Virus record (IMG/VR): IMGVR_UViG_2606217105_000016 | Location: 1-12,601 of that record | Reading direction: 5' to 3' (one strand) | DNA: 12,601 nt | From: a virus | Taxonomy: Duplodnaviria > Heunggongvirae > Uroviricota > Caudoviricetes | In this document: positions 1 to 12,601 of the stretch, in pieces | Layout of the letters: each line of letters starts with the position of its first letter | Numbering within the stretch: the stretch's first letter is position 1 | Notes under the pieces: generated by a model | Told to the model about the DNA's origin: nothing | What the model saw: the letters and a program-made list of their open reading frames with translations, nothing else | Database searches by the model: none | Translations under genes and position numbers: made by a program

Positions 1-1119
1 TCAAATAACCAACTTAACCCATTCCTGACCTCGAGTATCGTTATAGCGATCGGTGGTTGCCTGGACTTTATGTCCTAGTAATGTTTTTGTATCGATACCC
101 TGTGCACGGTACAGCCGTTCTGATAGAGAGCGTTGTTCATGAAATGTTGGCGGAGTTTTTCCTGCTGGTGGAATTATCCCAGCCAGATCCCGTGCTTTGG
201 CAAAGTAGTCGCTCAGGTTGTCTTTACTCATCGGCTTCGGTTGTTTCTGGTGCCGACTATGGATTAGATATGGACTTAATATTCTGTCTCGGCACCCATC
301 AATAACTTCTTTTAACGTTATCCCAATGGCATCACAGCGTAGTGTAAGCGGTAACGCCAGACGCATTCCGGTTTTTCCCTGGGTGATATGCAAGTGTTCG
401 TTCCACACATCTGAAAAACGCATGTGGCAAATGTCATCACGGCGCTGACCAGTAACAATCGCAAGAAGCATTGCGTTACGGATAAAGTGTTTTTCAGGCG
501 TTGCATTGTAAATTTTTTGCCAGTCTTCCATGGTGAGCCTAGCTCTGGTTACTTTAGGGATCGGTTTACGGGTAGCCTCCGGAGGATTCCATCCAGGAGG
601 AACTTCCCCTGCATGCTGTGCTTCTTTATAAATATCAACCCATAATCCACGATTTACTCTCGCTGTGCTGACCATGTCTTTATCCAGCCACTCATCCAGT
701 ATTAATGCAAAGTCTCTTACTTCCAGTTCTTTCAATGGGTGGTTTCCCAGACGGGAAACCAGGTATGCAGCCATTCGAGTTTTTTCTTTGTGAGTTGTAG
801 CTGCAATATCTCCATTTTTCAGTCGCGTGTCCTGTATTTTCAGATATCGATCAACCCATGCCTTTAATCTGATACCCCGACGTTTTGTTGCTGACGGACT
901 TTCATCAATTTTGCGCATGAAATATTCAGCTTCTGCTGCAGCTATTCGCTGATTGGCTGTGGAAGCGATTTTTTCTGCCTTACCTTTGTCTGTTCCGAGT
1001 CCGTGAAATTTTCCAGTCACAGGATTTTTATACTGGTAGTAAACTCTGCCAGTTCTGCGATCAAACTTTTCGTAAAGACCGGCTACGTCAGTGCTGTTTT
1101 TTCGTGGCCTCGGTGACAT
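1..1119 (-). CDS. int: Phage tyrosine integrase (lambda Int family)
   Basis: 372-aa ORF with ATG at 1119..1117 and stop at 3..1. The C-terminus (HEQRSLSERLY...LLGHK...TTDRYNDTRGQEWVKL) closely matches the lambda Int catalytic tail as recalled (HELRSLSARLY...LLGHK...YRDDRGREWDKI), including the His/Arg and Tyr nucleophile region. The start overlaps the upstream excisionase gene as in lambda int/xis. Confidence 0.93.
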   Translation of the reverse strand: MSPRPRKNSTDVAGLYEKFDRRTGRVYYQYKNPVTGKFHGLGTDKGKAEKIASTANQRIAAAEAEYFMRKIDESPSATKRRGIRLKAWVDRYLKIQDTRLKNGDIAATTHKEKTRMAAYLVSRLGNHPLKELEVRDFALILDEWLDKDMVSTARVNRGLWVDIYKEAQHAGEVPPGWNPPEATRKPIPKVTRARLTMEDWQKIYNATPEKHFIRNAMLLAIVTGQRRDDICHMRFSDVWNEHLHITQGKTGMRLALPLTLRCDAIGITLKEVIDGCRDRILSPYLIHSRHQKQPKPMSKDNLSDYFAKARDLAGIIPPAGKTPPTFHEQRSLSERLYRAQGIDTKTLLGHKVQATTDRYNDTRGQEWVKLVI

Positions 1120-1357
1120 GAGTTAAAATCTCCTTCAGTGCATCATCATCGCCAGTATGAATTTCCGGCGCAATTCCCGTTTCACCAGGCCCAACAAATA
1201 CTGCTCGGCGATCTATCAGCCAACGCCCACGAATTTTTTGTGGTCTTGGAACGATGTATCCTAGTTTTCCGTATTTCACCAGGGTAGTGTTTGTTATTGG
1301 GAGACTGAACCGTTTTGGTTTCCACTCGTCGAGCGTTATCAGGTACTGTTCGCTCAT
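1088..1357 (-). CDS. xis: Excisionase-like protein
   Basis: Small (~89 aa) basic ORF immediately upstream of int, overlapping it by 32 bp. ATG at 1357..1355 is preceded by GGAG about 8 nt upstream; the ORF track extends to a GTG at 1366. Position and size fit a lambdoid Xis; sequence identity was not verified. Confidence 0.65.
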   Translation of the reverse strand: MSEQYLITLDEWKPKRFSLPITNTTLVKYGKLGYIVPRPQKIRGRWLIDRRAVFVGPGETGIAPEIHTGDDDALKEILTHVTEATKKQH

Positions 1358-1418
1358 GGCTATCACTCCGGAACGCGCCAGTTGCAGAATATCAACGACA
1401 ACTGGCGACGGTTGAACA

Positions 1419-3890
1419 TTAAAAATCAGCCTGACTCGGGATCAGTTTTTGCCAGATAACTGAAACGTATTTTGCCTGGTAACGGGCGTCATCAAGTGCA
1501 TTATGGCGCTCACCTTCGAATGGAATAGCCGTTCTGGCATCGAAGTCTATGGCTTTCCCCAGCTCAACGATTGTGCGTACATCGCGATCGTTGTAGTAAC
1601 GCCACGGGCAGGGGATCCCCTGCCGTTCGTATGAACGGCGCAAAATCGTGTTGTCGAAGTTGGCTCCATTTCCCCAGACCTGAACAAAAAATTCACCGGA
1701 GTTTTCGTCGATAAATTCCCGCAATTGTAACAGTGCATCATCTAACGGGATTTCATCGGTCATAATGGCAGATTGCGCCTCGCGTGATTGCTTAAGCCAC
1801 CATTTAATGGTGTCACGATCAATGACTCCGCCAGCAGTTTCCAGATCGATAGTCTTACTAAATTCCGGTCCCATATCTCCGGTTTGCGGATCGAAAAATA
1901 TTGCACCTATTGAGATAATCGGGGCATCAGGATTTTTTCCCATGGTTTCAAGGTCGATCATTAGATGGTCACACGTCCTGCTGGTGGATGTGATAACGCG
2001 ATGACCGTTCACCGTAATTAAGGGATCTGCCGTCTCGCCAGTTTCACTATCGCTGGCGTGATCCTGAGCGCTGCCAGCATTCTCCTTGTGTGGGTGTTCA
2101 GCGCCTTCCATTTTCTCCGAATCGTCTTCCTGAACTTCAACCTGGTTCTTGTCATCGAATGTTTCCTGGTATGTTGCGTCGCCCATCACCGCACCACAAT
2201 CAGGGCAGTTGCCACCACCGCTCTGACCGCAGGCGGTGCAGATTTTTTCCGGTTCCTGTTGCACTACTGGTTCAGGTTGTTTCGTTTCTGGCTCGTTTTG
2301 TTGCGTATTTGGGCTGTTTTGTTCCGCTTTCTGGTCGTTCTGTTCCGTTTCTTGCTGGTTCTGGTTCACAGTATCGCGGGTCTGGATCCCCTTAACCCAT
2401 TTCGGATCATTCGGGTCGCTAATCCCTTCAATAAATTCACCACGTGATGCAGCAAGCAACTTATCGGCGTCAGGCTGGCTGATATTGGCTGCCTGCATAA
2501 TTTTGTTTACTTCGTCAGCGGTAACTTTTACCGGTTCTGGCTGTGCGGTCGTGTCAGATGCACCAGTATTTTGTTGTGAACCTGAGTATGTACTGTTTTT
2601 GCGGGCGAAATATTCTTCTTTCGTGATTTCAGTAGCCCCGGCAGCCAGCGCCTTATCCAGACCAGAAAGTTTGTTTGCGCGACCGTATTTTTCGCCATCC
2701 TTGTCGGTGAAGAGGAAGTAGAACGGCCCCTCACGCTCTACAGATGGTTCGACTTCCACTTTGCATTCGGTTTTTTCGTTGTCCGGAATTGCCGTTTCCA
2801 CTGCATCAGTTTCTGGTACTGGCGACGAGAGAGTATCAGTTGCGCTCTGATTTGTTCCTTCATCTTCAAACACGCCCTTTGTAGTCAGGTATTCAGTAAT
2901 GTATTTGTTCAGTGCCACAGGATCTTTGTGAATGTCGATCGGACGTCCACGGACAAGGCCAAAAATAGTCTGGCGGTCGTAGCGAAGGGCATCAGGCTGT
3001 TTGCGCATCGATGCCGAGATACGCTTCCAGTCTTCGCGGTCGTTGTCGATAACTTCATTTTTTGCCCAGCGATGGATGCTGCCGTCAATGTTTCCGGCAT
3101 CCACATCACCAGGCCAGAGAGCGTAGGCCAGTTCGTCATCCAGTGTTTTCCATGTCTGCTTGTATTCGCGACGAATGACTGCAGTGACAGGGGAGATATT
3201 TTCTGCTGAGTTTTCAGTGTGCTGTCGGTTGACTCTGGCGCGGGCGAGATCAACAGCAGACGTGTATTTTCCGGTTTCCTTGCGTTCACCTTCGCGACGT
3301 TTTTTCCAGATGCGCATCTCTGCCTGAATTTCGGGCCATTTAGCTCCAGGCTTACATTTATGCTTAACCCACCCGATGGCATGCAACTTAAGTTCTGGAT
3401 ACATGGCGTTAACTTCTGGCATTTTCATCAACGCTTCAACGATATGTCCGTCGAATGTTGCCATGTCTTCCTGCAACAATTCCTGCGCGCTAATCACCAT
3501 ATCAACGGTGATGTTTTCACATGTGTCGAACTTAACCATGACAGCGTTCTGTACTTCAGGGGCCAGCTTGTCAAAAGTGACGTTCATCGGATCTGATTCA
3601 GTCTCAACCGGGACAAAGGAAGCAGACTCCTCATCCCAGCGGTTTTCCTGCATATATTCAGCATCCCAGGAATCGAGGGCAGGGCGGGGTATACCGGGTT
3701 TATCCTCGCAAACAAGAAATTTATAAGCGCAGTCCTGAGCAGCCGGATAATGCTCCAGGAATTGCCAGTGAAATTTTGCGCGGGCGCGACGTTCATCACC
3801 GGCTTCAATGGCAGTGGCTACAGCGACTGCACCTTCTTCCTTTATTGCCTGTTCGTCCGGAATGGCGGCGCAAATAAAGACTTTACTCAT
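1419..3890 (-). CDS. Exodeoxyribonuclease VIII-like protein with C-terminal DnaQ-like DEDDh 3'-5' exonuclease domain, CxxC-x7-CxxC zinc ribbon and Q/E/N-rich linker
   Basis: 823-aa ORF, ATG at 3890..3888 with GAGG upstream. C-terminal roughly 190 aa carry the exonuclease motifs Exo I (MIDLETMG), Exo II ([13 protein letters not shown]) and Exo III ([10 protein letters not shown]). Zinc ribbon [15 protein letters not shown] is encoded near 2190..2237. A low-complexity Q/E/N/P linker is encoded near 2236..2400. Confidence 0.85.
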
Positions 3891-3982
3891 TTTGTTTTAC
3901 CTCATTACAGATTTAAGGGTGAACAAATCCCTGCCATTGCTGGCATATAAGAATGAAAGCGGATGTTTATTACGGAACTGTT

Positions 3983-4174
3983 TTAAAGACCTGCCGGGAT
4001 TTCGTTATTATCCTGGTGAATAACTTTATCGACCGGGTAACAGTTACCGGGAATTTTCTGTTCGGTTGCTGCAGTCATACATTCCTGCATTGTCCTGTGA
4101 ACACTGACTGCAATATCAACTGGCTCTCCGGAAACAAGATAAACTGTCAGAACAAGCGCAAATGCTGAATTCAT
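3983..4174 (-). CDS. Small hypothetical protein with N-terminal signal-peptide-like hydrophobic segment (~63 aa)
   Basis: ATG at 4174..4172 preceded by AAGGA 8 nt upstream. Begins MNSAFALVLTVYLVSGEPV, which looks like a signal peptide or membrane anchor. Its start overlaps the stop of the upstream ORF in an ATGA arrangement. The ORF track's longer 81-aa version starts further upstream at 4228. Confidence 0.5.
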   Translation of the reverse strand: MNSAFALVLTVYLVSGEPVDIAVSVHRTMQECMTAATEQKIPGNCYPVDKVIHQDNNEIPAGL

Positions 4175-4359
4175 TGTGCACATCCTTTTGGCATCAGACG
4201 TAAACGAGCCAGCATTGAAACAATGCATATTTTATTTAATAGCTCCCGTTCTTGTTTTCTCTTGTTAATGGCATCTTCAGTAAATACTGGGTTACTGATA
4301 GTGACACCAATTTCAAAACAACCTTCAGACGTATTAACGTTTGGTAATAACGTTTCCAT
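4171..4359 (-). CDS. Small hypothetical protein (~62 aa)
   Basis: ATG at 4359..4357 preceded by GAGGA 7 nt upstream. Its TGA stop (4173..4171) overlaps the ATG of the downstream gene, suggesting translational coupling. The ORF track's 97-aa version starts at a GTG at 4464, which is less convincing. Confidence 0.45.
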   Translation of the reverse strand: METLLPNVNTSEGCFEIGVTISNPVFTEDAINKRKQERELLNKICIVSMLARLRLMPKGCAQ

Positions 4360-4917
4360 TATCGCGTCCTCAACAATGAATTTTGTGATGCGGTGCCTGG
4401 TGCCTCCAGGTGACGTTAACCAGTTAACAATTAACGCCGGATACAGAGAACCCACCCATAACACTGTTTTTGGTTTTAACTGTTCCGCGTGCGCTTAGCC
4501 GCATTCACCGCATCACAAAATTCACTTTAAAAAGGGCGGCAGAGCAGTCACGGAGTAAAACTGATACCGCCAAACGCCACCAGAAAATTGATAACAGAGG
4601 GCGTTGCAGCGGGGTTGTCACTTAAGCGTATGGTCAACCTGACAACCCGGTGTCCTCAACGGGGAAGGAATAACCCCGCCATACTTACCGCCGCGCCATT
4701 TCGCGGATTGCCACAACCGGAAGCGCACGGTCGAATTAAATTTAACGACACCGTACAGACAGAATAACTTCGCCGTGCGCTTTCGCGTTATGTCCTGACT
4801 TTTCAGGGATATATCCTTCCAGTAAACTGCCAGTGCCGGATGCTCACCCGTGTCCGGCGCACGCACTCCACCTGACCCGTGGAGAACTCCTTAATTACCA
4901 ACCCTCAGGAGGGTGAA

Positions 4918-5139
4918 ATGACTAGTAAAAATGTAAATATCCAGTTTAACCACGATGTTTCTCCTGCTGGACTTGCGGATGAGCTCACTGCTATAAAAAC
5001 GGCAATTATGCTACTTGCTGCTAAGTTGCCTGCGTCATCAAAGCCAGCGGAAATTTGTGACTCATTGCGTAAGATGAATTCAACAAAATGCAATGAGATG
5101 GCATCACTTATTGAAAGTGCAATTGATTTTAATGATTAA
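4918..5139 (+). CDS. Hypothetical small protein (73 aa)
   Basis: ATG at 4918 preceded by a canonical AGGAGG (4907..4912) with 5-nt spacing. It is the only plus-strand gene in a block of minus-strand genes and overlaps the 3' end of the convergent gene 5129..5503 by 11 bp. Confidence 0.5.
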   Translation: MTSKNVNIQFNHDVSPAGLADELTAIKTAIMLLAAKLPASSKPAEICDSLRKMNSTKCNEMASLIESAIDFND

Positions 5140-5503
5140 TCGAAATTTCATGGCTAACTGTAACACTCCCATCTGTGGCGGGATGGTTTAAATCGCTGGG
5201 ATTAATGCCGCACTCAGTAAAATGGTTCTTAAGGGGTTCTATCCGAATCCCTTTCTTTTTCATTAACAAGCCAAACCCCTTATCAATGATATCCATTAAT
5301 TCCAGGAGGTATTTTTCATGTAAATCCTGGTTATCAGAGAGCTGCTTCTCTTCGTACAGACCGATAAAGGCACGACGCACGTTACCGGATATAGTATCGA
5401 TGGTTTCTTTTTCTACGGTACTCAGGTCAAGAGTCGCCAGTTGGGAACGAACTATATTCGCTGCCATTTCCTGGAATTGCATTGGTAAATCTTTAAATTC
5501 CAT
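5129..5503 (-). CDS. Hypothetical protein (124 aa)
   Basis: ATG at 5503..5501 with GAGG upstream. It is the second gene of the leftward operon downstream of the repressor-flanking operators. No recognisable motifs. Confidence 0.6.
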   Translation of the reverse strand: MEFKDLPMQFQEMAANIVRSQLATLDLSTVEKETIDTISGNVRRAFIGLYEEKQLSDNQDLHEKYLLELMDIIDKGFGLLMKKKGIRIEPLKNHFTECGINPSDLNHPATDGSVTVSHEISINH

Positions 5504-5525
5504 TATTAGCCTCGTTGGTTAGCTA

Positions 5526-5744
5526 TTAACGCGGGCATGTAATCATTCTGGCAATGCTTAATGCCGCTGCTTTTTCCAGCCTGGTGATATCCTGCTCCAG
5601 AGCGGACAGATTTTCAGCCTGCTTAGCCTTGGCTTCATTGGCCCATTTCAGATCCTGCGCTGCATTAATTTTCTGGCGCATCCACTCATAAAGTTCATCA
5701 TCGGTATAGTCTGGCGCGATGATGACGGGTTCTCGTTTCTGCAT
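5526..5744 (-). CDS. Hypothetical protein (72 aa), first gene of the leftward early operon
   Basis: ATG at 5744..5742 preceded by GAGGA 6 nt upstream. Acidic, predicted helical. It lacks an arginine-rich N-terminus, so it is not an obvious lambda N-type antiterminator. Confidence 0.6.
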   Translation of the reverse strand: MQKREPVIIAPDYTDDELYEWMRQKINAAQDLKWANEAKAKQAENLSALEQDITRLEKAAALSIARMITCPR

Positions 5745-5939
5745 ACTGATTCCTCGCGGTGCTGTTTCCCCTTAACGCCGGGGTAGCGGAACAAAAACCT
5801 GCTGCATAGTTATTAAAGTTGAACCCTGCCGTCATGTTCTTACGCCTCGGGCTGGCTACTTAACCCCTGACCACTGCCTGGTAACTCAAAGTATTGCCCT
5901 GCATTCTGTGGGGCGGGGTGGGTTGGTATGAAAAGAAGG

Positions 5940-5978
5940 ATACCCATAGGTATTTAAAAAGTAAATACCCATGGGTAA
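5940..5978. promoter_or_regulatory. OL-like operator pair with a leftward pL-like promoter
   Basis: Two 14-bp palindromic sites 25 bp apart: ATACCCATAGGTAT (5940..5953) and ATACCCATGGGTAA (5965..5978, containing the perfect 12-bp palindrome TACCCATGGGTA). On the minus strand these interleave with a -35-like TTTACT and a -10-like TATCCT, mirroring the OR/pR arrangement. Confidence 0.6.
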
Positions 5979-6019
5979 CCTTTTGCAGTGTCTTAACTGG
6001 TGACTAGTTGTTTGGTGAG

Positions 6020-6439
6020 CTATGATGCGTTTTGTGCTTTCTTTTTACGGATTTCTTCGTAGATCATATTGTAATACTGTTTTTTCTCTTCAAGAGTTTT
6101 TAATAATTTATCCGCTTCACTTTCTGGCAGTTCGTCTAAGAGATCTAAAAAAATACGTTGTCGTGGCGTTAGAACCCTTGTTTCATAACTGGAGGCTGTG
6201 TTCGTTGATGATGAAACGATACCATCCATCCATCCCCGGGGTAACCCAAAGGACTCTTCGATAATCTCCACCATATCATCAGCGATCCGTTTTTTTCCCT
6301 TTTTCCCCTCTGGGTACAACATTCTTGATACATAAGAAGGCTCGCGCCCGATCTTTCTGGCCACGTTAACCGCTTTACCATCGCATTTCTCATCACGAAT
6401 TTTGATGAGTTGCTGTCGTCTAAATTCATATTTGTCCAT
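6020..6439 (-). CDS. CI-like phage repressor (HTH DNA-binding protein)
   Basis: 139-aa ORF with an HTH-like segment (AVNVARKIGREPSYVSRMLYPEGKKGKKRI). It is divergently arranged with a Cro-like gene across an operator-bearing intergenic region. There is no Shine-Dalgarno before the ATG, which sits about 7 nt downstream of a TATTAT -10 on the minus strand, suggesting a leaderless mRNA as for lambda cI from pRM. The repressor is small, with no obvious S24 peptidase domain. Confidence 0.75.
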   Translation of the reverse strand: MDKYEFRRQQLIKIRDEKCDGKAVNVARKIGREPSYVSRMLYPEGKKGKKRIADDMVEIIEESFGLPRGWMDGIVSSSTNTASSYETRVLTPRQRIFLDLLDELPESEADKLLKTLEEKKQYYNMIYEEIRKKKAQNAS

Positions 6440-6445
6440 AGGTAA

Positions 6446-6514
6446 ATAATAGATGCGATTACTGCAAGGTAAACAACCTGTGGGTATTGACTTTTGTTTA
6501 CCTGTGGGTATTCT
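6446..6514. promoter_or_regulatory. OR-like operator pair with divergent pRM-like and pR-like promoters
   Basis: Two 14-bp sites 24 bp apart: CAACCTGTGGGTAT (6474..6487) and TTACCTGTGGGTAT (6498..6511), sharing the half-site GGTAT with the OL sites. pR-like -35 TTGACT (6487..6492) and -10 TATTCT (6509..6514) overlap the operators. pRM-like -10 (minus-strand TATTAT, plus coordinates 6446..6451) sits just upstream of the repressor ATG. Confidence 0.6.
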
Positions 6515-6539
6515 TTGCTGTGTTTACTAAGGAGTAGCT

Positions 6540-6821
6540 ATGGAAGAATTAAGAATATTTCTCAATTCTCTTTCGTCAGATGAACAGCGTATGTTTGCAT
6601 GCGAGTGTGGTACCAGCATCGGTTATCTAAGAAAGGCATTGAGTAAAGGTCAAGTGTTAGGGGCATCGTTATGTGTCCTTATTGAGCGAGCCAGTAATGG
6701 TGAAGTTACACGTCAGCAACTAAGGCCTTTGGATTGGATGAATATTTGGCCCGAGCTGGAAGATACCAAAACGTTAACACAACCACTTTCTAGGAGCTTG
6801 ATTCATGAAAATCAAGCATGA
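6540..6821 (+). CDS. Cro-like (YdaS-type) small HTH regulator
   Basis: 93-aa ORF, ATG at 6540 preceded by AAGGAG with 5-nt spacing. The segment CGTSIGYLRKALSKGQ resembles a Cro/YdaS-type HTH. Divergent from the repressor. Confidence 0.75.
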   Translation: MEELRIFLNSLSSDEQRMFACECGTSIGYLRKALSKGQVLGASLCVLIERASNGEVTRQQLRPLDWMNIWPELEDTKTLTQPLSRSLIHENQA

Positions 6822-7230
6822 ACACATCCGCATGGCGATGAATGCCTGGGCGCGTCCTGATGGCGAAAAAGTTCCAGCAGCTGGAATAACCCAGGCTTAT
6901 TTTGAGTTGGGTATGACGTTTCCTGAACTGTATGACGACAGCCATCCGGAAGCCTTGGCTCGCAATACCCAGAAAATTTTCCGCTGGGTAGAGAAAGACA
7001 CCCCTGATGCAGTTGAAAAAATTCAGGCGTTGTTACCAGCGATCGAAAAGGCAATGCCACCTTTGCTGGTGGCCAGAATGCGCAGCCACAGTTCAGCTTA
7101 TTTTCGGGAGCTGGTGGAGACGCGGGAGCGACTGGTGAGAGACGCTGATGATTTTGTCGCAGTGGCAATCGCCGGTTTCAATCAGATGAACCGTGGTGGC
7201 CCGGCAGGAAATGCTGTGGCAGTACATTGA
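6805..7230 (+). CDS. CII-like / YdaT-like prophage protein
   Basis: 141-aa ORF overlapping the Cro-like gene by 17 bp; ATG at 6805 with AGGAG upstream. Size, position immediately after the cro-like gene and the N-terminus MKIKHEHI match my recollection of Rac prophage YdaT. This is from memory, not verified. Confidence 0.65.
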   Translation: MKIKHEHIRMAMNAWARPDGEKVPAAGITQAYFELGMTFPELYDDSHPEALARNTQKIFRWVEKDTPDAVEKIQALLPAIEKAMPPLLVARMRSHSSAYFRELVETRERLVRDADDFVAVAIAGFNQMNRGGPAGNAVAVH

Positions 7231-7301
7231 CTGACAATAGCCATATCGAATCGCTTCCGGCAACTCGTGAGTAAAAAGATTCGGTATCAGAAGAGGTGAG
7301 T

Positions 7302-8372
7302 ATGGCTAACGCCTGGCTCAGATTATGGCATGACATGCCAAATGACCCTAAGTGGCGAACAATTGCCAGGGTGTCAGGGCAGTCAATTGCAACAGTGATG
7401 GCAGTGTATATCCACCTCCTGGTGAGCGCGTCACGAAATGTCACGCGAGGTCACATTGATGTCACGACAGAAGATTTGGCAAGTGCGCTCGACGTGACAG
7501 AAGAGGTAATTGATTCAATTTTGCAGACGATGCAGGGGCGGGTACTTGATGGTGATTTAATCACTGGATGGGAAAAACGCCAGGTGCTGAAAGAGGACAA
7601 CGGCAATATTTCGCAAACCGCAAAATCTCCGGCAGAGCGCAAGAGGGCGCAGCGAGAGAGGGAAAGAAAGCGGGAACAAAATGGAGATTGTCACGGCGCG
7701 TCACGAAATGTCACGCACATGTCACGACGAGTCACGACAGATAAAGATACAGATAAAGATACAGATCAAGAAGATCAAAACACTATGGTCCATGGCGTAA
7801 AAAACGCCACGAACCAGGCAGGGGATGTTCAGACCGTCAATCCTGGTCAGCCAGCAGGCACGACACCGGAAGCCGATTCAGCGTATGCGCTGAAAGCCGA
7901 TTCGGGCGCTGTGCAGCAGGTGATGACCGCAAGGCCGGAGCAATCACACCAACTGCAGCAGCCTGAAGCCGATTCCGCCATTCAGCGGGAAGCCGATCGG
8001 GTAGTCCCGGAAAACACCGGGCAGCCTGTGAGACGAGTGGATTATCCGGATGTGTTCGAACAGGTCTGGCGGGAATACCCGTTGCGTGCTGGGGCAAACC
8101 CGAAGAAATCCGCTTTCAGTGCCTGGAAGGCCAGATTACGCGAGGGGGTGCCACCAGAGGCCATGCTGGATGGCGTGAGGCGTTACGCAAGATACTTGGC
8201 GGCTACCGGGAAAACGGGAACGGAATTTGTTCAGCGAGCGACGACGTTTTTTGGACCGGACCGGAATTTTGAGAACCCCTGGTTGCTCCCGGTAAGCGGC
8301 ACGAACAACCAGCGTTGTGTGAATCATATTTCTGAACCGGATAACGAAATTCCGCCGGGCTTCAGGGGGTAA
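7302..8372 (+). CDS. Replication initiator-like protein (YdaU/DUF1376-like) with internal iterons
   Basis: Probable ATG at 7302 with AAGAGG 5 nt upstream; the ORF track begins at a GTG at 7296. It sits where lambdoid phages carry the O-type initiator, and contains two iteron clusters in-frame, analogous to ori-lambda inside gene O. It also contains a DKDTDKDTD tandem repeat. Confidence 0.7.
   Translation: MANAWLRLWHDMPNDPKWRTIARVSGQSIATVMAVYIHLLVSASRNVTRGHIDVTTEDLASALDVTEEVIDSILQTMQGRVLDGDLITGWEKRQVLKEDNGNISQTAKSPAERKRAQRERERKREQNGDCHGASRNVTHMSRRVTTDKDTDKDTDQEDQNTMVHGVKNATNQAGDVQTVNPGQPAGTTPEADSAYALKADSGAVQQVMTARPEQSHQLQQPEADSAIQREADRVVPENTGQPVRRVDYPDVFEQVWREYPLRAGANPKKSAFSAWKARLREGVPPEAMLDGVRRYARYLAATGKTGTEFVQRATTFFGPDRNFENPWLLPVSGTNNQRCVNHISEPDNEIPPGFRG
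7426..7470. repeat. Iteron cluster 1 (candidate replication origin element)
   Basis: 45-bp block gcgcgtcacgaaatgtcacgcgaggtcacattgatgtcacgacag with TCACG-type motifs at about 10-bp phasing (7431, 7441, 7451, 7462). Its first 21 bp are identical to the start of cluster 2. Confidence 0.65.
7696..7740. repeat. Iteron cluster 2 (candidate replication origin element)
   Basis: 45-bp block gcgcgtcacgaaatgtcacgcacatgtcacgacgagtcacgacag, exactly 270 bp downstream of cluster 1. TCACG motifs at 7691, 7701, 7711, 7722 and 7732 are phased at roughly one helical turn. Confidence 0.65.
7740..7775. repeat. Short tandem repeat (12-bp unit gataaagataca, two copies plus degenerate copies)
   Basis: gataaagataca at 7740..7751 and 7752..7763, followed by gatcaagaagat. 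Encodes DKDTDKDTDQED inside the replication gene. Confidence 0.7.
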
Positions 8373-8412
8373 GTGTTGATTTCTGGTCATGAGGTAATTT
8401 TCAGGAGGACTT

Positions 8413-8823
8413 GTGGCAAAAGTTTTTACACAAGAAGAGCGAGAAAAAATTAAAGGGCGGGTTGTTGAACTCGTACGCCAGAGTGGGCGTGAGACGTTAC
8501 GGCAACTGGAAGTCAAGACAGGTGCGACAAGATATCTGATGAGCGTTCTCGCAAGAGAGCTGGTTGCCAGCGGCGATGTATACAACTCTGGTTACGGGTT
8601 ATTCCCGTCTGAACAGGCGCGTAAGGACTGGCAAAATGCCCGTAAAAAGCTCTCAAGGGCAAAGCCGAAGAAACCATCTGCGGTTGATCCGGACCTTATC
8701 TGGTCATTACCTGACGGAGAAATACGTCGCTACGACAGGCGTCAGAACATAATCTGTCGCGAGTGCCGGAAGAGCGAAGTTATGCAGCGCGTGCTGGCGT
8801 TCTATCGGCGACGTTTTAGGTAG
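8413..8823 (+). CDS. Hypothetical basic protein (136 aa), possible winged-helix DNA-binding protein
   Basis: GTG start at 8413 preceded by AGGAGG (8403..8408) with 4-nt spacing. Arg/Lys-rich C-terminus with a CxxC-like RECRK segment. Function unknown. Confidence 0.55.
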   Translation: MAKVFTQEEREKIKGRVVELVRQSGRETLRQLEVKTGATRYLMSVLARELVASGDVYNSGYGLFPSEQARKDWQNARKKLSRAKPKKPSAVDPDLIWSLPDGEIRRYDRRQNIICRECRKSEVMQRVLAFYRRRFR

Positions 8824-9399
8824 CGTTACATTGAGCAAACGGTGCAGAATTGAAATAATAGCAATTCGGAAGTATGCCGCTACGATGATGGTTGAAAGCA
8901 TAGGTAAGTTGACTGGGAAGGTTGTTACTGCAGTGAGCTCAGTCCGTGTATATAACCCATCATTGCCTGAAGGTGAGCAACAATCAGGTGCAACCGAAGT
9001 TAACGGCAAGAAGCTATGGCTGATAATGGTTCTGCAAATGCCAAACCGTTAGTGATTTCCGGAGAAACAATGTGGAAGGATATGGCAAAGGTAAAAAGTG
9101 TCTGTGAAAGATGCAAAATATCTAAACCATACATACAACCTCCTATCATGTAATAGTGTCGATGCCATTTCAATACACGGTAGCTCAGGAGAGGGACGAA
9201 AACAGCGGATACCCATTTATCAGTACTGGTTTCTCAATCCTCAGGTTTACCCAAAACTCAACACTAATCCAGCTGGTTATGTGAACCAGGTAAATTCTTT
9301 TGGTGTGAACCTCTTGAAGATGAAAGTTTTTTTGCTATGTTAGTCAAACATAAACTTCCCCTTTTTGAGCAAAAAATACTCTTTTAGAAGGATATTTAA

Positions 9400-11511
9400 A
9401 TGGCGCGTCAATATGAAATGCAGATATCAAGGATGACAGTAGATAAATTAGGTGTGAAATTATATGACAGGGCTTATGCTGTTATAGCCGAATTAGTATC
9501 TAACAGTTACGATGCAGATGCGACTAATGTCACTATAAAAGCACCTATGGGCCAATACTTGGCTGTTAGACAGGATGGTGTTGTCAGGTCAAAAAATGTC
9601 ACAATAGAAGTAGAAGATAATGGCGTCGGAATGGCGCCTGATGAACTACAGAACTTTTATTTGGTTGTTGGCAAAGAAAGACGTAAGGATCCAAAAAGAG
9701 GTGAAACCTCGAAGGTGTTTCACCGCAAAGTCATGGGACGGAAAGGCGTTGGGAAATTAGCACCTTTTGGTGTTTGTAAAAGGGTCGAGATTATAAGTGC
9801 CGGTGGGGAAAAAATCAGTCGTGATGGAAAGGAAGGGTATGAGGTTGCTCATATTCAGCTAGATAAAGAAAAAATAATGGATGATACTGCAGTGTCTTAT
9901 AAACCGGAAACTGGGGATTTAGACGGCACACTAAGTGACAGGACCTATACTAAAATAATATTAAGTGATTTTGAATATAGAAAAATTAGCGAAATAAAAG
10001 ATTTATCTCGGCAGCTTTCACAACGTTTTGGAGTGAAGAGTAAAAACTGGAATATTAAACTGATTGATACTTCGAAAACAAAGTCTAATCCTGACTATGA
10101 AGTTGAGGTCGGAGAGTTTACTGTTCCTGTTATGCCTAACTCTAAAATTGAATTTCGTTCCATGAGTGGAAGTATTGCGACAGATTCTTGTACGGATTTA
10201 AGTGATTATACGGCTTTTAATCCTGACGGCACGCGTTCATCAATTGTTAAGGCCGGTTTTGAACATGAAGGGAAAGCTTACCCGATATTAGGTTGGATTG
10301 CATACGCGAAAGAGCCTTATAAGGACGAGTTAATGGCAGGTGTTAGAATTTATTGCCGAGGTAAGTTTGCTGCGCAAACAGCAGTTTTTAATAGAAAAGC
10401 TGGTTTTACTGGAGAGCACTCTATACGTTCATATTTGGTAGGTGAGTTGCATGCTGACTGGTTAGACGAAAAAGAAGATCTTATCCAAACTGATAGAAGG
10501 GATATTCTATGGTCTGATGATTTAGGAACGCAATTTCAGAATTGGGGGCAAGAAGTTATTTTACTTGTGGGTAAAATAACTCGCGACCCCCTTAGAAATA
10601 ATATGATGAATCAATTCTTCGAATTAGCGCAAGTGGAGGATAAGGTCGAGCAAGCATACCCTGGAGCCGGTCAAAAGGATATGCGAGCACAGGCTAAAAA
10701 AATAGCCAAGTTGTTGGGTAAATCTTTACGAGGTGATGAATTACATGATCCTGATGCACTCGAGAATTTAGTGCAGTTAAGTATTATGTTAGCACCATTA
10801 CAATCCTTAGATGAGAAGTTAATAGAAGCTTCCAGTAAAGCGGATACACCGCTCAATGTTCTCAACGATATTTTAGCAACGGCTCAACTAGCTGAAACCG
10901 TTAGTTTTGGTCAAAAGGTCAAAAAGCGTCTTCAGATTATTGAGCGTCTCGAGTCTTTAAAAGACGCAAAGGATACAGCAGAAGATGAGTTACAAGATCT
11001 AATTGCATCCGCTCCGTGGCTAGTTAACCCTCAATGGGTCCCAGTTACAGCAAATAAAACGTTGTCCACGCTTAAAAGGGAATTTCAAAAATTTTATAAA
11101 AAGAAAACTGGTGAGGAGATATTTCTTATAGATTTTGATAAAAAAAATAAAAGACCAGACTTTGTATTGTTTAGTCAGGATGGAAAATTACAAATAATTG
11201 AAATAAAAAAGCCACATCATTATATTTCCAATGATGAAATGGATCGTATTATTAATTACTTCGAAACATTCGAGGAGTTTTTGAACGATGAGAGACATAA
11301 TGATTTTAAATCAATAGCATCTGATTTTCACGTTACGCTGGTAAGTGATGGGGAGCGCTTGAGTGGGGCACGTCGTAAAGCTTATACTGCATACATCGAA
11401 GAAAAACGCCTAACACCCGTTGATTGGGCAGGGTTCTTGCTGAGGACAACTCAAACTCACCAAGAATTCTTGGATGAGGCAGAACAGTTGAAGTTGGGAA
11501 ATAATGAGTGA
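9400..11511 (+). CDS. GHKL-family ATPase (MORC-like) fused to a C-terminal PD-(D/E)xK nuclease domain; predicted ATP-dependent restriction endonuclease
   Basis: 703-aa ORF, ATG at 9400 preceded by AAGGA. N-terminal Bergerat-fold motifs: ELVSNSYDADA (E-x3-N-x2-D-A), DNGVGM (DxGxG) and GRKGVGK. C-terminal nuclease motif RPDFVLFSQDGKLQIIEIKK (PD...EIK). The stop overlaps the start of the methyltransferase gene by 8 bp. Confidence 0.8.
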   Translation: MARQYEMQISRMTVDKLGVKLYDRAYAVIAELVSNSYDADATNVTIKAPMGQYLAVRQDGVVRSKNVTIEVEDNGVGMAPDELQNFYLVVGKERRKDPKRGETSKVFHRKVMGRKGVGKLAPFGVCKRVEIISAGGEKISRDGKEGYEVAHIQLDKEKIMDDTAVSYKPETGDLDGTLSDRTYTKIILSDFEYRKISEIKDLSRQLSQRFGVKSKNWNIKLIDTSKTKSNPDYEVEVGEFTVPVMPNSKIEFRSMSGSIATDSCTDLSDYTAFNPDGTRSSIVKAGFEHEGKAYPILGWIAYAKEPYKDELMAGVRIYCRGKFAAQTAVFNRKAGFTGEHSIRSYLVGELHADWLDEKEDLIQTDRRDILWSDDLGTQFQNWGQEVILLVGKITRDPLRNNMMNQFFELAQVEDKVEQAYPGAGQKDMRAQAKKIAKLLGKSLRGDELHDPDALENLVQLSIMLAPLQSLDEKLIEASSKADTPLNVLNDILATAQLAETVSFGQKVKKRLQIIERLESLKDAKDTAEDELQDLIASAPWLVNPQWVPVTANKTLSTLKREFQKFYKKKTGEEIFLIDFDKKNKRPDFVLFSQDGKLQIIEIKKPHHYISNDEMDRIINYFETFEEFLNDERHNDFKSIASDFHVTLVSDGERLSGARRKAYTAYIEEKRLTPVDWAGFLLRTTQTHQEFLDEAEQLKLGNNE

Positions 11512-12601
11512 GAAAACAGTGACCAGTTTGAATGCAGTTGACCTATTTAGCGGTGGTGGGGGACTAACCATGGGACTAAAAATGGCCGGGTTTGATGTCA
11601 AAGCTGCCGTTGAACTGGACGCACATGCCGCCGCTACTTTCCAAGCAAATCATCGTGAGACAAAACTCTTTGTTCAAGATATTCGGTTTGTAAAGGGGAG
11701 TGATATCCTAAATCTTATCCCTGAGCAACATTTAGATCTTTTATCTGCGTGCCCGCCATGTCAAGGATTTACTAGTCTCACTGCCAAGTATAAAAGGGAG
11801 GACCCTCGTAATTTATTGATTAACGAGATGTTACGGTTGGTTGAAGAAACCAATCCATCAGCAATCATGATGGAAAATGTTCCTGGATTAGCTTCCCGGG
11901 GAAATCATCTTCTTTCGCCAGTAATTGAGAGATTGAAAAAACTTGGTTACATAGTTAATTATGGAGTTTTGCAAGTAGCTGACTTTGGTGTACCACAGTT
12001 CAGAAAAAGGCTTGTTCTGTTGGCAGGAAAAGGATTTGCCATCCCATTGCCTGATGGATCACACTCTAAGGATGGAAGAGAGAAACCCAAATGGGTAACT
12101 GTTAAAGAAGCTATTGGAGATATGCCAAAACCCTTAACTCTTTCACAGGCTAAGAAGCAAGGGAAGTTTCCATTGTCGAGTTGGCATATTGTTAGGGATT
12201 TGTCTGAGATCAATATAAAGCGGTTACAAGCGGCTGTTCCAGGGATGTCTTGGGAGTGTATTCCCGAAGAACTCCGTCCAGATTGCCATAAAGGCGACTA
12301 TAAAGGATTTAGTAATGTTTATGGTCGTATGCTTTGGGATGACGTATCGCCTACGATTACAGGTGGGTGCACAACTTTAAGCCGTGGGCGATATGGACAT
12401 CCTGAGGATACGCGTACTATTTCTGTTCGAGAAGCTGCTAGACTACAGACTTTTCCTGATAACTATGTGTTTGATACAGCTTTGATGGATAAAGTATGCG
12501 TCATAATAGGAAATGCACTTCCATGCAAGTTTGCAGAGTATTTGGCTAACCACTGTAAAAATTATATTAATAAAGCAAGAACAGCTGGATTAATACCATA
12601 A
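11504..12601 (+). CDS. DNA (cytosine-5)-methyltransferase
   Basis: 365-aa ORF with the canonical m5C methyltransferase motifs: I (LFSGGGGLTMGL), IV (PPCQGFT, catalytic Cys), VI (ENVPGL), VIII (QFRKRLVLL), IX (REAARLQTFPDNYVF) and X (GNALPCKFAEYLANH). A variable target-recognition region lies between VIII and IX. ATG at 11504 overlaps the upstream gene. Confidence 0.93.
   Translation: MSEKTVTSLNAVDLFSGGGGLTMGLKMAGFDVKAAVELDAHAAATFQANHRETKLFVQDIRFVKGSDILNLIPEQHLDLLSACPPCQGFTSLTAKYKREDPRNLLINEMLRLVEETNPSAIMMENVPGLASRGNHLLSPVIERLKKLGYIVNYGVLQVADFGVPQFRKRLVLLAGKGFAIPLPDGSHSKDGREKPKWVTVKEAIGDMPKPLTLSQAKKQGKFPLSSWHIVRDLSEINIKRLQAAVPGMSWECIPEELRPDCHKGDYKGFSNVYGRMLWDDVSPTITGGCTTLSRGRYGHPEDTRTISVREAARLQTFPDNYVFDTALMDKVCVIIGNALPCKFAEYLANHCKNYINKARTAGLIP

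Follow-up and report, generated by a model that had tools for sequence, protein, structure and literature searches.

The exonuclease gene and its neighbourhood

The window, by which we mean the whole stretch of 12,601 nucleotides analysed here, carries on its minus strand a single open frame at 1419..3890 that encodes 823 amino acids, as the list of open reading frames and its translation show; an earlier, sequence-only reading of this DNA had given the same span and length. The gene is complete: it starts with ATG, preceded at 9 nt by a GAGG Shine-Dalgarno ribosome-binding site read from the sequence (3900..3903, minus strand), and its stop codon occupies 1419-1421, while the plus-strand frame over the same interval is riddled with stops. 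The product is 100% identical to RefSeq CDS WP_332114164.1, named ‘exonuclease’, and is matched end to end by the PHROG 2082 profile (1-823 of 823); proteins near-identical to it have precomputed matches to PF27430 and PF27432 (Pfam YdfE_N and YdfE_C). The end-to-end PHROG match, together with orthology to K-12 ydfE at the same operon position, places the protein in the YdfE family; the K-12 Qin pseudogene ydfE is a truncated version of the gene that 1419..3890 holds at full length.

Of 5426 complete E. coli genomes, 4800 have a match to the gene, the median among them being two copies, and 3533 have one that covers at least 80% of its length; few prophage genes are as widespread in E. coli. 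The gene is already catalogued, as intact ydfE, PHROG 2082 and Pfam YdfE_N/YdfE_C; literature searches on ydfE and on Rv2179c in phages returned no functional study or experiment.

The exonuclease gene lies last among the cargo genes of a lambdoid prophage’s leftward early operon (pL-type, dicB/DicF). Upstream of it in the same minus-strand operon lie ydfD (3983-4174, Pfam DUF1482), dicB (4171-4359, Pfam DicB) and the DicF sRNA (4534-4585, Rfam DicF, 76.4 bits). Downstream, a gap of only 52 bp separates its stop codon from the start of the excisionase gene xis (1088..1366, minus strand; PHROG 629 and RefSeq), which fills the position that recT holds after recE in Rac, and the integrase gene follows (1..1119, minus strand; HMM and RefSeq annotation). 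In strain IrN, this prophage end adjoins potC.

Four Chi sites are present in the window, all on the plus strand (positions 164, 1980, 7065 and 7110; the one at 1980..1987 reads GCTGGTGG), against 0.31 expected, and four were reached in none of 200 shuffles. The complete phage Tritos has 11 against 1.6 expected; Table 1 of PMC12315714 gives it as the prototype of a nuclease class that has many Chi sites and lacks an annealase, an SSB and an anti-RecBCD protein.

Domain architecture and selection

From N- to C-terminus, the protein consists of N-terminal domains, a Q/E/N/P-rich linker, a zinc ribbon, an acidic linker and the DEDDh domain, all encoded on the minus strand. The sequence-only reading had named all of these but the acidic linker, with the ribbon ahead of the Q/E/N/P linker; the components that it named are all there, and it is the linker that comes before the ribbon. 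The N-terminal folded domain (aa 1-205, 3276..3890) is of the Pfam YdfE_N type and stands as an alternative to the PF06630 module of RecE. It is followed by a helical middle domain (aa 245-340, 2871..3158; AlphaFold2 pLDDT 85-95, dN/dS 0.15), which matches RecE 278-336 in BLASTP, and by a small domain with a β-hairpin and a helix (aa 388-432, 2595..2729; pLDDT 91-96, dN/dS 0.05), whose motif GPFY...GRANK...EI(T/S)xEEY is kept across 15 diverse relatives. A conserved peptide at aa 471-500 (2391..2480) is almost identical in RecE (BLASTP to RecE 455-483).

The low-complexity linker spans aa ~501-548 (2247..2390), defined by composition, and reaches 75% Q/E/N/P in its best 40-aa window. The degenerate short repeats described earlier for DNA 2236..2400, corresponding to aa 497-552, are real: at 2277-2360, Tandem Repeats Finder detects 4 copies of a 21-bp unit with 74% matches, a heptad in the protein. 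Orthologous linkers measure 37, 44, 51 or 58 aa, i.e. steps of 7 aa, as the copy number varies. The predicted CxxC-x7-CxxC zinc ribbon was confirmed by a regular-expression search of the translation at aa 551-565 (2196..2240), with the cysteines arranged as C551-x2-C554-x7-C562-x2-C565; RecE shares it, the aligned position reading CNACGQTGGDNCPDCG, which is RecE’s own ribbon, and the Pfam DZR match is weak (E 0.12). An acidic linker of pI 4.3 (aa 571-640, 1971..2180; dN/dS 0.72) leads to the C-terminal domain.

Selection maintains the whole protein, as dN/dS is 0.05-0.15 in the folded domains vs 0.64-0.74 in the linkers. A single-sequence AlphaFold2 model of the entire protein was unusable (pLDDT 35). 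A profile search with the N-terminal alignment against PDB sequences gave no match (best E 0.77), Foldseek against BFVD none at E 1e-3 or better, and these fold searches recognized no DNA-binding or synapsis fold in the scaffold and gave no functional clue.

A predicted DEDDh 3'-5' exonuclease domain

The C-terminal domain (aa 642-813, 1452..1967, minus strand) belongs to PF16473, the Rv2179c-like or T4 DexA type, with an E-value of 2.4e-67 and a score of 226.5 bits (cut-off 27) over profile positions 2-177 of 177. All five catalytic residues, D646, E648, D746, H796 and D801, fall in invariant columns of an alignment with T4 DexA and an EcD-like protein, and dN/dS over the domain is 0.11. It is also matched (E 1.4e-6) by PDB 8kel; this chain of 227 aa bears the deposited name ‘Exodeoxyribonuclease’, and we take it to be T4 DexA. 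HMM scans of the 823-aa protein detected neither a PD-(D/E)XK nor a DUF3799 domain. The proposal that a DnaQ/DEDDh-type exonuclease stands in place of a RecB-like nuclease is thus upheld at the level of domain annotation, and the identity of the enzyme as a predicted DEDDh exonuclease is secure.

The GenBank record of T4 DexA describes a 3' to 5' DNA exonuclease, and its dexA note mentions host DNA degradation. Rv2179c, the founder of the family, is described as an exoribonuclease; that the substrate here is DNA we infer from the RecE scaffold and from the relatives DexA and EcD. The closest EcD-like protein recovered, a stand-alone E. coli protein of 189 aa, is 38% identical to aa 644-816 of the exonuclease. 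That the EcD of Kang et al. might be the aa 642-813 domain itself was considered and rejected, as the cloning primers give an EcD that starts with MIDTET and ends with TIPETY.

A mosaic sharing its centre with RecE

The comparison with RecE made in the sequence-only reading turned out to reflect true homology: aa 262-626 align with RecE 278-592 (BLASTP, E 6e-62), with 39% identity overall and near-identity from aa 470 onwards. The homology begins inside the helical middle domain, includes the zinc ribbon and the acidic linker, and ends at aa 626, equivalent to RecE 592, where the nuclease region of RecE begins. BLASTP of RecE 593-866 against the 823-aa protein gave nothing significant, and an HMM scan found no PF06630 (Exonuc_VIII), the N-terminus being of the YdfE_N type. 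Consistently, the NCBIfam RecE equivalog NF007259 scores 283.1 bits vs a curated cut-off of 1269 and aligns over positions 243-603 of 877 only; the protein thus resembles the RecE equivalog in its central region and departs from it in full-length score, PD-(D/E)XK domain and PF06630. It is a mosaic: the N-terminal domain is its own, the middle region and the zinc ribbon it has in common with RecE, and the C-terminus is of the DexA/Rv2179c type.

Homologue searches returned almost only E. coli sequences more than 88% identical, and the diversity was supplied by representatives of 50%-identity clusters. Among these, all four combinations of a YdfE- or RecE-type N-terminus with a DEDDh or PD-(D/E)XK nuclease exist; the family shuffles modules. 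Proteins with the scaffold and no recognizable nuclease also exist.

RecT follows the nuclease type

The suggestion that the exonuclease has no RecT, Bet or Erf partner held in HMM scans, with a RecT profile and across related loci. The RecT profile found nothing when the window was searched in all six frames. HMM scans of the small upstream ORFs, where the sequence-only reading had proposed to look, yielded no annealase and instead YdfD/DUF1482, DicB, YdfC, unnamed PHROGs and the DicF sRNA; the site expected for a partner is rather downstream, in the gap between the gene and xis, and both sides are empty. Likewise, no annealase PHROG had a match among ten Tritos genes, most of them without a function in the record.

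RecT lies immediately downstream in 85 of 85 loci with a PD-(D/E)XK (RecE-type) nuclease vs 0 of 86 DEDDh loci. In IMG/VR, a RecT-family ORF accompanies all 80 RecE-nuclease loci and none of the 80 DEDDh loci, these 160 loci being close relatives and not independent observations. In independent contexts, xis/int directly follows the gene in all six with DEDDh, whereas RecT comes next in 5/5 with PD-(D/E)XK (Fisher p = 0.002). The ORF after P0131 could be mistaken for something other than RecT, having no BLASTP match to Rac RecT; this was rejected on a match to the Pfam RecT family at E 2e-36. The adjacent annealase gene that marks RecET/Red-type systems was not found in the window, in Tritos, in the 80 IMG/VR loci or in the other DEDDh contexts; DEDDh variants lack it systematically, and the edge of the window does not account for this.

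Proposed role

The biological role of the 823-aa exonuclease we infer from this context. The reading we favour, tentatively and at slightly under an even chance, is that it acts alone, trimming DNA ends in the 3'-5' direction, in phages that depend on RecBCD/RecA of the host. The exonuclease would be made after prophage induction or infection, alongside DicB and DicF. Its non-catalytic scaffold would position it on the substrate, probably linear duplex DNA ends; action at DNA ends is likely because sister proteins carry RecE’s end-processing nuclease on the same scaffold, although, given that nuclease-less scaffold proteins exist, what the scaffold does may have nothing to do with DNA ends. 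The DEDDh domain would then take nucleotides off 3' ends by two-metal catalysis, presumably working without a phage annealase, RecT travelling in this family only with the PD-(D/E)XK nuclease domain. Phages that carry the gene are Chi-rich and devoid of a Gam-like RecBCD inhibitor, and these properties, with the lack of an annealase, point to an enzyme that may trim or blunt 3' tails in the manner of host ExoI, while phage recombination and concatemers would depend on host RecBCD-Chi-RecA. We do not think that the exonuclease is half of a two-component exonuclease-annealase recombinase. A pro-recombination role is also not the obvious expectation, since enzymes of this polarity usually make recombination rarer: they destroy the invasive 3' tail, as PMC12315714 notes.

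Among the alternatives, a defence or exclusion nuclease akin to EcD (‘HREX’) would degrade incoming modified phage DNA, the gene being kept because it protects the lysogen. Plasmid-borne EcD is reported to digest the 5hmC-containing DNA of T4 and to protect E. coli (Kang et al. 2025, PMC12153337), the stand-alone EcD-like protein resembles the DEDDh domain at 38% identity, most prophage copies of the gene are intact (3533 genomes with at least 80% coverage), and the purifying selection seen here would be expected of a host-useful gene; the report that K-12 strains have no DexA homologues (PMC12153337) is consistent with the truncation of ydfE in K-12. Yet by the features that mark HREX/EcD-type defence exonucleases in that study, namely loss of the tetramer residue D90 and retention of W152 and D169, the 823-aa protein falls outside the group: D90 is retained as D718, and the two proposed 5hmC-recognition residues are replaced, W152 by Y765 and D169 by lysine. 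Moreover, the gene ends a repressed early-left operon behind dicB/DicF and does not occupy the position of a lysogen-expressed moron, EcD has nothing that corresponds to the 640-aa RecE-type scaffold, and PADLOC returned only a weak, generic DEDDh match (E 1.7e-5), so that we regard defence as unlikely. Nucleotide scavenging or host shut-off, in which DexA-like degradation of host or broken DNA from 3' ends would feed replication or contribute to a host takeover linked to DicB, DicF and YdfD, draws on the domain family shared with DexA, on the GenBank dexA note, on the host DNA scavenging described in PMC12153337 and on co-transcription with the host-directed dicB, DicF and ydfD. It leaves unexplained both the 640-aa scaffold common to RecE and the way in which the domain exchanges reciprocally with a cassette of RecE nuclease and RecT. 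Temperate lambdoid phages are not known to degrade the host chromosome, and we give this role little credence.

Two further readings appear less probable still. A single protein might replace RecE and RecT together, the scaffold holding two ends while 3'-5' resection bares complementary 5' tails that anneal spontaneously, for which in vivo cloning dependent on ExoIII/XthA is a precedent. The gene fills the exact RecE slot and shares the non-catalytic region of RecE, RecT comes and goes with the type of nuclease, and full-length RecE, unlike its nuclease domain alone, enhances linear-linear recombination (reviewed in PMC11611040), which points to an end-related role of the scaffold. Such an annealase-independent recombinase is nevertheless pure inference: the scaffold shows no recognized DNA-binding or synapsis fold, spontaneous annealing is inefficient in vivo, and the Chi enrichment indicates reliance on RecBCD instead, which leaves it very improbable. 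An RNA exonuclease that trims 3' ends, for instance in the processing or turnover of operon RNAs such as DicF, would suit the description of the Pfam family and several RefSeq names (3'-5' exoribonuclease) as well as the presence of DicF in the same transcript. Of the relatives considered here, however, DexA and the stand-alone EcD both act on DNA, the fusion partner is the RecE scaffold, and DicF is produced in K-12 although its ydfE has no nuclease domain; we consider this the least probable of the readings.

Significance and comparison with known systems

The gene is of modest weight as a discovery: the record already includes the family with its annotation and the class of nuclease-only modules. 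For decades the long N-terminal region of RecE has been without a known function, and natural domain swaps offer a handle on the role of this large non-catalytic part, the same scaffold being joined to a 5'-3' nuclease with RecT alongside, to a 3'-5' nuclease by itself or to no recognizable nuclease. The mosaic is also relevant to recombination and replication in lambdoid phages that are rich in Chi and have neither an annealase nor Gam. We hold it improbable that the RecE N-terminus is a nuclease-agnostic DNA-end module that forms with the DEDDh domain an annealase-free recombination system, or that the protein is an unrecognized anti-phage nuclease; if true, either would give a function to a gene present in most E. 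coli genomes.

YdfE, encoded by pseudogene b1577 of the Qin prophage of K-12, is 94% identical across the first 256 aa and lies in the same operon order, ydfC - DicF - dicB - ydfD - ydfE; the K-12 copy, unlike the complete gene of the window, is cut by IS2 after ~256 matching residues and lacks the nuclease. With RecE, exodeoxyribonuclease VIII of Rac, the protein shares the distal position in the early-left operon just before xis and int and the non-catalytic region homologous to RecE 278-592. It differs in its C-terminus (DEDDh 3'-5' type vs PD-(D/E)XK 5'-3'), in its first ~260 residues (YdfE_N vs PF06630) and in what follows, recT in Rac and no recT here. DexA and EcD have the domain family in common with it, all five catalytic residues included, but are single-domain proteins of ~190-230 aa, whereas here the domain makes up the C-terminal 22% of 823 aa; the substitutions at W152 and D169 separate it from both, and the retained D90 from EcD. 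The nuclease-only module of Chi-rich lambdoid phages was described in 2025, in PMC12315714, the available text of which contains no analysis of the RecE-scaffold/DEDDh mosaic or of its link to RecT. Tritos carries an orthologue in the same gene order, its DNA matching 61% of window positions 1-7300 at 94% identity, and is likewise Chi-rich and without an annealase, SSB or anti-RecBCD gene. Between the Tritos-type module and the window there is no difference in kind, and the window represents another member of that class.

Organization and conservation of the exonuclease

The exonuclease gene is a single open reading frame (1419..3890, minus strand; 823 aa), with an ATG start and, read from the sequence, a GAGG ribosome-binding site 9 nt 5' of it on the same strand; translation of the plus strand over this interval gives a frame riddled with stops. 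The parts listed by the sequence-only reading are all present: a zinc ribbon (C551-x2-C554-x7-C562-x2-C565, DNA 2196-2240), a Q/E/N/P-rich low-complexity linker (aa ~501-548, 2247-2390, minus strand) and a C-terminal DEDDh 3'-5' exonuclease, recognized by Pfam PF16473 (Rv2179c-like, aa 642-813, E 2.4e-67) over profile positions 2-177 of 177. The zinc ribbon had been wrongly placed ahead of the linker, the true order being N-terminal domains, Q/E/N/P linker, zinc ribbon, acidic linker (aa 571-640, pI 4.3) and exonuclease.

By composition, Q, E, N and P reach 75% in the best 40-aa window of the linker, and the degenerate repeats described there correspond to a 21-bp tandem unit at 2277-2360 (4 copies, 74% matches). 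This repeat is real: orthologue linkers measure 37, 44, 51 or 58 aa, in exact 7-aa steps of one heptad; the length variation is copy-number change of the 21-bp unit. Using a diverse 15-sequence alignment, AlphaFold2 predicted confident domains at aa 1-205, 245-340 and 388-432 (pLDDT ~85-96), with disordered linkers in between. The dN/dS pattern agrees with these boundaries (0.05-0.15 in the folded domains and the exonuclease vs 0.64-0.74 in the linkers), which argues that the whole protein is maintained and not decaying.

A RecE scaffold with another nuclease

There is substance to the older label 'exodeoxyribonuclease VIII', though not in the catalytic part. By BLASTP, aa 262-626 align with residues 278-592 of RecE, the 5'-3' PD-(D/E)XK nuclease of the Rac prophage (E 6e-62), with near-identity from ~aa 470 that includes the peptide AASRGEF(I/V)(E/D)..., the zinc ribbon (CNACGQTGGDNCPDCG at the aligned place in RecE) and the acidic linker; the alignment ends at RecE 592. 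Only positions 243-603 of the NCBI RecE equivalog model match, at 283 bits vs a cut-off of 1269. This partial alignment indicates that RecE's non-catalytic middle is common to both proteins, and that the place of RecE's catalytic part is taken by a different nuclease. RecE also has a shorter version of the Q/E/N/P linker.

An exhaustive search of 1.84 billion cluster representatives with the scaffold (the non-catalytic part, queried as aa 1-640) returned just 246 clusters with E values of 1e-3 or lower. The scaffold family is narrow, named sources among the relatives being Escherichia species and Enterobacter kobei. Splitting the long representatives into modules with phmmer revealed a common middle and zinc-ribbon part, two alternative N-terminal modules (YdfE type or RecE's PF06630) and three C-terminal states, namely DEDDh, RecE-type PD-(D/E)XK, or nothing recognisable, the last lacking any Pfam match in its C-terminal part. 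Among these long representatives each N-terminal module occurs with each nuclease type, giving all four combinations.

Two relatives in the third state, P0125 (702 aa, locus L201 5001-7109) and P0137 (789 aa, locus L203 5001-7370, followed by a Sipho_Gp157 gene), occupy the same operon slot. In proteins of this type the C-terminal ~250-300 aa have no Pfam match and often carry a G(R/K)FS(I/V)(D/E)G motif; they may be the 'RecE-2' proteins without nuclease mentioned in PMC12315714. At another locus (L005 6001-8418), in a Rac-like prophage with sieB, kilR and ydaE upstream, a PF06630 N-terminus is fused to a DEDDh domain; xis/int come next and recT is absent. It looks as though the block of RecE nuclease and recT had been replaced here inside a Rac-type operon.

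Genomic context and identification as ydfE

The window corresponds to the left arm of a lambdoid prophage. The minus strand carries int (1-1119), xis (1088-1366), ydfD (3983-4174), dicB (4171-4359), the DicF sRNA (4534-4585, Rfam 76 bits), ydfC (5526-5744) and a repressor (6020-6439); YdaS/YdaT-like regulators and a replisome organiser are encoded on the plus strand. The same dicB/DicF operon occurs in the Qin prophage of K-12, with ydfE at its end. Since the first 256 residues of the exonuclease are 94% identical to K-12 YdfE, an IS2-truncated pseudogene, the window carries an intact ydfE.

The PHROG 2082 ('exonuclease') match spans residues 1 to 823 of 823, RefSeq CDSs named 'exonuclease' or '3'-5' exonuclease' are 100% identical, and near-identical database proteins have precomputed matches to the recent Pfam families PF27430 (YdfE_N) and PF27432 (YdfE_C). 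Among complete E. coli genomes, 4800/5426 have DNA matches (median two copies per genome having any match), and the match covers at least 80% of the gene in 3533/5426.

Other features of the window deserve mention. Between DicF and a 124-aa gene there is a RefSeq-annotated 86-aa ORF (4879-5139, plus strand; PHROG 7249) that runs antisense to the leftward operon. YdaS-like and YdaT-like proteins (6540-7230, plus strand) fill the cro/cII positions; Pfam labels both families toxins, and here they are probably early regulators of the phage. A low-GC cassette (9400-12601, plus strand; 0.37-0.44 vs ~0.50 nearby) encodes a 703-aa protein, with a type II restriction-enzyme-like N-terminus and a weakly SduA/DUF4263-like C-terminus, and an overlapping C5 cytosine methyltransferase running past the window end; the pair looks like restriction-modification cargo after the replication genes. 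In strain IrN, the prophage carries an identical exonuclease gene and has other genes where this cassette lies.

Systematic absence of an annealase partner

The earlier claim that no annealase gene accompanies the exonuclease held, and the absence is systematic for DEDDh variants. The end of recE in Rac is overlapped by recT; in the window the interval between the exonuclease stop and xis is just 52 bp. A RecT gene is next in 0/6 DEDDh contexts (the window, with the identical gene in strain IrN; Tritos, a complete phage with an orthologue; and four 50%-identity cluster representatives), all with xis/int directly next, vs a Pfam RecT gene immediately next in 5/5 PD-(D/E)XK contexts (Fisher p = 0.002 for independent contexts). 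Within IMG/VR, a RecT-family ORF was found within 5 kb on either side at 0/80 DEDDh loci, most of whose contigs stop ~1.4-1.6 kb past the stop codon, the length of xis plus int, and a RecT ORF overlaps the nuclease gene end at 80/80 PD-(D/E)XK loci; these loci are close relatives, so the counts indicate consistency, not independence.

A Pfam scan of flanking-ORF representatives gave integrases, repressors, YdaT, DicB and similar, with no annealase family among the 25 commonest, beyond which 24 further families matched at most one ORF apiece. Ten scanned Tritos genes, mostly function-less in the record, gave no annealase PHROG match. Given the coupling of nuclease and RecT, exchange appears to involve one of two units, the PD-(D/E)XK domain together with recT or the DEDDh domain on its own.

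Possible role in phage recombination

Four Chi sites (GCTGGTGG) lie at 164, 1980, 7065 and 7110, all on the plus strand, the active orientation with the genome drawn in the lambda convention; 0.31 were expected, and 0/200 shuffles reach four. Tritos has 11 vs 1.6 expected, and a Gam-type inhibitor is absent from the carrier phages. Zheng et al. 2025 (PMC12315714) present Tritos as prototype of a class of four phages that have a nuclease and many Chi sites, without annealase, SSB or anti-RecBCD protein; they also remark that DnaQ-like 3'-5' nucleases can occur in lambdoid phages, and propose a dependence of Chi-rich phages on RecBCD. The four window sites fit the Chi-rich lambdoid class without annealase and Gam described there.

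The exonuclease is multidomain and maintained, its DEDDh active site is intact, it has RecE's scaffold and RecE's operon position, and it is never accompanied by an annealase. Upon induction it would be made from the early-left operon, the scaffold would set it on linear DNA ends and the DEDDh domain would trim 3' ends. Because the carrier phages are Chi-rich and without a Gam-type inhibitor, we tentatively favour such an accessory end-trimming role alongside host RecBCD/RecA. What speaks most strongly against this role is that 3'-5' exonucleases as a rule destroy the recombinogenic 3' tail, as PMC12315714 notes. Recombination without an annealase, via 5' tails, seems very improbable, scavenging of host DNA slightly less so, and an activity on RNA is the faintest prospect.

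Among solved structures, sequence similarity points to a single relative, PDB 8kel (E 1.4e-6), whose 227-aa chain bears the deposited name 'Exodeoxyribonuclease' and is, in our reading, T4 DexA. According to the GenBank record of T4, DexA is a DNA exonuclease acting 3' to 5', and in the alignment its D7, E9, D119, H186 and D191 correspond to D646, E648, D746, H796 and D801. A defence function like that of EcD, the stand-alone E. coli homologue that Kang et al. 2025 (PMC12153337) report to digest 5hmC-containing DNA only and to shield cells from T4, is unlikely: a 189-aa IMG/VR protein very similar to EcD is 38% identical to aa 644-816, but the window domain keeps the DexA D90 equivalent (D718) and has Y765 and a lysine in place of W152 and D169, proposed for 5hmC recognition, and is thus not EcD-type by the criteria of that study. 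EcD itself, which begins MIDTET and ends TIPETY according to the cloning primers, was rejected as the window exonuclease. We found no experiment on the latter in the literature.

Comparison with known systems

Both the observation and the interpretation of the sequence-only reading were sound in essence. The gene family is already catalogued in PHROGs, Pfam and RefSeq and carried by most E. coli genomes, and literature from 2025 covers the nuclease-only module and the DnaQ-like nucleases found in lambdoid phages, so the finding is not something unknown. The advance is incremental and makes it easier to test what RecE's N-terminal region does: it consists of the precise mosaic boundary with RecE, evidence for free recombination of N-terminal modules with nuclease types, and the strict association of RecT with one type of nuclease.

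Follow-up and report, generated by a model that had tools for sequence, protein, structure and literature searches.

The pair of small overlapping genes in this 12,601-nucleotide stretch of phage DNA (hereafter the window) can be identified from its sequence as dicB-ydfD, the distal part of a dicBF-type early-left operon of an Escherichia coli lambdoid prophage, with K-12-like functions, an inferred coupling of the two reading frames and a predicted fold for YdfD; in this explanation as a whole we have very high confidence. Both are already known, named and annotated genes with published mechanisms. The outcome is thus mainly negative, in that the pair no longer counts as unknown small secreted proteins, and the reading of the YdfD N-terminus is corrected, since prediction and cysteine co-variation both put this segment in the mature fold. 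Of possible use to those who work on YdfD are the predicted fold with its covarying cysteine pair and an overlap that recurs with another upstream partner in other genera.

Identity of the two genes and of the prophage that carries them

The product of the upstream gene matches the Pfam DicB model PF05358 from end to end (model positions 1-62 of 62; E = 1.4e-40; 137.3 bits against a cutoff of 27) and scores 133.7 bits against NCBIfam NF049927, whose curated cutoff is 100. It is identical to K-12 DicB at 61 of 62 residues (98.4%), with K2E as the sole difference, and in RefSeq genomes the gene is named as such ('cell division inhibition protein DicB'). The hallmarks of the DicB family are all found here, namely a full-length profile match, a product of about 62 aa made from an internal in-frame start, and a position downstream of DicF in an early-left operon. 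With dicB of the Qin cryptic prophage of K-12 the gene shares its 62 aa, its place between DicF and ydfD, and the internal in-frame start. On these matches it is dicB, encoding the cell-division inhibitor. A PDB sequence search with DicB returned no relatives.

By comparable evidence the downstream gene is ydfD, which encodes a lysis protein of the DUF1482 family. Its product matches PF07358 (DUF1482) over profile positions 1-57 of 57 (E = 2.8e-25; 88.4 bits, cutoff 25) and phrog_1092 over its full length (E = 2.8e-37), and an NCBIfam search gave no meaningful match. It shares 60 of 63 residues (95.2%) with K-12 YdfD, the differences being V6A, F12Y and I57N, and the Qin gene has in common with it both the 63-aa length and the ATGA overlap with dicB. 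The RefSeq label, 'lysis protein YdfD', agrees, and the paralogous name YebW is also in use at NCBI. The window protein carries the family signature, consisting of the N-terminal motif FALV(L/I)T, G16, Cys32 and Cys45; among 26 diverse DUF1482 members V8, C32 and C45 never vary and conservation is at least 90% at A6, L7 and G16, and both cysteines occur together in 142 of 152 unique DUF1482 sequences. The initial annotation had called the function of the pair unknown, which does not hold for two genes that are named and have been studied experimentally.

The program-made list of open reading frames gives longer forms of both genes, 97 aa from GTG 4464 for dicB and 81 aa from ATG 4228 for ydfD. 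The Pfam models cover only residues 36-97 of the former and 22-79 of the latter, and RefSeq annotates the short forms. Because the family profiles align to the short forms only and RefSeq annotates these, we take the short forms to be the products, and not the longer listed frames. For DicB, an in-phase internal start is named in the title of a 1988 paper by Cam et al. that PMC8835842 cites. The overlap between the stop of the 62-aa frame and the start of a frame of about 63 aa, as well as the ribosome-binding sites proposed for both, are borne out by the sequence and the translations (Table 1).

Table 1. Features of the window, and of distant loci where so stated (positions in parentheses after a locus name refer to that locus).
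Feature	Position	Strand	Remarks
int	1..1119	-	
xis	1088..1366	-	
823-aa 3'-5' exonuclease, intact	1419..3890	-	downstream of ydfD; Pfam Rv2179c-like 3'-5' exonuclease domain, E = 2.4e-67; phrog_2082, full length
ydfD (ORF2)	3983..4174	-	ATG 4174..4172 to TAA 3985..3983; 63 aa (MNSAFALVLTVYLVSG...IPAGL)
ATGA stop/start overlap of dicB and ydfD	4171..4174	-	read off the minus-strand sequence and the translations
dicB (ORF1)	4171..4359	-	ATG 4359..4357 to TGA 4173..4171; 62 aa (METLLPNVNTSEGC...KGCAQ)
Shine-Dalgarno motif AAGGA for ydfD	4183..4187	-	8 nt 5' of the ATG, within the dicB coding sequence; upstream reads CCAAAAGGATGTGCACA-ATG
Shine-Dalgarno motif GAGGA for dicB	4367..4371	-	about 7 nt 5' of the ATG; upstream reads TTGAGGACGCGATA-ATG
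DicF sRNA (ftsZ antisense regulator)	4534..4585	-	with intrinsic terminator stem, just upstream of dicB; Rfam RF00039, 76.4 bits (gathering score 48), E = 8.5e-16, positions 1-52 of 52
opposite-strand ORF	4879..5139	+	between DicF and the 124-aa ORF; 86 aa in the ORF list, 73 aa in the IrN annotation
124-aa ORF	5129..5503	-	
ydfC	5526..5744	-	
inverted repeat	5941..5977	-	16-bp stem (TACCCATGGGTATTTA...TAAATACCTATGGGTA), then a T-rich tract; between the repressor gene and ydfC
CI-like repressor, 139 aa	6020..6439	-	phrog_5736 transcriptional regulator, E = 6.4e-70
cro/YdaS-like gene	6540..6821	+	
YdaT-like gene	6805..7230	+	
replisome organiser	7296..8372	+	
DUF977 gene	8413..8823	+	
ATPase/methylase cargo	9400..12601	+	
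703-aa protein	9400..11511	+	N-terminal GHKL ATPase (HATPase_c_3, E = 7e-19); C-terminal region resembles HSDR_N_2/SduA (DUF4263)
C-5 cytosine DNA methylase	11504..12601	+	runs off the window; PF00145, E = 6e-58; PADLOC MTase_II, E = 9e-91; 8-nt overlap with the 703-aa gene
conserved basic 41-aa ORF (MIDFAR(Q/K)PARIQAVRGNAFTAPLRFLWR...)	L012 (3879..4004); L013 (3879..4004); also L014 (1608..1733)		
isrB Hfq-binding sRNA	L012 (4729..4817)	-	RF01386, 80 bits; just downstream of the DUF1482/YdaE genes

The window represents the left arm together with the immunity and replication region of a mosaic lambdoid E. coli prophage. Its gene order (int, xis, exonuclease, ydfD, dicB, DicF, ydfC, repressor) therefore places dicB and ydfD in an operon of the PL type, and the initial proposal of an int-proximal early region of a lambdoid phage stands. 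K-12 and strain IrN share this gene order, as do isolated phages, Tritos and vB_EcoM-606R7 for instance. Compared with Qin, the left arm looks intact, with full exonuclease, xis and int genes; in Qin the exonuclease gene survives as a truncated pseudogene directly next to a fragment of an IS2 transposase, and where Qin has ydfA and ydfB the window has the 124-aa ORF. The two also differ in immunity, which here is not of the DicA/DicC kind: opposite the repressor lie a YdaS-like cro and a YdaT-like gene, and the right operon is of the YdaS/YdaT type. No HTH or other Pfam match was found in this repressor, which is not detectably DicA-like; at the matching position phage Tritos has an equally long gene (420 bp) that is annotated as CI repressor. 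Presumably it is this repressor that controls the leftward operon with dicB and ydfD, and because it is not DicA the published DicA/Rem control of dicBp may not apply.

Among complete E. coli genomes the exact mosaic of the window occurs in none, the best match covering 84% at 97.6% identity. The inverted repeat ahead of ydfC may serve as a terminator or, at the start of the leftward operon, as an operator-like element. The opposite-strand ORF between DicF and the 124-aa ORF matches phrog_7249 over its full length and converges on the latter with an overlap of 11 nt. At the other end of the window, the 703-aa ATPase (best PADLOC match REase_II, E = 6.7e-34, N-terminus only) and the methylase look like cargo for restriction-modification or defence that was inserted behind the DUF977 gene; the otherwise similar prophage of IrN has DUF4406 and DUF4752 genes at this site.

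Published functions and their likely counterparts here

In K-12, DicB binds MinC, and the complex reaches the septal ring via ZipA and depolymerises FtsZ, giving rise to filamentation; the DicB-MinC interaction also inhibits ManYZ, which makes cells about 100-fold resistant to lambda and to further phages that depend on ManYZ (PMC6832061). Expression of YdfD leads to rapid and near-complete lysis, which occurs only while cells divide and does not take place when DicB or SulA is expressed as well, and the protein is reported to bind IspG, a cytoplasmic enzyme, and so to cut the isoprenoid supply; this last mechanism comes from a single study without enzyme kinetics, as its authors themselves state (PMC8835842). 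The two genes are described as belonging to one operon and overlapping in part (PMC8835842), and a 1608-nt transcript ydfABC-dicFB-ydfD is on record (PMC10448788).

By homology, inactivation of the repressor in the present prophage would give one leftward transcript that runs through ydfC, DicF, dicB, ydfD, the exonuclease gene, xis and int. Its DicB, one residue different from the K-12 protein, would bind MinC and reach the septal ring via ZipA, where FtsZ would be depolymerised and division would therefore stop; acting together, DicB and MinC would also inhibit ManYZ and so block the DNA entry of lambda-like phages that use it. Its YdfD, three residues different, would lyse dividing cells, its binding to IspG starving the cell of isoprenoid carrier lipid, and this lysis would be prevented whenever DicB or SulA stopped division. 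We infer the DicB functions (MinC, ZipA, ManYZ) of the window allele from its 98.4% identity to K-12, and those of YdfD (division-dependent lysis, IspG) from an identity of 95%. The three YdfD substitutions could affect activity, because very small changes (ΔN1, ΔC1, L63A) cost published mutants their activity and killing is weakened by minimal truncation at either end (PMC8835842); yet A6 and N57 are the DUF1482 consensus, to which the window protein is closer than K-12 YdfD at these residues. An early guess that the pair might serve host takeover or superinfection exclusion fits DicB well, given its division block via MinC and ZipA and the exclusion of ManYZ-dependent phages (PMC6832061).

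It might be argued that dicB-ydfD works as a toxin-antidote module, serving to stabilise the prophage or to abort infection, with YdfD as the toxin and DicB as the neutraliser. YdfD alone is indeed lethal and the cells are rescued by DicB (PMC8835842), the genes are co-transcribed (PMC10448788) and overlapping, and the pair is widespread in cryptic prophages. We nevertheless regard such a module as very unlikely. DicB neither binds nor inhibits YdfD, and its rescue is indirect because SulA also rescues (PMC8835842); DicB is, moreover, itself toxic (PMC6832061, PMC10448788). To this it may be added that no PADLOC defence model was matched by either protein, and that the partner of DUF1482 in other genera is another small ORF.

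Lambda Kil and Rac KilR are, like DicB, small proteins of PL-type operons that block the FtsZ ring on prophage induction. DicB acts through MinC and ZipA and not directly on FtsZ or ZipA, and we know of no sequence relationship between DicB and these two. YdfD has been likened to phiX174 E, Qβ A2 and M Lys with their targets MraY, MurA and MurJ, that is, to small phage proteins that lyse growing cells via a biosynthetic block and not by murein degradation (PMC8835842). Unlike these single-gene lysis proteins it is encoded in the early-left operon of a tailed temperate phage, which carries a holin/endolysin cassette of its own at another place; IspG, the target proposed for YdfD, acts upstream of lipid-carrier synthesis, and YdfD has no homology to E, A2 or Lys.

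Conservation of the dicB-ydfD overlap

The DicF-dicB-ydfD segment is common in E. coli: a 721-bp query that spans it is matched in 4664 of 5426 complete genomes, 3777 of which cover at least 80% of the query, with 100% identity in strain IrN and 98.1% in K-12. The gene pair is also found in isolated temperate phages (Tritos, PhiR42_1, HannyBb, mEp460 and the vB_Eco series). A related-loci search with the alignment of close homologues used below returned six loci, all from Escherichia or Shigella except for one in a metagenome-assembled genome labelled Veillonella. In that assembly (Veillonella parvula, JAGZPX010000007.1) the dicB-ydfD locus lies on a 22.9-kb contig and is about 90% identical to E. 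coli; it probably stems from an Escherichia prophage and entered the bin as a contaminant.

At the junction, cacaATGAatt, four nucleotides are common to the dicB stop and the ydfD start. The initial annotation had proposed conservation among related prophages as a check, and all 11 other fetched loci in which both genes occur keep the overlap; among them are K-12, IrN, E. ruysiae, E. albertii, Shigella and three phages. In the diverged Escherichia phage PPompW, which retains DicF, the junction is altered and the overlap reads GTGA, with a GTG start, while DicB is 63% and the DUF1482 protein 48% identical to those of the window. The AGGA core of the ydfD Shine-Dalgarno motif is likewise kept in most loci and is replaced by GGAG in PPompW. 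A 4-nt ATGA overlap as such is a very common operon junction, the commonest overlap class in bacterial operons, and the window itself has further overlaps between int and xis, between the cro-like gene and YdaT, and between the ATPase and methylase genes. Judged from these alignments it is the conservation of the dicB/ydfD overlap, and not the overlap itself, that exceeds chance. We also considered an mRNA hairpin that would occlude the ydfD Shine-Dalgarno motif and dropped it, because the fold predicted around this motif does not significantly exceed shuffled controls in stability (z = -0.96).

At more distant DUF1482 loci in other assemblies the upstream partner changes. In two of them (L012 and L013) a conserved basic 41-aa ORF takes the place of dicB ahead of DUF1482, its Shine-Dalgarno motif being strong and its junction again ATGA, and in a third (L015) the DUF1482 gene overlaps an upstream 97-aa ORF by 13 nt. 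DicF is absent at all three. The 41-aa ORF was dropped as a DicB relative, there being no similarity, and its PHROG matches, to two families of unknown function, were weak throughout. Two loci with unrelated flanks, whose DUF1482 genes share about 55% identity, are 86% identical in the DNA of this ORF. Synonymous changes account for only 2 of the 11 codons that differ, so that an RNA element or a recent exchange is possible. The isrB sRNA gene at L012 suggests a Salmonella-type host for that distant prophage.

These data bear on whether the two frames are translated together. The overlap, combined with ydfD's own Shine-Dalgarno motif, would allow ribosomes that end on dicB to restart on ydfD, in which case YdfD would not be produced without its antagonist DicB; we find such translational coupling plausible. 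The overlap may, on the other hand, be mere genome compaction kept by descent and of no regulatory role, with ydfD translated independently from its own motif. The good spacing of the AAGGA sequence, a junction mRNA that is not significantly structured, and the general prevalence of 4-nt overlaps in bacterial operons are in keeping with this, and as identity exceeds 85% for most of the loci compared, conservation partly reflects shared ancestry. Against compaction speaks that the overlap persists in PPompW despite a diverged junction, a GTG start and divergence of both proteins, and that it reappears behind an unrelated 41-aa ORF in distant loci; linked production of the two proteins would also make functional sense, since DicB suppresses YdfD lysis (PMC8835842). 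We therefore consider compaction alone somewhat unlikely. That the overlap recurs behind a different upstream ORF in distant loci argues that co-translation of the DUF1482 gene with an upstream small ORF is under selection.

The N-terminus and predicted fold of YdfD

The initial annotation described the N-terminus of the second protein as signal-peptide-like, a description that now appears doubtful. The hydrophobic run, AFALVLTVYLV, is 11 residues long and is followed by S-G and then E-P. No lysine or arginine precedes it in the window protein, nor in 112 of the 117 DUF1482 members that have the N-terminal motif. The best 19-residue window of YdfD scores about +7 kcal/mol on a Hessa-type scale, and is therefore not a transmembrane helix.

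Structure prediction, which had been proposed at the outset as a further check, assigned the supposed signal peptide to the first strand of a ββαβ fold. AlphaFold2 was run with two alignments, one of close homologues (A1) and one of a diverse set with identities as low as 26% (A2), and both runs gave a single topology, with strands at 4-12 and 18-26 that form a β-hairpin, a helix from 29 to 38 or 39 and a strand at 44-48. Mean pLDDT was 82 and 80, and in both runs it was 81-91 over residues 1-40. Among distant 50%-cluster representatives of DUF1482, Cys12 and Cys18 co-occur in nine of nine cases, neither being found alone. Position 12 lies within the hydrophobic run (the window codons for positions 12 and 18 are at about 4141..4139 and 4123..4121), and since the two positions close the predicted hairpin, their co-variation independently supports the AlphaFold2 model; the co-occurrence also indicates that the N-terminal segment is part of the mature fold. 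A Foldseek search of the model against BFVD returned nothing at E <= 0.001, all matches being uncharacterised, and a PDB sequence search with the DUF1482 profile found no relatives.

YdfD could still be an exported or membrane-anchored protein, in which residues 1-16 would be a Sec signal peptide cleaved after VSG, or an anchor, Cys32 and Cys45 would form a periplasmic disulfide, and lysis would proceed via the envelope at the division site and not by cytoplasmic IspG inhibition. The hydrophobic run, at 11 aa, lies within the 7-15 residues of an h-region, and the S-G-E-P that follows it, with valine at -3 and glycine at -1, fits the -3/-1 rule; two cysteines are near-invariant in a protein of only 63 aa; and four distant members have a longer, lysine/arginine-containing hydrophobic N-terminus that resembles a signal anchor, so that some family members may be exported. 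The first paper on YdfD, from Masuda in 2016, reportedly described an N-terminal transmembrane segment, which we count in favour of export, as we do the division-dependence of lysis (PMC8835842). Residues 1-28 of YdfD are, however, reported to bind cytoplasmic IspG, and the loss of one or two N-terminal residues lowers killing (PMC8835842). The shortness of the run and the absence of a preceding positive charge, its energetics, the confident prediction of a β strand and not a helix, and the co-variation of a cysteine inside the segment with Cys18 all speak against export as well, and we consider it improbable. Most likely, on the predicted model, the hydrophobic N-terminus is the first β strand of a compact ββαβ domain, in which Cys32 and Cys45 form a conserved pair, and not a cleaved signal peptide.

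A more general, decidedly speculative proposal, to which we give little credence at present, is that the DUF1482/YdfD proteins are compact cytoplasmic ββαβ mini-domains with a structural first strand and a two-cysteine site (four-cysteine in some lineages) for a disulfide or a metal/Fe-S contact that would be relevant to inhibition of IspG, a [4Fe-4S] enzyme. Their genes, apparently always overlapped by 4 nt behind a small early-left ORF in Enterobacteriaceae prophages (DicB in Escherichia, the unrelated basic 41-aa ORF elsewhere), would then suggest a general two-gene module of the 'brake-then-lysis' kind with enforced co-translation. The distant members with the second cysteine pair have four cysteines in about 60 residues, which could form two disulfides or a metal site.

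Follow-up and report, generated by a model that had tools for sequence, protein, structure and literature searches.

A dicF locus in a prophage leftward early operon and a candidate structured RNA domain upstream of the DicF small RNA

Genes and features at the locus

The window, by which we mean the whole stretch of 12,601 nucleotides of viral DNA that was analysed, carries on its minus strand, from 5' to 3', a repressor with a pL-like promoter, ydfC, a gene for 124 aa, the region 4465-4917 that is the subject of this work, dicB, ydfD, an exonuclease, xis and int. At the identical chromosomal locus in RefSeq, the prophage adjoins potC and the exonuclease is 823 aa long; an RNA gene annotation is absent there, no N gene is annotated from the repressor to dicB, and the small proteins of this interval match only PHROGs of unknown function. 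A plus-strand gene for 73 aa, to which no function is assigned, separates the dicF leader from the ydfC-side genes and shares 11 nt with the 3' end of the 124-aa gene (Table 1). A pL transcript would have to traverse 4918-5139 in the antisense orientation to reach dicF, which counts against the best explanation of the region given below.

When the whole window was scanned against Rfam, the sole match above threshold was DicF, which scored 76.4 bits on the minus strand (gathering cut-off 48, E = 8.5e-16, model positions 1-52 of 52). This covariance-model search had been proposed as a check in a preliminary description of the region, and its outcome bears out the suggestion made there that a small RNA might be encoded. 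The sequence differs from K-12 b1574 by one mismatch (G instead of A at position 12), and its context is the expected one, i.e. an early operon with dicB and ydfD downstream, ydfC and the repressor upstream and the integrase at the end, in a K-12-like layout. The window holds, therefore, an unannotated copy of a characterised regulator, with effects that comprise a cell-division block, metabolic rewiring and, in EHEC, virulence. A second family, STnc100 (RF02076), reached 38.4 bits, below its cut-off of 47, on the minus strand at 4327..4536, i.e. in the dicF-dicB spacer; this stretch is probably a diverged relative.

Table 1 Features of the locus and their coordinates in the window
Feature	Position	Strand	Basis
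73-aa gene, no assigned function	4918..5139	+	phrog_7249, E 5.8e-46; absent from K-12 Qin
Distal leader, near-invariant	4786..4903	-	alignments of copies
Distal-leader hairpin CUCCAC/GUGGAG	4884..4879 / 4871..4866	-	
Distal-leader hairpin GCCGGA/UCCGGC	4858..4853 / 4840..4835	-	
RNase III hairpin 1	4718..4785; arms 4785..4773 and 4730..4718; base extended to ~4793..4711	-	inverted repeat, MFE
Hairpin 1 apex, hypervariable	4772..4731	-	28 copies
Conserved multi-helix domain with pseudoknot, 115 nt	4603..4717	-	comparative alignment
P0 (8 bp, closing)	4717..4710 / 4610..4603	-	
P1 (5 bp)	4706..4702 / 4695..4691	-	
P4 (4 bp, encloses P2)	4690..4687 / 4651..4648	-	
P2, variable hairpin	4678..4674 / 4664..4660	-	
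P3 (8-9 bp)	4647..4640 / 4620..4613	-	
P3b (3 bp, extends P3)	4639..4637 / 4627..4625	-	
Pseudoknot (6 bp)	GUAUGG 4684..4679 (P4/P2 junction) / CCAUAC 4633..4628 (P3 loop)	-	
Linker GCCCUCUGUUAUCAA, single-stranded, ends at DicF 5' end	4586..4602	-	
DicF small RNA	4534..4585	-	Rfam RF00039
DicF 5' seed, single-stranded	4585..4572	-	
DicF intrinsic terminator hairpin	4571..4535, then five U 4533..4529	-	model alignment and sequence
RNase III hairpin 2, dicB 5' UTR	4377..4524; 19-bp stem 4524..4506 with 4395..4377, encloses 110 nt	-	
dicB, cell-division inhibitor gene	4171..4359	-	downstream of DicF terminator; RefSeq annotation of identical locus

Alignment showed that window positions 4340..4903 are ~95% identical to the ydfC-dicF-dicB spacer of the E. 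coli K-12 prophage Qin, where the operon is ydfABC-dicF-dicB-ydfD, and that homology stops right at the plus-strand gene's ribosome-binding site. In both, the order is RNase III hairpin, 115-nt domain, DicF, terminator, a spacer of 174 nt and dicB, in the same strand relation to the repressor. The two loci differ in the apex of hairpin 1, including a 3-nt indel, and in gene content: in the window, ydfC is followed by the extra 124-aa gene and the convergent plus-strand 73-aa gene, whereas in Qin ydfC abuts the leader, and the window prophage retains the exonuclease, xis and int. Of 5426 complete E. coli genomes, 4721 carry a match to a 561-nt stretch of the locus, and 3500 match at least 80% of it, with a median of 2 and a maximum of 10 places per matching genome. 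E. coli TW10690 and IrN show 100% identity to the window over 4400-4960. The feature is another copy of the dicF locus that has been known since 1989-1990 and, as such, is already known; modestly new are a covariation-backed model of the 115-nt domain and the modular spread of this domain, which includes P1. We consider it highly probable that 4465-4917 is the untranslated dicF segment of the leftward early operon of the prophage, processed as in K-12.

All four hairpins claimed in the preliminary description are present. The repeats GGGTTGTCA/TGACAACCC (4612-4620 / 4640-4648, perfect, 9 bp, 19-nt loop), GGGG-N9-CCCC (4661-4664 / 4674-4677) and CCGCG-N6-CGCGG (4691-4695 / 4702-4706) lie where they had been placed, whereas GCCGGA-N12-TCCGGC (4835-4840 / 4853-4858) lies ~3 nt to the right of the 'about 4832..4855' given for it. 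Two further repeats had been missed, one with 13-nt arms (4718-4730 / 4773-4785), found by an inverted-repeat scan, and a perfect one of 19 bp (4377-4395 / 4506-4524) that straddles the lower boundary of the region. The region holds more short-range perfect inverted repeats than chance would give, as judged from 500 dinucleotide shuffles of 4465-4917: 9 against a shuffle mean of 1.7 for k = 7 and 6 against 0.4 for k = 8 (each reached in 0 of the 500 shuffles), and 3 against 0.09 for k = 9 (reached in 0.6% of shuffles). The region is also GC-rich, as had been stated (0.523 vs. 0.454 for the whole window). Minimum-free-energy folding of both strands, another of the proposed checks, gave z = -3.32 for the plus strand; on the minus strand, neither the whole region (z = -1.54) nor any of its parts (z from -1.4 to -1.9) was exceptional, so that the energy is more negative on the wrong strand. 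Such z-scores are uninformative here, and the structural evidence is comparative covariation.

Predicted processing signals in the DicF precursor

In K-12, the dicBF operon is transcribed from dicBp, with DicA as the repressor. The 190-nt DicF species requires RNase III and the 53-nt species requires RNase E, with no internal promoter found; the 3' end of the 53-nt RNA results from Rho-independent termination, and where transcripts read through, RNase III cutting gives a 72-nt form. Cells in stationary phase accumulate the 190-nt species, which is stable. Repressed targets of DicF are ftsZ, xylR, pykA and manX, and pchA is activated in EHEC. The region analysed here is homologous to this precursor, for which RNase III processing and RNase E processing have been demonstrated experimentally, in keeping with the processing element that the preliminary description had envisaged.

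Across 28 distinct copies, the stem of hairpin 1 is invariant, whereas its apex is hypervariable and contains a 3-nt indel. At the base of the hairpin, CAUAAC pairs with GUUGUG, which is the 5' strand of P0 of the adjacent domain, in both the consensus fold and the MFE structure. Counting 190 nt back from the DicF 3' end (4534) leads to 4723, within the 3' arm of hairpin 1; because this distance matches the published RNase III species of K-12, a cut near 4723/4722 would be expected to generate the 5' end of the 190-nt form. Similarly, 72 nt from the DicF 5' end leads to ~4514, in the 5' arm of the 19-bp stem of hairpin 2, of which only 4465..4524 falls inside 4465-4917, the remainder running toward the dicB ribosome-binding site. 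The linker between the domain and DicF contains UCAA|UUUU, taken to be the RNase E cleavage site, which fits the preference of this enzyme, RN|WUU. Upstream of hairpin 1, the 28 copies of the distal leader (4786-4903) are too similar to one another to display compensatory changes, and none were observed; the first ~96 nt of this leader recur in phage phi367.

With the cuts, the terminator and the targets taken from the K-12 literature and the cut positions in the window being those that we infer, the following scheme can be proposed. RNase III would cleave the 4718-4785 hairpin near 4723/4722, yielding a species of ~190 nt, and RNase E would cleave the AU-rich linker at 4586|4585, releasing the 53-nt DicF, the 3' end of which would be set by its own intrinsic terminator (4571..4535 and five U). 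In transcripts that read through this terminator, RNase III would cleave the 19-bp stem (4506-4524 / 4377-4395) to give the 72-nt form, and such read-through would also allow expression of dicB and the genes beyond. Together with Hfq, DicF itself would then act in trans on several mRNAs, ftsZ among them. This pathway resembles that of the processed, 3'-UTR-derived Hfq-binding sRNAs CpxQ, SroC and SdhX, where RNase E excises an sRNA with its own terminator from a longer mRNA; unlike these, DicF has an added RNase III step and a large conserved structured module upstream.

Fold, covariation and distribution of the domain upstream of DicF

The fold of the 115-nt domain (Table 1) was derived by eye from the alignment, with two helices added by RNAalifold, and rests on 71-72 distinct copies obtained by pattern scans of viral and genome collections. 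Its helices P1, P2 and P3 are three of the four hairpins of the preliminary description, which had left DicF, its strand and its position unnamed and had not recognised that these three hairpins are one larger fold. The pair 4648/4612 is an alternative to the last pair of P4. MFE folding of the isolated 121 nt reproduces P0, P1, P2, P3 and P4, and in the loops and junctions hardly any variation is seen across the range from lambdoid phages to P1.

The comparison of homologous copies for compensatory changes, which had also been proposed, gave a positive result. In the model-based alignment of 72 distinct copies, 96.5% of cells pair, compared to 33-55% with the partners slid, and 11 pairs show two-sided changes, compared to 3.5 in shuffles; the observed value was reached in 0 of 500 shuffles for all five measures, and a MAFFT alignment gave similar results, although the 72-copy alignment was fitted to part of the structure and the copies are closely related, so that these counts represent few independent events. 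In P3, GGGUAACCA/UGGUUACCC in one copy (L242) corresponds to GGGUUGUCA/UGACAACCC in the window. For the pseudoknot, P1 phage has GCAUGG/CCAUGC, and all other copies, a P1-like element (L209) included, have GUAUGG/CCAUAC. At the innermost position of P0, the cdtI type has U-A where most copies have C-G, and the stem of P2 persists through changes of its first pair (G-C, U-A, A-U or C-G) and of its length. Both P0 and P3b contain G.U pairs, which would be A.C mismatches on the opposite strand; the fold thus belongs to the minus strand.

Searched at E<=10, the segment 4586..4917 matched no Rfam family, and 4300..5200 gave only DicF, STnc100 and two matches at chance level. The domain thus appears to be a candidate new RNA family, and the upstream part of the DicF precursor seems undescribed; a description of the domain was not found in the DicF literature covered by our search, which left some older dicF and P1 work outside. 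Three further ideas were considered and dropped. The domain has the look of a cloverleaf (an 8-bp closing helix and three arms), yet ARAGORN found no tRNA or tmRNA and the helix sizes do not fit; a resemblance to 5S rRNA motifs was set aside, as Rfam gave nothing at E<=10; and pairing of the invariant GGCGG with the 3' arm of the terminator, seen in one MFE structure, is not general, given that the P1 terminator has no CCGCC.

A search of phage genomes showed that the proximal ~120 nt upstream of DicF are conserved far more widely than the distal part. Identity to the window sequence is 90% in cdtI, the Stx2c phages and Ayreon, 89% in 2H10, 85% in 'Actinobacillus' phage pPE4, 83% in Salmonella phage F1055, 82% in P7 and 78% in P1. 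In a scan of contigs, the pattern CAGGNTGACCATNCGCNTNAG proved too degenerate (~100 of its matches are due to chance and lie in unrelated bacteria), and the true copies of the domain were confined to Enterobacteriaceae (Escherichia, Shigella, Trabulsiella and a few others).

Among 59 distinct flanks, 55 were scored by a crude detector as having an intrinsic terminator 30-110 nt downstream of the domain. Four were not: L234 and L242, whose long terminator hairpins escaped it, one flank that stops at a contig end, and L196. Both the terminator and the segment between it and the domain vary by type: the domain is followed by DicF, by the cdtI sequence (GGCGGUACCAG...CUGGUACCGC), by that of pPE4, a tandem duplicate, by that of P1, or by one of several others. 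In cdtI and the Stx2c phages, it starts ~280 nt past a good pL promoter, with no N gene between; in P1, it starts ~25 nt past the Pban start; and in pPE4, it comes after a dicA-like repressor.

In P1, the match overlaps the feature annotated as 'dicF-like region', which lies just downstream of the C1-controlled Pban promoters. In P1 and P7, the domain is 77-82% identical to that of the window over ~97 nt, shows compensatory changes in P3 and the pseudoknot, and is followed by an intrinsic terminator, as in the window. What these phages share with the window is the upstream domain and not DicF, the 3' module of P1 and its terminator GCCCAUCUUCGGGUGGGC being unrelated to DicF. No RNase III hairpin precedes the P1 element. 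Neither P1 nor pPE4 has the canonical P0 sequence; in P1, a closing helix of other sequence is predicted, by MFE only. The N-bearing phage phiSTEC1589-Stx1c has a DicF-like sRNA as well as the distal leader and RNase III hairpin 1, but P1-P3 are exactly missing and a mini-hairpin, GUUGUG-AAUA-ACAAC, remains. The domain is, therefore, dispensable for having such an sRNA.

Possible roles of the domain

Most likely, the domain (4603-4717) is a cis-acting scaffold for folding and processing of the pre-sRNA. Such a scaffold would hold the untranslated stretch of ~570 nt compact, keep the linker and the DicF seed unpaired for access by RNase E and Hfq, and lend stability to the 190-nt form. Given that the 5' strand of P0 is held in the base of hairpin 1, complete folding of the domain may have to await the RNase III cut. 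The near-invariance of its loops and junctions exceeds the conservation that a passive scaffold needs, and this counts against a scaffold role, as does the DicF-like sRNA of phiSTEC1589-Stx1c, which occurs without P1-P3.

Less probably, the domain controls read-through in cis at the sRNA terminator, be it in the manner of the put antiterminators, by opposing Rho or as an attenuator resembling a riboswitch; we regard this as a tentative, rather unlikely alternative, related to the antitermination element that the preliminary description had listed. It would account for the strong intrinsic terminator that constantly lies 30-110 nt behind the domain and is consistent with the promoter-proximal location in the repressor-controlled early operons of P1, cdtI, Stx2c phages and pPE4, with the lack of the domain in the one N-bearing phage examined, and with loops and junctions that are near-invariant, like those of ligand- or protein-binding RNAs. 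The arrangement recalls the riboswitch-controlled sRNAs EutX and Rli55, in which a structured element lies upstream of the sRNA terminator. However, the domain is not similar to HK022 putL/putR, to any Rfam riboswitch or to any other family; inspection by eye revealed no conserved antiterminator pairing with the differing terminators; in Qin and in the window, at least ~1 kb separates the promoter from the domain; very few phages underlie the link with the absence of N; and a phage that still has the sRNA lacks the domain.

The likeness to HK022 put is one of arrangement: a structured, protein-free RNA in a lambdoid early operon, upstream of terminators, with the domain being promoter-proximal in several phages. 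By architecture, the two differ, put being ~70 nt long with two stem-loops and the domain 115 nt with five helices and a pseudoknot. Homology was rejected, given that blastn (word size 7) against the HK022 PL/PR region gave only chance-level matches and the covariance model R1 found nothing in HK022, where putL was located and inspected; a shared 9-mer, GCGCGGCGG, is at chance level.

A broader proposal, also doubtful, is that the domain is an autonomous regulatory RNA module of lambdoid and P1-type phages, absent from Rfam, which senses a host factor or small molecule, or acts on RNA polymerase or Rho, and thereby sets the ratio of termination to read-through. If true, this would amount to a phage 'sRNA-or-operon' switch behind which interchangeable sRNA modules are plugged in, and the genes reached by read-through would be dicB/kil, recombination genes, xis and int or, in P1, tRNAs, tciABC and ban. 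The domain heads the P1 ban operon and precedes several different terminator-bearing sRNAs; should it control read-through or processing, this would explain the balance between the sRNA and the downstream toxic genes in these phages.

An action in trans appears improbable. Here, the domain, either as a ~137-nt 5' fragment left by the RNase E cut or within the 190-nt form, would bind or titrate a host protein or RNA. The stability of the 190-nt species and its accumulation in stationary phase, the compact pseudoknotted fold with invariant unpaired bases, and the occurrence in phages of unrelated type (lambdoid and P1/P7), indicative of a host partner, are all compatible with this possibility, but no partner or target is known, survival of the 5' fragment after the cut was not found in the DicF literature that we covered, and the strict adjacency to an sRNA terminator is left unexplained.

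The suggestion, made in the preliminary description, that the region is the leader and promoter of the plus-strand gene at 4918 is very unlikely to be correct. A promoter is required for that gene, and the region adjoins its ribosome-binding site GGAGGGTGAAATG (4908-4920), but no sigma-70-like site was found on the plus strand within 4465-4917, inspection of 4780-4917 revealed no promoter either, K-12 and many phages that do not have the gene conserve the sequence as far as 4903, with K-12 homology extending to the ribosome-binding site, and the G.U pairs tie the conserved fold to the minus strand.

A protein gene or decayed pseudogene, in the form of the 82-aa ORF (4618..4866, minus), is scarcely credible despite a match to a PHROG family and the 'hypothetical protein' annotated here in several phage records, given that the frame is open in only 2 of 44 homologous copies (38 of the 44 stop after 15 codons from the same start codon), variable columns are distributed without bias over codon positions (26/27/27), indels of 1-5 nt are not multiples of three (the P2 segment ranges from 29 to 35 nt), a Pfam search with the ORF found no match, and the changes are compensatory in RNA helices. 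The preliminary description had rightly judged this ORF implausible and the region devoid of a convincing ORF; it erred in taking the ORF for the only one in six frames, as the region is overlapped by two more ORFs, which start with TTG on the plus strand (4470..4625 and 4588..4767). The match, of residues 19-71 to phrog_8854 (E 3e-31), is best explained by automatic ORF calls over conserved RNA-coding DNA. Thus, at least one PHROG 'protein family' appears to have been built from ORF calls over this RNA.

The upstream domain in phage P1 and in other genomes

Phage P1 carries a segment annotated as a 'dicF-like region' (L003, 2476-2646), but the part that it has in common with the window is the pseudoknotted domain upstream of DicF, not DicF itself; a primary transcript that begins at the Pban start and ends at the terminator would be ~180 nt long. 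A separate 28-nt stretch between upl and tciA of P1 (L003, 3842-3869) matches window 4485-4512, in the dicF-dicB spacer, at every base. Taken together with the domain, this second stretch makes the P1 ban leader look like a cassette of the dicF-dicB type that was split by the tRNA and plp/upl insertion.

In phage pPE4 (L004, 2590-2775), the domain is followed by two tandem copies, of ~88 nt each, of the terminator-bearing sRNA module; this record is labelled as an Actinobacillus phage, but here it shares 85-97% identity with E. coli prophage sequence. The N-bearing Stx1c phage phiSTEC1589-Stx1c retains the distal leader, RNase III hairpin 1 and a DicF-like sRNA, and is precisely missing domain helices P1-P3, in place of which the mini-hairpin GUUGUG-AAUA-ACAAC remains (L249, 3187-3222). 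Among further copies, L196 and L197, from Shigella flexneri and E. coli chromosomes, have unrelated sequence in place of the 5' strands of P0 and P1, and L197 and L214 have the pseudoknot strand GUCUGG rather than GUAUGG; these copies are probably decaying.

DicF, the spacer to dicB and the ORF over the structured RNA

DicF position 12, which lies within the 5' seed region, is G in the window (4574; GGUGGCGUUUGG) and A in K-12 and most copies. G12 reinforces a potential pairing with AACGCC at 4605..4600.

The 3' arm of the perfect inverted repeat in the dicF-dicB spacer (see table) ends ~10 nt ahead of the dicB Shine-Dalgarno sequence. This repeat is consistent with the published RNase III cleavage that produces the 72-nt DicF, and a cut within it would trim the dicB 5' UTR as well. 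On the minus strand, 4327..4536 gives a weak, below-threshold match to STnc100 (RF02076).

The chance ORF that overlies this structured RNA region (window 4621-4866, minus strand) matches phrog_8854, a PHROG of 'unknown function', with E = 3e-31; it shows neither frame conservation nor a coding signature. The family phrog_8854 looks like an artefact of ORF calls made on dicF leaders.

Features of the dicF-dicB spacer and of the convergent gene pair
Feature	Position	Strand	Remark
Perfect 19-bp inverted repeat	4377-4395 / 4506-4524		dicF-dicB spacer; 110 nt enclosed
73-aa gene	4918-5139	+	phrog_7249 (unknown function)
124-aa gene	5129-5503	-	phrog_6937 (unknown function)
Terminator-like site	5231-5253	+	inside the 124-aa gene

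Convergent genes and putative pL operators

The 73-aa and 124-aa genes are convergent, with an overlap of 11 nt; K-12 Qin has neither of them in the interval from ydfC to the dicF leader. A search for a promoter of the 73-aa gene found none. To reach dicF, the early-left transcript would have to run through this gene in antisense.

Directly past the repressor gene (window 5745-5977, minus strand), two 12-bp palindromes, TACCCATGGGTA and TACCTATGGGTA, are located at 5977-5941. The scan flagged them as a terminator; instead, they look operator-like, flanking a weak pL-type promoter. They are followed by a 5' leader of ~190 nt with a C-rich start, CCCACCCCGCCCCACAG, that reaches ydfC (minus strand) and is clearly conserved in pPE4 (L004, 2290-2480); this leader could be a further cis-acting RNA element.

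Follow-up and report, generated by a model that had tools for sequence, protein, structure and literature searches.

A small gene that runs against the early-left operon of a lambdoid prophage and overlaps its convergent neighbour upstream of DicF

Why should a small prophage gene run against the operon that surrounds it and end inside its convergent neighbour, and does the overlap between the two serve any purpose? This question is raised by two short genes in the window, by which we mean the whole stretch of 12,601 nt analysed here. The first-pass annotation of this DNA had considered both antisense control, with the plus-strand gene opposing the early-left operon, and a toxin-antitoxin-like arrangement. 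Few prophage products with an influence on E. coli physiology have been studied as thoroughly as two from the operon concerned, DicF and DicB, which act on cell division, on metabolism and on the function of phage receptors; in EHEC, DicF also promotes the expression of virulence genes.

The gene pair and its prophage

The plus-strand gene, p73 (4918..5139, 73 aa; WP_000202162.1), extends from an ATG at 4918-4920 to a TAA stop at 5137-5139, and the minus-strand gene, p124 (5129..5503, 124 aa; WP_000394538.1), from a start at 5503 to a stop formed by the reverse complement of 5129-5131. The 11 bp common to both 3′ ends (5129..5139) are read directly from the sequence. This convergent arrangement, already described in the first-pass annotation, is borne out by RefSeq, where exactly these two CDSs are annotated in a 100%-identical E. 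coli chromosome, each as a “hypothetical protein”. The strong AGGAGG site ascribed to p73 is likewise present (4907-4912, plus strand), 5 nt before the ATG. Both products match PHROG families of unknown function from end to end, p73 phrog_7249 (5.8e-46) and p124 phrog_6937 (1.3e-81), and both members of the overlapping pair are real genes. A literature search for the two protein accessions found no mention of either.

Positions 4600-5800 of the window are 100% identical to several E. coli chromosomes, e.g. that of strain IrN. The RefSeq gene map of the identical chromosome, carried over to window coordinates, together with the matches for DicF in Rfam and for DicB and YdfD in Pfam, indicates that the window represents an E. 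coli lambdoid prophage of the Qin/dicBF type. Its early-left operon lies on the minus strand and comprises, from the immunity region leftwards, a repressor-like gene (6020..6439), ydfC (5526..5744, also recovered in the PHROG search, and the operon gene upstream of p124), p124, DicF (4585..4534), dicB (4171..4359; Pfam DicB, 6.9e-40), ydfD (3983..4174; YdfD family by Pfam), the exonuclease gene exo (1419..3890), the excisionase gene xis (1088..1366) and the integrase gene int (1..1119). The match to the DicF small RNA family (RF00039) is full-length, lies above the Rfam gathering threshold (76.4 bits versus 48) and includes the stem-loop and terminator. Genes of the cro, YdaT and replication types were placed on the plus strand of the window by the same RefSeq transfer. 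The plus-strand gene thus does oppose the early-left operon, as had been supposed: DicF, dicB, ydfD, exo, xis and int all lie downstream of it on the minus strand, and dicB and ydfD can be reached only by transcription across p73 in antisense.

Several observations bear on the coding status of p73. Among six alleles, 16 of the 21 variable sites fall at codon position 3, and dN/dS ranges from 0.10 to 0.31 across pairs with dS up to 1.8 (0.15 at a dS of 1.08 for the comparison with the Salmonella copy). The sole antisense frame that is open in E. coli p73 alleles, which spans 72 codons and shares the wobble phase, contains stops in relatives. Exhaustive and word-based searches retrieved a family of proteins of 71-88 aa in Escherichia, Salmonella and Yersinia, within which identity falls to about 30% and the residues A25, L32, P38, P43 and L50 are invariant. 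Conservation of the plus-strand frame, a check proposed in the first-pass annotation, is therefore evident in prophages of all three genera. Because of the bias towards codon position 3, the low dN/dS, the broken antisense frames and the family with its invariant residues, p73 is best regarded as a coding gene under purifying selection and not as a chance ORF.

The p73 protein is acidic (pI 5.2; GRAVY -0.05) and, to judge from these values, soluble rather than a membrane toxin; its AlphaFold model consists of three helices (pLDDT 80). The p124 protein combines a conserved N-domain (residues 1-53) with a C-terminal part that is allele-specific and exchangeable, and residues 91-124 are predicted to be disordered; its predicted model (pLDDT 61) was too poor for a structure search. 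Searches with both proteins against Pfam, NCBIfam and PADLOC, and sequence-profile searches against PDB, gave no family match, and p73 had no specific match in family, structure and defence-system libraries.

A variable slot upstream of the DicF precursor

The pair is far from constant among related prophages. In an IMG/VR sample of 80 loci with a full-length p124 homologue, p73 is present at full length in 28, as a fragment only in 2, and absent from 50. Where DicF could be located, p124 and DicF are 543-548 nt apart (about 545 nt) in loci with p73; in loci lacking it they are 295-307 nt apart (about 305 nt). The p73-specific segment (4887..5128; about 238-242 bp), consisting of the p73 ORF and 28 nt of leader, is missing from the p73-less relatives, which otherwise retain p124 and the DicF precursor. 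Base composition also sets the variable module apart, with a GC content of 37.8% for p73 and 38.9% for the C-terminal part of p124 versus 48.9% for ydfC, 52.7% for the DicF precursor and 60.7% for the leader, that is, 38-39% for the module and 49-61% for its flanks.

An exact 26-nt leader with the Shine-Dalgarno sequence (SD), CTCCTTAATTACCAACCCTCAGGAGG, was found in at least 119 IMG/VR contigs, where it is followed by any of four unrelated backward ORFs. Each of these overlaps the 3′ end of its partner, a gene with a conserved MEFKDLP N-domain whose C-terminal part differs from one type to the next: ORFs of 77, 92, 73 (p73) and 63 aa face partners of 135, 133, 124 (p124) and 201 aa, with 3′ overlaps of 23, 41, 11 and 23 bp, respectively. 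In the 77-aa type, homology with the window stops exactly at the start codon of the backward ORF and resumes inside the N-domain of the partner. Of 5426 complete E. coli genomes, 2228 have the upstream leader region, 650 the 77-aa cargo, which O157:H7 carries, and 88 p73, among whose carriers are IrN and the ETEC strains B2C and TW10598. Since four unrelated ORFs follow the same leader and SD, each with its own partner C-terminal part, p73 and p124 would represent one allele of a polymorphic two-gene cargo slot located between ydfC and the DicF precursor.

Strain K-12 provides a further state of this region. In its Qin prophage, p124 and p73 are both missing from the interval between ydfC and dicF, while the two upstream hairpins and a truncated leader remain; for this reason the prophage looks like a deletion derivative at the slot. 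The dicBF operon of K-12 Qin has been described as ydfABC-dicF-dicB-ydfDE (PMC10448788). In both prophages ydfC, the DicF precursor, DicF, dicB and ydfD are homologous and follow each other in the same order, with the promoter beside the repressor, whereas the window lacks ydfA and ydfB and K-12 lacks p124 and p73.

The overlap itself is not confined to this prophage. Wherever a member of the p73 family could be read, in eight contexts from three genera, the small gene points against the phage operon around it, and its 3′ end overlaps that of a convergent ORF by 11-83 bp. The overlap is 11 bp in the window, 17 and 29 bp in two Salmonella contexts (L121 and L118), 38 bp in phage 118970_sal3 (L113), 41 and 47 bp in two further contexts (L126 and L122), and 83 and 17 bp in Yersinia (L116 and L114), the last of these within a late operon between the Q antiterminator and holin genes. 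The Salmonella p73 that is 74% identical to that of the window adjoins a different partner lacking the p124 body, and further family members adjoin unrelated partners. No link between p124 and the Yersinia late-region partner was found by BLASTP or hhalign. The tail overlap also recurs at the backward ORF of locus L367, whose partner showed a weak link in the comparison of partner genes (E = 8e-5, probability 61%). The convergent partners are thus not one family. In the Salmonella and Yersinia copies, the overlapped tail of the partner keeps the motif (S/T)V(K/R)F(D/E)xAP. Given the same orientation and overlap in every readable context, with partners that do not belong to one family, both properties travel with the small gene, as an inherited feature of the cassette and not an accident of one prophage.

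The leader of p73 and transcription across the overlap

The region preceding p73 (4835..4917, plus strand) can be folded into a structured leader with two hairpins, H1 (4835-4858; GCCGGA/TCCGGC) and H2′ (4866-4884; CTCCAC/GTGGAG), followed by an anti-SD sequence CTCCT (4887-4891) able to pair with positions 4907-4911 of the SD, which itself lies within the 26-nt leader common to the four unrelated cargo ORFs. Compensatory changes relative to the Salmonella and Yersinia copies affect all three elements. The stem GCCGG/CCGGC of H1 is replaced in relatives by GCCTG/CAGGC, and that of H2′ by CCCAAC/GTTGGG, and the pairs of anti-SD and SD observed across copies are CUCCU/AGGAG, CUCCAU/AUGGAG, UCCUUC/GAAGGA, UCCUCU/AGAGGA, AUCCUC/GAGGAU and UCUUGG/CCAAGA. 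The ATG is always found 39-43 nt past a GTGG motif. In an alignment of 10 leader sequences (A6), 86.8% of cells are paired as compared to 77.7% in shuffled alignments, with none of 500 shuffles reaching the observed value; the covariation score is 0.32 versus 0.16, and structures slid by 1-3 columns yield only 37-58% pairing. Because the sample is small, these statistics are supportive rather than conclusive of a conserved structure. As to the strand on which H1 operates, signals from G-U versus A-C variants conflict.

The same leader precedes further unrelated backward ORFs, namely zinc-ribbon ORFs of 66 aa in E. coli and of 63 aa at L367, and ORFs of 154/155 aa and 77 aa in Yersinia. A pattern scan of genome contigs for this leader lacked stringency and gave mainly chance matches, L367 being the only real one. 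No RNA family besides DicF was detected with Rfam, also at a permissive threshold, and the leader is not in Rfam. The sequence GTGGTATCYT of the Salmonella and Yersinia copies was considered as an extended -10 promoter and rejected: the hexamer is complementary to the SD in all copies, differences in one being compensated in the other, and is thus an anti-SD of the RNA leader. The SD of p73 is predicted to be sequestered, and the conserved leader speaks for backward ORFs that form separate units under translational restraint, with a transcript of its own for p73. A scan for sigma-70 promoters matching at 9 of 12 positions gave no match upstream of p73. The only candidate, a weak 8/12 match at 4800..4828 (plus strand; TTTTCA-17-TAAACT), would place the transcript start near 4835, at the first position of H1. 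Conservation of the columns of this putative promoter says little, since E. coli prophages are nearly identical throughout this recently shared region.

Transcription of the operon strand can be traced with more certainty. In K-12, DicF arises solely by processing of the polycistronic dicBp transcript, an internal promoter being absent (PMC10448788). In the window, a scan of the minus strand between p124 and DicF detected no terminator-like site, and the first intrinsic terminator on this strand is that of DicF itself (about 4534-4550). Because DicF derives only from the dicBp polycistron, and the remaining genes lie downstream on the minus strand, operon transcripts reaching DicF, dicB, ydfD, exo, xis or int are antisense to the entire p73 mRNA. 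The operon has to cross p73 in order to reach DicF and dicB, and the antisense overlap is therefore unavoidable. For the operon strand, the antisense transcription put forward in the first-pass annotation accordingly follows from the geometry of the locus.

In the opposite direction, a transcript of p73 would be antisense to no less than the final 11 nt of p124, and probably to about 100-125 nt. The view that the overlap leaves no room for terminators proved correct in part only: an intergenic spacer is indeed absent, but a terminator-like hairpin with a T-run (AAGGGGTTC-TATCC-GAATCCCTT followed by TCTTTTTCAT) is present on the plus strand at 5231..5263, inside the p124 CDS and 92 nt past the p73 stop. 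A p73 transcript would likely extend at least this far, and the hairpin is a candidate for its 3′ end. As a p73-specific element the hairpin was rejected, since it persists in p73-less alleles; its retention may reflect no more than the coding constraint on p124. A regulatory role of the antisense overlap is inferred from this geometry.

Possible roles of the backward gene and the overlap

The best-supported reading of p73 is that of a self-contained, reverse-oriented accessory gene of the moron type. Genes that are antisense to lytic genes and located near the immunity region have been described as characteristic of moron loci, as exemplified by STMMW_20121 of the Salmonella prophage ST64B (PMC7067206). 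Like such loci, p73 is a small extra gene within a phage operon that is missing from otherwise collinear close relatives, differs from its flanks in base composition, is oriented against the operon, and lies in a mosaic region beside the immunity region. The bor gene of lambda is another example of a prophage moron or accessory gene. Unlike moron loci, p73 has promoter and terminator candidates only, lacks a 3′ spacer and always overlaps a convergent gene, and its structured, SD-sequestering leader is common to several unrelated cargo ORFs that alternate at the slot. A backward moron inside a prophage operon is thus a known kind of feature, of which p73 is an uncharacterised member.

We propose that p73 occupies the polymorphic slot as a backward moron-type gene of low GC content, with its own structured leader and a strong SD for which sequestration is predicted. 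With no spacer at its 3′ end, its frame runs into the end of p124, an overlap that would be inherited together with the gene and would couple it to the operon in antisense. The small protein would be made in the lysogen, while the operon is repressed; firing of dicBp would lead to convergent transcription and cleavage of the RNA duplex, and thereby switch p73 off. Conversely, transcription of p73 may damp leaky read-through into the toxic DicF, DicB and YdfD genes. Taken as a whole, this explanation appears to us probable on balance.

A known precedent for part of it is the OOP RNA of phage lambda, which opposes the 3′ end of the cII mRNA in a convergent, RNase III-dependent antisense arrangement. 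There too, convergent transcripts overlap at their 3′ ends in a lambdoid early operon, and duplex cleavage would be expected to lower the operon message. OOP, however, is non-coding, measures 77 nt and has a defined promoter and terminator, whereas the p73 transcript encodes a conserved protein and is covered completely by the operon transcript.

The proposal may be extended considerably further, although we regard the extension as improbable. The slot and its Salmonella and Yersinia counterparts would then serve specifically for the expression of exchangeable cargo genes in lysogeny, driven by a portable, previously undescribed RNA leader (a 5′ hairpin and an SD-sequestering hairpin, with the ATG 39-43 nt past GTGG). 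Expression of the cargo and of the early-left operon would be mutually exclusive, with transcription of the cargo acting as an antisense lock on DicF, DicB and YdfD, and firing of the operon, perhaps via duplex cleavage by RNase III, stopping the cargo or re-programming its translation. Some pairs of cargo and partner could also be antidote and effector.

Whatever the fate of this extension, many dicBF-type prophages carry a variable backward small gene directly upstream of the DicF precursor, and every transcript that yields DicF or DicB crosses it in antisense. Should the opposing transcript be active in lysogens, toxic prophage genes would come under an additional level of control, and differences between strains in DicF output could have their explanation here. 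The shared structured leader provides a way to search for further cargo genes of lysogeny. Two features are possibly worth following up, namely the slot for interchangeable cargo immediately upstream of DicF and the shared SD-sequestering leader. If none of this holds, the pair is a well-documented moron with a tail overlap.

Alternatively, the overlap may have no function and be a by-product of mosaic recombination, in which a cassette lacking a spacer came to abut the end of the gene upstream, the two genes being expressed at different times or the antisense effect being negligible. The recombination junctions, which coincide exactly with conserved sequence on either side (the cargo start codon and the partner N-domain), are consistent with this possibility, as are the variable partner tails, with overlaps of such different length, the predicted disorder of the p124 tail, and the clean loss of p73 that leaves p124 and DicF undisturbed. 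However, the overlap recurs in each of the p73-family contexts, in all four E. coli cargo types and at L367, the overlapped Salmonella and Yersinia partner tails share a conserved motif, and read-through of the operon across p73 in antisense is obligatory for DicF and dicB. Recurrence and the partner-tail motif make an incidental overlap less likely, and we consider this alternative rather doubtful, if still a serious one.

A second alternative is that the pair consists of a cognate effector and antidote, in a toxin-antitoxin- or immunity-like relationship laid out as in colicin operons, with a toxic variable C-terminal part in p124 and the backward gene as constitutive antidote. In the operons of pore-forming colicins, the immunity gene is located on the opposite strand between the colicin and lysis genes (PMC4436062), and the succession of effector, backward small gene, DicF, dicB and the lysis protein gene ydfD mimics this order. 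The resemblance extends to an induced gene with conserved N-terminal and variable C-terminal parts, faced by a convergent small gene, and to downstream lysis or division-inhibitor genes that require read-through across the backward gene. The one-to-one linkage of four backward ORFs with distinct C-terminal parts of the MEFKDLP-domain gene points in the same direction; it would be expected anyway if recombination were confined to the conserved flanks. Yet there is no homology to colicin operons, p73 is not a membrane protein but soluble and acidic, unlike colicin immunity proteins, the p124 tail is predicted to be disordered, and no cytotoxic or immunity domain was detected in the pair. Nor are the partners obligately linked: full-length p124 with the same C-terminal part lacks p73 in 50 of the 80 IMG/VR loci, and p73-family genes are found next to unrelated partners, as in Salmonella.

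Comparison with toxin-antitoxin systems leads to a similar picture. Type I loci such as hok/sok and tisB/istR share with the pair overlapping sense and antisense transcripts and an SD-sequestering mRNA leader, and the p73 leader resembles those of tightly controlled toxin-system mRNAs in general. In contrast to type I toxins, p73 is not a small hydrophobic membrane peptide, and its antisense partner is a long operon mRNA instead of a dedicated small RNA. With respect to type II systems, the genes are convergent, do not co-occur obligately and have no homology to known toxin or antitoxin families; matches to defence or immunity families are equally lacking in the libraries searched, and we know of no toxicity for the p73/p124 pair. 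The toxin-antitoxin-like arrangement envisaged in the first-pass annotation thus finds no support, because either gene occurs without the other, and we judge an effector and antidote pair to be decidedly unlikely.

Finally, it is hardly credible that the plus-strand ORF is a non-functional shadow ORF or decaying relic and that the minus strand alone matters, as might be suggested by its presence in so few complete E. coli genomes, by the lack of a clear promoter in the scan upstream and by the 72-codon antisense frame open in E. coli alleles, for this is opposed by its low dN/dS at substantial dS, by the interruption of antisense frames in relatives, and by a family that retains its invariant residues at 30-40% identity over three genera, together with a strong SD.

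A leader shared by unrelated backward genes

The leader of p73, the 73-aa gene that runs backward in the early-left operon, is portable: a version of approx. 70-85 nt is found 5' of small backward ORFs, at least eight in number and unrelated to each other, in prophages of Escherichia, Salmonella and Yersinia. Besides the copy at window 4835-4917, others lie at 2662-2745 (minus strand) of locus L057, at L117 4126-4206, L127 2112-2192, L129 2253-2330, and at about 726-795 of L367, the locus with a 63-aa zinc-ribbon ORF. The copies share a hairpin on the 5' side with the pattern GCCNG..CNGGC, an element CCAC..GTGG, and a hairpin formed by anti-SD and SD. Between GTGG and the ATG lie 39-43 nt, and covariation is seen; Rfam has no family for this leader. 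The ydfC-dicF spacer of K-12 Qin (L125 3035-3450, compared with window 4520-5530) still has the two hairpins and, in truncated form, the leader of p73 (...GGAGAACTCCTTAATTACTAACCTT); p73 is absent along with its convergent 124-aa neighbour, p124. The reference layout in Qin appears to have arisen by deletion from this slot between ydfC and the DicF precursor.

Mosaic partners, dual coding and shadow reading frames

The early-left genes are mosaic at the level of domains. The 53-aa N-domain of p124 (MEFKDLP...GLYEEK; window 5345-5503) is joined to differing C-terminal bodies across prophages (e.g. the 133-aa proteins P0103 and P0108; alignment A5), and one of these bodies is the domain that makes up the N-terminus of small Salmonella partner genes (LKHIIALLLEDAKRLQQLEPNAGTEARI), i.e. 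convergent genes overlapped by p73-family members. In the Salmonella and Yersinia copies, the overlap between p73-family gene and partner forms a dual-coding stretch of 29-83 bp (L113 4167-4204, L118 5197-5225, L116 5185-5267; also L126 3134-3174), and the partner C-terminal motif (S/T)V(K/R)F(D/E)xAP(C/R)R is kept across these genera.

In PPompW-type phages, an annotated 118-aa "hypothetical protein" (L057 2332-2688, plus strand; also L002 4253-4609) wholly encloses, on the opposite strand, a 66-aa CxxC...CxxC zinc-ribbon ORF (L057 2467-2673, minus strand). This backward ORF bears the conserved leader and may be the real gene, with the 118-aa annotation as its shadow. The deposited 138-aa CDS AOP04187.1 of phage 118970_sal3 (L113 3788-4204) is probably over-extended: the family alignment and the leader position point to an internal Met at 3980 as the true start, giving 74 aa. 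A 62-aa TTG-start ORF antisense to p73 (window 4905-5093, minus strand) is open in E. coli alleles because it shares a wobble phase with p73; it is broken by stops in relatives, and is therefore a shadow ORF.

The repressor-ydfC region and a restriction-modification cassette

At window 5941-5977, in the interval that separates ydfC from the repressor-like gene, lies a 37-nt palindrome that is near-perfect (TACCCATGGGTATTTA...TAAATACCTATGGGTA) and has a T-run behind it. It could represent the terminator of the repressor gene, or an operator; Rfam microRNA matches at this site are spurious products of the palindrome. The 139-aa repressor-like protein has only a weak match to DicA, spanning the last 50 residues at the C-terminus and scoring 24.5 bits in NCBIfam, where the cut-off is 101. 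Genes ydfA and ydfB, present in close relatives, are both missing here (region 5745-6439).

The window also carries a prophage-borne restriction-modification cassette. A 703-aa restriction enzyme of GHKL-ATPase type and BbrUII/HgiDII family (9400-11511, plus strand) is matched by NCBIfam at 237 bits, under the cut-off of 550, and by PADLOC REase_II at 6.7e-34, with a weak SduA/DUF4263-like match at its C-terminus. Its gene overlaps by 8 bp that of a Dcm-type C5 methyltransferase (PADLOC, 8.9e-91), which extends on the plus strand from 11504 to 12601 and continues past the window end.

Follow-up and report, generated by a model that had tools for sequence, protein, structure and literature searches.

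Together with ydaT, the segment from 5930 to 6792 is most probably the switch that controls immunity (lysis or lysogeny) in a lambda-like E. coli prophage; we give this reading a probability of about 85%. In the following, the window is the whole stretch of 12,601 nucleotides that was analysed. The reading is based on a divergent repressor/Cro pair, on operators over pR/pRM and pL, and on YdaT with its published site. The first-pass annotation had called the region a lambdoid switch. Its layout agrees with this description, but the repressor is not of the lambda cI/LexA type, as it has no S24 domain and a C-terminus of the DicA/PaaR2 type. The main features are:

5930-6792, no strand: putative immunity cassette (OL/pL, repressor gene, OR/pRM/pR, Cro-like gene), delimited by BLASTN against Sp12
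6020-6439, minus strand: putative repressor, 139 aa; XRE-fold helix-turn-helix at residues 1-75, disordered linker at 76-87, DicA/PaaR2-type helical hairpin at 92-137
6540-6821, plus strand: Cro-like (YdaS-type) protein, 93 aa, from homology searches
6798-6815: putative YdaT operator OM, TTGATTCATGAAAATCAA, from the end of the Cro-like gene to the start of ydaT, in the region equivalent to pRE
6805-7230, plus strand: YdaT, 141 aa, a functional analogue of cII, from PDB, Pfam and PHROG matches

Operator sites and their conservation

Five candidate operator sites of 14 bp are located on the two sides of the repressor gene:

5940-5953, OL1: ATACCCATAGGTAT; core perfect; overlaps the pL -10
5965-5978, OL2: ATACCCATGGGTAA; core perfect, containing a 12-bp perfect palindrome; abuts the pL -35
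6459-6472, OR3: TTACTGCAAGGTAA; one core mismatch; over the pRM -35 and spacer
6474-6487, OR2: CAACCTGTGGGTAT; two core mismatches, the outer half-site weak; shares the first base of the pR -35
6498-6511, OR1: TTACCTGTGGGTAT; core perfect; between the pR -35 and -10, overlapping the -10

Four of these, OL1, OL2, OR2 and OR1, had been proposed by the first-pass annotation as two pairs, 24-25 bp apart, on either side of the repressor gene. The coordinates agree with this layout, the start-to-start distance is 25 bp in the left pair and 24 bp in the right pair. It had also counted two sites in each operator region, which is correct for OL, while in OR the site at 6459-6472 had been overlooked. 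This site starts 15 bp before OR2 (6474) and occupies a third position that is conserved in the family, therefore OR has three predicted sites and not two. The promoter-operator block on the left is repeated in inverted orientation on the right: 5936-5959 is 79% complementary to 6492-6515, and in a second stretch 5957-5976 is 85% complementary to 6476-6495.

The sites are indeed palindromes; however, the motif of the repressor seems better given as WTACC-N4-GGTAW than as ATACC-N4-GGTAT, the consensus suggested earlier. Allowing at most two mismatches, the earlier consensus has 7 matches in the window, compared with 3.8 expected, and 16 out of 200 shuffled sequences have as many. This is not significant, and it would fit the four palindromes being chance matches in AT-rich intergenic DNA. 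With the refined core and at most one mismatch, there are 7 matches, compared with 0.96 expected, and none of the 200 shuffles reaches 7. The outcome of a motif search across the window, a check proposed by the first-pass annotation, is therefore weak or strong depending on which of the two patterns is used.

We compared the window with 39 other loci that encode a homologue of the DNA-binding domain, in total 196 kb. They span Enterobacterales to Neisseria and Burkholderiales, and also include the phages mEp043 and CharmingMan. In these 196 kb, the perfect core is found 109 times, while about 0.75 occurrences are expected. More than half of them (56 out of 109) are located at -74/-73, -49/-48 or -34/-33 from the repressor ATG, i.e. 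at the family positions of OR1, OR2 and OR3. At the position equivalent to OR2, one half-site is typically weakened to GGTTA. A downstream pair of sites, 24-26 bp apart, is found in 27 of the 39 loci. The palindromes are thus strongly conserved in homologous immunity regions, whereas the first-pass annotation had named a lack of such conservation as a ground for refutation. Together, the shuffles with the refined core and the fixed positions in the related loci refute chance as an explanation, to which we assign next to no probability, and the four sites of the first-pass annotation can be regarded as real and non-random.

The motif tracks the DNA-binding domain of the repressor. In the loci L039-L041, where this domain is 30-38% identical, no WTACC-N4-GGTAW sites were found, and the same is true for the locus of phage Tritos (39.5% identity over residues 21-139).

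Some other matches were not accepted as operators. An extra site over the start codon of the repressor, TTGTCCATAGGTAA at 6432-6445, has three mismatches to ATACCCAYRGGTAW and two to the WTACC-N4-GGTAW core. It is probably a chance match, because no related locus has a site there and it is partly coding sequence. The similarity of TTGTCCATAGGTAA is to the right half of OL1. Core-like matches at 4334, 5299 and 10561 were discounted because they are all within genes and about one such match is expected by chance.

Promoters and the two ends of the repressor transcript

Three promoter-like elements were identified:

6487-6514, plus strand: pR-like promoter, TTGACT-16-TATTCT, from the promoter scan
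6473-6446, minus strand: pRM-like promoter, -35 TTTACC (6473-6468), 16-nt spacer, -10 TATTAT (6451-6446), from the promoter scan
5965-5937, minus strand: putative pL, -35 TTTACT (5965-5960), 17-nt spacer, -10 TATCCT (5942-5937), read by eye

The operators are thus located over -35/-10-like hexamers, in agreement with the first-pass annotation. The putative pL agrees with the consensus at 8 out of 12 positions; it is below the threshold of the promoter scan and absent from its list. Its layout is kept in related loci, where the last T of a site followed by TGAC, AGAC or TTAC forms the -35, and the TAT of the next site plus three nucleotides forms the -10. Transcription from pL is predicted to start at about 5930 and to read into ydfC, DicF, dicB, the exonuclease, xis and int. 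After pR, a Shine-Dalgarno sequence, AAGGAG at 6529-6534, precedes the start of the Cro-like gene at 6540.

For the repressor, the earlier description of an ATG about 7 nt past TATTAT and lacking a Shine-Dalgarno sequence can be read directly from the DNA. The TATTAT is followed by six nucleotides (TTACCT) and then by the ATG at 6439, its A being the seventh nucleotide, and no GGAG-like run is present before this ATG. Of the 39 related loci, most have a -10 hexamer that ends 6-7 nt upstream of the repressor ATG. The sequence in between varies among them, although the spacing is kept, and no Shine-Dalgarno-like purine run is evident before the ATG. The paaR2 gene of CP-933P has GATAAT, six nucleotides and ATG, i.e. 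the same spacing as in the window; 5' RACE placed its transcription start at the A of this ATG, and leaderless translation was demonstrated (PMC8630535). Most likely, also the repressor mRNA of the window begins at the A of the ATG. The apparently leaderless start suggested by the first-pass annotation is thus supported by the conserved spacing and by the paaR2 precedent.

It could be argued that maintenance transcription does not depend on the TATTAT at 6446-6451, and that the mRNA has a long leader from an upstream, pRE-type start. The pRM-like promoter agrees with the consensus at only 9 out of 12 positions, the promoter scan of the region gives 2 promoter-like matches, compared with 1.4 expected by chance, and the repressor operon of CP-933P has an alternative start controlled by YdaT. 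However, we consider a long leader rather unlikely, given a spacing that is kept despite differing sequences and that equals the one in paaR2, for which leaderless translation was shown, and given the missing Shine-Dalgarno sequence. Moreover, a pRE-type transcript and a leaderless pRM transcript can coexist, so finding one leaves the other possible. In lambda, a pRE-type transcript exists alongside the leaderless pRM transcript.

At the other end of the repressor gene, the left operator pair coincides with a predicted hairpin:

5941-5977, minus strand: OL2/OL1 hairpin, 16-bp stem in the repressor transcript followed by UCCUUCUUUU, from the terminator scan

According to the terminator scan, the stem has a loop of 5 nt and a TCCTTCTTTT tail and is located on the repressor strand, 43 nt past the stop codon. 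The fold of the RNA has an energy of -27.6 kcal/mol (z = -6.7). The stem is AT-rich, with GC in 5 of the 16 pairs, and a T-rich tail is present. No other terminator is listed by the scan between the repressor stop (6020) and pL/ydfC. It is possible that the hairpin is the intrinsic terminator of the pRM transcript, and the symmetry of the left pair could partly be owed to this function.

Taken further, these features, i.e. the stem-loop with its tail, the stable fold and the lack of a listed alternative, would agree with 5940-5978 acting primarily as a terminator for the repressor mRNA rather than as OL, with a likeness to the right-hand sites that is incidental or secondary. However, such a hairpin arises automatically from two adjacent copies of one palindrome. 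The pair recurs with equal placement of -35 and -10 in the 27 related loci that have it, and mEp043 has a separate GC-rich hairpin with a T-run upstream of its pair. The left block is also an inverted copy of OR1-OR2/pR, and ydfC, dicB, xis and int need an early-left promoter at this position. A terminator instead of an operator is for these reasons improbable. That the OL pair is both operator and terminator is a tentative proposal, with chances somewhat short of even.

In the pL leader (5745-5935) we found no nut- or put-like structured RNA, its fold is no more stable than that of shuffled sequences (z = +1.98). The only matches in an Rfam E-value scan were to miRNA hairpins; they are on the OL pair and are spurious.

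The repressor and the proposed switch

The repressor is 139 aa long, compared with 221-242 aa in the relatives that carry S24, and it has no match in Pfam even at E <= 10, the S24 protease domain included. The hairpin at 92-137 is seen in the AF2 model. To PaaR2, which is reported to form octamers (PMC8630535), the identity is 23% over 90 aa, including the C-terminal helical domain (E 8e-9), and the C-terminal 46 residues are 33% identical to DicA (E 2e-7). The DNA-binding domain is 65% identical to that of mEp043 cI, with residues 32-46 identical, and the predicted recognition helix, residues 33-40 (EPSYVSRM), is nearly invariant across related repressors. Judged from these similarities, the repressor is a chimera, with a helix-turn-helix domain of the mEp043 type and a helical C-terminus of the DicA/PaaR2 type in place of the S24 protease. 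There is no LexA box in the window and no antirepressor among the annotated genes of a complete copy of the prophage.

The Cro-like protein is 73% identical to mEp043 Cro (E 3e-40) and 36% identical to CP-933P YdaS (E 1e-16). It belongs to phrog_35, and scores 25.9 bits against Pfam YdaS_toxin, where the cut-off of 30 is not reached. In most related loci a Cro homologue divergently adjoins the repressor. As it thereby accompanies the motif, co-occurrence alone cannot show which protein reads the sites, and they might be read only by the Cro-like protein or by a host factor, with the 139-aa protein binding other DNA. However, the Klebsiella loci L008 and L012-L014 gave no Cro-type ORF and the ORF in L010 is unlike Cro, and yet all five keep the -74 site and four of them the downstream pair; L012-L014 also keep the -34 site. 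Further, the offsets of the sites from the repressor ATG are fixed, the presence of the motif follows the identity of the repressor DNA-binding domain, and PaaR2 and YdaS of CP-933P each give footprints on the intergenic operators that they share. It is thus very unlikely that the repressor has no part in reading these sites.

YdaT matches the PDB entries 3c4r (E 8e-89) and 8bt1, the YdaT of CP-933P (E 4e-79), as well as Pfam YdaT_toxin and phrog_163, described as 'CII-like'. Its putative operator OM exactly matches the published TTGATT-N6-AATCAA (PMC9986795), and the sequence is identical in Sp12.

From the arrangement of these elements we infer the binding of the sites, their order of occupancy, activation, transcription starts, termination and the route of induction. 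A repressor dimer would bind the 14-bp sites through its XRE-type helix-turn-helix. With OR1 and OR2 occupied, the -10 and -35 of pR would be covered and the Cro-like gene, ydaT and the replication genes turned off. In the same way, occupation of OL1 and OL2 would cover pL and silence the left operon from ydfC to int. The centre of OR2 is located 41.5 bp upstream of the predicted pRM start, and repressor bound there would activate pRM. Lambda cI activates pRM from this position, about 42 bp upstream of the start. The weaker OR3, over the pRM -35, would provide negative autoregulation when the repressor is abundant. The repressor transcript would be leaderless, and the OL1/OL2 hairpin with its U-rich tail may also terminate it. 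The Cro-like protein would compete for the sites of the repressor, and YdaT, as the analogue of cII, would bind its own site at 6798-6815. Because the C-terminus is of the DicA/PaaR2 type and not an S24 autoprotease, self-cleavage stimulated by RecA is not expected as a route of de-repression.

Relation to known switches

The window and CP-933P/Sp12 (PMC8630535, PMC9986795) have a prophage backbone in common, with flanks that are 82-96% identical. BLASTN against Sakai Sp12 aligns 5762-5929 at 96% identity and 6793-7219 at 82%, and finds nothing for 5930-6792 in between; on the right, the break is exactly at the YdaT site. With respect to Sp12/CP-933P, the cI-operator-cro block behaves as an immunity cassette that can be exchanged, and its boundaries match those of a classical immunity region. 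The gene order is alike: in both, a short repressor gene points away from the gene for a YdaS-type Cro, which is followed by ydaT. The intergenic region is 97 bp in CP-933P and 100 bp in the window. Also the layout of the repressor start is common to both, and YdaT and its site are essentially identical. PaaR2 is a distant homologue of the window repressor, including the C-terminal helical domain, and the Cro-like protein has 36% identity to YdaS. However, CP-933P has the paaA2-parE2 toxin-antitoxin genes co-transcribed with the repressor and the window does not; in the 41 bp between the repressor stop (6020) and OL2 there is no ORF. The operators of CP-933P are 18-bp repeats based on GTTTAGTAA (PMC8630535), and its intergenic region contains GTTTAGTG repeats, in contrast to the 14-mers of the window. 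The DNA-binding domain of the window repressor is, unlike that of CP-933P, of the mEp043 type.

Phage mEp043 has the same operator motif, with a three-site OR (25 + 15 bp) and a two-site OL, and the same layout of -10, six nucleotides and ATG. Given the homologous DNA-binding domain and Cro, the window can be placed in its specificity group, and we predict cross-immunity between the two. However, mEp043 cI has 228 aa with a Peptidase_S24 domain and is for this reason presumably cleavable through RecA, in contrast to the DicA/PaaR2-type C-terminus of the window repressor. mEp043 also has a lambda-type cII and an N antiterminator, while the window has YdaT instead of cII, and no N gene was found in it.

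The lambda cI/Cro switch, which is summarised in PMC8630535, consists of OR1-3, OL1-3, pR, pRM and pL, with a leaderless cI mRNA. Both systems have a divergent repressor and cro, and a three-site OR in which OR1 and OR2, at a distance of 24 bp, cover pR. In both, the centre of OR2 is about 42 bp from the pRM start, OR3 is over pRM, and a second set of operators overlaps pL beyond the repressor gene. The window repressor also appears to share the leaderless start. However, the sites have 17 bp in lambda and 14 bp in the window, where the distance between OR2 and OR3 is only 15 bp and OL has two detectable sites. OL and OR are separated by about 530 bp in the window but by 2.3 kb in lambda. The S24 C-terminal domain of the lambda repressor is missing in the window repressor, and the role of cII is taken by the unrelated YdaT.

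The Qin prophage of E. coli K-12 has the same left operon as the window (ydfC, DicF, dicB, ydfD). Its DicA, with 135 aa, is similar in size to the window repressor and homologous in the C-terminal 46 residues. However, the N-terminus of DicA is a standard HTH_3 domain without detectable similarity to that of the window repressor, and its partner is DicC and not a YdaS-type Cro. The Rep protein of Salmonella phage SPC32H (PDB 5d50, Rep-Ant complex) has no similarity to the window repressor that is detectable by phmmer.

A broader reading is that the DNA-binding domain, the operators in fixed geometry, the leaderless start and Cro form a portable module. Here it would have been re-fused to a DicA/PaaR2-type oligomerisation domain replacing S24, with the OL pair doubling as terminator, and its specificity would be conserved from Enterobacterales to Neisseria and Burkholderiales. 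Taken as a whole, we put the chances of this just under even. If true, the repressor would be uncleavable in the SOS response and should nevertheless make the host cross-immune to S24-type phages, mEp043 among them, and induction would follow another route, for instance through an antirepressor.

The switch is not conceptually new, it is a textbook lambdoid design and its closest relative, CP-933P, has already been dissected experimentally. It appears to be a heteroimmune newcomer to a known architecture, with an uncharacterised operator specificity. An exact-string literature search, whose coverage did not extend to older or subscription-only papers, gave no operator study for the motif variants or for mEp043. 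With the operator code, a map of the promoters and the limits of the cassette, it should be possible to annotate these prophages better and to predict co-immunity between phages. The related loci provide a natural experiment, in which one DNA-binding specificity is combined with two types of C-terminus (S24 protease or DicA/PaaR2-type helical), and they add a large and phylogenetically broad set of probable leaderless repressor genes.

The immunity region is common in E. coli and yet unannotated. In RefSeq the repressor is labelled 'hypothetical protein', and its DNA-binding domain is not covered by any Pfam model, while the region is present at a coverage of at least 80% in 822 out of 5426 complete E. 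coli genomes (about 15%).

Gene order and operator sites

The window covers the left arm of a lambda-like E. coli prophage together with its immunity region, and from the sequence the switch is predicted to function as a lambda-type bistable switch. The genes are as follows.

Genes of the window
1-1119, minus strand: int, in the leftward set with xis
1419-3890, minus strand: 823-aa exonuclease, C-terminal Rv2179c-like 3'-5' exoribonuclease domain (Pfam 2e-67)
leftward set, minus strand: ydfD and dicB, between the exonuclease gene and DicF
4534-4585, minus strand: DicF sRNA gene (Rfam RF00039, 76.4 bits), between the 124-aa ORF/ydfC and dicB/ydfD
leftward set, minus strand: 124-aa ORF, listed with ydfC
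5526-5744, minus strand: ydfC
6020-6439, minus strand: repressor, 139-aa ORF
6540-6821, plus strand: YdaS-type (Cro-like) gene, 93 aa
6805-7230, plus strand: ydaT
rightward set, plus strand: replisome-organiser gene and DUF977, after ydaT

All four 14-bp sites proposed in the first-pass annotation, 5940-5953 (OL1), 5965-5978 (OL2), 6474-6487 (OR2) and 6498-6511 (OR1), were found; with the right-hand pair reverse-complemented they align as ATACCCAYRGGTAW. The sites are real, but their proposed consensus, ATACC-N4-GGTAT, is not significant alone: allowing two mismatches it has 7 matches in the window against 3.8 expected, equalled by 16 out of 200 shuffles. The core across related loci, WTACC-N4-GGTAW, with at most one mismatch has 7 matches against 0.96 expected, and none of 200 shuffles reaches 7. 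Among these matches is an overlooked fifth site, TTACTGCAAGGTAA at 6459-6472 (OR3), adjoining the 6474 site. Two sites per operator region, as first described, therefore holds for OL (start-to-start 25 bp) but not for OR, which has three (15 and 24 bp). The OL/pL block is an inverted copy of the OR/pR block. Another candidate, TTGTCCATAGGTAA at 6432-6445, lies across the start codon of the repressor gene and is a repeat of OL1's right half plus flank; it is not conserved at that offset in related loci and is probably due to chance.

Conservation of the palindromes in homologous immunity regions, the check named in the first-pass annotation, was examined in 39 loci, and the sites are kept at fixed offsets. 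A scan with one genome per species gave 38 loci (Enterobacterales, Aeromonas, Arsenophonus, Neisseria, Paraburkholderia, Ralstonia, Ferrovum, others); the analysis set (n = 39) consists of the genome loci minus the poorly matched L042, plus the phages mEp043 and CharmingMan. The perfect core occurs 109 times in these 196 kb against ~0.75 expected, and 56 of the occurrences are at -74/-73, -49/-48 or -34/-33 from the repressor ATG. In 27 of the 39 loci the repressor operon is followed by a pair of sites spaced 24-26 bp, with conserved -35/-10 placement. The window follows this family pattern: its OR sites are at -72, -48 and -33, and its downstream pair is at +461 and +486.

Residues 1-86 of the repressor are 65% identical to cI of the lambdoid phage mEp043 (tblastn against phage genomes), which has three copies of the motif between cI and cro (spacings 25 and 15 bp) and two more, 25 bp apart, upstream of N; CharmingMan has a similar arrangement. 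In a protein search, the same N-terminal domain was found at 64-82% identity on many 221-242-aa S24 (LexA-family) repressors, and also on short 135-140-aa proteins of Salmonella, Serratia and Yersinia. The motif is absent in three loci (L039-L041) whose DNA-binding domain is only 30-38% identical, and in phage Tritos, whose CI is 39.5% identical to the window repressor over residues 21-139; the motif thus goes with the DNA-binding domain. Residues 34-40, the predicted recognition helix within EPSYVSRM, hardly vary across the family.

Two variants were seen among the related loci. Several S24-type loci (mEp043 at 2553-2576, L005, L015, L017, L021, L024) have, ~20-25 bp upstream of OL, a wide-spaced palindrome, TTACCTG-N10-CAGGTAA, with the same half-sites and a 14-bp instead of a 4-bp gap. 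The window does not have this palindrome, which may be a third OL site with atypical geometry or else a hairpin. Five Klebsiella loci (L008, L010, L012-L014) have the -74 site in place and TTTGCTATATTTT instead of OR2; the -34 site can be detected in three of them. The Cro-gene search interval yielded no ORF in four of these loci and, in L010, one that is unlike Cro-type proteins.

Promoters and the left operator pair

Promoters of the switch
6487-6514, plus strand: pR, TTGACT-16-TATTCT, promoter scan
6473..6446, minus strand: leftward (pRM-like) promoter, TTTACC-16-TATTAT, promoter scan
5965..5937, minus strand: putative pL, TTTACT-17-TATCCT, 8/12 positions, below the scan threshold

The putative pL is laid out like pR, the last T of one site opening the -35 and the TAT of the next opening the -10. 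As first noted, the repressor ATG (6439) lacks a Shine-Dalgarno sequence and follows the TATTAT closely: TTACCT separates them, and the A of the ATG is the seventh base past the -10. The Cro-like gene, in contrast, does carry such a sequence, AAGGAG, 5 nt ahead of its start codon. A distance of 6 or 7 nt between the end of the best -10 hexamer (TAGAAT, TAAAAT, TATGAT or TATTAT) and the ATG is seen in most of the 39 loci, and the bases in between are neither conserved nor purine-rich. In paaR2, the repressor gene of the cryptic O157:H7 prophage CP-933P, GATAAT is followed by 6 nt and the ATG; 5' RACE placed the start of its transcript on the A of this ATG, and N-terminal sequencing and mass spectrometry confirmed that it is translated without a leader (PMC8630535). 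Since the window shares this geometry, its repressor mRNA is most likely leaderless as well. With +1 at 6439, OR2 is centred at -41.5 and OR3 covers the -35 and spacer of pRM. The OR2 position agrees with that of lambda OR2 relative to pRM.

The left pair might instead be the terminator of the repressor transcript and not an operator. On the repressor strand, OL2 and OL1 pair into a 16-bp hairpin (-27.6 kcal/mol, z = -6.7) followed by UCCUUCUUUU, and the terminator scan lists no other candidate between the repressor stop and pL. However, any two adjacent copies of one palindrome pair in this way, related loci retain the pair together with the promoter layout, and mEp043 has a separate GC-rich hairpin and T-run upstream of its OL pair. 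The terminator-only reading is rejected on these grounds; it is plausible that the left pair is a predicted operator that also terminates the pRM transcript.

Repressor type and the exchanged cassette

The 139-aa repressor, labelled 'hypothetical protein' in RefSeq, belongs to phrog_5736 'transcriptional regulator' and gave no Pfam hit up to an E-value of 10. In its AF2 model (pLDDT 86), a disordered linker (76-87) separates four N-terminal helices from a C-terminal helical hairpin (92-137). Its last 46 residues share homology with the DicA C-terminus (33% identity, E 2e-7); taken whole, the protein is a distant PaaR2 homologue (23% identity over 90 aa, E 8e-9). The repressor is thus chimeric, combining an mEp043-type DNA-binding domain with a C-terminal domain of the DicA/PaaR2 type. 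The S24 protease domain, the defining feature of the S24 repressors, was tested and is absent, placing it outside that family. Apart from the type of the repressor C-terminus and the missed OR3, the first reading is essentially right.

The 93-aa protein shares 73% identity with mEp043 Cro and 36% with CP-933P YdaS, and its homologues are adjacent to and divergent from the repressor in most related loci. YdaT matches PDB 3c4r (E 8e-89) and CP-933P YdaT, 8bt1 (E 4e-79); its experimentally defined site, TTGATT-N6-AATCAA, has one exact copy, 6798-6815, at the cro/ydaT junction.

Sakai Sp12 is stated to be identical to CP-933P (PMC8630535). The window is 96% identical to it at 5762-5929 and 82% at 6793-7219, while 5930-6792 has no match in Sp12. 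The breakpoints are at the predicted pL start on the left and at the YdaT site's first base on the right; the unique block contains exactly OL/pL, repressor, OR and cro. Judged by sequence comparison, 5930-6792 would be a classical exchangeable immunity region. By descent the switch is a heteroimmune sibling of PaaR2-YdaS-YdaT of CP-933P, with a common backbone, YdaT and repressor architecture, but it lacks the toxin-antitoxin genes and its operators differ; in its specificity determinants, namely DNA-binding domain, Cro and operators, it falls in the mEp043 group. Its design is the textbook one, and its nearest relative, CP-933P, is already characterised experimentally; in the literature searched, no paper describing the WTACC-N4-GGTAW motif was found.

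The 96% identical segment is the untranslated pL leader (~170 bp), of which 5850-5930 is also ~95% identical in several phages. Its RNA fold is no better than that of shuffled sequence (z = +1.98), and the conservation may simply be that of a recombination flank.

Distribution and cargo

The segment 5850-6900 is present at >=80% coverage in 822 out of 5426 complete E. coli genomes. The exonuclease gene has 95% DNA identity to its Sp12 counterpart, and DicF with its dicB/ydfD/ydfC neighbours places a Qin-type cell-division-inhibition operon under the predicted pL.

A prophage-borne type II restriction-modification pair is located at the right end (9400-12601): a 703-aa protein with a GHKL ATPase (HATPase_c_3) N-terminus (PADLOC 'REase_II', 7e-34) and, overlapping it, a C-5 cytosine methyltransferase (Pfam 6e-58, PADLOC MTase_II 9e-91) that continues past the window end. 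In strain STS63-1-E (NZ_CP162163.1; loci L001 and L046) the immunity region is near-identical and the cargo at this position differs. That prophage adjoins potB and, with terminase, portal, capsid, tail, lysis and Q genes, appears complete; its annotated genes include no antirepressor, and beside Q it carries a gene pair for a Ser/Thr kinase and a PP2C phosphatase.

Follow-up and report, generated by a model that had tools for sequence, protein, structure and literature searches.

A candidate replication origin of helically phased iterons inside the initiator gene of a lambdoid Escherichia coli prophage

The prophage locus and its initiator gene

The stretch of DNA analyzed here (12,601 nucleotides; herein the window) is the early region of a lambdoid Escherichia coli prophage of the DicB/DicF type. 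The integrase gene (positions 1-1119), an exonuclease VIII-like gene (1419-3890), the DicF sRNA (4534-4585), and the repressor gene (6020-6439) lie on the minus strand. Cro/YdaS-like and cII/YdaT-like genes precede the initiator gene (7302..8372, plus strand), and a DUF977/Ren-like gene follows it. The 356-aa product of the initiator gene matches PHROG 3729, “replication initiation protein”, with an E-value of 1e-256, and its two halves match separate PHROGs. At NCBI the protein is named “phage replisome organizer”, within a cluster of 5786 member sequences.

The initiator comprises a predicted N-terminal DNA-binding domain (about residues 1-128), an acidic linker, and a C-terminal domain (about residues 245-356). 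At default thresholds (E ≤ 0.01) the whole protein matches no Pfam family. Residues 5-123 align with PF09681 end to end (model positions 1-119 of 121) at 17.0 bits, against a curated cut-off of 23.3, and TIGR01714 scores 16.2 against 49.8, with full-length coverage; judged by these profiles, the initiator would be at best a distant, uncurated branch of the “phage replisome organizer, N-terminal region” (PF09681/TIGR01714). Sequence and profile searches of the N-terminal domain against the PDB yielded no fold, nor did the domain significantly match any characterized initiator or solved structure. The AlphaFold model of the initiator is poor (mean pLDDT 50) and was judged too poor for a fold search. 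The protein is modular: among relatives the N-terminal half is paired with two different C-terminal modules, and the C-terminal module is also found joined to unrelated N-terminal domains.

Iteron arrays and neighboring signals

Inspection of the sequence confirms two 45-bp blocks (7426-7470 and 7696-7740), offset by 270 bp and sharing an identical 21-base start (GCGCGTCACGAAATGTCACGC) and an identical 10-base end (GTCACGACAG), as the original prediction had described. The true repeat unit is shorter, GTCAC(G). Cluster 1 (7430..7466, plus strand) holds four direct copies of GTCAC(G/A) starting at 7430, 7440, 7450, and 7461, the copy at 7450 being GTCACA; it codes for residues 43-55, which span the end of helix 3 and the loop after it in the N-terminal domain. 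A single inverted iteron, read as CGTGAC on the plus strand, lies 32 bp past the last direct copy at 7493..7498, rather than at 7492..7497 where it had first been placed. Cluster 2 (7690..7736, plus strand) holds five direct copies of GTCACG starting at 7690, 7700, 7710, 7721, and 7731, and sits in the linker-coding part of the gene (residues 130-145); its copy at 7690, left of the 45-bp block, extends the repeat beyond what had been recognized.

The spacing of 10, 10, and 11 bp amounts to one copy per helical turn and bears out the roughly 10-bp periodicity of TCACG/GTCACG reported earlier; Tandem Repeats Finder likewise returns a period-10 array at 7689-7739. GTCACG occurs 11 times in the window against 4.3 expected, a count reached in none of 200 shuffles. 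Nine of the 11 occurrences fall within 7430-7736 and the other two are isolated (1812 and 4547); no further iteron array is present anywhere in the 12.6 kb. The longest 10/11-bp-phased chain of any 5-mer has five members in the window, compared with a maximum of three in 300 dinucleotide-preserving shuffles. Chance is thus excluded as the source of the arrays. Spacing of 10/11 bp also means that successive copies within a cluster occupy all three reading frames, being read as xxG-TCA-CGx, GTC-ACG, and xGT-CAC. The original description of the repeats as in-frame therefore applies to the 270-bp offset between the blocks and not to the copies within a cluster.

Immediately to the right of cluster 2, GC content is 38% over positions 7725-7799, where A is in strong excess on the plus strand. 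Within them lies an AT-rich, purine-rich run, GATAAAGATACAGATAAAGATACAGATCAAGAAGATCAAAAC... (7737..7795, plus strand; coding for DKDTDKDTDQEDQN), that includes 2.9 tandem copies of ACAGATAAAGAT (Tandem Repeats Finder) and is a putative DNA unwinding element. An AT-rich region close to the arrays, which the original prediction had named as something to look for, is thus present and adjoins cluster 2.

Right of this run is an imperfect palindrome, TGGTCCATGGCGT-AAAAA-ACGCCACGAACCA (7786..7816). It is the only signal above shuffle expectation in a scan of 5900-8900 for promoters and terminators. The palindrome may form part of the origin proposed below. Five diverged relatives all have the inner stem (GGCG/CGCC) unchanged, and the closing pair shows one compensatory change among the five sequences, a covariation indistinguishable from that of shuffles. 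DnaA boxes were also considered and set aside; near the arrays no site comes within one mismatch of a box, the window as a whole holds four, no more than chance would give, and a seven-of-nine match (ATATCCACC, 7408-7416) is not kept in homologues. Further along the gene, RAAGCCGAT occurs four times (7869-7997). This repeat was considered as a second DNA element; a change of frame in relatives may reflect a recent local frameshift.

DNA-level conservation and covariation with the initiator

Homologues of the initiator from Aeromonas phage pAEv1818 and Pseudomonas phage phita81A (∼70% protein identity) carry GTCAC at the same gene positions, and cluster-1 copies recur at nucleotides 129, 139, 149, and 160 of the gene in about 25 homologues from other genera. 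Homologues with differing C-terminal domains and helicase genes, among them those of Aeromonas, Pseudomonas, Serratia, and Bordetella, retain the motif. To quantify conservation at synonymous sites we used 23 homologues from different genera, the ungapped codons 5-66, and only codons with a conserved amino acid. Third-codon-position entropy is 0.13 bit for the eight codons inside motifs and 1.38 bit for the 30 outside (Mann-Whitney P = 1.3e-5); as inside and outside codons are compared within the same sequences, common descent does not account for the difference. The inverted copy is kept in most homologues of the GTCAC group, and the valine codon that makes it is GTG in all 19 sequences with valine at that position.

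Copy number changes in whole iteron units: a 21-bp insertion, coding for seven extra residues, brings cluster 1 to six copies in Escherichia albertii and several E. coli variants, and cluster 2 ranges from three to seven copies. The cluster-2 peptides vary across homologues (DCHGASRNVTHMSRRVTT, ACHDASRNVTT, DDVTQCHAESRNVTL) while GTCAC is constant. Homologues in which the amino-acid repeat persists and the nucleotide repeat decays would have counted against the original prediction; the opposite is seen, with nucleotides kept and amino acids varying. By these comparisons the repeat is a DNA-level element rather than a protein repeat.

In the AlphaFold model (mean pLDDT 50) the iteron-coded segments fall in the low-confidence loop after helix 3 and in the disordered linker, and among homologues they coincide with hot spots of insertion and deletion. 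Since loop and linker tolerate such changes, the DNA requirement could dominate the protein sequence there. The co-constraint of DNA and protein that had been suggested is better described as one-sided, the DNA element dictating the peptide. An origin here would account for the scarcity of synonymous change in this part of the gene, a point of relevance to recoding and to selection scans, and would make the gene a clear case of coding sequence shaped by the DNA sites of its own encoded protein.

To survey the family, an alignment of the N-terminal domain was scanned against one genome per species, giving 74 loci, spread over Gamma-, Beta-, and Alphaproteobacteria plus a few other phyla. Together with the phage loci, 59 loci have 10/11-bp-phased arrays. 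Two clusters are present in 53 of the 59, at about nucleotides 130-165 and 355-430 of the gene; the remaining six have the second cluster only, so that cluster 2 (three to seven copies) occupies the equivalent place in every array-bearing locus. The iteron word is GTCAC in the loci nearest to the window, and AACGC/GAACGC, GAACG, GCAAC/GCAACGC, GTAACGC, GGAAC, GACGC, or GTGAC (the inverse of GTCAC) in distant ones. Both clusters of any one genome carry the same word; the word shifts with divergence of the N-terminal domain, in both clusters together, and follows that domain despite differing C-terminal domains, downstream genes, and hosts. One locus (L165) combines the same C-terminal module with an unrelated N-terminal domain and has unrelated, GGGGCTTCGAAGG-type repeats, also in two clusters about 270 bp apart. 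Two others (L049 and L062), which join the N-terminal domain to a different, non-initiator region, have no arrays.

The sequence beside cluster 2 is constant in character across the family. In the 45 nt after the last cluster-2 iteron, GC content is 0.35 compared with 0.55 in the gene (P = 2e-11; lower in 59 of 59 loci) and purine content 0.73 compared with 0.57 (P = 3e-11; 59 loci), and the motif CAGATAAAGATA / CAGAGAAGAG recurs in the AT-rich run regardless of the iteron word. A binding word and a binding domain that change in concert beside a constant unwinding-type element are what an initiator-origin pair predicts. The distance between the two clusters ranges from 157 to 350 bp, with a mode of 258-260; this range rules out a fixed helical phasing between them, and a rigid looped complex is accordingly unsupported. 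With at least six iteron words in the family, its members should have naturally orthogonal specificities, and the initiator and origin form a compact cassette from which compatible replicons might be built.

Predicted origin, helicase recruitment, and known counterparts

The arrays, the (GATAAA)n AT-rich run, and probably the palindrome very likely constitute a vegetative origin inside the gene of its own initiator. Cluster 2 and the AT-rich run are the probable core of this origin. Cluster 1 with the inverted copy looks accessory, given that six loci lack cluster 1 and that its distance to cluster 2 is not helically phased. The anatomy of the arrays, the selection on their DNA, and their co-evolution with the N-terminal domain are what the sequence comparisons establish, and at that level the original prediction of a candidate ori with an initiator-binding array stands (initiator gene, synonymous conservation, covarying word, AT-rich run). 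The literature we searched yielded no experiments on replication, binding, or melting for this initiator family and no description of its origin, of which an earlier prediction may exist.

Upon induction, transcription from the early rightward promoter would produce the initiator, whose N-terminal helical domain, to judge from the covariation, would bind each 10-11-bp iteron head to tail. With one iteron per helical turn, the bound proteins would all sit along the same side of the helix. Contacts between them within cluster 2, and perhaps also between cluster 2 and cluster 1 about 260 bp upstream with its inverted copy, would distort the DNA and could thereby melt the adjoining AT-rich run, after which the C-terminal domain would recruit the replicative helicase.

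Alternatively, initiator-bound arrays might serve mainly for control (autoregulation of the initiator gene by a block to its transcription, copy-number control through titration or handcuffing, or exclusion of related phages), with the true origin elsewhere. Iterons of plasmid replicons serve initiation and control alike, and cluster 1 with its inverted copy, which has no AT-rich run adjacent and is dispensable in six loci, would suit an accessory or regulatory site. We nonetheless consider control as the main role quite unlikely: in all 59 array-bearing loci cluster 2 adjoins a conserved AT-rich, purine-rich run of the kind that marks an unwinding element, and beyond the two isolated GTCACG words the window has no other iteron array. 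Cloned lactococcal phage origins confer phage resistance in trans (PMC8965321), which would favor a control role; control and initiation are not mutually exclusive.

Two further explanations dispense with an initiator-bound origin altogether. The repeats might be bound by a different protein, such as a host factor, a phage repressor, a ParR-type partition protein, or a terminase, their position in the initiator gene being incidental. Plasmid centromeres such as parC of R1 are ParR-bound clusters of 10-11-bp direct repeats, so helically spaced short repeats fit a centromere as well; a ParR-type plasmid centromere was rejected here, as neither the ORFs of the window nor their Pfam matches include ParR with ParM or ParA. 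That the repeat word covaries with the N-terminal domain of the very gene that contains it, across C-terminal domains, neighbors, and hosts, and that the arrays are missing where this domain is fused to a non-initiator region, makes a different binding protein very unlikely. An internal duplication at the protein level (ASRNVT...VTT peptides), or slippage-prone sequence with no function as DNA, could account for a 270-bp offset that is a multiple of three and for the ASRNVT and VTT encoded by both blocks. It would leave unexplained the three reading frames within a cluster, the differing cluster-2 peptides around an invariant GTCAC, and synonymous positions that are frozen only inside the motif, and we regard it as extremely improbable.

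For the predicted origin, the helicase recruitment step is a conjecture, because the 12.6-kb window contains no phage helicase-loader gene. The last 24 residues of the initiator (...NHISEPDNEIPPGFRG; 8298..8369, plus strand) are DnaT-like, matching the extreme C terminus of E. coli DnaT: phmmer finds PDB chains 6aep, 2ru8, and 9zbt_D, and the tail aligns with positions 156-179 of 179 in NF002770, at 19 bits against a cut-off of 201. Elsewhere in the C-terminal domain there is no similarity to DnaT, even with a profile built from the entire domain. Homology of the initiator to DnaT (primosomal protein I) over the N- and C-terminal domains of DnaT was therefore rejected, the match being confined to the last 20-24 residues. 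Through this tail the initiator might engage the host machinery that loads the helicase; the DnaT literature consulted names no binding partner for the tail.

In relatives L162 and L164-L166 an IstB/DnaC-like gene lies directly downstream of the initiator gene. DUF977 instead comes directly after the initiator gene in the window and in phage Tritos, E. coli ATCC 11775, and vB_EcoS-689R5. This prophage and Tritos lack a loader gene and so presumably rely on host DnaB-DnaC, which the DnaT-like tail may help to bring in, and how such phages load the host helicase becomes a testable question. A more elaborate, DnaA-like two-step scheme can be drawn, in which the iteron array adjoins a (GAT-AAA/ACA)n strand on which the initiator, or host restart proteins recruited by its tail, would form a duplex-opening single-strand filament, and loader-less “initiator-solo” phages would hijack the replication-restart pathway of the host (PriA-PriB-DnaT/DnaC) to load DnaB. 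The purine-rich strand is indeed conserved, with a three-base periodicity. We rate this scheme as unlikely; the observations behind it are that the run is conserved, that the tail resembles the end of DnaT, and that neither this prophage nor Tritos has a loader gene.

Placement of an origin within an initiator gene is already textbook (lambda, Stx phages, SPP1, TP901-1, Tuc2009). The lambda origin lies inside gene O, with four versus six iterons in lambda and Stx phages (PMC7466680); copy number thus varies between relatives in both that system and this one. Like ori-lambda, the predicted origin is situated in the part of the gene that codes for the interdomain linker, and consists of repeats, then an AT-rich tract, then a palindrome. 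An N-terminal domain that binds the origin and a C-terminal domain that recruits the helicase-loading step, as in lambda O, are likewise proposed for the prophage initiator. The iterons of lambda are ∼19 bp long with internal dyad symmetry, whereas those of the prophage are asymmetric 10-11-bp units arranged head to tail; the prophage also differs in having a second cluster 260 bp upstream, in the region coding for the DNA-binding domain, and in lacking a P-like gene. We rejected the initiator as a homologue of lambda O: it has no match to Pfam Phage_rep_O, and the “O” in phage records is merely the annotators' name. The parallel to ori-lambda drawn in the original prediction thus extends to cluster 2 and the AT-rich run in the linker-coding part, and not to the protein.

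Experimentally characterized origins of this kind are also known from phages of Gram-positive bacteria. In SPP1, oriL lies in gene 38 and the organizer G38P binds direct repeats in its own gene beside an AT-rich unwinding element (PMC6316719), and the organizers ORF13 of TP901-1 and Rep2009 of Tuc2009 have likewise been shown to bind direct repeats in their own genes, again beside such an element (PMC8965321). We see mid-gene repeats on inspection of both SPP1 gene 38 and TP901-1 rep, and the latter, like the initiator gene of the window, is followed by no loader gene. The N-terminal domain of the prophage initiator shows no homology to SPP1 G38P or TP901-1 Rep (hhalign probability 0.3 for both, with shallow profiles); G38P carries Pfam Phg_2220_C and ORF13 carries HTH_36 and DnaB_2, unlike the prophage initiator. 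Repeats of the SPP1/TP901-1 type are AT-rich units of 9-15 bp in a single region, whereas the prophage has two GC-rich arrays. Taken together, the sequence comparisons support an origin that would work like those of lambda/Stx, SPP1, TP901-1, and Tuc2009 while standing outside those protein families. Its distinctive features are very short head-to-tail iterons at one per turn, a second cluster in the region coding for the DNA-binding domain, a highly conserved (GATAAA)n run, and, in this prophage, no loader gene.

The tail of the initiator has a counterpart in DopC, which is O-like, carries the DnaT motif at its C terminus, and is encoded beside a DnaC-like gene (Brezellec et al. 2017, PMC5509034). 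Both proteins join an initiator-like N terminus to a DnaT C-terminal motif, and the DnaC/IstB-like gene downstream of dopC is matched in L162 and L164-L166. DopC is the product of a domesticated chromosomal gene for which its authors found no iterons (PMC5509034), whereas the prophage element has its iterons intact.

The same initiator gene is present in phages Tritos, Evi, and vB_EcoS-689R5. Its RefSeq label is often only “hypothetical protein”, and none of the records examined annotates an origin; knowing where the origin lies would tell which prophages remain replication-competent. Among 5426 complete E. coli genomes, 1647 carry a gene matching at least 80% of the length of the initiator, and 2699 have any match.

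Sequence elements beside and downstream of the iterons

Directly to the right of the AT-rich run that follows the second iteron cluster lies an imperfect palindrome (7786 through 7816) with 13-bp arms and an AAAAA loop. Ori-lambda has a palindrome to the right of its AT-rich tract, and the position of the palindrome described here recalls that layout. Its inner stem (GGCG/CGCC) is unchanged across five diverged relatives; one compensatory change was found among these five, a number statistically indistinguishable from chance.

Where the initiator gene codes for the linker, it carries four plus-strand copies of the sequence RAAGCCGAT (7869, 7893, 7965, and 7989; range 7869 through 7997), spaced 24, 72, and 24 nucleotides apart and encoding PEADS, KADS, PEADS, and READR, respectively. 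Only 0.26 copies are expected per window, and five were reached in none of 200 shuffles. The repeat accompanies the C-terminal module of the initiator, even in a relative whose N-terminal domain is unrelated, and in two relatives the fourth copy falls in a different reading frame. RAAGCCGAT may serve either as a DNA site or as a motif in the encoded peptide.

Variation among initiator relatives

At its C-terminal end (8298 through 8369, plus strand), the initiator closely resembles the tail with which host DnaT ends (SEPDNxIPPGFRG). In four loci that share this C-terminal module (L162, L164, L165, and L166), an IstB/DnaC-like gene lies directly downstream of the initiator, mirroring the gene order of the host dnaT-dnaC operon; such a gene is absent downstream of the initiator in both the prophage studied here and phage Tritos.

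Two Pseudomonas loci (L075 and L076) carry arrays at the same two gene positions, built on the word GTGAC, the reverse complement of the GTCAC found in the window; the orientation of the iterons relative to the AT-rich run thus appears to be flipped in this subfamily. Over the initial 640 nt of their match, loci L049 and L062, from Serratia and Pantoea, have the same N-terminal domain, a fusion point after about residue 105, and no iteron arrays. Beyond this point they resemble a GIY-YIG or T5orf172-type module (YVYYV...GISRNPWAR), and the fusion may represent a domesticated or interrupted derivative.

Putative cargo genes and prophage type

A 703-residue protein (9400 through 11511, plus strand) combines a GHKL ATPase with an HSDR_N-like domain; its match to the BbrUII/HgiDII restriction-enzyme family NF050001 scores 237 bits, under the cut-off of 550. 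Its gene extends into the beginning of a C-5 cytosine methyltransferase gene (11504 through 12601, plus strand, continuing past the window end), and together the two look like type II restriction-modification cargo. Different genes occupy the corresponding position in phage Tritos and Escherichia coli ATCC 11775, so this is apparently a slot for variable cargo.

A full-length DicF antisense sRNA is encoded on the minus strand (4534 through 4585; Rfam RF00039, 76 bits), and in the phage and E. coli records that match, genes of the dicB/ydfD type lie near DicF; on these grounds we assign the prophage to the Qin/DicB type. GTCACG has two stray copies, of which the one at 4547 falls within DicF.

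Follow-up and report, generated by a model that had tools for sequence, protein, structure and literature searches.

A probable restriction-modification cassette of low GC content in a variable cargo slot of Rac/Qin-like E. coli prophages

The window analysed here (the whole stretch of 12,601 nucleotides of phage DNA) ends in two genes, called R and M below, that lie downstream of the DUF977 gene and of a stretch of filler. The features are the following.

8413..8823, plus strand: DUF977 / 'Ren-like exclusion protein' gene (Pfam PF06163, E = 1e-29; phrog_142)
8807..9276, no strand: filler of ~470 bp with no detectable coding potential, not annotated by PGAP
9277..9399, plus strand: 5' leader of the portable cassette, holding a promoter-like block, the DNA homology between genera starting at 9277-9304
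9314-9319 and 9333-9341, plus strand: putative promoter, i.e., -35 TTGAAG, a 16-nt spacer and an extended -10 TGcTATGTT
9388-9392, plus strand: Shine-Dalgarno AAGGA
9400..11511, plus strand: R gene, 703 aa, GHKL ATPase, putative transducer domain, helical linker and C-terminal PD-(D/E)xK (DUF4263-like) nuclease
11504..12601, plus strand: M gene, C5-cytosine DNA methyltransferase, 365 aa, overlapping the R stop by 8 nt, its own stop codon being the end of the window

The R protein matches HATPase_c_3 (PF13589; E = 7e-19) and the PADLOC model REase_II (E = 7e-34), as well as, weakly, HSDR_N_2 and SduA of PADLOC (the latter at E = 1.7e-5, 22 bits), these two weak matches covering residues 507-624. 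PF14082 (DUF4263) is not reported for R at E <= 0.01, and several of its homologues carry it as a precomputed assignment, in part labelled 'faint'. Residues 5-697 align to 1-648 of the 659 positions of the NCBIfam model of BbrUII/HgiDII (NF050001; E = 3e-70, 237.4 bits), below its curated cutoff of 550 bits, which makes R a homologue and not an equivalog. The ATP-binding motifs of the GHKL domain (E31/N35/D38, D73xGxG and G113xKGVGK, i.e., G113-K119) and the nuclease motif E561..D587..E601xK603 do not vary among 35 homologues of 52-91% identity, and the catalytic site of the endonuclease is, on its sequence, intact. In an AF2 model (pLDDT 73.7) beta-strands at 589-602 are followed by a helix. 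Foldseek matches of the whole chain are to the N-terminal and middle domains of Hsp90/TRAP1, the SMCHD1 ATPase module and MORC2, over 430-530 columns (E ~1e-11 to 6e-10, but TM 0.27-0.35), and are dominated by the GHKL/middle domains, not by the C-terminal nuclease fold.

M matches PF00145 over its full length (E = 6e-58), TIGR00675 (dcm) at 154 bits against a cutoff of 100.65, and MTase_II of PADLOC (E = 9e-91). Its translation holds motifs I (FSGGGG), IV (PCQ, in PPCQGF), VI (ENV, in ENVPG), VIII (QxRxR, as QFRKR) and X (GNALP), from which M reads as an intact C5-cytosine methyltransferase. As to its specificity, solved structures yield only the generic core matches to Dnmt1, HaeIII and HhaI, the TRD having no characterised counterpart among them. 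M also matches DruM and DrmMII, but membership of Druantia or DISARM was rejected, as no other gene of either system is present.

The two genes thus hold what a Type II-like restriction-modification (R-M) system would consist of, i.e., a methyltransferase with complete catalytic motifs and a nuclease with a seemingly intact catalytic site. In all of the 12 contexts sampled M is found immediately downstream of R, with overlapping or abutting ORFs and at R identities of 49-100%; the contexts comprise E. coli, Citrobacter prophages, a Pantoea ICE, Serratia, locus L016, two Planctomycetota MAGs and four defence-island-like chromosomal loci, and the identities of R and M co-vary in most of them. 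(A pattern-based scan of species-representative genomes with one R protein returned two loci, the wider distribution coming from the protein database.) Domain content, motifs and linkage agree, therefore, with the sequence-only reading of both genes as restriction-modification-like.

R and M move together as one 3.3-kb cassette, R upstream of M and without a controller protein, and its functional core, 9277-12601, is very probably a self-contained R-M operon in which M follows R with translational overlap. The window shares the promoter-like block of the leader with Citrobacter, Serratia and L016, amid flanks that have diverged, whilst the Pantoea ICE has other sequence in its place; the block may well function as a promoter. 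It has 8 of the 12 consensus positions, below the 9 of 12 needed by the promoter scan, which hence does not report it, and promoter-like sites in the island are not more frequent than in shuffles. An internal promoter of M within R (10 of 12 positions, 11198-11226) was dismissed as a candidate, since it overlaps the invariant ExK-coding segment and its conservation is uninformative. The terminator at the right junction is conserved, belongs to the backbone and lies outside the window.

The shift to AT-rich composition that had been noticed after about 8823 is real by both sliding-window GC and codon usage. GC content is 0.399 in 8824-12601 versus 0.477 in 1-8823 (chi2 = 65, p = 7e-16), and no 3,778-bp window within 1-8823 falls below 0.450; by part, it is 0.37 in the non-coding 9100-9399, 0.388 in R and 0.419 in M. 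GC3 is 0.31-0.32 in R and M, as opposed to 0.51-0.55 in ydaT, the initiator gene and DUF977 directly upstream. Synonymous codon usage separates cargo from backbone with chi2 = 180 (41 df, p = 2e-19), backbone-versus-backbone controls giving 54-89; CTG makes up 5% of the Leu codons in the cargo versus 31%, and ATA 39% of the Ile codons versus 16%. The composition changes at 8813 when computed on 6500-12601 and at 9022 when computed on the whole window. The companion description of everything up to 8823 as balanced holds roughly but not throughout, the cI-like/cro region and 4000-5500 being at GC 0.40-0.42 too.

The AT-richness had been placed from roughly 9100 onward, in a segment counted from 8824. 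Alignment with L003, a prophage 99.8% identical over 1-8806 that has other, equally AT-rich cargo in the slot (GC of the alternative cargo, 0.400), puts the left boundary at 8806|8807, where 17 nt of the DUF977 ORF are still to come. The homology of DUF977 with all related prophages ends at 8804-8806 (query position 392-394; 80 of 80 IMG/VR loci), so that this gene, although it is conserved and anchors the hotspot on the left, has its last ~6 codons in the variable segment. The gene was not equated with YdaW: tblastn against Rac of K-12 gave no match at E < 1e-3. The right boundary lies 17 bp beyond the window end, directly before the conserved intrinsic terminator. In all, 8807-12601 with the 17 bp past the window is most likely a 3.8-kb foreign AT-rich segment sitting in a cargo/defence hotspot of Rac/Qin-like prophages.

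The segment is present in 21 of 5,426 complete E. coli genomes, whilst the DUF977 flank is present in 4,053 of them. The DNA from 8807 onward is thus a variable island, the point on which a comparison with related prophages had been proposed, and not a set of genes conserved at this position in all of them. The island is found at 99.0-99.8% identity in at least five prophage backbones with different integrases, repressors and replication modules. Its filler, 8807-9276, is confined to the same 21 carrier genomes (blastn, distant mode) and has no homology to the Citrobacter, Serratia, Pantoea or L016 contexts; it seems, by these alignments, to travel with the island inside E. coli and to lie outside the inter-genus cassette. 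Five small ORFs in 8807-9399, on both strands, have no match in Pfam and PHROGs, and the stretch is for that reason treated as non-coding filler.

The hotspot extends from the DUF977 gene, after the replication genes, to the intrinsic terminator that precedes the phrog_1212-DUF968-RusA-Q block. Its flanks are conserved, whilst its content is variable and enriched in known defence systems, with 28 cargo types across 53 related prophage loci, and 80 loci break at the same point on the left. The GC of the cargo is below that of both flanks in 45 of 45 loci, so AT-richness marks the slot generally and not the R-M cassette specifically. Other cargos are Iet (IetAS), Rosmer (RmrTA), Lit, gop-beta-cll/PD-Lambda-2-like (cll/Beta protein), PDC-S33, a PD-T4-6-like kinase, RES and IS elements; unannotated ones are a 310+184-aa pair (L003), a 269-aa protein (L045), a 365-aa protein (L039), a DUF6731 pair (L024) and a HEPN_RES_NTD1 pair (L085). 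Prophage-encoded defence hotspots have been described in P2 and P4 (Rousset et al. 2022, PMC9122126; Vassallo et al. 2022, PMC9519451). The present slot resembles these, and lambdoid 'morons', in its conserved flanking phage genes, variable defence-rich content, atypical composition and downstream terminator. It differs from the P2/P4 hotspots in phage family and in its position, between DUF977 and the hok/terminator-DUF968-RusA-Q part of Rac/Qin-like prophages, and from a classical moron in lacking an empty-site allele. Of the moron traits in the sense of Hendrix and Juhala, the composition is atypical, the terminator is the backbone's, the promoter-like block is conserved and putative, and flanking genes directly adjacent to each other are seen in no related phage. 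A limited literature search found no description of the DUF977-terminator slot.

Two other origins of the segment have to be weighed. If the AT-rich stretch reflected the usual unevenness of composition in a mosaic phage genome, and had neither foreign origin nor special function, the similar dips in cI/cro and 4000-5500 would be its counterparts. This is hardly credible, as no backbone control reaches more than half of the cargo's codon-usage chi2, and it is refuted by the presence/absence polymorphism among genomes, by the L003 junction alignment and by the AT-richness of the cassette in four other genera and in other element types as well (GC 0.38-0.41 versus flanks of 0.49-0.55 in every enterobacterial context). 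A discrete mobile element, transposed or site-specifically integrated into an empty site, would agree with the abrupt boundaries, with the IS transposases in some other cargos of the slot and with a 6-bp TTCTAT near both junctions. However, a 6-mer is expected by chance in 80-bp windows, and the direct repeats that the sequence-only reading had proposed to look for are absent, there being no direct or inverted repeat of at least 12 nt at either junction. The island, with two genes only and neither of them a recombinase (transposase or integrase), shows neither the terminal repeats or target-site duplication nor the recombinase gene of a transposon or integrative element. All 28 cargo types share one identical left breakpoint, the recombination endpoints of the island in the left flank differ between backbones, and no empty site was seen, the shortest slot interval being 1.8 kb; we regard such an element as very unlikely.

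Homologous cassette exchange accommodates these observations, since an island found in several backbones, without repeats or recombinase, points to spread by homologous exchange in which earlier cargo is replaced. The earlier proposal of a foreign module inserted at a lambdoid cargo hotspot is accordingly borne out as to foreignness and hotspot, whilst simple insertion is not: the cassette replaces earlier cargo instead of entering an empty site, and the hokD module, present in 46 of 53 loci, is displaced by it here. The cassette would have been captured from a low-GC source and would move among E. coli prophages when their conserved flanks recombine homologously, each time replacing the resident cargo. 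Blastn in distant mode finds no match for the island DNA among 50,697 phage and 72,556 plasmid records, so that no donor can be named.

Enzymes of the HgiDII/BbrUII type recognise GTCGAC, a specificity that is not transferable to R, its 237 bits being far below 550. R.HgiDII, a Type II REase, bears a GHKL domain (PMC2441816), and what R has in common with R.HgiDII and R.BbrUII is full-length homology, an N-terminal GHKL followed by a C-terminal nuclease region (PMC2441816), and an adjoining DNA methyltransferase. M.BbrUII, however, is an N6-adenine methylase (PMC5829577), whilst the partner of R is a C5-cytosine methylase. The experimentally studied architecture closest to R is that of VcSduA, of Shedu type I-D, which combines GHKL, an Hsp90/MORC-like middle and a DUF4263-type PD-(D/E)xK (PMC12137116; bioRxiv 10.1101/2023.08.10.552793), and the anti-phage activity of which requires both ATPase and nuclease residues (PMC12137116). 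R seems to resemble it in this described architecture, and does so in the conserved motif I Glu and ExK Lys (E31 and K603 in R; E27 and K557 in VcSduA) and in carriage on mobile elements, but VcSduA is a single gene that works without a methylase, as Shedu type I-D is defined, whereas R has a C5-methylase downstream. The computationally defined paraMORC3 family consists of GHKL, S5 and an RE-fold nuclease and is methylase-associated (Iyer, Abhiman & Aravind 2008, PMC2292703). Likened to it by description, R has a GHKL domain of which the ATP-binding motifs are conserved and apparently intact, a putative transducer (S5-like) middle domain, a C-terminal RE-fold with E-D-ExK, a cytosine methylase next to it, and a patchy, laterally mobile distribution. 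ParaMORC3 genes are partly stand-alone, whilst the R clade is methylase-linked wherever it was sampled.

Phage-protective or orphan methyltransferases are often carried by lambdoid phages, and M could be such an independent enzyme, next to an R that would be a stand-alone Shedu type I-D (VcSduA-like) nuclease sensing infection itself. The weak matches of the C-terminal domain of R to SduA/DUF4263 models, the PF14082 precomputed for several R homologues, the activity of VcSduA alone with the same architecture (PMC12137116) and the stand-alone paraMORC3 genes noted by Iyer et al. (PMC2292703) are in line with this. Yet it appears improbable, given the R-then-M order from Enterobacteria to Planctomycetota, the mostly co-varying identities of the two proteins, the full-length match of R to a restriction-enzyme model and the mobility of both genes as one unit, all of which favor an R-M pair.

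As such a pair, the cassette of a lysogen would have a promoter of its own and would not depend on the repressed pR for its transcription, which would end at the backbone terminator. M would methylate one sequence motif, the presumed recognition sequence, in host and prophage DNA, whilst R, dependent on ATP, would use its GHKL/transducer module to dimerise or clamp on DNA and would cut DNA without M methylation, such as that of superinfecting phages and incoming plasmids. The cassette would in this manner protect the lysogen, and might also take over from the displaced hok module as an addiction module.

In itself the swapping of immunity genes by phages documented here is a real and fairly ordinary case, which does not overturn current understanding. 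With both junctions mapped, it provides a precise record of immunity-cassette exchange between E. coli prophages: on the left the break is fixed at the 3' end of the Ren-like gene, and on the right it falls at the conserved terminator. The cassette, as a methylase-linked relative of VcSduA and HgiDII, would be a convenient model for the role of a MORC/Hsp90-like ATPase in a restriction enzyme. It is conceivable, though less likely than not, that the methylase-linked GHKL-DUF4263 clade is a distinct ATP-driven restriction class and, separately, that the DUF977-hok-terminator slot is an undescribed and very common E. coli defence hotspot. The former could bridge 'Type II' HgiDII-like enzymes and stand-alone Shedu type I-D, with the methylase giving self/non-self discrimination and the MORC-like clamp licensing cleavage. 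If the latter is right, the unannotated cargos listed above would be candidate new defence systems. In either case the slot, its flank being in ~75% of complete E. coli genomes and its known cargos including defence systems as well as unannotated gene pairs, is a practical site for mining new defence genes.

The sequence-only reading had also remarked that no DnaC-like helicase loader follows the initiator. The window indeed holds no AAA+ loader, but a link to the island, i.e., displacement of such a gene by it, was rejected: L003, a non-carrier, has the same initiator-DUF977 arrangement, and in the carrier L017 an IstB/DnaC-like gene lies upstream of this island. The C-terminal part of the initiator matches a 'DnaD-like helicase loader' PHROG.

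The feature is an uncharacterised GHKL-type restriction-modification (R-M) system located in a prophage defence hotspot, both kinds being already known. The window spans the early genes of a Rac/Qin-like lambdoid prophage, whose Qin/Rac type is marked by DicF, next to a dicB/ydfC-type module:

1-1119, minus strand: integrase
excisionase
exonuclease, 823 aa
4534-4585, minus strand: DicF antisense sRNA (Rfam RF00039, full length, 76.4 bits) of a dicB/DicF/ydfC module
6020-6439, minus strand: repressor, 139 aa
6540-6821: Cro/YdaS-like
6805-7230: YdaT
7296-8372, plus strand: replication initiator, 358 aa
8413-8823: DUF977 gene, then a 576-bp gap; product assigned to phrog_142, 'Ren-like exclusion protein'
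9400-11511: R gene, 703-aa 'ATP-binding protein'
11504-12601: M gene, 365-aa C5-cytosine methyltransferase

The composition shift at the island carrying R and M is real and far outside chance. In a 500-bp sliding profile, GC is 0.50-0.57 over 6750-9000 and 0.35-0.43 from 9000 to the window end; by part, it is 0.399 for 8824-12601 vs. 0.477 for 1-8823 (chi2 = 65, p = 7e-16), and no 3,778-bp window within the latter falls below 0.450. The two cargo genes have a GC3 of 0.31-0.32, compared with 0.51-0.55 for ydaT, the initiator gene and DUF977. Cargo and backbone also separate in synonymous codon usage (chi2 = 180, 41 df, p = 2e-19, with chi2 of 54-89 in backbone-vs-backbone controls), CTG making up 5% of leucine codons in the cargo vs. 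31% in the backbone, ATA 39% vs. 16% of isoleucine codons, and AGA+AGG 44% vs. 23% of arginine codons. The AT-rich shift after ~8823 reported by the sequence-only reading is borne out. Its onset, however, is at ~8807-8813 and not ~9100, and the balanced composition described up to 8823 holds overall but not locally, given dips to 0.40-0.42 at the cI-like/cro genes and over 4000-5500.

Comparison with related prophages delimits the island and shows that the sequence from 8807 onward is a variable segment. The full 8400-12601 is present in only 21 of 5,426 complete E. coli genomes (megablast, 99.0-99.5% identity), whilst 4,053 further E. coli genomes match just its first ~407-423 bases, i.e., the DUF977 gene. 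Four genomes, among them strain IrN, match 1-8806 in one piece at 99.8% and diverge completely beyond, and the IrN prophage (L003) is a near-isogenic comparator for the island. The left junction is 8806|8807, 17 nt upstream of the DUF977 stop codon. On the right, two carriers (L001 and L004) rejoin L003 homology 17 bp past the methylase stop and hence 17 bp outside the window, exactly at AAAACCCGCTTCGGCGGGTTTTGTTTTTT, a terminator spanning 17-40 bp beyond the window end (9-bp stem, UUCG loop and T-run; dG = -14.2 kcal/mol, z = -3.0) followed by a phrog_1212 ORF, DUF968, RusA and Q. The variable segment is 3,811 bp long (GC 0.399), and the alternative cargo of L003 is 3,066 bp (GC 0.400), with DUF4406, DUF4752, two unknown reverse-strand genes and hokD. 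Direct or inverted repeats were looked for and none seen at the island junctions, including the flanking direct repeats raised by the earlier reading, once the right boundary was located; nor is there a recombinase gene within the island.

The same left boundary recurs in all 80 IMG/VR prophage contigs sampled as encoding a DUF977 protein, where left homology ends at window 8804-8806. Since this is 17 nt before the stop codon, the DUF977 C-terminus varies with the adjoining cargo in its last ~6 residues, the protein being 136 aa in the window and 140 aa in L003. The right anchor was located in 53 contigs, giving intervals of 1.8-6.0 kb with 28 cargo types, including:

IetA/IetS
Rosmer (RmrT/RmrA), three variants
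Lit (Peptidase_U49)
Beta-protein/cll pair (gop-beta-cll / PD-Lambda-2-like)
PDC-S33 (RelA/SpoT-like)
PD-T4-6-like Ser/Thr kinase
RES and HEPN/RES-NTD proteins; a SMEK-domain protein
QueH; a ParA-like ATPase
three IS transposases
several gene pairs without annotation

The slot is, then, a defence hotspot. Such hotspots are established for P2/P4 prophages and noted for others (PMC9122126, PMC9519451); a limited literature search found no description of the one between DUF977 and the terminator. Of the loci, 45 had flanks adequate for comparison, and in every one cargo GC (mean 0.415) is lower than on either side (mean 0.50 and 0.51), so AT-richness is a trait of slot cargo generally. As known defence systems fill the same position, the following cargos, weakly assigned (DUF6731, HEPN_RES_NTD1) or unassigned by Pfam and PADLOC, are candidate unknown defence systems, and the slot is promising for mining defence genes:

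L003, 18762-20242, minus strand
L045, 8914-9720, minus strand
L039, 10698-11792, minus strand
L038, 7099-8164, minus strand
L024, 11186-12592, minus strand
L085, 9005-11131, plus strand

A toxin module of hokD type (e.g., L003 20649-20804), usually ~70 bp ahead of the terminator, serves as a semi-conserved landmark in 46 of the 53 intervals, and the R-M island has displaced it. Hok is likewise missing with Iet and two further cargo types. Two sub-sites can be distinguished in the slot, as some loci hold additional cargo (e.g., Rosmer) past hok and ahead of the terminator.

Several distinct prophage backbones carry this island, its copies being 99.0-99.8% identical:

FORC_082: same integrase, integrated at potC
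CE0007a: tRNA-Ser/mtfA site, LexA-like repressor
elppa4: type of a 12-genome group
a group with DUF1627
a backbone with racR, one genome

In two IMG/VR carriers (L013 and L017), DNA homology to the window starts only at 8404, the start of DUF977. Conserved flanks, identical breakpoints, the lack of repeats and the multiple backbones indicate that the island spreads by homologous recombination between prophages, as a replacement and not an insertion. Foreign R-M cargo at a variable slot after the replication genes is thus supported, with refinements (21 vs. 4,053 genomes; 28 cargo types); what does not stand is its insertion, since no empty site exists among the 53 intervals and earlier cargo was replaced. 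The island is a well-delimited example of moderate-to-low surprise.

The portable core is smaller than the island. R has at least 1,637 relatives in the database, close ones being in Serratia (91%), Citrobacter koseri (87%) and Pantoea ananatis (78%), and 774 contigs carry the E. coli protein in identical form. DNA homology between genera is limited to window 9277/9304 to 12561/12601, which makes the portable unit R and M plus a leader of ~100-120 bp; the stretch 8807-9276 is filler restricted to the 21 E. coli carriers, with no coding content detectable by Pfam or PHROG. The leader block comprises:

9314-9319: -35, TTGAAG, followed by a 16-nt spacer
9333-9341: extended -10, TGcTATGTT
9388-9392: SD, AAGGA

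It is kept in E. coli, Citrobacter, Serratia and L016 (another cassette context), where adjacent bases diverge, and is replaced in a Pantoea ICE; it is the cassette's own putative promoter. Cassette GC is 0.38-0.41 vs. 0.49-0.55 for the flanks in every enterobacterial context, namely:

Citrobacter lambdoid prophages: between replication genes and RusA/Q, as in E. coli
Pantoea: an ICE
Serratia: a site adjoining an integrase

In all 12 contexts sampled, the gene directly downstream of R is a C5-methylase. These contexts reach down to 49% R identity and take in two Planctomycetota MAGs as well as four chromosomal loci resembling defence islands, and R and M identities mostly rise and fall together. 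In a Rhizomicrobium MAG (L099) a second, 660-aa HATPase_c_3 protein (7771-9753, plus strand) follows the R-M pair, and further R-M genes, Type I or other, directly adjoin the pair in L098 and L101; these neighbours place the distant relatives in chromosomal defence islands. In one E. coli genome the methylase is broken into two fragments of 90 and 262 aa (MHC8987508/9), and several of the listed R proteins are 544-598 aa long. Some of these short forms may be true truncations and not contig-end artefacts, hinting at decay in some lineages.

R begins with a HATPase_c_3 domain (E = 7e-19), has weak HSDR_N_2 and SduA/DUF4263 matches at residues 507-624, and matches PADLOC Type II REase models (E = 7e-34). 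The NCBIfam 'BbrUII/HgiDII family restriction enzyme' model matches over its full length (E = 3e-70), but at 237 bits, below the 550-bit cutoff, R is homologous and not an equivalog. Both the GHKL motifs (E31/N35/D38, D73xGxG, G113xKGVGK) and the nuclease motif (E561..D587..E601xK603) are invariant across 35 homologues of 52-91% identity. The AlphaFold model (pLDDT 73.7) has GHKL and a beta-rich middle module, for which Foldseek matches Hsp90/TRAP1, the SMCHD1 ATPase module and MORC2, then a long helical linker and a C-terminal alpha/beta domain. M, whose ORF start overlaps the R stop by 8 nt, is a complete C5-methyltransferase (PF00145, E = 6e-58; TIGR00675 above cutoff). R appears to have its architecture and catalytic residues in common with R.HgiDII, a classical Type II enzyme bearing GHKL (PMC2441816); with paraMORC3, defined by Iyer et al. 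as GHKL, S5 and a methylase-associated RE-fold nuclease (PMC2292703); with Shedu type I-D, to which GHKL-DUF4263 fusions belong (bioRxiv 10.1101/2023.08.10.552793); and with VcSduA, whose direct, non-abortive anti-phage activity requires ATPase and nuclease residues (PMC12137116) and which, unlike R in the sampled contexts, is not methylase-linked. With this likeness and the methylase linkage, the system would most likely restrict DNA in a methylation-sensitive way, with a MORC/Hsp90-like ATP clamp as the gate.

The DnaC-like loader noted earlier as expected but missing is indeed absent, with no AAA+ or Walker-A ORF anywhere in the window, but the cargo has no bearing on this. L003, although a non-carrier, shows the initiator and DUF977 arranged just as in the window. 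In the carrier L017, the island is preceded by an HTH_36 initiator, an IstB/DnaC-like ATPase, DUF1627 and DUF977; K-12 Rac has ydaU-ydaV(ATPase)-ydaW. Loader presence is set by the replication-module variant, independently of cargo. Residues 124-358 of the window initiator (the C-terminal two-thirds) match a 'DnaD-like helicase loader' PHROG (E = 3e-62), and the final ~20 residues of the protein are similar to the C-terminal ends of DnaT and YdaU. The initiator gene also holds two ~46-bp direct repeats (7426-7471 and 7696-7741; 85% identical, 270 bp apart) encoding ASRNVT...VTT, which, by analogy with lambda O, could be iterons or origin sequences inside the gene. Downstream of Q, non-carriers have a Ser/Thr kinase and PP2C phosphatase pair (L003 23501-25005; L002 15103-16607), whereas in carriers that place is taken by a cluster of tRNA genes (Ile, Lys, Thr, Gly), and this position resembles a second variable slot.

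Follow-up and report, generated by a model that had tools for sequence, protein, structure and literature searches.

Introduction

GHKL ATPases fused to a nuclease occur in classical restriction enzymes, such as HgiDII and BbrUII, and also in the stand-alone immune nuclease VcSduA. The N-terminal GHKL domain of the Type II enzyme R.HgiDII was noted in 2008 (PMC2441816), and HgiDII is a GTCGAC enzyme accompanied by the m5C methylase M.HgiDII (PMC5867850). Since M.BbrUII is assigned to the m5C type in one later paper and to the N6A type in another, we take HgiDII as the anchor of this group. Also in 2008, Iyer, Abhiman and Aravind described paraMORC3, in which a GHKL and S5 module is followed by a C-terminal restriction-endonuclease-fold domain with an E-D-ExK motif; the family is sporadic in proteobacteria and bacteroidetes, is sometimes found with cytosine methylases and has many standalone members, and its authors raised a possible recruitment of such proteins to repair (PMC2292703). 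This architecture has since been classed as Shedu type I-D (Gu et al. 2023-25), and the GHKL-DUF4263 protein VcSduA blocks phages as a single gene, working without a methyltransferase and requiring, as ATPase and nuclease point mutants show, the GHKL glutamate E27 and the nuclease lysine K557 (Adams et al. 2025; PMC12137116). The nuclease lineage is thus not intrinsically dependent on methylation to tell self from non-self. We know of no structure for VcSduA or for enzymes of the HgiDII/BbrUII type.

Here we analyse a stretch of 12,601 nucleotides (the window) from a lambdoid E. coli prophage, and describe a two-gene restriction-modification (R-M) cassette in which a GHKL-ATPase/nuclease (R) precedes its partner cytosine methyltransferase (M), and which we take to be a real R-M module. 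R is an uncharacterised branch of a restriction enzyme lineage already known, and is not new in kind. An earlier note on this DNA had considered the whole class uncharacterised, a view that gives way before the 2008 observation on R.HgiDII, the NCBIfam model for BbrUII/HgiDII, paraMORC3 (likewise 2008), Shedu type I-D and the phage defence provided by VcSduA. Cleavage, methylation, sequence specificity and ATP dependence are all properties that we infer for the pair.

Results

The cassette is self-contained, spans ~3.8 kb and comprises the features below, listed with the part of the insert that precedes it.

8807..9276, + strand: left part of the cargo insert, ~470 bp, without an annotated gene
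9277..9399, + strand: conserved leader of the mobile module, from homology with the Serratia and Citrobacter modules
9314..9341, + strand: putative promoter, TTGAAG (9314-9319), 16 nt, TGcTATGTT (extended -10, 9333-9341)
9387..9393, + strand: Shine-Dalgarno-like AGAAGGA, 6 nt before the R start codon, read from the sequence
9400..11511, + strand: R gene, 703 aa, GHKL-ATPase/PD-(D/E)xK nuclease of paraMORC3/Shedu type I-D architecture
9400..10044, + strand: GHKL (Bergerat-fold) ATPase domain, ~aa 1-215, from Pfam, HtpG/TRAP1 alignment and Foldseek
10045..10515, + strand: beta-rich middle domain (S5-like transducer), ~aa 216-372, from structural alignment and conservation
10516..11019, + strand: long helical linker, ~aa 373-540, from AlphaFold2 secondary structure, with moderate confidence
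11020..11508, + strand: C-terminal PD-(D/E)xK nuclease domain, ~aa 541-703, from fold and HMM evidence
11504..11511, + strand: 8-nt R/M overlap (R stop TGA 11509-11511, M start ATG 11504-11506), predicted translational coupling
11504..12601, + strand: M gene, 365 aa, C5 cytosine DNA methyltransferase, from Pfam, TIGR00675 and PADLOC

Both reading frames lie where the earlier note had placed them (R at 9400-11511 and M at 11504-12601, on the + strand), and the last base of the window is the end of the M stop codon. The R motifs that it quoted are likewise all found: ELVSNSYDADA (E31, N35), DNGVGM (D73-G77), GRKGVGK (113-119), RPDFV (D587) and EIK (E601, K603). With T184 they make up ATPase motifs I (E31/N35), II (D73xGxG77), III (G113RKGVGK119) and IV (T184), and HMMs together with predicted folds back the proposed architecture of a GHKL ATPase joined to a PD-(D/E)xK nuclease. 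HATPase_c_3 (Pfam) matches residues 28-140 at 7e-19, the N-terminus aligns residue by residue with the N-domains of HtpG and TRAP1, and Foldseek searches with the AlphaFold2 model of R (pLDDT 79) retrieve Hsp90, TRAP1, MORC2, MutL, MLH1 and GyrB at E 1e-9 to 1e-11. The likeness extends into the transducer, as 420-500 aligned columns span the GHKL and transducer domains of MutL LN40, MLH1, MORC2, SMCHD1 and ParE, at target TM-scores of at most 0.60. A sequence search of solved structures with R returned GHKL N-domains of Hsp90-type proteins only, and no full-length relative.

R thus shares with MORC, MutL and Hsp90 the Bergerat fold, the four nucleotide-binding motifs and a transducer domain, but it is only 12-15% identical to them, shows no recognisable MORC-specific region, zinc finger or MutL C-terminal endonuclease, and carries a fused PD-(D/E)xK nuclease instead. 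By structure it resembles MORC2 no more closely than Hsp90 or MutL, and the term 'MORC-like' used at first is loose wording for what is precisely paraMORC3: intact GHKL motifs, an S5-type transducer and a C-terminal E-D-ExK nuclease are all present in R, exactly the architecture of that family. A 23%-identical relative of R, beside a Dcm gene in a P2-like phage record, is annotated 'ParaMORC3'. What sets the R subgroup apart from paraMORC3, a family treated broadly and purely computationally, is its strict coupling to one orthologous methyltransferase.

Conservation of R peaks at aa 301-400, where the loop Q363-T364-D365-R366 is invariant across 79 homologues and, by analogy with the QTK loop of GyrB, may serve as a nucleotide sensor. 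The linker is modelled as helices at 373-409, 423-441, 451-479 and 485-522. In the nuclease domain the predicted catalytic residues are D587 (nt 11158-11160), E601 (11200-11202) and K603 (11206-11208), with E561 upstream; D587 and K603 are invariant in the 79 homologues, as are the ATPase motif residues, and E561 and E601 are nearly so (at least 90%), which argues that both activities are under selection. The invariant ATPase residues point to a role for nucleotide binding, which in a Type II enzyme would be unusual; the 'ATP-dependent' restriction of the earlier note is an assumption about cleavage and not a finding.

The nuclease domain is closest to the non-specific cleavage modules of FokI, N.BspD6I and Shedu. 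FokI and N.BspD6I differ from R in using dedicated DNA-recognition domains and in having no ATPase; in R no separate domain for sequence recognition was identified. With VcSduA, R shares an N-terminal GHKL ATPase, a clamp-like middle and a C-terminal PD-(D/E)xK nuclease, which in VcSduA is a DUF4263 domain. Pfam SduA_C (DUF4263) has no match in R at E <0.1 and matches 15 of 16 homologues.

Among named proteins, the nearest to R are restriction enzymes that have cognate m5C methylases. R scores 237.4 bits (E 3e-70) against the NCBIfam equivalog NF050001 (BbrUII/HgiDII), under the curated cutoff of 550, with residues 5-697 aligned end to end and co-linearly to model positions 1-648 of 659. Being below the cutoff, it represents a sister branch of the BbrUII/HgiDII family, from which function is not simply transferable. 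A Haloplanus plasmid protein that scores above the cutoff (794 bits) is co-linear with R at 25% identity (BLASTP covers residues 7-629); D587 and E601xK603 of R align with its D...DxK, and the methyltransferase paired with it shares 35% identity with M along the full length. Common to R and the BbrUII/HgiDII enzymes are the GHKL N-terminus, the middle domain, a helical region, the C-terminal D...(D/E)xK nuclease and an adjoining homologous C5 methyltransferase. R differs from that family in being only ~25% identical and in gene order, which is R before M in the E. coli cassette and M before R both in the Haloplanus locus and in a related sub-cutoff locus of Pantoea agglomerans. Its recognition sequence need not be GTCGAC. 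Counts of 4- and 6-bp palindromes around the orthologues (75 loci, 933 kb, without a control set) show general depletion only and no standout, with GTCGAC (O/E 0.64) inside the general palindrome spread. A 'novel type II' R-M system reported in 2026 from group B Streptococcus proved to be an unrelated GGNCC system.

M is the complete m5C methyltransferase that had been proposed. DNA_methylase (PF00145) matches at 6e-58 (197 bits against a cutoff of 22), TIGR00675 (dcm) at 154 bits against a cutoff of 100.65, and PADLOC assigns MTase_II at 9e-91; DNMT1, M.HaeIII and M.HhaI are among its solved relatives. The core motifs are I (FSGGGG, 15-20), IV (PPCQ, with C86 as the predicted catalytic residue), VI (ENV, 124-126), VIII (QFRKR, 165-169), IX (REAARLQTFP, 309-318) and X (GNALP, 336-340). 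Across 76 orthologues the target-recognition region (~aa 186-300) is conserved as strongly as the catalytic motifs, 42 of its 115 columns being at least 90% conserved, which fits one common specificity that R would match.

The linkage of the two genes is not accidental. We surveyed 80 loci that carry an R orthologue at 49-63% identity; they come from many phyla and are mostly chromosomal and outside phages. In 75 of them the gene directly downstream on the same strand, usually overlapping, is an orthologous C5 methyltransferase; of the remaining five, three carry a different C5 methyltransferase no more than 3 kb away and two are at a contig edge. Pairwise identities of R and M are correlated (r = 0.88), a value reached by none of 999 Mantel permutations. 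The junction is tight beyond chance: with M start codons chosen heuristically, the estimated M start falls -41 to +12 nt from the R stop in 73 of the 75 loci, and 30 of these have a 4-nt overlap. In the E. coli cassette the R stop and M start overlap by 8 bp, as first described (AAT AAT GAG TGA in one frame, ATG AGT GA in the other); the Serratia overlap is also 8 nt, and that of Pantoea 20 nt. Synteny and co-variation together rule out an orphan methylase beside an unrelated nuclease, and with the junctions they bear out the R-M reading over chance neighbourhood. Nuclease and methyltransferase are separate genes, adjacent and co-inherited, as in Type II R-M systems.

The same survey bears on whether R might instead be a Shedu type I-D immune nuclease that senses infection through its GHKL/clamp part and ignores methylation, M being a travelling companion that keeps host restriction enzymes off the phage genome or serves epigenetic regulation. 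The C-terminal domain of R probably belongs to the Shedu nuclease family, VcSduA protects without a methyltransferase (PMC12137116), many distant plasmid homologues (~25% identity) stand alone, and so do the paraMORC3 genes noted by Iyer et al. (PMC2292703). We nevertheless consider it unlikely, because a passenger gene would not be kept as M is, following R in 75 of 80 orthologous loci, usually with overlapping codons, and co-diverging with it; the kinship with restriction enzymes described above speaks against it as well. Orphan C5 methylases are common on phages, a point in its favour. Single-gene Shedu (SduA, PF14082) has no counterpart to this modification partner.

A few loci raise a link to repair. 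M is fused to a Vsr endonuclease in five Nitrospira loci (e.g. P0207), and in L002, where M is absent and a Tn7-like element occupies its place, a Vsr gene lies near the R orthologue. The pair could then serve methylation-linked repair or maintenance, with R as a MutL-like ATPase-nuclease handling T:G mismatches or lesions at M sites, much as MutL assists Vsr repair; the structures nearest to the GHKL-transducer part of R include MutL/MLH1, along with Hsp90 and MORC, and recruitment to repair was contemplated by Iyer et al. (PMC2292703). However, most loci, including the E. coli cassette, are without Vsr, and where present it is an additional component, so that R is not its equivalent. The sporadic occurrence of the module on prophages, ICEs and islands is moreover the pattern of defence or selfish genes, and its relatives include characterised restriction enzymes, all of which makes a repair function highly improbable.

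In the annotated genome the prophage sits at ompW; integrase, excisionase, a RecE-like exonuclease, dicB, repressor/cro and replication genes precede the pair, and DUF968/RusA/antiterminator genes follow it, then lysis and head-tail genes. The best explanation is that the cassette is a moron of a lambdoid prophage, placed in the variable region that separates replication genes from nin/Q, a slot that other small genes and hokD occupy in sister prophages. More than 4000 E. coli genomes have the backbone that flanks the insert, and homology to it ends at ~8806; the cassette is present in 21 of 5426 complete E. coli genomes, and segment 8824-9399 only in the 21 that carry the R-M pair. Segment 8807-9276 has no counterpart in the Serratia, Citrobacter and Pantoea modules, and its ORFs have neither a PHROG nor a phage match. 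Only ~9277-12600 is common to the E. coli prophage, Citrobacter lambdoid prophages, a Serratia integrase-adjacent island and a Pantoea ICE; searches of phage and plasmid collections found no near-identical DNA. The block is AT-rich as initially described, with GC of 0.37-0.44 over 9001-12500 against 0.45-0.53 in most other parts of the window. Genome context, patchy spread and the unit shared with other genera uphold the proposal of a single horizontally acquired operon carried as prophage cargo.

Prophage R-M systems often decay to an active M beside an inactive R, and the small number of carrier genomes and the 470 bp upstream without assigned function might be read in this way. Against such a remnant, all 21 carriers have a full-length R with identities of 99% or more, all catalytic residues are intact, and close relatives in three other genera (78-91% identity) are intact as well; we therefore hold it very unlikely.

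The cassette brings a conserved leader and a terminator of its own. Nucleotide homology to the Serratia and Citrobacter modules begins at 9277-9304, the leader being conserved and the DNA farther upstream divergent. The leaders of E. coli, Serratia and Citrobacter share the putative promoter block 9314-9341 without a difference; with a low score (8 of 12 to consensus) and no place in the consensus-scan list, it is conservation that argues for it, and shuffles contain promoter-like sites at least as often as this region does. The Shine-Dalgarno-like site reads AGAGGGA or AGGAGGA in relatives. An intrinsic terminator lies 15 nt after the M stop, just outside the window (L001 23317-23338). A candidate internal M promoter within R (11198-11226, 10 of 12) was rejected, as its -35 falls on the catalytic EIKK codons and its -10 is unconserved in Serratia, Citrobacter and Pantoea. 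An Rfam search gave no match within the cassette.

Discussion

Combining fold prediction, profile searches and comparative genomics, we consider it probable that the pair is a functional R-M cassette, in which M protects, R cuts unmethylated incoming DNA and the ATPase licenses the nuclease. M would methylate C5 of cytosine in one specific sequence on host and prophage DNA alike. The GHKL ATPase and transducer of R probably dimerise on ATP binding, as in MutL, MORC and Hsp90, to form a DNA clamp, which the long helical linker would join to the FokI/Shedu-like PD-(D/E)xK cleavage domain. R would then cleave incoming DNA that lacks the methyl mark, its ATPase cycle licensing or positioning the nuclease and not alone supplying specificity. 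Translational coupling would ensure that M is made whenever R is made. In a lysogen the cassette should guard against superinfecting phages and plasmids, and may penalise loss of the prophage, as other R-M pairs do.

Several points sit less easily with this R-M explanation: the R orthologue of L002 that lacks its M, the score of R below the BbrUII/HgiDII cutoff, the resemblance of its nuclease to non-specific modules, the methylase-free action of VcSduA, and the gene order. R lies upstream of M and the cassette has no controller protein, an arrangement with no obvious means for a naive host to survive establishment. We tentatively suggest, as a possibility that we rate below even, a dimeric clamp of MutL/MORC type, driven by ATP, that entraps or loops DNA, senses the methylation of its site and only then frees the FokI/Shedu-like nuclease, which would make the enzyme a mechanistically distinct restriction class. 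Such a clamp might delay cleavage in a newly infected host and so explain the R-before-M order without a controller.

R is labelled only "ATP-binding protein" in the current genome annotation and is thereby hidden. Its strict coupling to one methyltransferase, its presence in many phyla and the natural copy in an E. coli prophage make it a convenient model for how a MutL/MORC-type ATPase controls a nuclease, and for how methylation-dependent and methylation-independent self-recognition evolved within one lineage. In its E. coli, Citrobacter, Serratia and Pantoea carriers, the cassette is likely to impede infection by phages as well as DNA transfer. If the clamp reading is true, this branch would link Shedu immunity, which is methylation-independent, with classical restriction-modification in both evolution and mechanism.

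Architecture of the nuclease–methyltransferase pair

The gene pair under study consists of two reading frames on the same strand, R and M, which lie where the earlier note had placed them and share 8 nt as it described, the R stop (AAT AAT GAG TGA) being read through in the M frame as ATG AGT GA.

R: 9400-11511, + strand, 703 aa, GHKL ATPase with PD-(D/E)xK nuclease
M: 11504-12601, + strand, 365 aa, C5 cytosine methyltransferase

The block is AT-rich, with a GC content of 0.37-0.44 against 0.45-0.53 across most of the remaining window, and in the E. coli genomes that carry it the annotation reads "ATP-binding protein" and "DNA cytosine methyltransferase", nothing more.

Both folds that had been proposed for R, GHKL and nuclease, are confirmed by profile matches and by structure comparison with an AlphaFold2 model (pLDDT 79, pTM 0.59) and Foldseek. 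Pfam HATPase_c_3 matches residues 28-140 (7e-19) and weak HSDR_N-type nuclease matches fall at 552-624, while PADLOC SduA matches R at 1.7e-5 and the Shedu nuclease takes the top Foldseek rank; among 16 homologous C-termini, Pfam SduA_C matches 15 and HSDR_N_2 14. The four GHKL motifs can be matched to Hsp90-family N-domains position by position and are invariant or nearly so across 79 homologues of 52-91% identity. In the same set the catalytic residues of the nuclease are likewise conserved, D587 and K603 being invariant and E561 and E601 retained in at least 90%. M carries every core C5 methyltransferase motif, scores above the TIGR00675 cutoff and is spanned over its full length by the Pfam C5 DNA_methylase match (6e-58).

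Conserved motifs of R and M (residue positions)
R, GHKL motif I: E31, N35
R, GHKL motif II: D73xGxG77
R, GHKL motif III: G113RKGVGK119
R, GHKL motif IV: T184
M, FSGGGG: 15-20
M, PPCQ: catalytic Cys 86
M, ENV: 124-126
M, QFRKR: 165-169
M, REAARLQTFP: 309-318
M, GNALP: 336-340

A sequence search of solved structures returned no full-length relative of R. The model matches the ATPase modules of Hsp90/TRAP1, MORC2, MLH1/MutL, SMCHD1 and GyrB/ParE over 420-500 columns (E 1e-9 to 1e-11), which identifies a GHKL domain followed by a transducer domain; beyond the transducer come a long helical region (aa 373-540) and then an alpha/beta domain. Conservation of R peaks at aa 301-400, which holds the invariant Q363-T364-D365-R366 loop. 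Within this most conserved part of the protein also sit the two loops of lowest model confidence (pLDDT below 50; aa 332-338 and 361-367, nt ~10393-10413 and ~10480-10500), including the invariant QTDR(R) motif, and these loops probably become ordered only upon nucleotide binding, DNA binding or dimerisation.

M as the partner of R

An alternative raised in the earlier note was that M is an orphan methylase lying beside an unrelated nuclease. We scanned one genome per species and recovered 80 loci with R orthologues of 49-63% identity, spread, by their record titles, over many phyla: Alpha- and Gammaproteobacteria, Desulfovibrio, Nitrospirota, Acidobacteriota, Chloroflexota, Planctomycetota, Cyanobacteria, Bacillota, Patescibacteria, Verrucomicrobiota, Gemmatimonadota and others. 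An M orthologue lies directly downstream on the same strand in 75 of them (phmmer E 1e-110 to 1e-161), and its estimated start, picked heuristically among the possible start codons, falls -41 to +12 nt from the R stop in 73 of the 75, with 4-nt overlaps in 30. Pairwise identities of R and M are correlated at r = 0.88, a value reached by none of 999 permutations. This linkage, with its tight junctions and co-divergence, excludes the orphan-methylase alternative; M is an obligate partner that diverges with R, and the pattern as read from gene order and sequence is that of a cognate restriction-modification (R-M) pair. Two of the five loci without a downstream M orthologue end at a contig edge; in the other three, another C5 methyltransferase lies no more than 3 kb away.

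One of those three, the Methylobacter locus L002 (1565-11968), has a Tn7-like TniQ/TniB element at the position expected for M: its R orthologue (62% identity) stands without M, the TniQ/TniB/transposase genes start 58 nt past the R stop, and on the upstream side are a further HATPase_c_3 protein (708 aa), a C5 methylase other than M and a Vsr gene. L002 may show R occurring naturally in the absence of its cognate M. Separately, the M frame reaches ~1.6 kb in Nitrospira-type loci (L006, L007, L009, L012, L016), where the M orthologue and a Vsr very-short-patch repair endonuclease form one fused protein (P0207, 510 aa; PF00145 and PF03852), giving a three-activity R / M-Vsr module. In Citrobacter koseri prophages (L082-L084, 10109-10170) M is called to start 18 or 60 nt past the R stop; overlap of R and M is thus common, but even some close relatives lack it.

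The target-recognition region of M is conserved to the same degree as its catalytic motifs, which suggests one specificity common to the whole orthologue group. A palindrome-avoidance test for the recognition site yielded no site.

A self-contained cassette in a lambdoid prophage

The region occurs at 99-100% identity in 21 of 5426 complete E. coli genomes and is chromosomal in every carrier. In strain elppa4 the pair lies within a lambdoid prophage integrated beside ompW.

Gene order of the elppa4 prophage
First block: integrase, excisionase, RecE-like exonuclease, dicB, ydfABC
Second block: repressor/cro, YdaT, replication gene, Ren-like DUF977 gene
Third block: R-M pair
Fourth block: DUF968, RusA, antiterminator, tRNAs, lysis genes, head-tail genes

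The left backbone, 7296 to ~8806, and the right backbone, which starts 17 nt past the M stop, each recur in over 4000 E. coli genomes, and the segment 8824-9399 is limited to the same 21 genomes as the pair, so the insert extends from ~8807 to 12617. Its slot is occupied in sister prophages by unrelated small genes and hokD. The description of the pair as prophage cargo was therefore correct: it sits in a variable slot between common backbones of a lambdoid prophage. Directly before the insert, the gene at 8413-8823 (+), annotated DUF977, matches the PHROG "Ren-like exclusion protein" (5e-46), so that the cassette adjoins another candidate exclusion gene. The dicB/ydfABC early region also holds a full-length DicF antisense sRNA at 4534-4585 (-) (Rfam RF00039, 76 bits against a gathering score of 48).

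Close relatives travel in other vehicles. Citrobacter koseri lambdoid prophages carry an R relative of 87% identity at the corresponding position, with the replication genes on one side and nin on the other, a Serratia island adjoining an integrase carries R at 91% and M at 86%, and a Pantoea ananatis integrative conjugative element carries R at 78% and M at 80%. Nucleotide homology between the window and these modules is limited to ~9277/9304 to 12600. The ~470 bp at 8807-9276, AT-rich from ~9000 on, are specific to the 21 E. coli carriers: they are absent from the Serratia, Citrobacter and Pantoea modules, their ORFs have no PHROG match, and no phage match was found.

Within the ~100-bp leader, a block of TTGAAG, 16 nt and TGcTATGTT (9314-9341) is identical in the three closest genera and is followed by a Shine-Dalgarno sequence. 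Its conservation marks it as the putative promoter of the cassette, although it matches only 8/12 of the consensus and a consensus scan did not list it. A strong intrinsic terminator lies 15 nt past the M stop, just outside the window (L001, 23317-23338). With its own leader block and terminator, this mobile cassette is self-contained. An apparent internal promoter for M was discarded, as the site is not conserved.

Relation to known systems and proposed mechanism

The curated NCBIfam model NF050001, "BbrUII/HgiDII family restriction enzyme", aligns with R residues 5-697, but the score, 237 bits, falls short of the 550-bit cutoff. A Haloplanus plasmid protein that clears this cutoff (794 bits) shares 25% identity with R from end to end, the D...(D/E)xK motif included, and its adjoining methyltransferase shares 35% with M; these values place the pair, by sequence, in a sister branch of the family rather than among its members. 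Published statements on M.BbrUII conflict, N6-adenine versus C5-cytosine methyltransferase (PMC5829577 versus PMC5867850), which matters because the restriction-enzyme family is named after BbrUII.

The earlier note's claim of an uncharacterised defence class is not supported, since the literature already covers the architecture of R. A 2008 paper names R.HgiDII as a Type II enzyme whose N-terminus is of the GHKL type (PMC2441816), and M.HgiDII is cited as a GTCGAC m5C methylase characterised by experiment (PMC5867850). Exactly this architecture was defined as paraMORC3 by Iyer, Abhiman and Aravind in 2008, who noted its association with cytosine methylases and Vsr and put forward a role in DNA looping driven by ATP (PMC2292703), and GHKL-bearing DUF4263 proteins have been assigned to Shedu type I-D (Gu et al.). 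VcSduA (A1552VC_00276), a GHKL-DUF4263 protein, protects against T1-like phages and a vibriophage (Adams et al. 2025, PMC12137116), protection that is abolished by E27A and by K557A (PMC12137116); VcSduA has no methylase partner, whereas R has M alongside. The window pair is a paraMORC3 / HgiDII-like R-M system related to Shedu type I-D and represents a new, widespread and unstudied branch.

The R superfamily comprises ~2400 representatives at 50% clustering, 217 of them at E up to 1e-30, and the PHROGs family phrog_6203, function unassigned, matches R over its full length. Distant relatives with a Dcm neighbour, one of them annotated "ParaMORC3", also occur in cargo hotspots of P2-like phages. 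In Escherichia phage PhiR44_1 (L091, 3492-6540) and Yersinia phage P37 (L092, 2429-5474), R relatives of 23-26% identity have a Dcm-type methylase as their neighbour; the two genes are flanked by the replication gene gpA on one side and by the portal or genome end on the other. Their order departs from that of the window, the genes being convergent in one phage and M preceding R in the other. A S. agalactiae conjugative plasmid (L090, 884-6084) carries a HaeIII-family R-M pair and, immediately adjoining it, a paraMORC3-like protein that scores 249 bits to NF050001 and then a second C5 methylase, an arrangement of two m5C systems in tandem.

We propose that M would mark one specific sequence. 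Judging from MutL, MORC, Hsp90 and the VcSduA dimer model, R would clamp DNA as an ATP-dependent dimer and cleave unmethylated DNA through its FokI/Shedu-like module. The QTK loop is the nucleotide sensor in GyrB, and the Q363-T364-D365-R366 loop may serve R in the same way, with K322 and R366 as candidate sensor residues. R precedes M and there is no controller protein; survival of a naive cell might nonetheless be secured by translational coupling or by slow ATP-gated activation of R. The core observation of the earlier note holds, and we regard its reading of the pair as an R-M system carried as prophage cargo as well supported and quite probable. As a tractable E. coli model, the pair lends itself to asking what GHKL ATPases do in this nuclease lineage, and it flags a real R-M system hidden by genome annotation.
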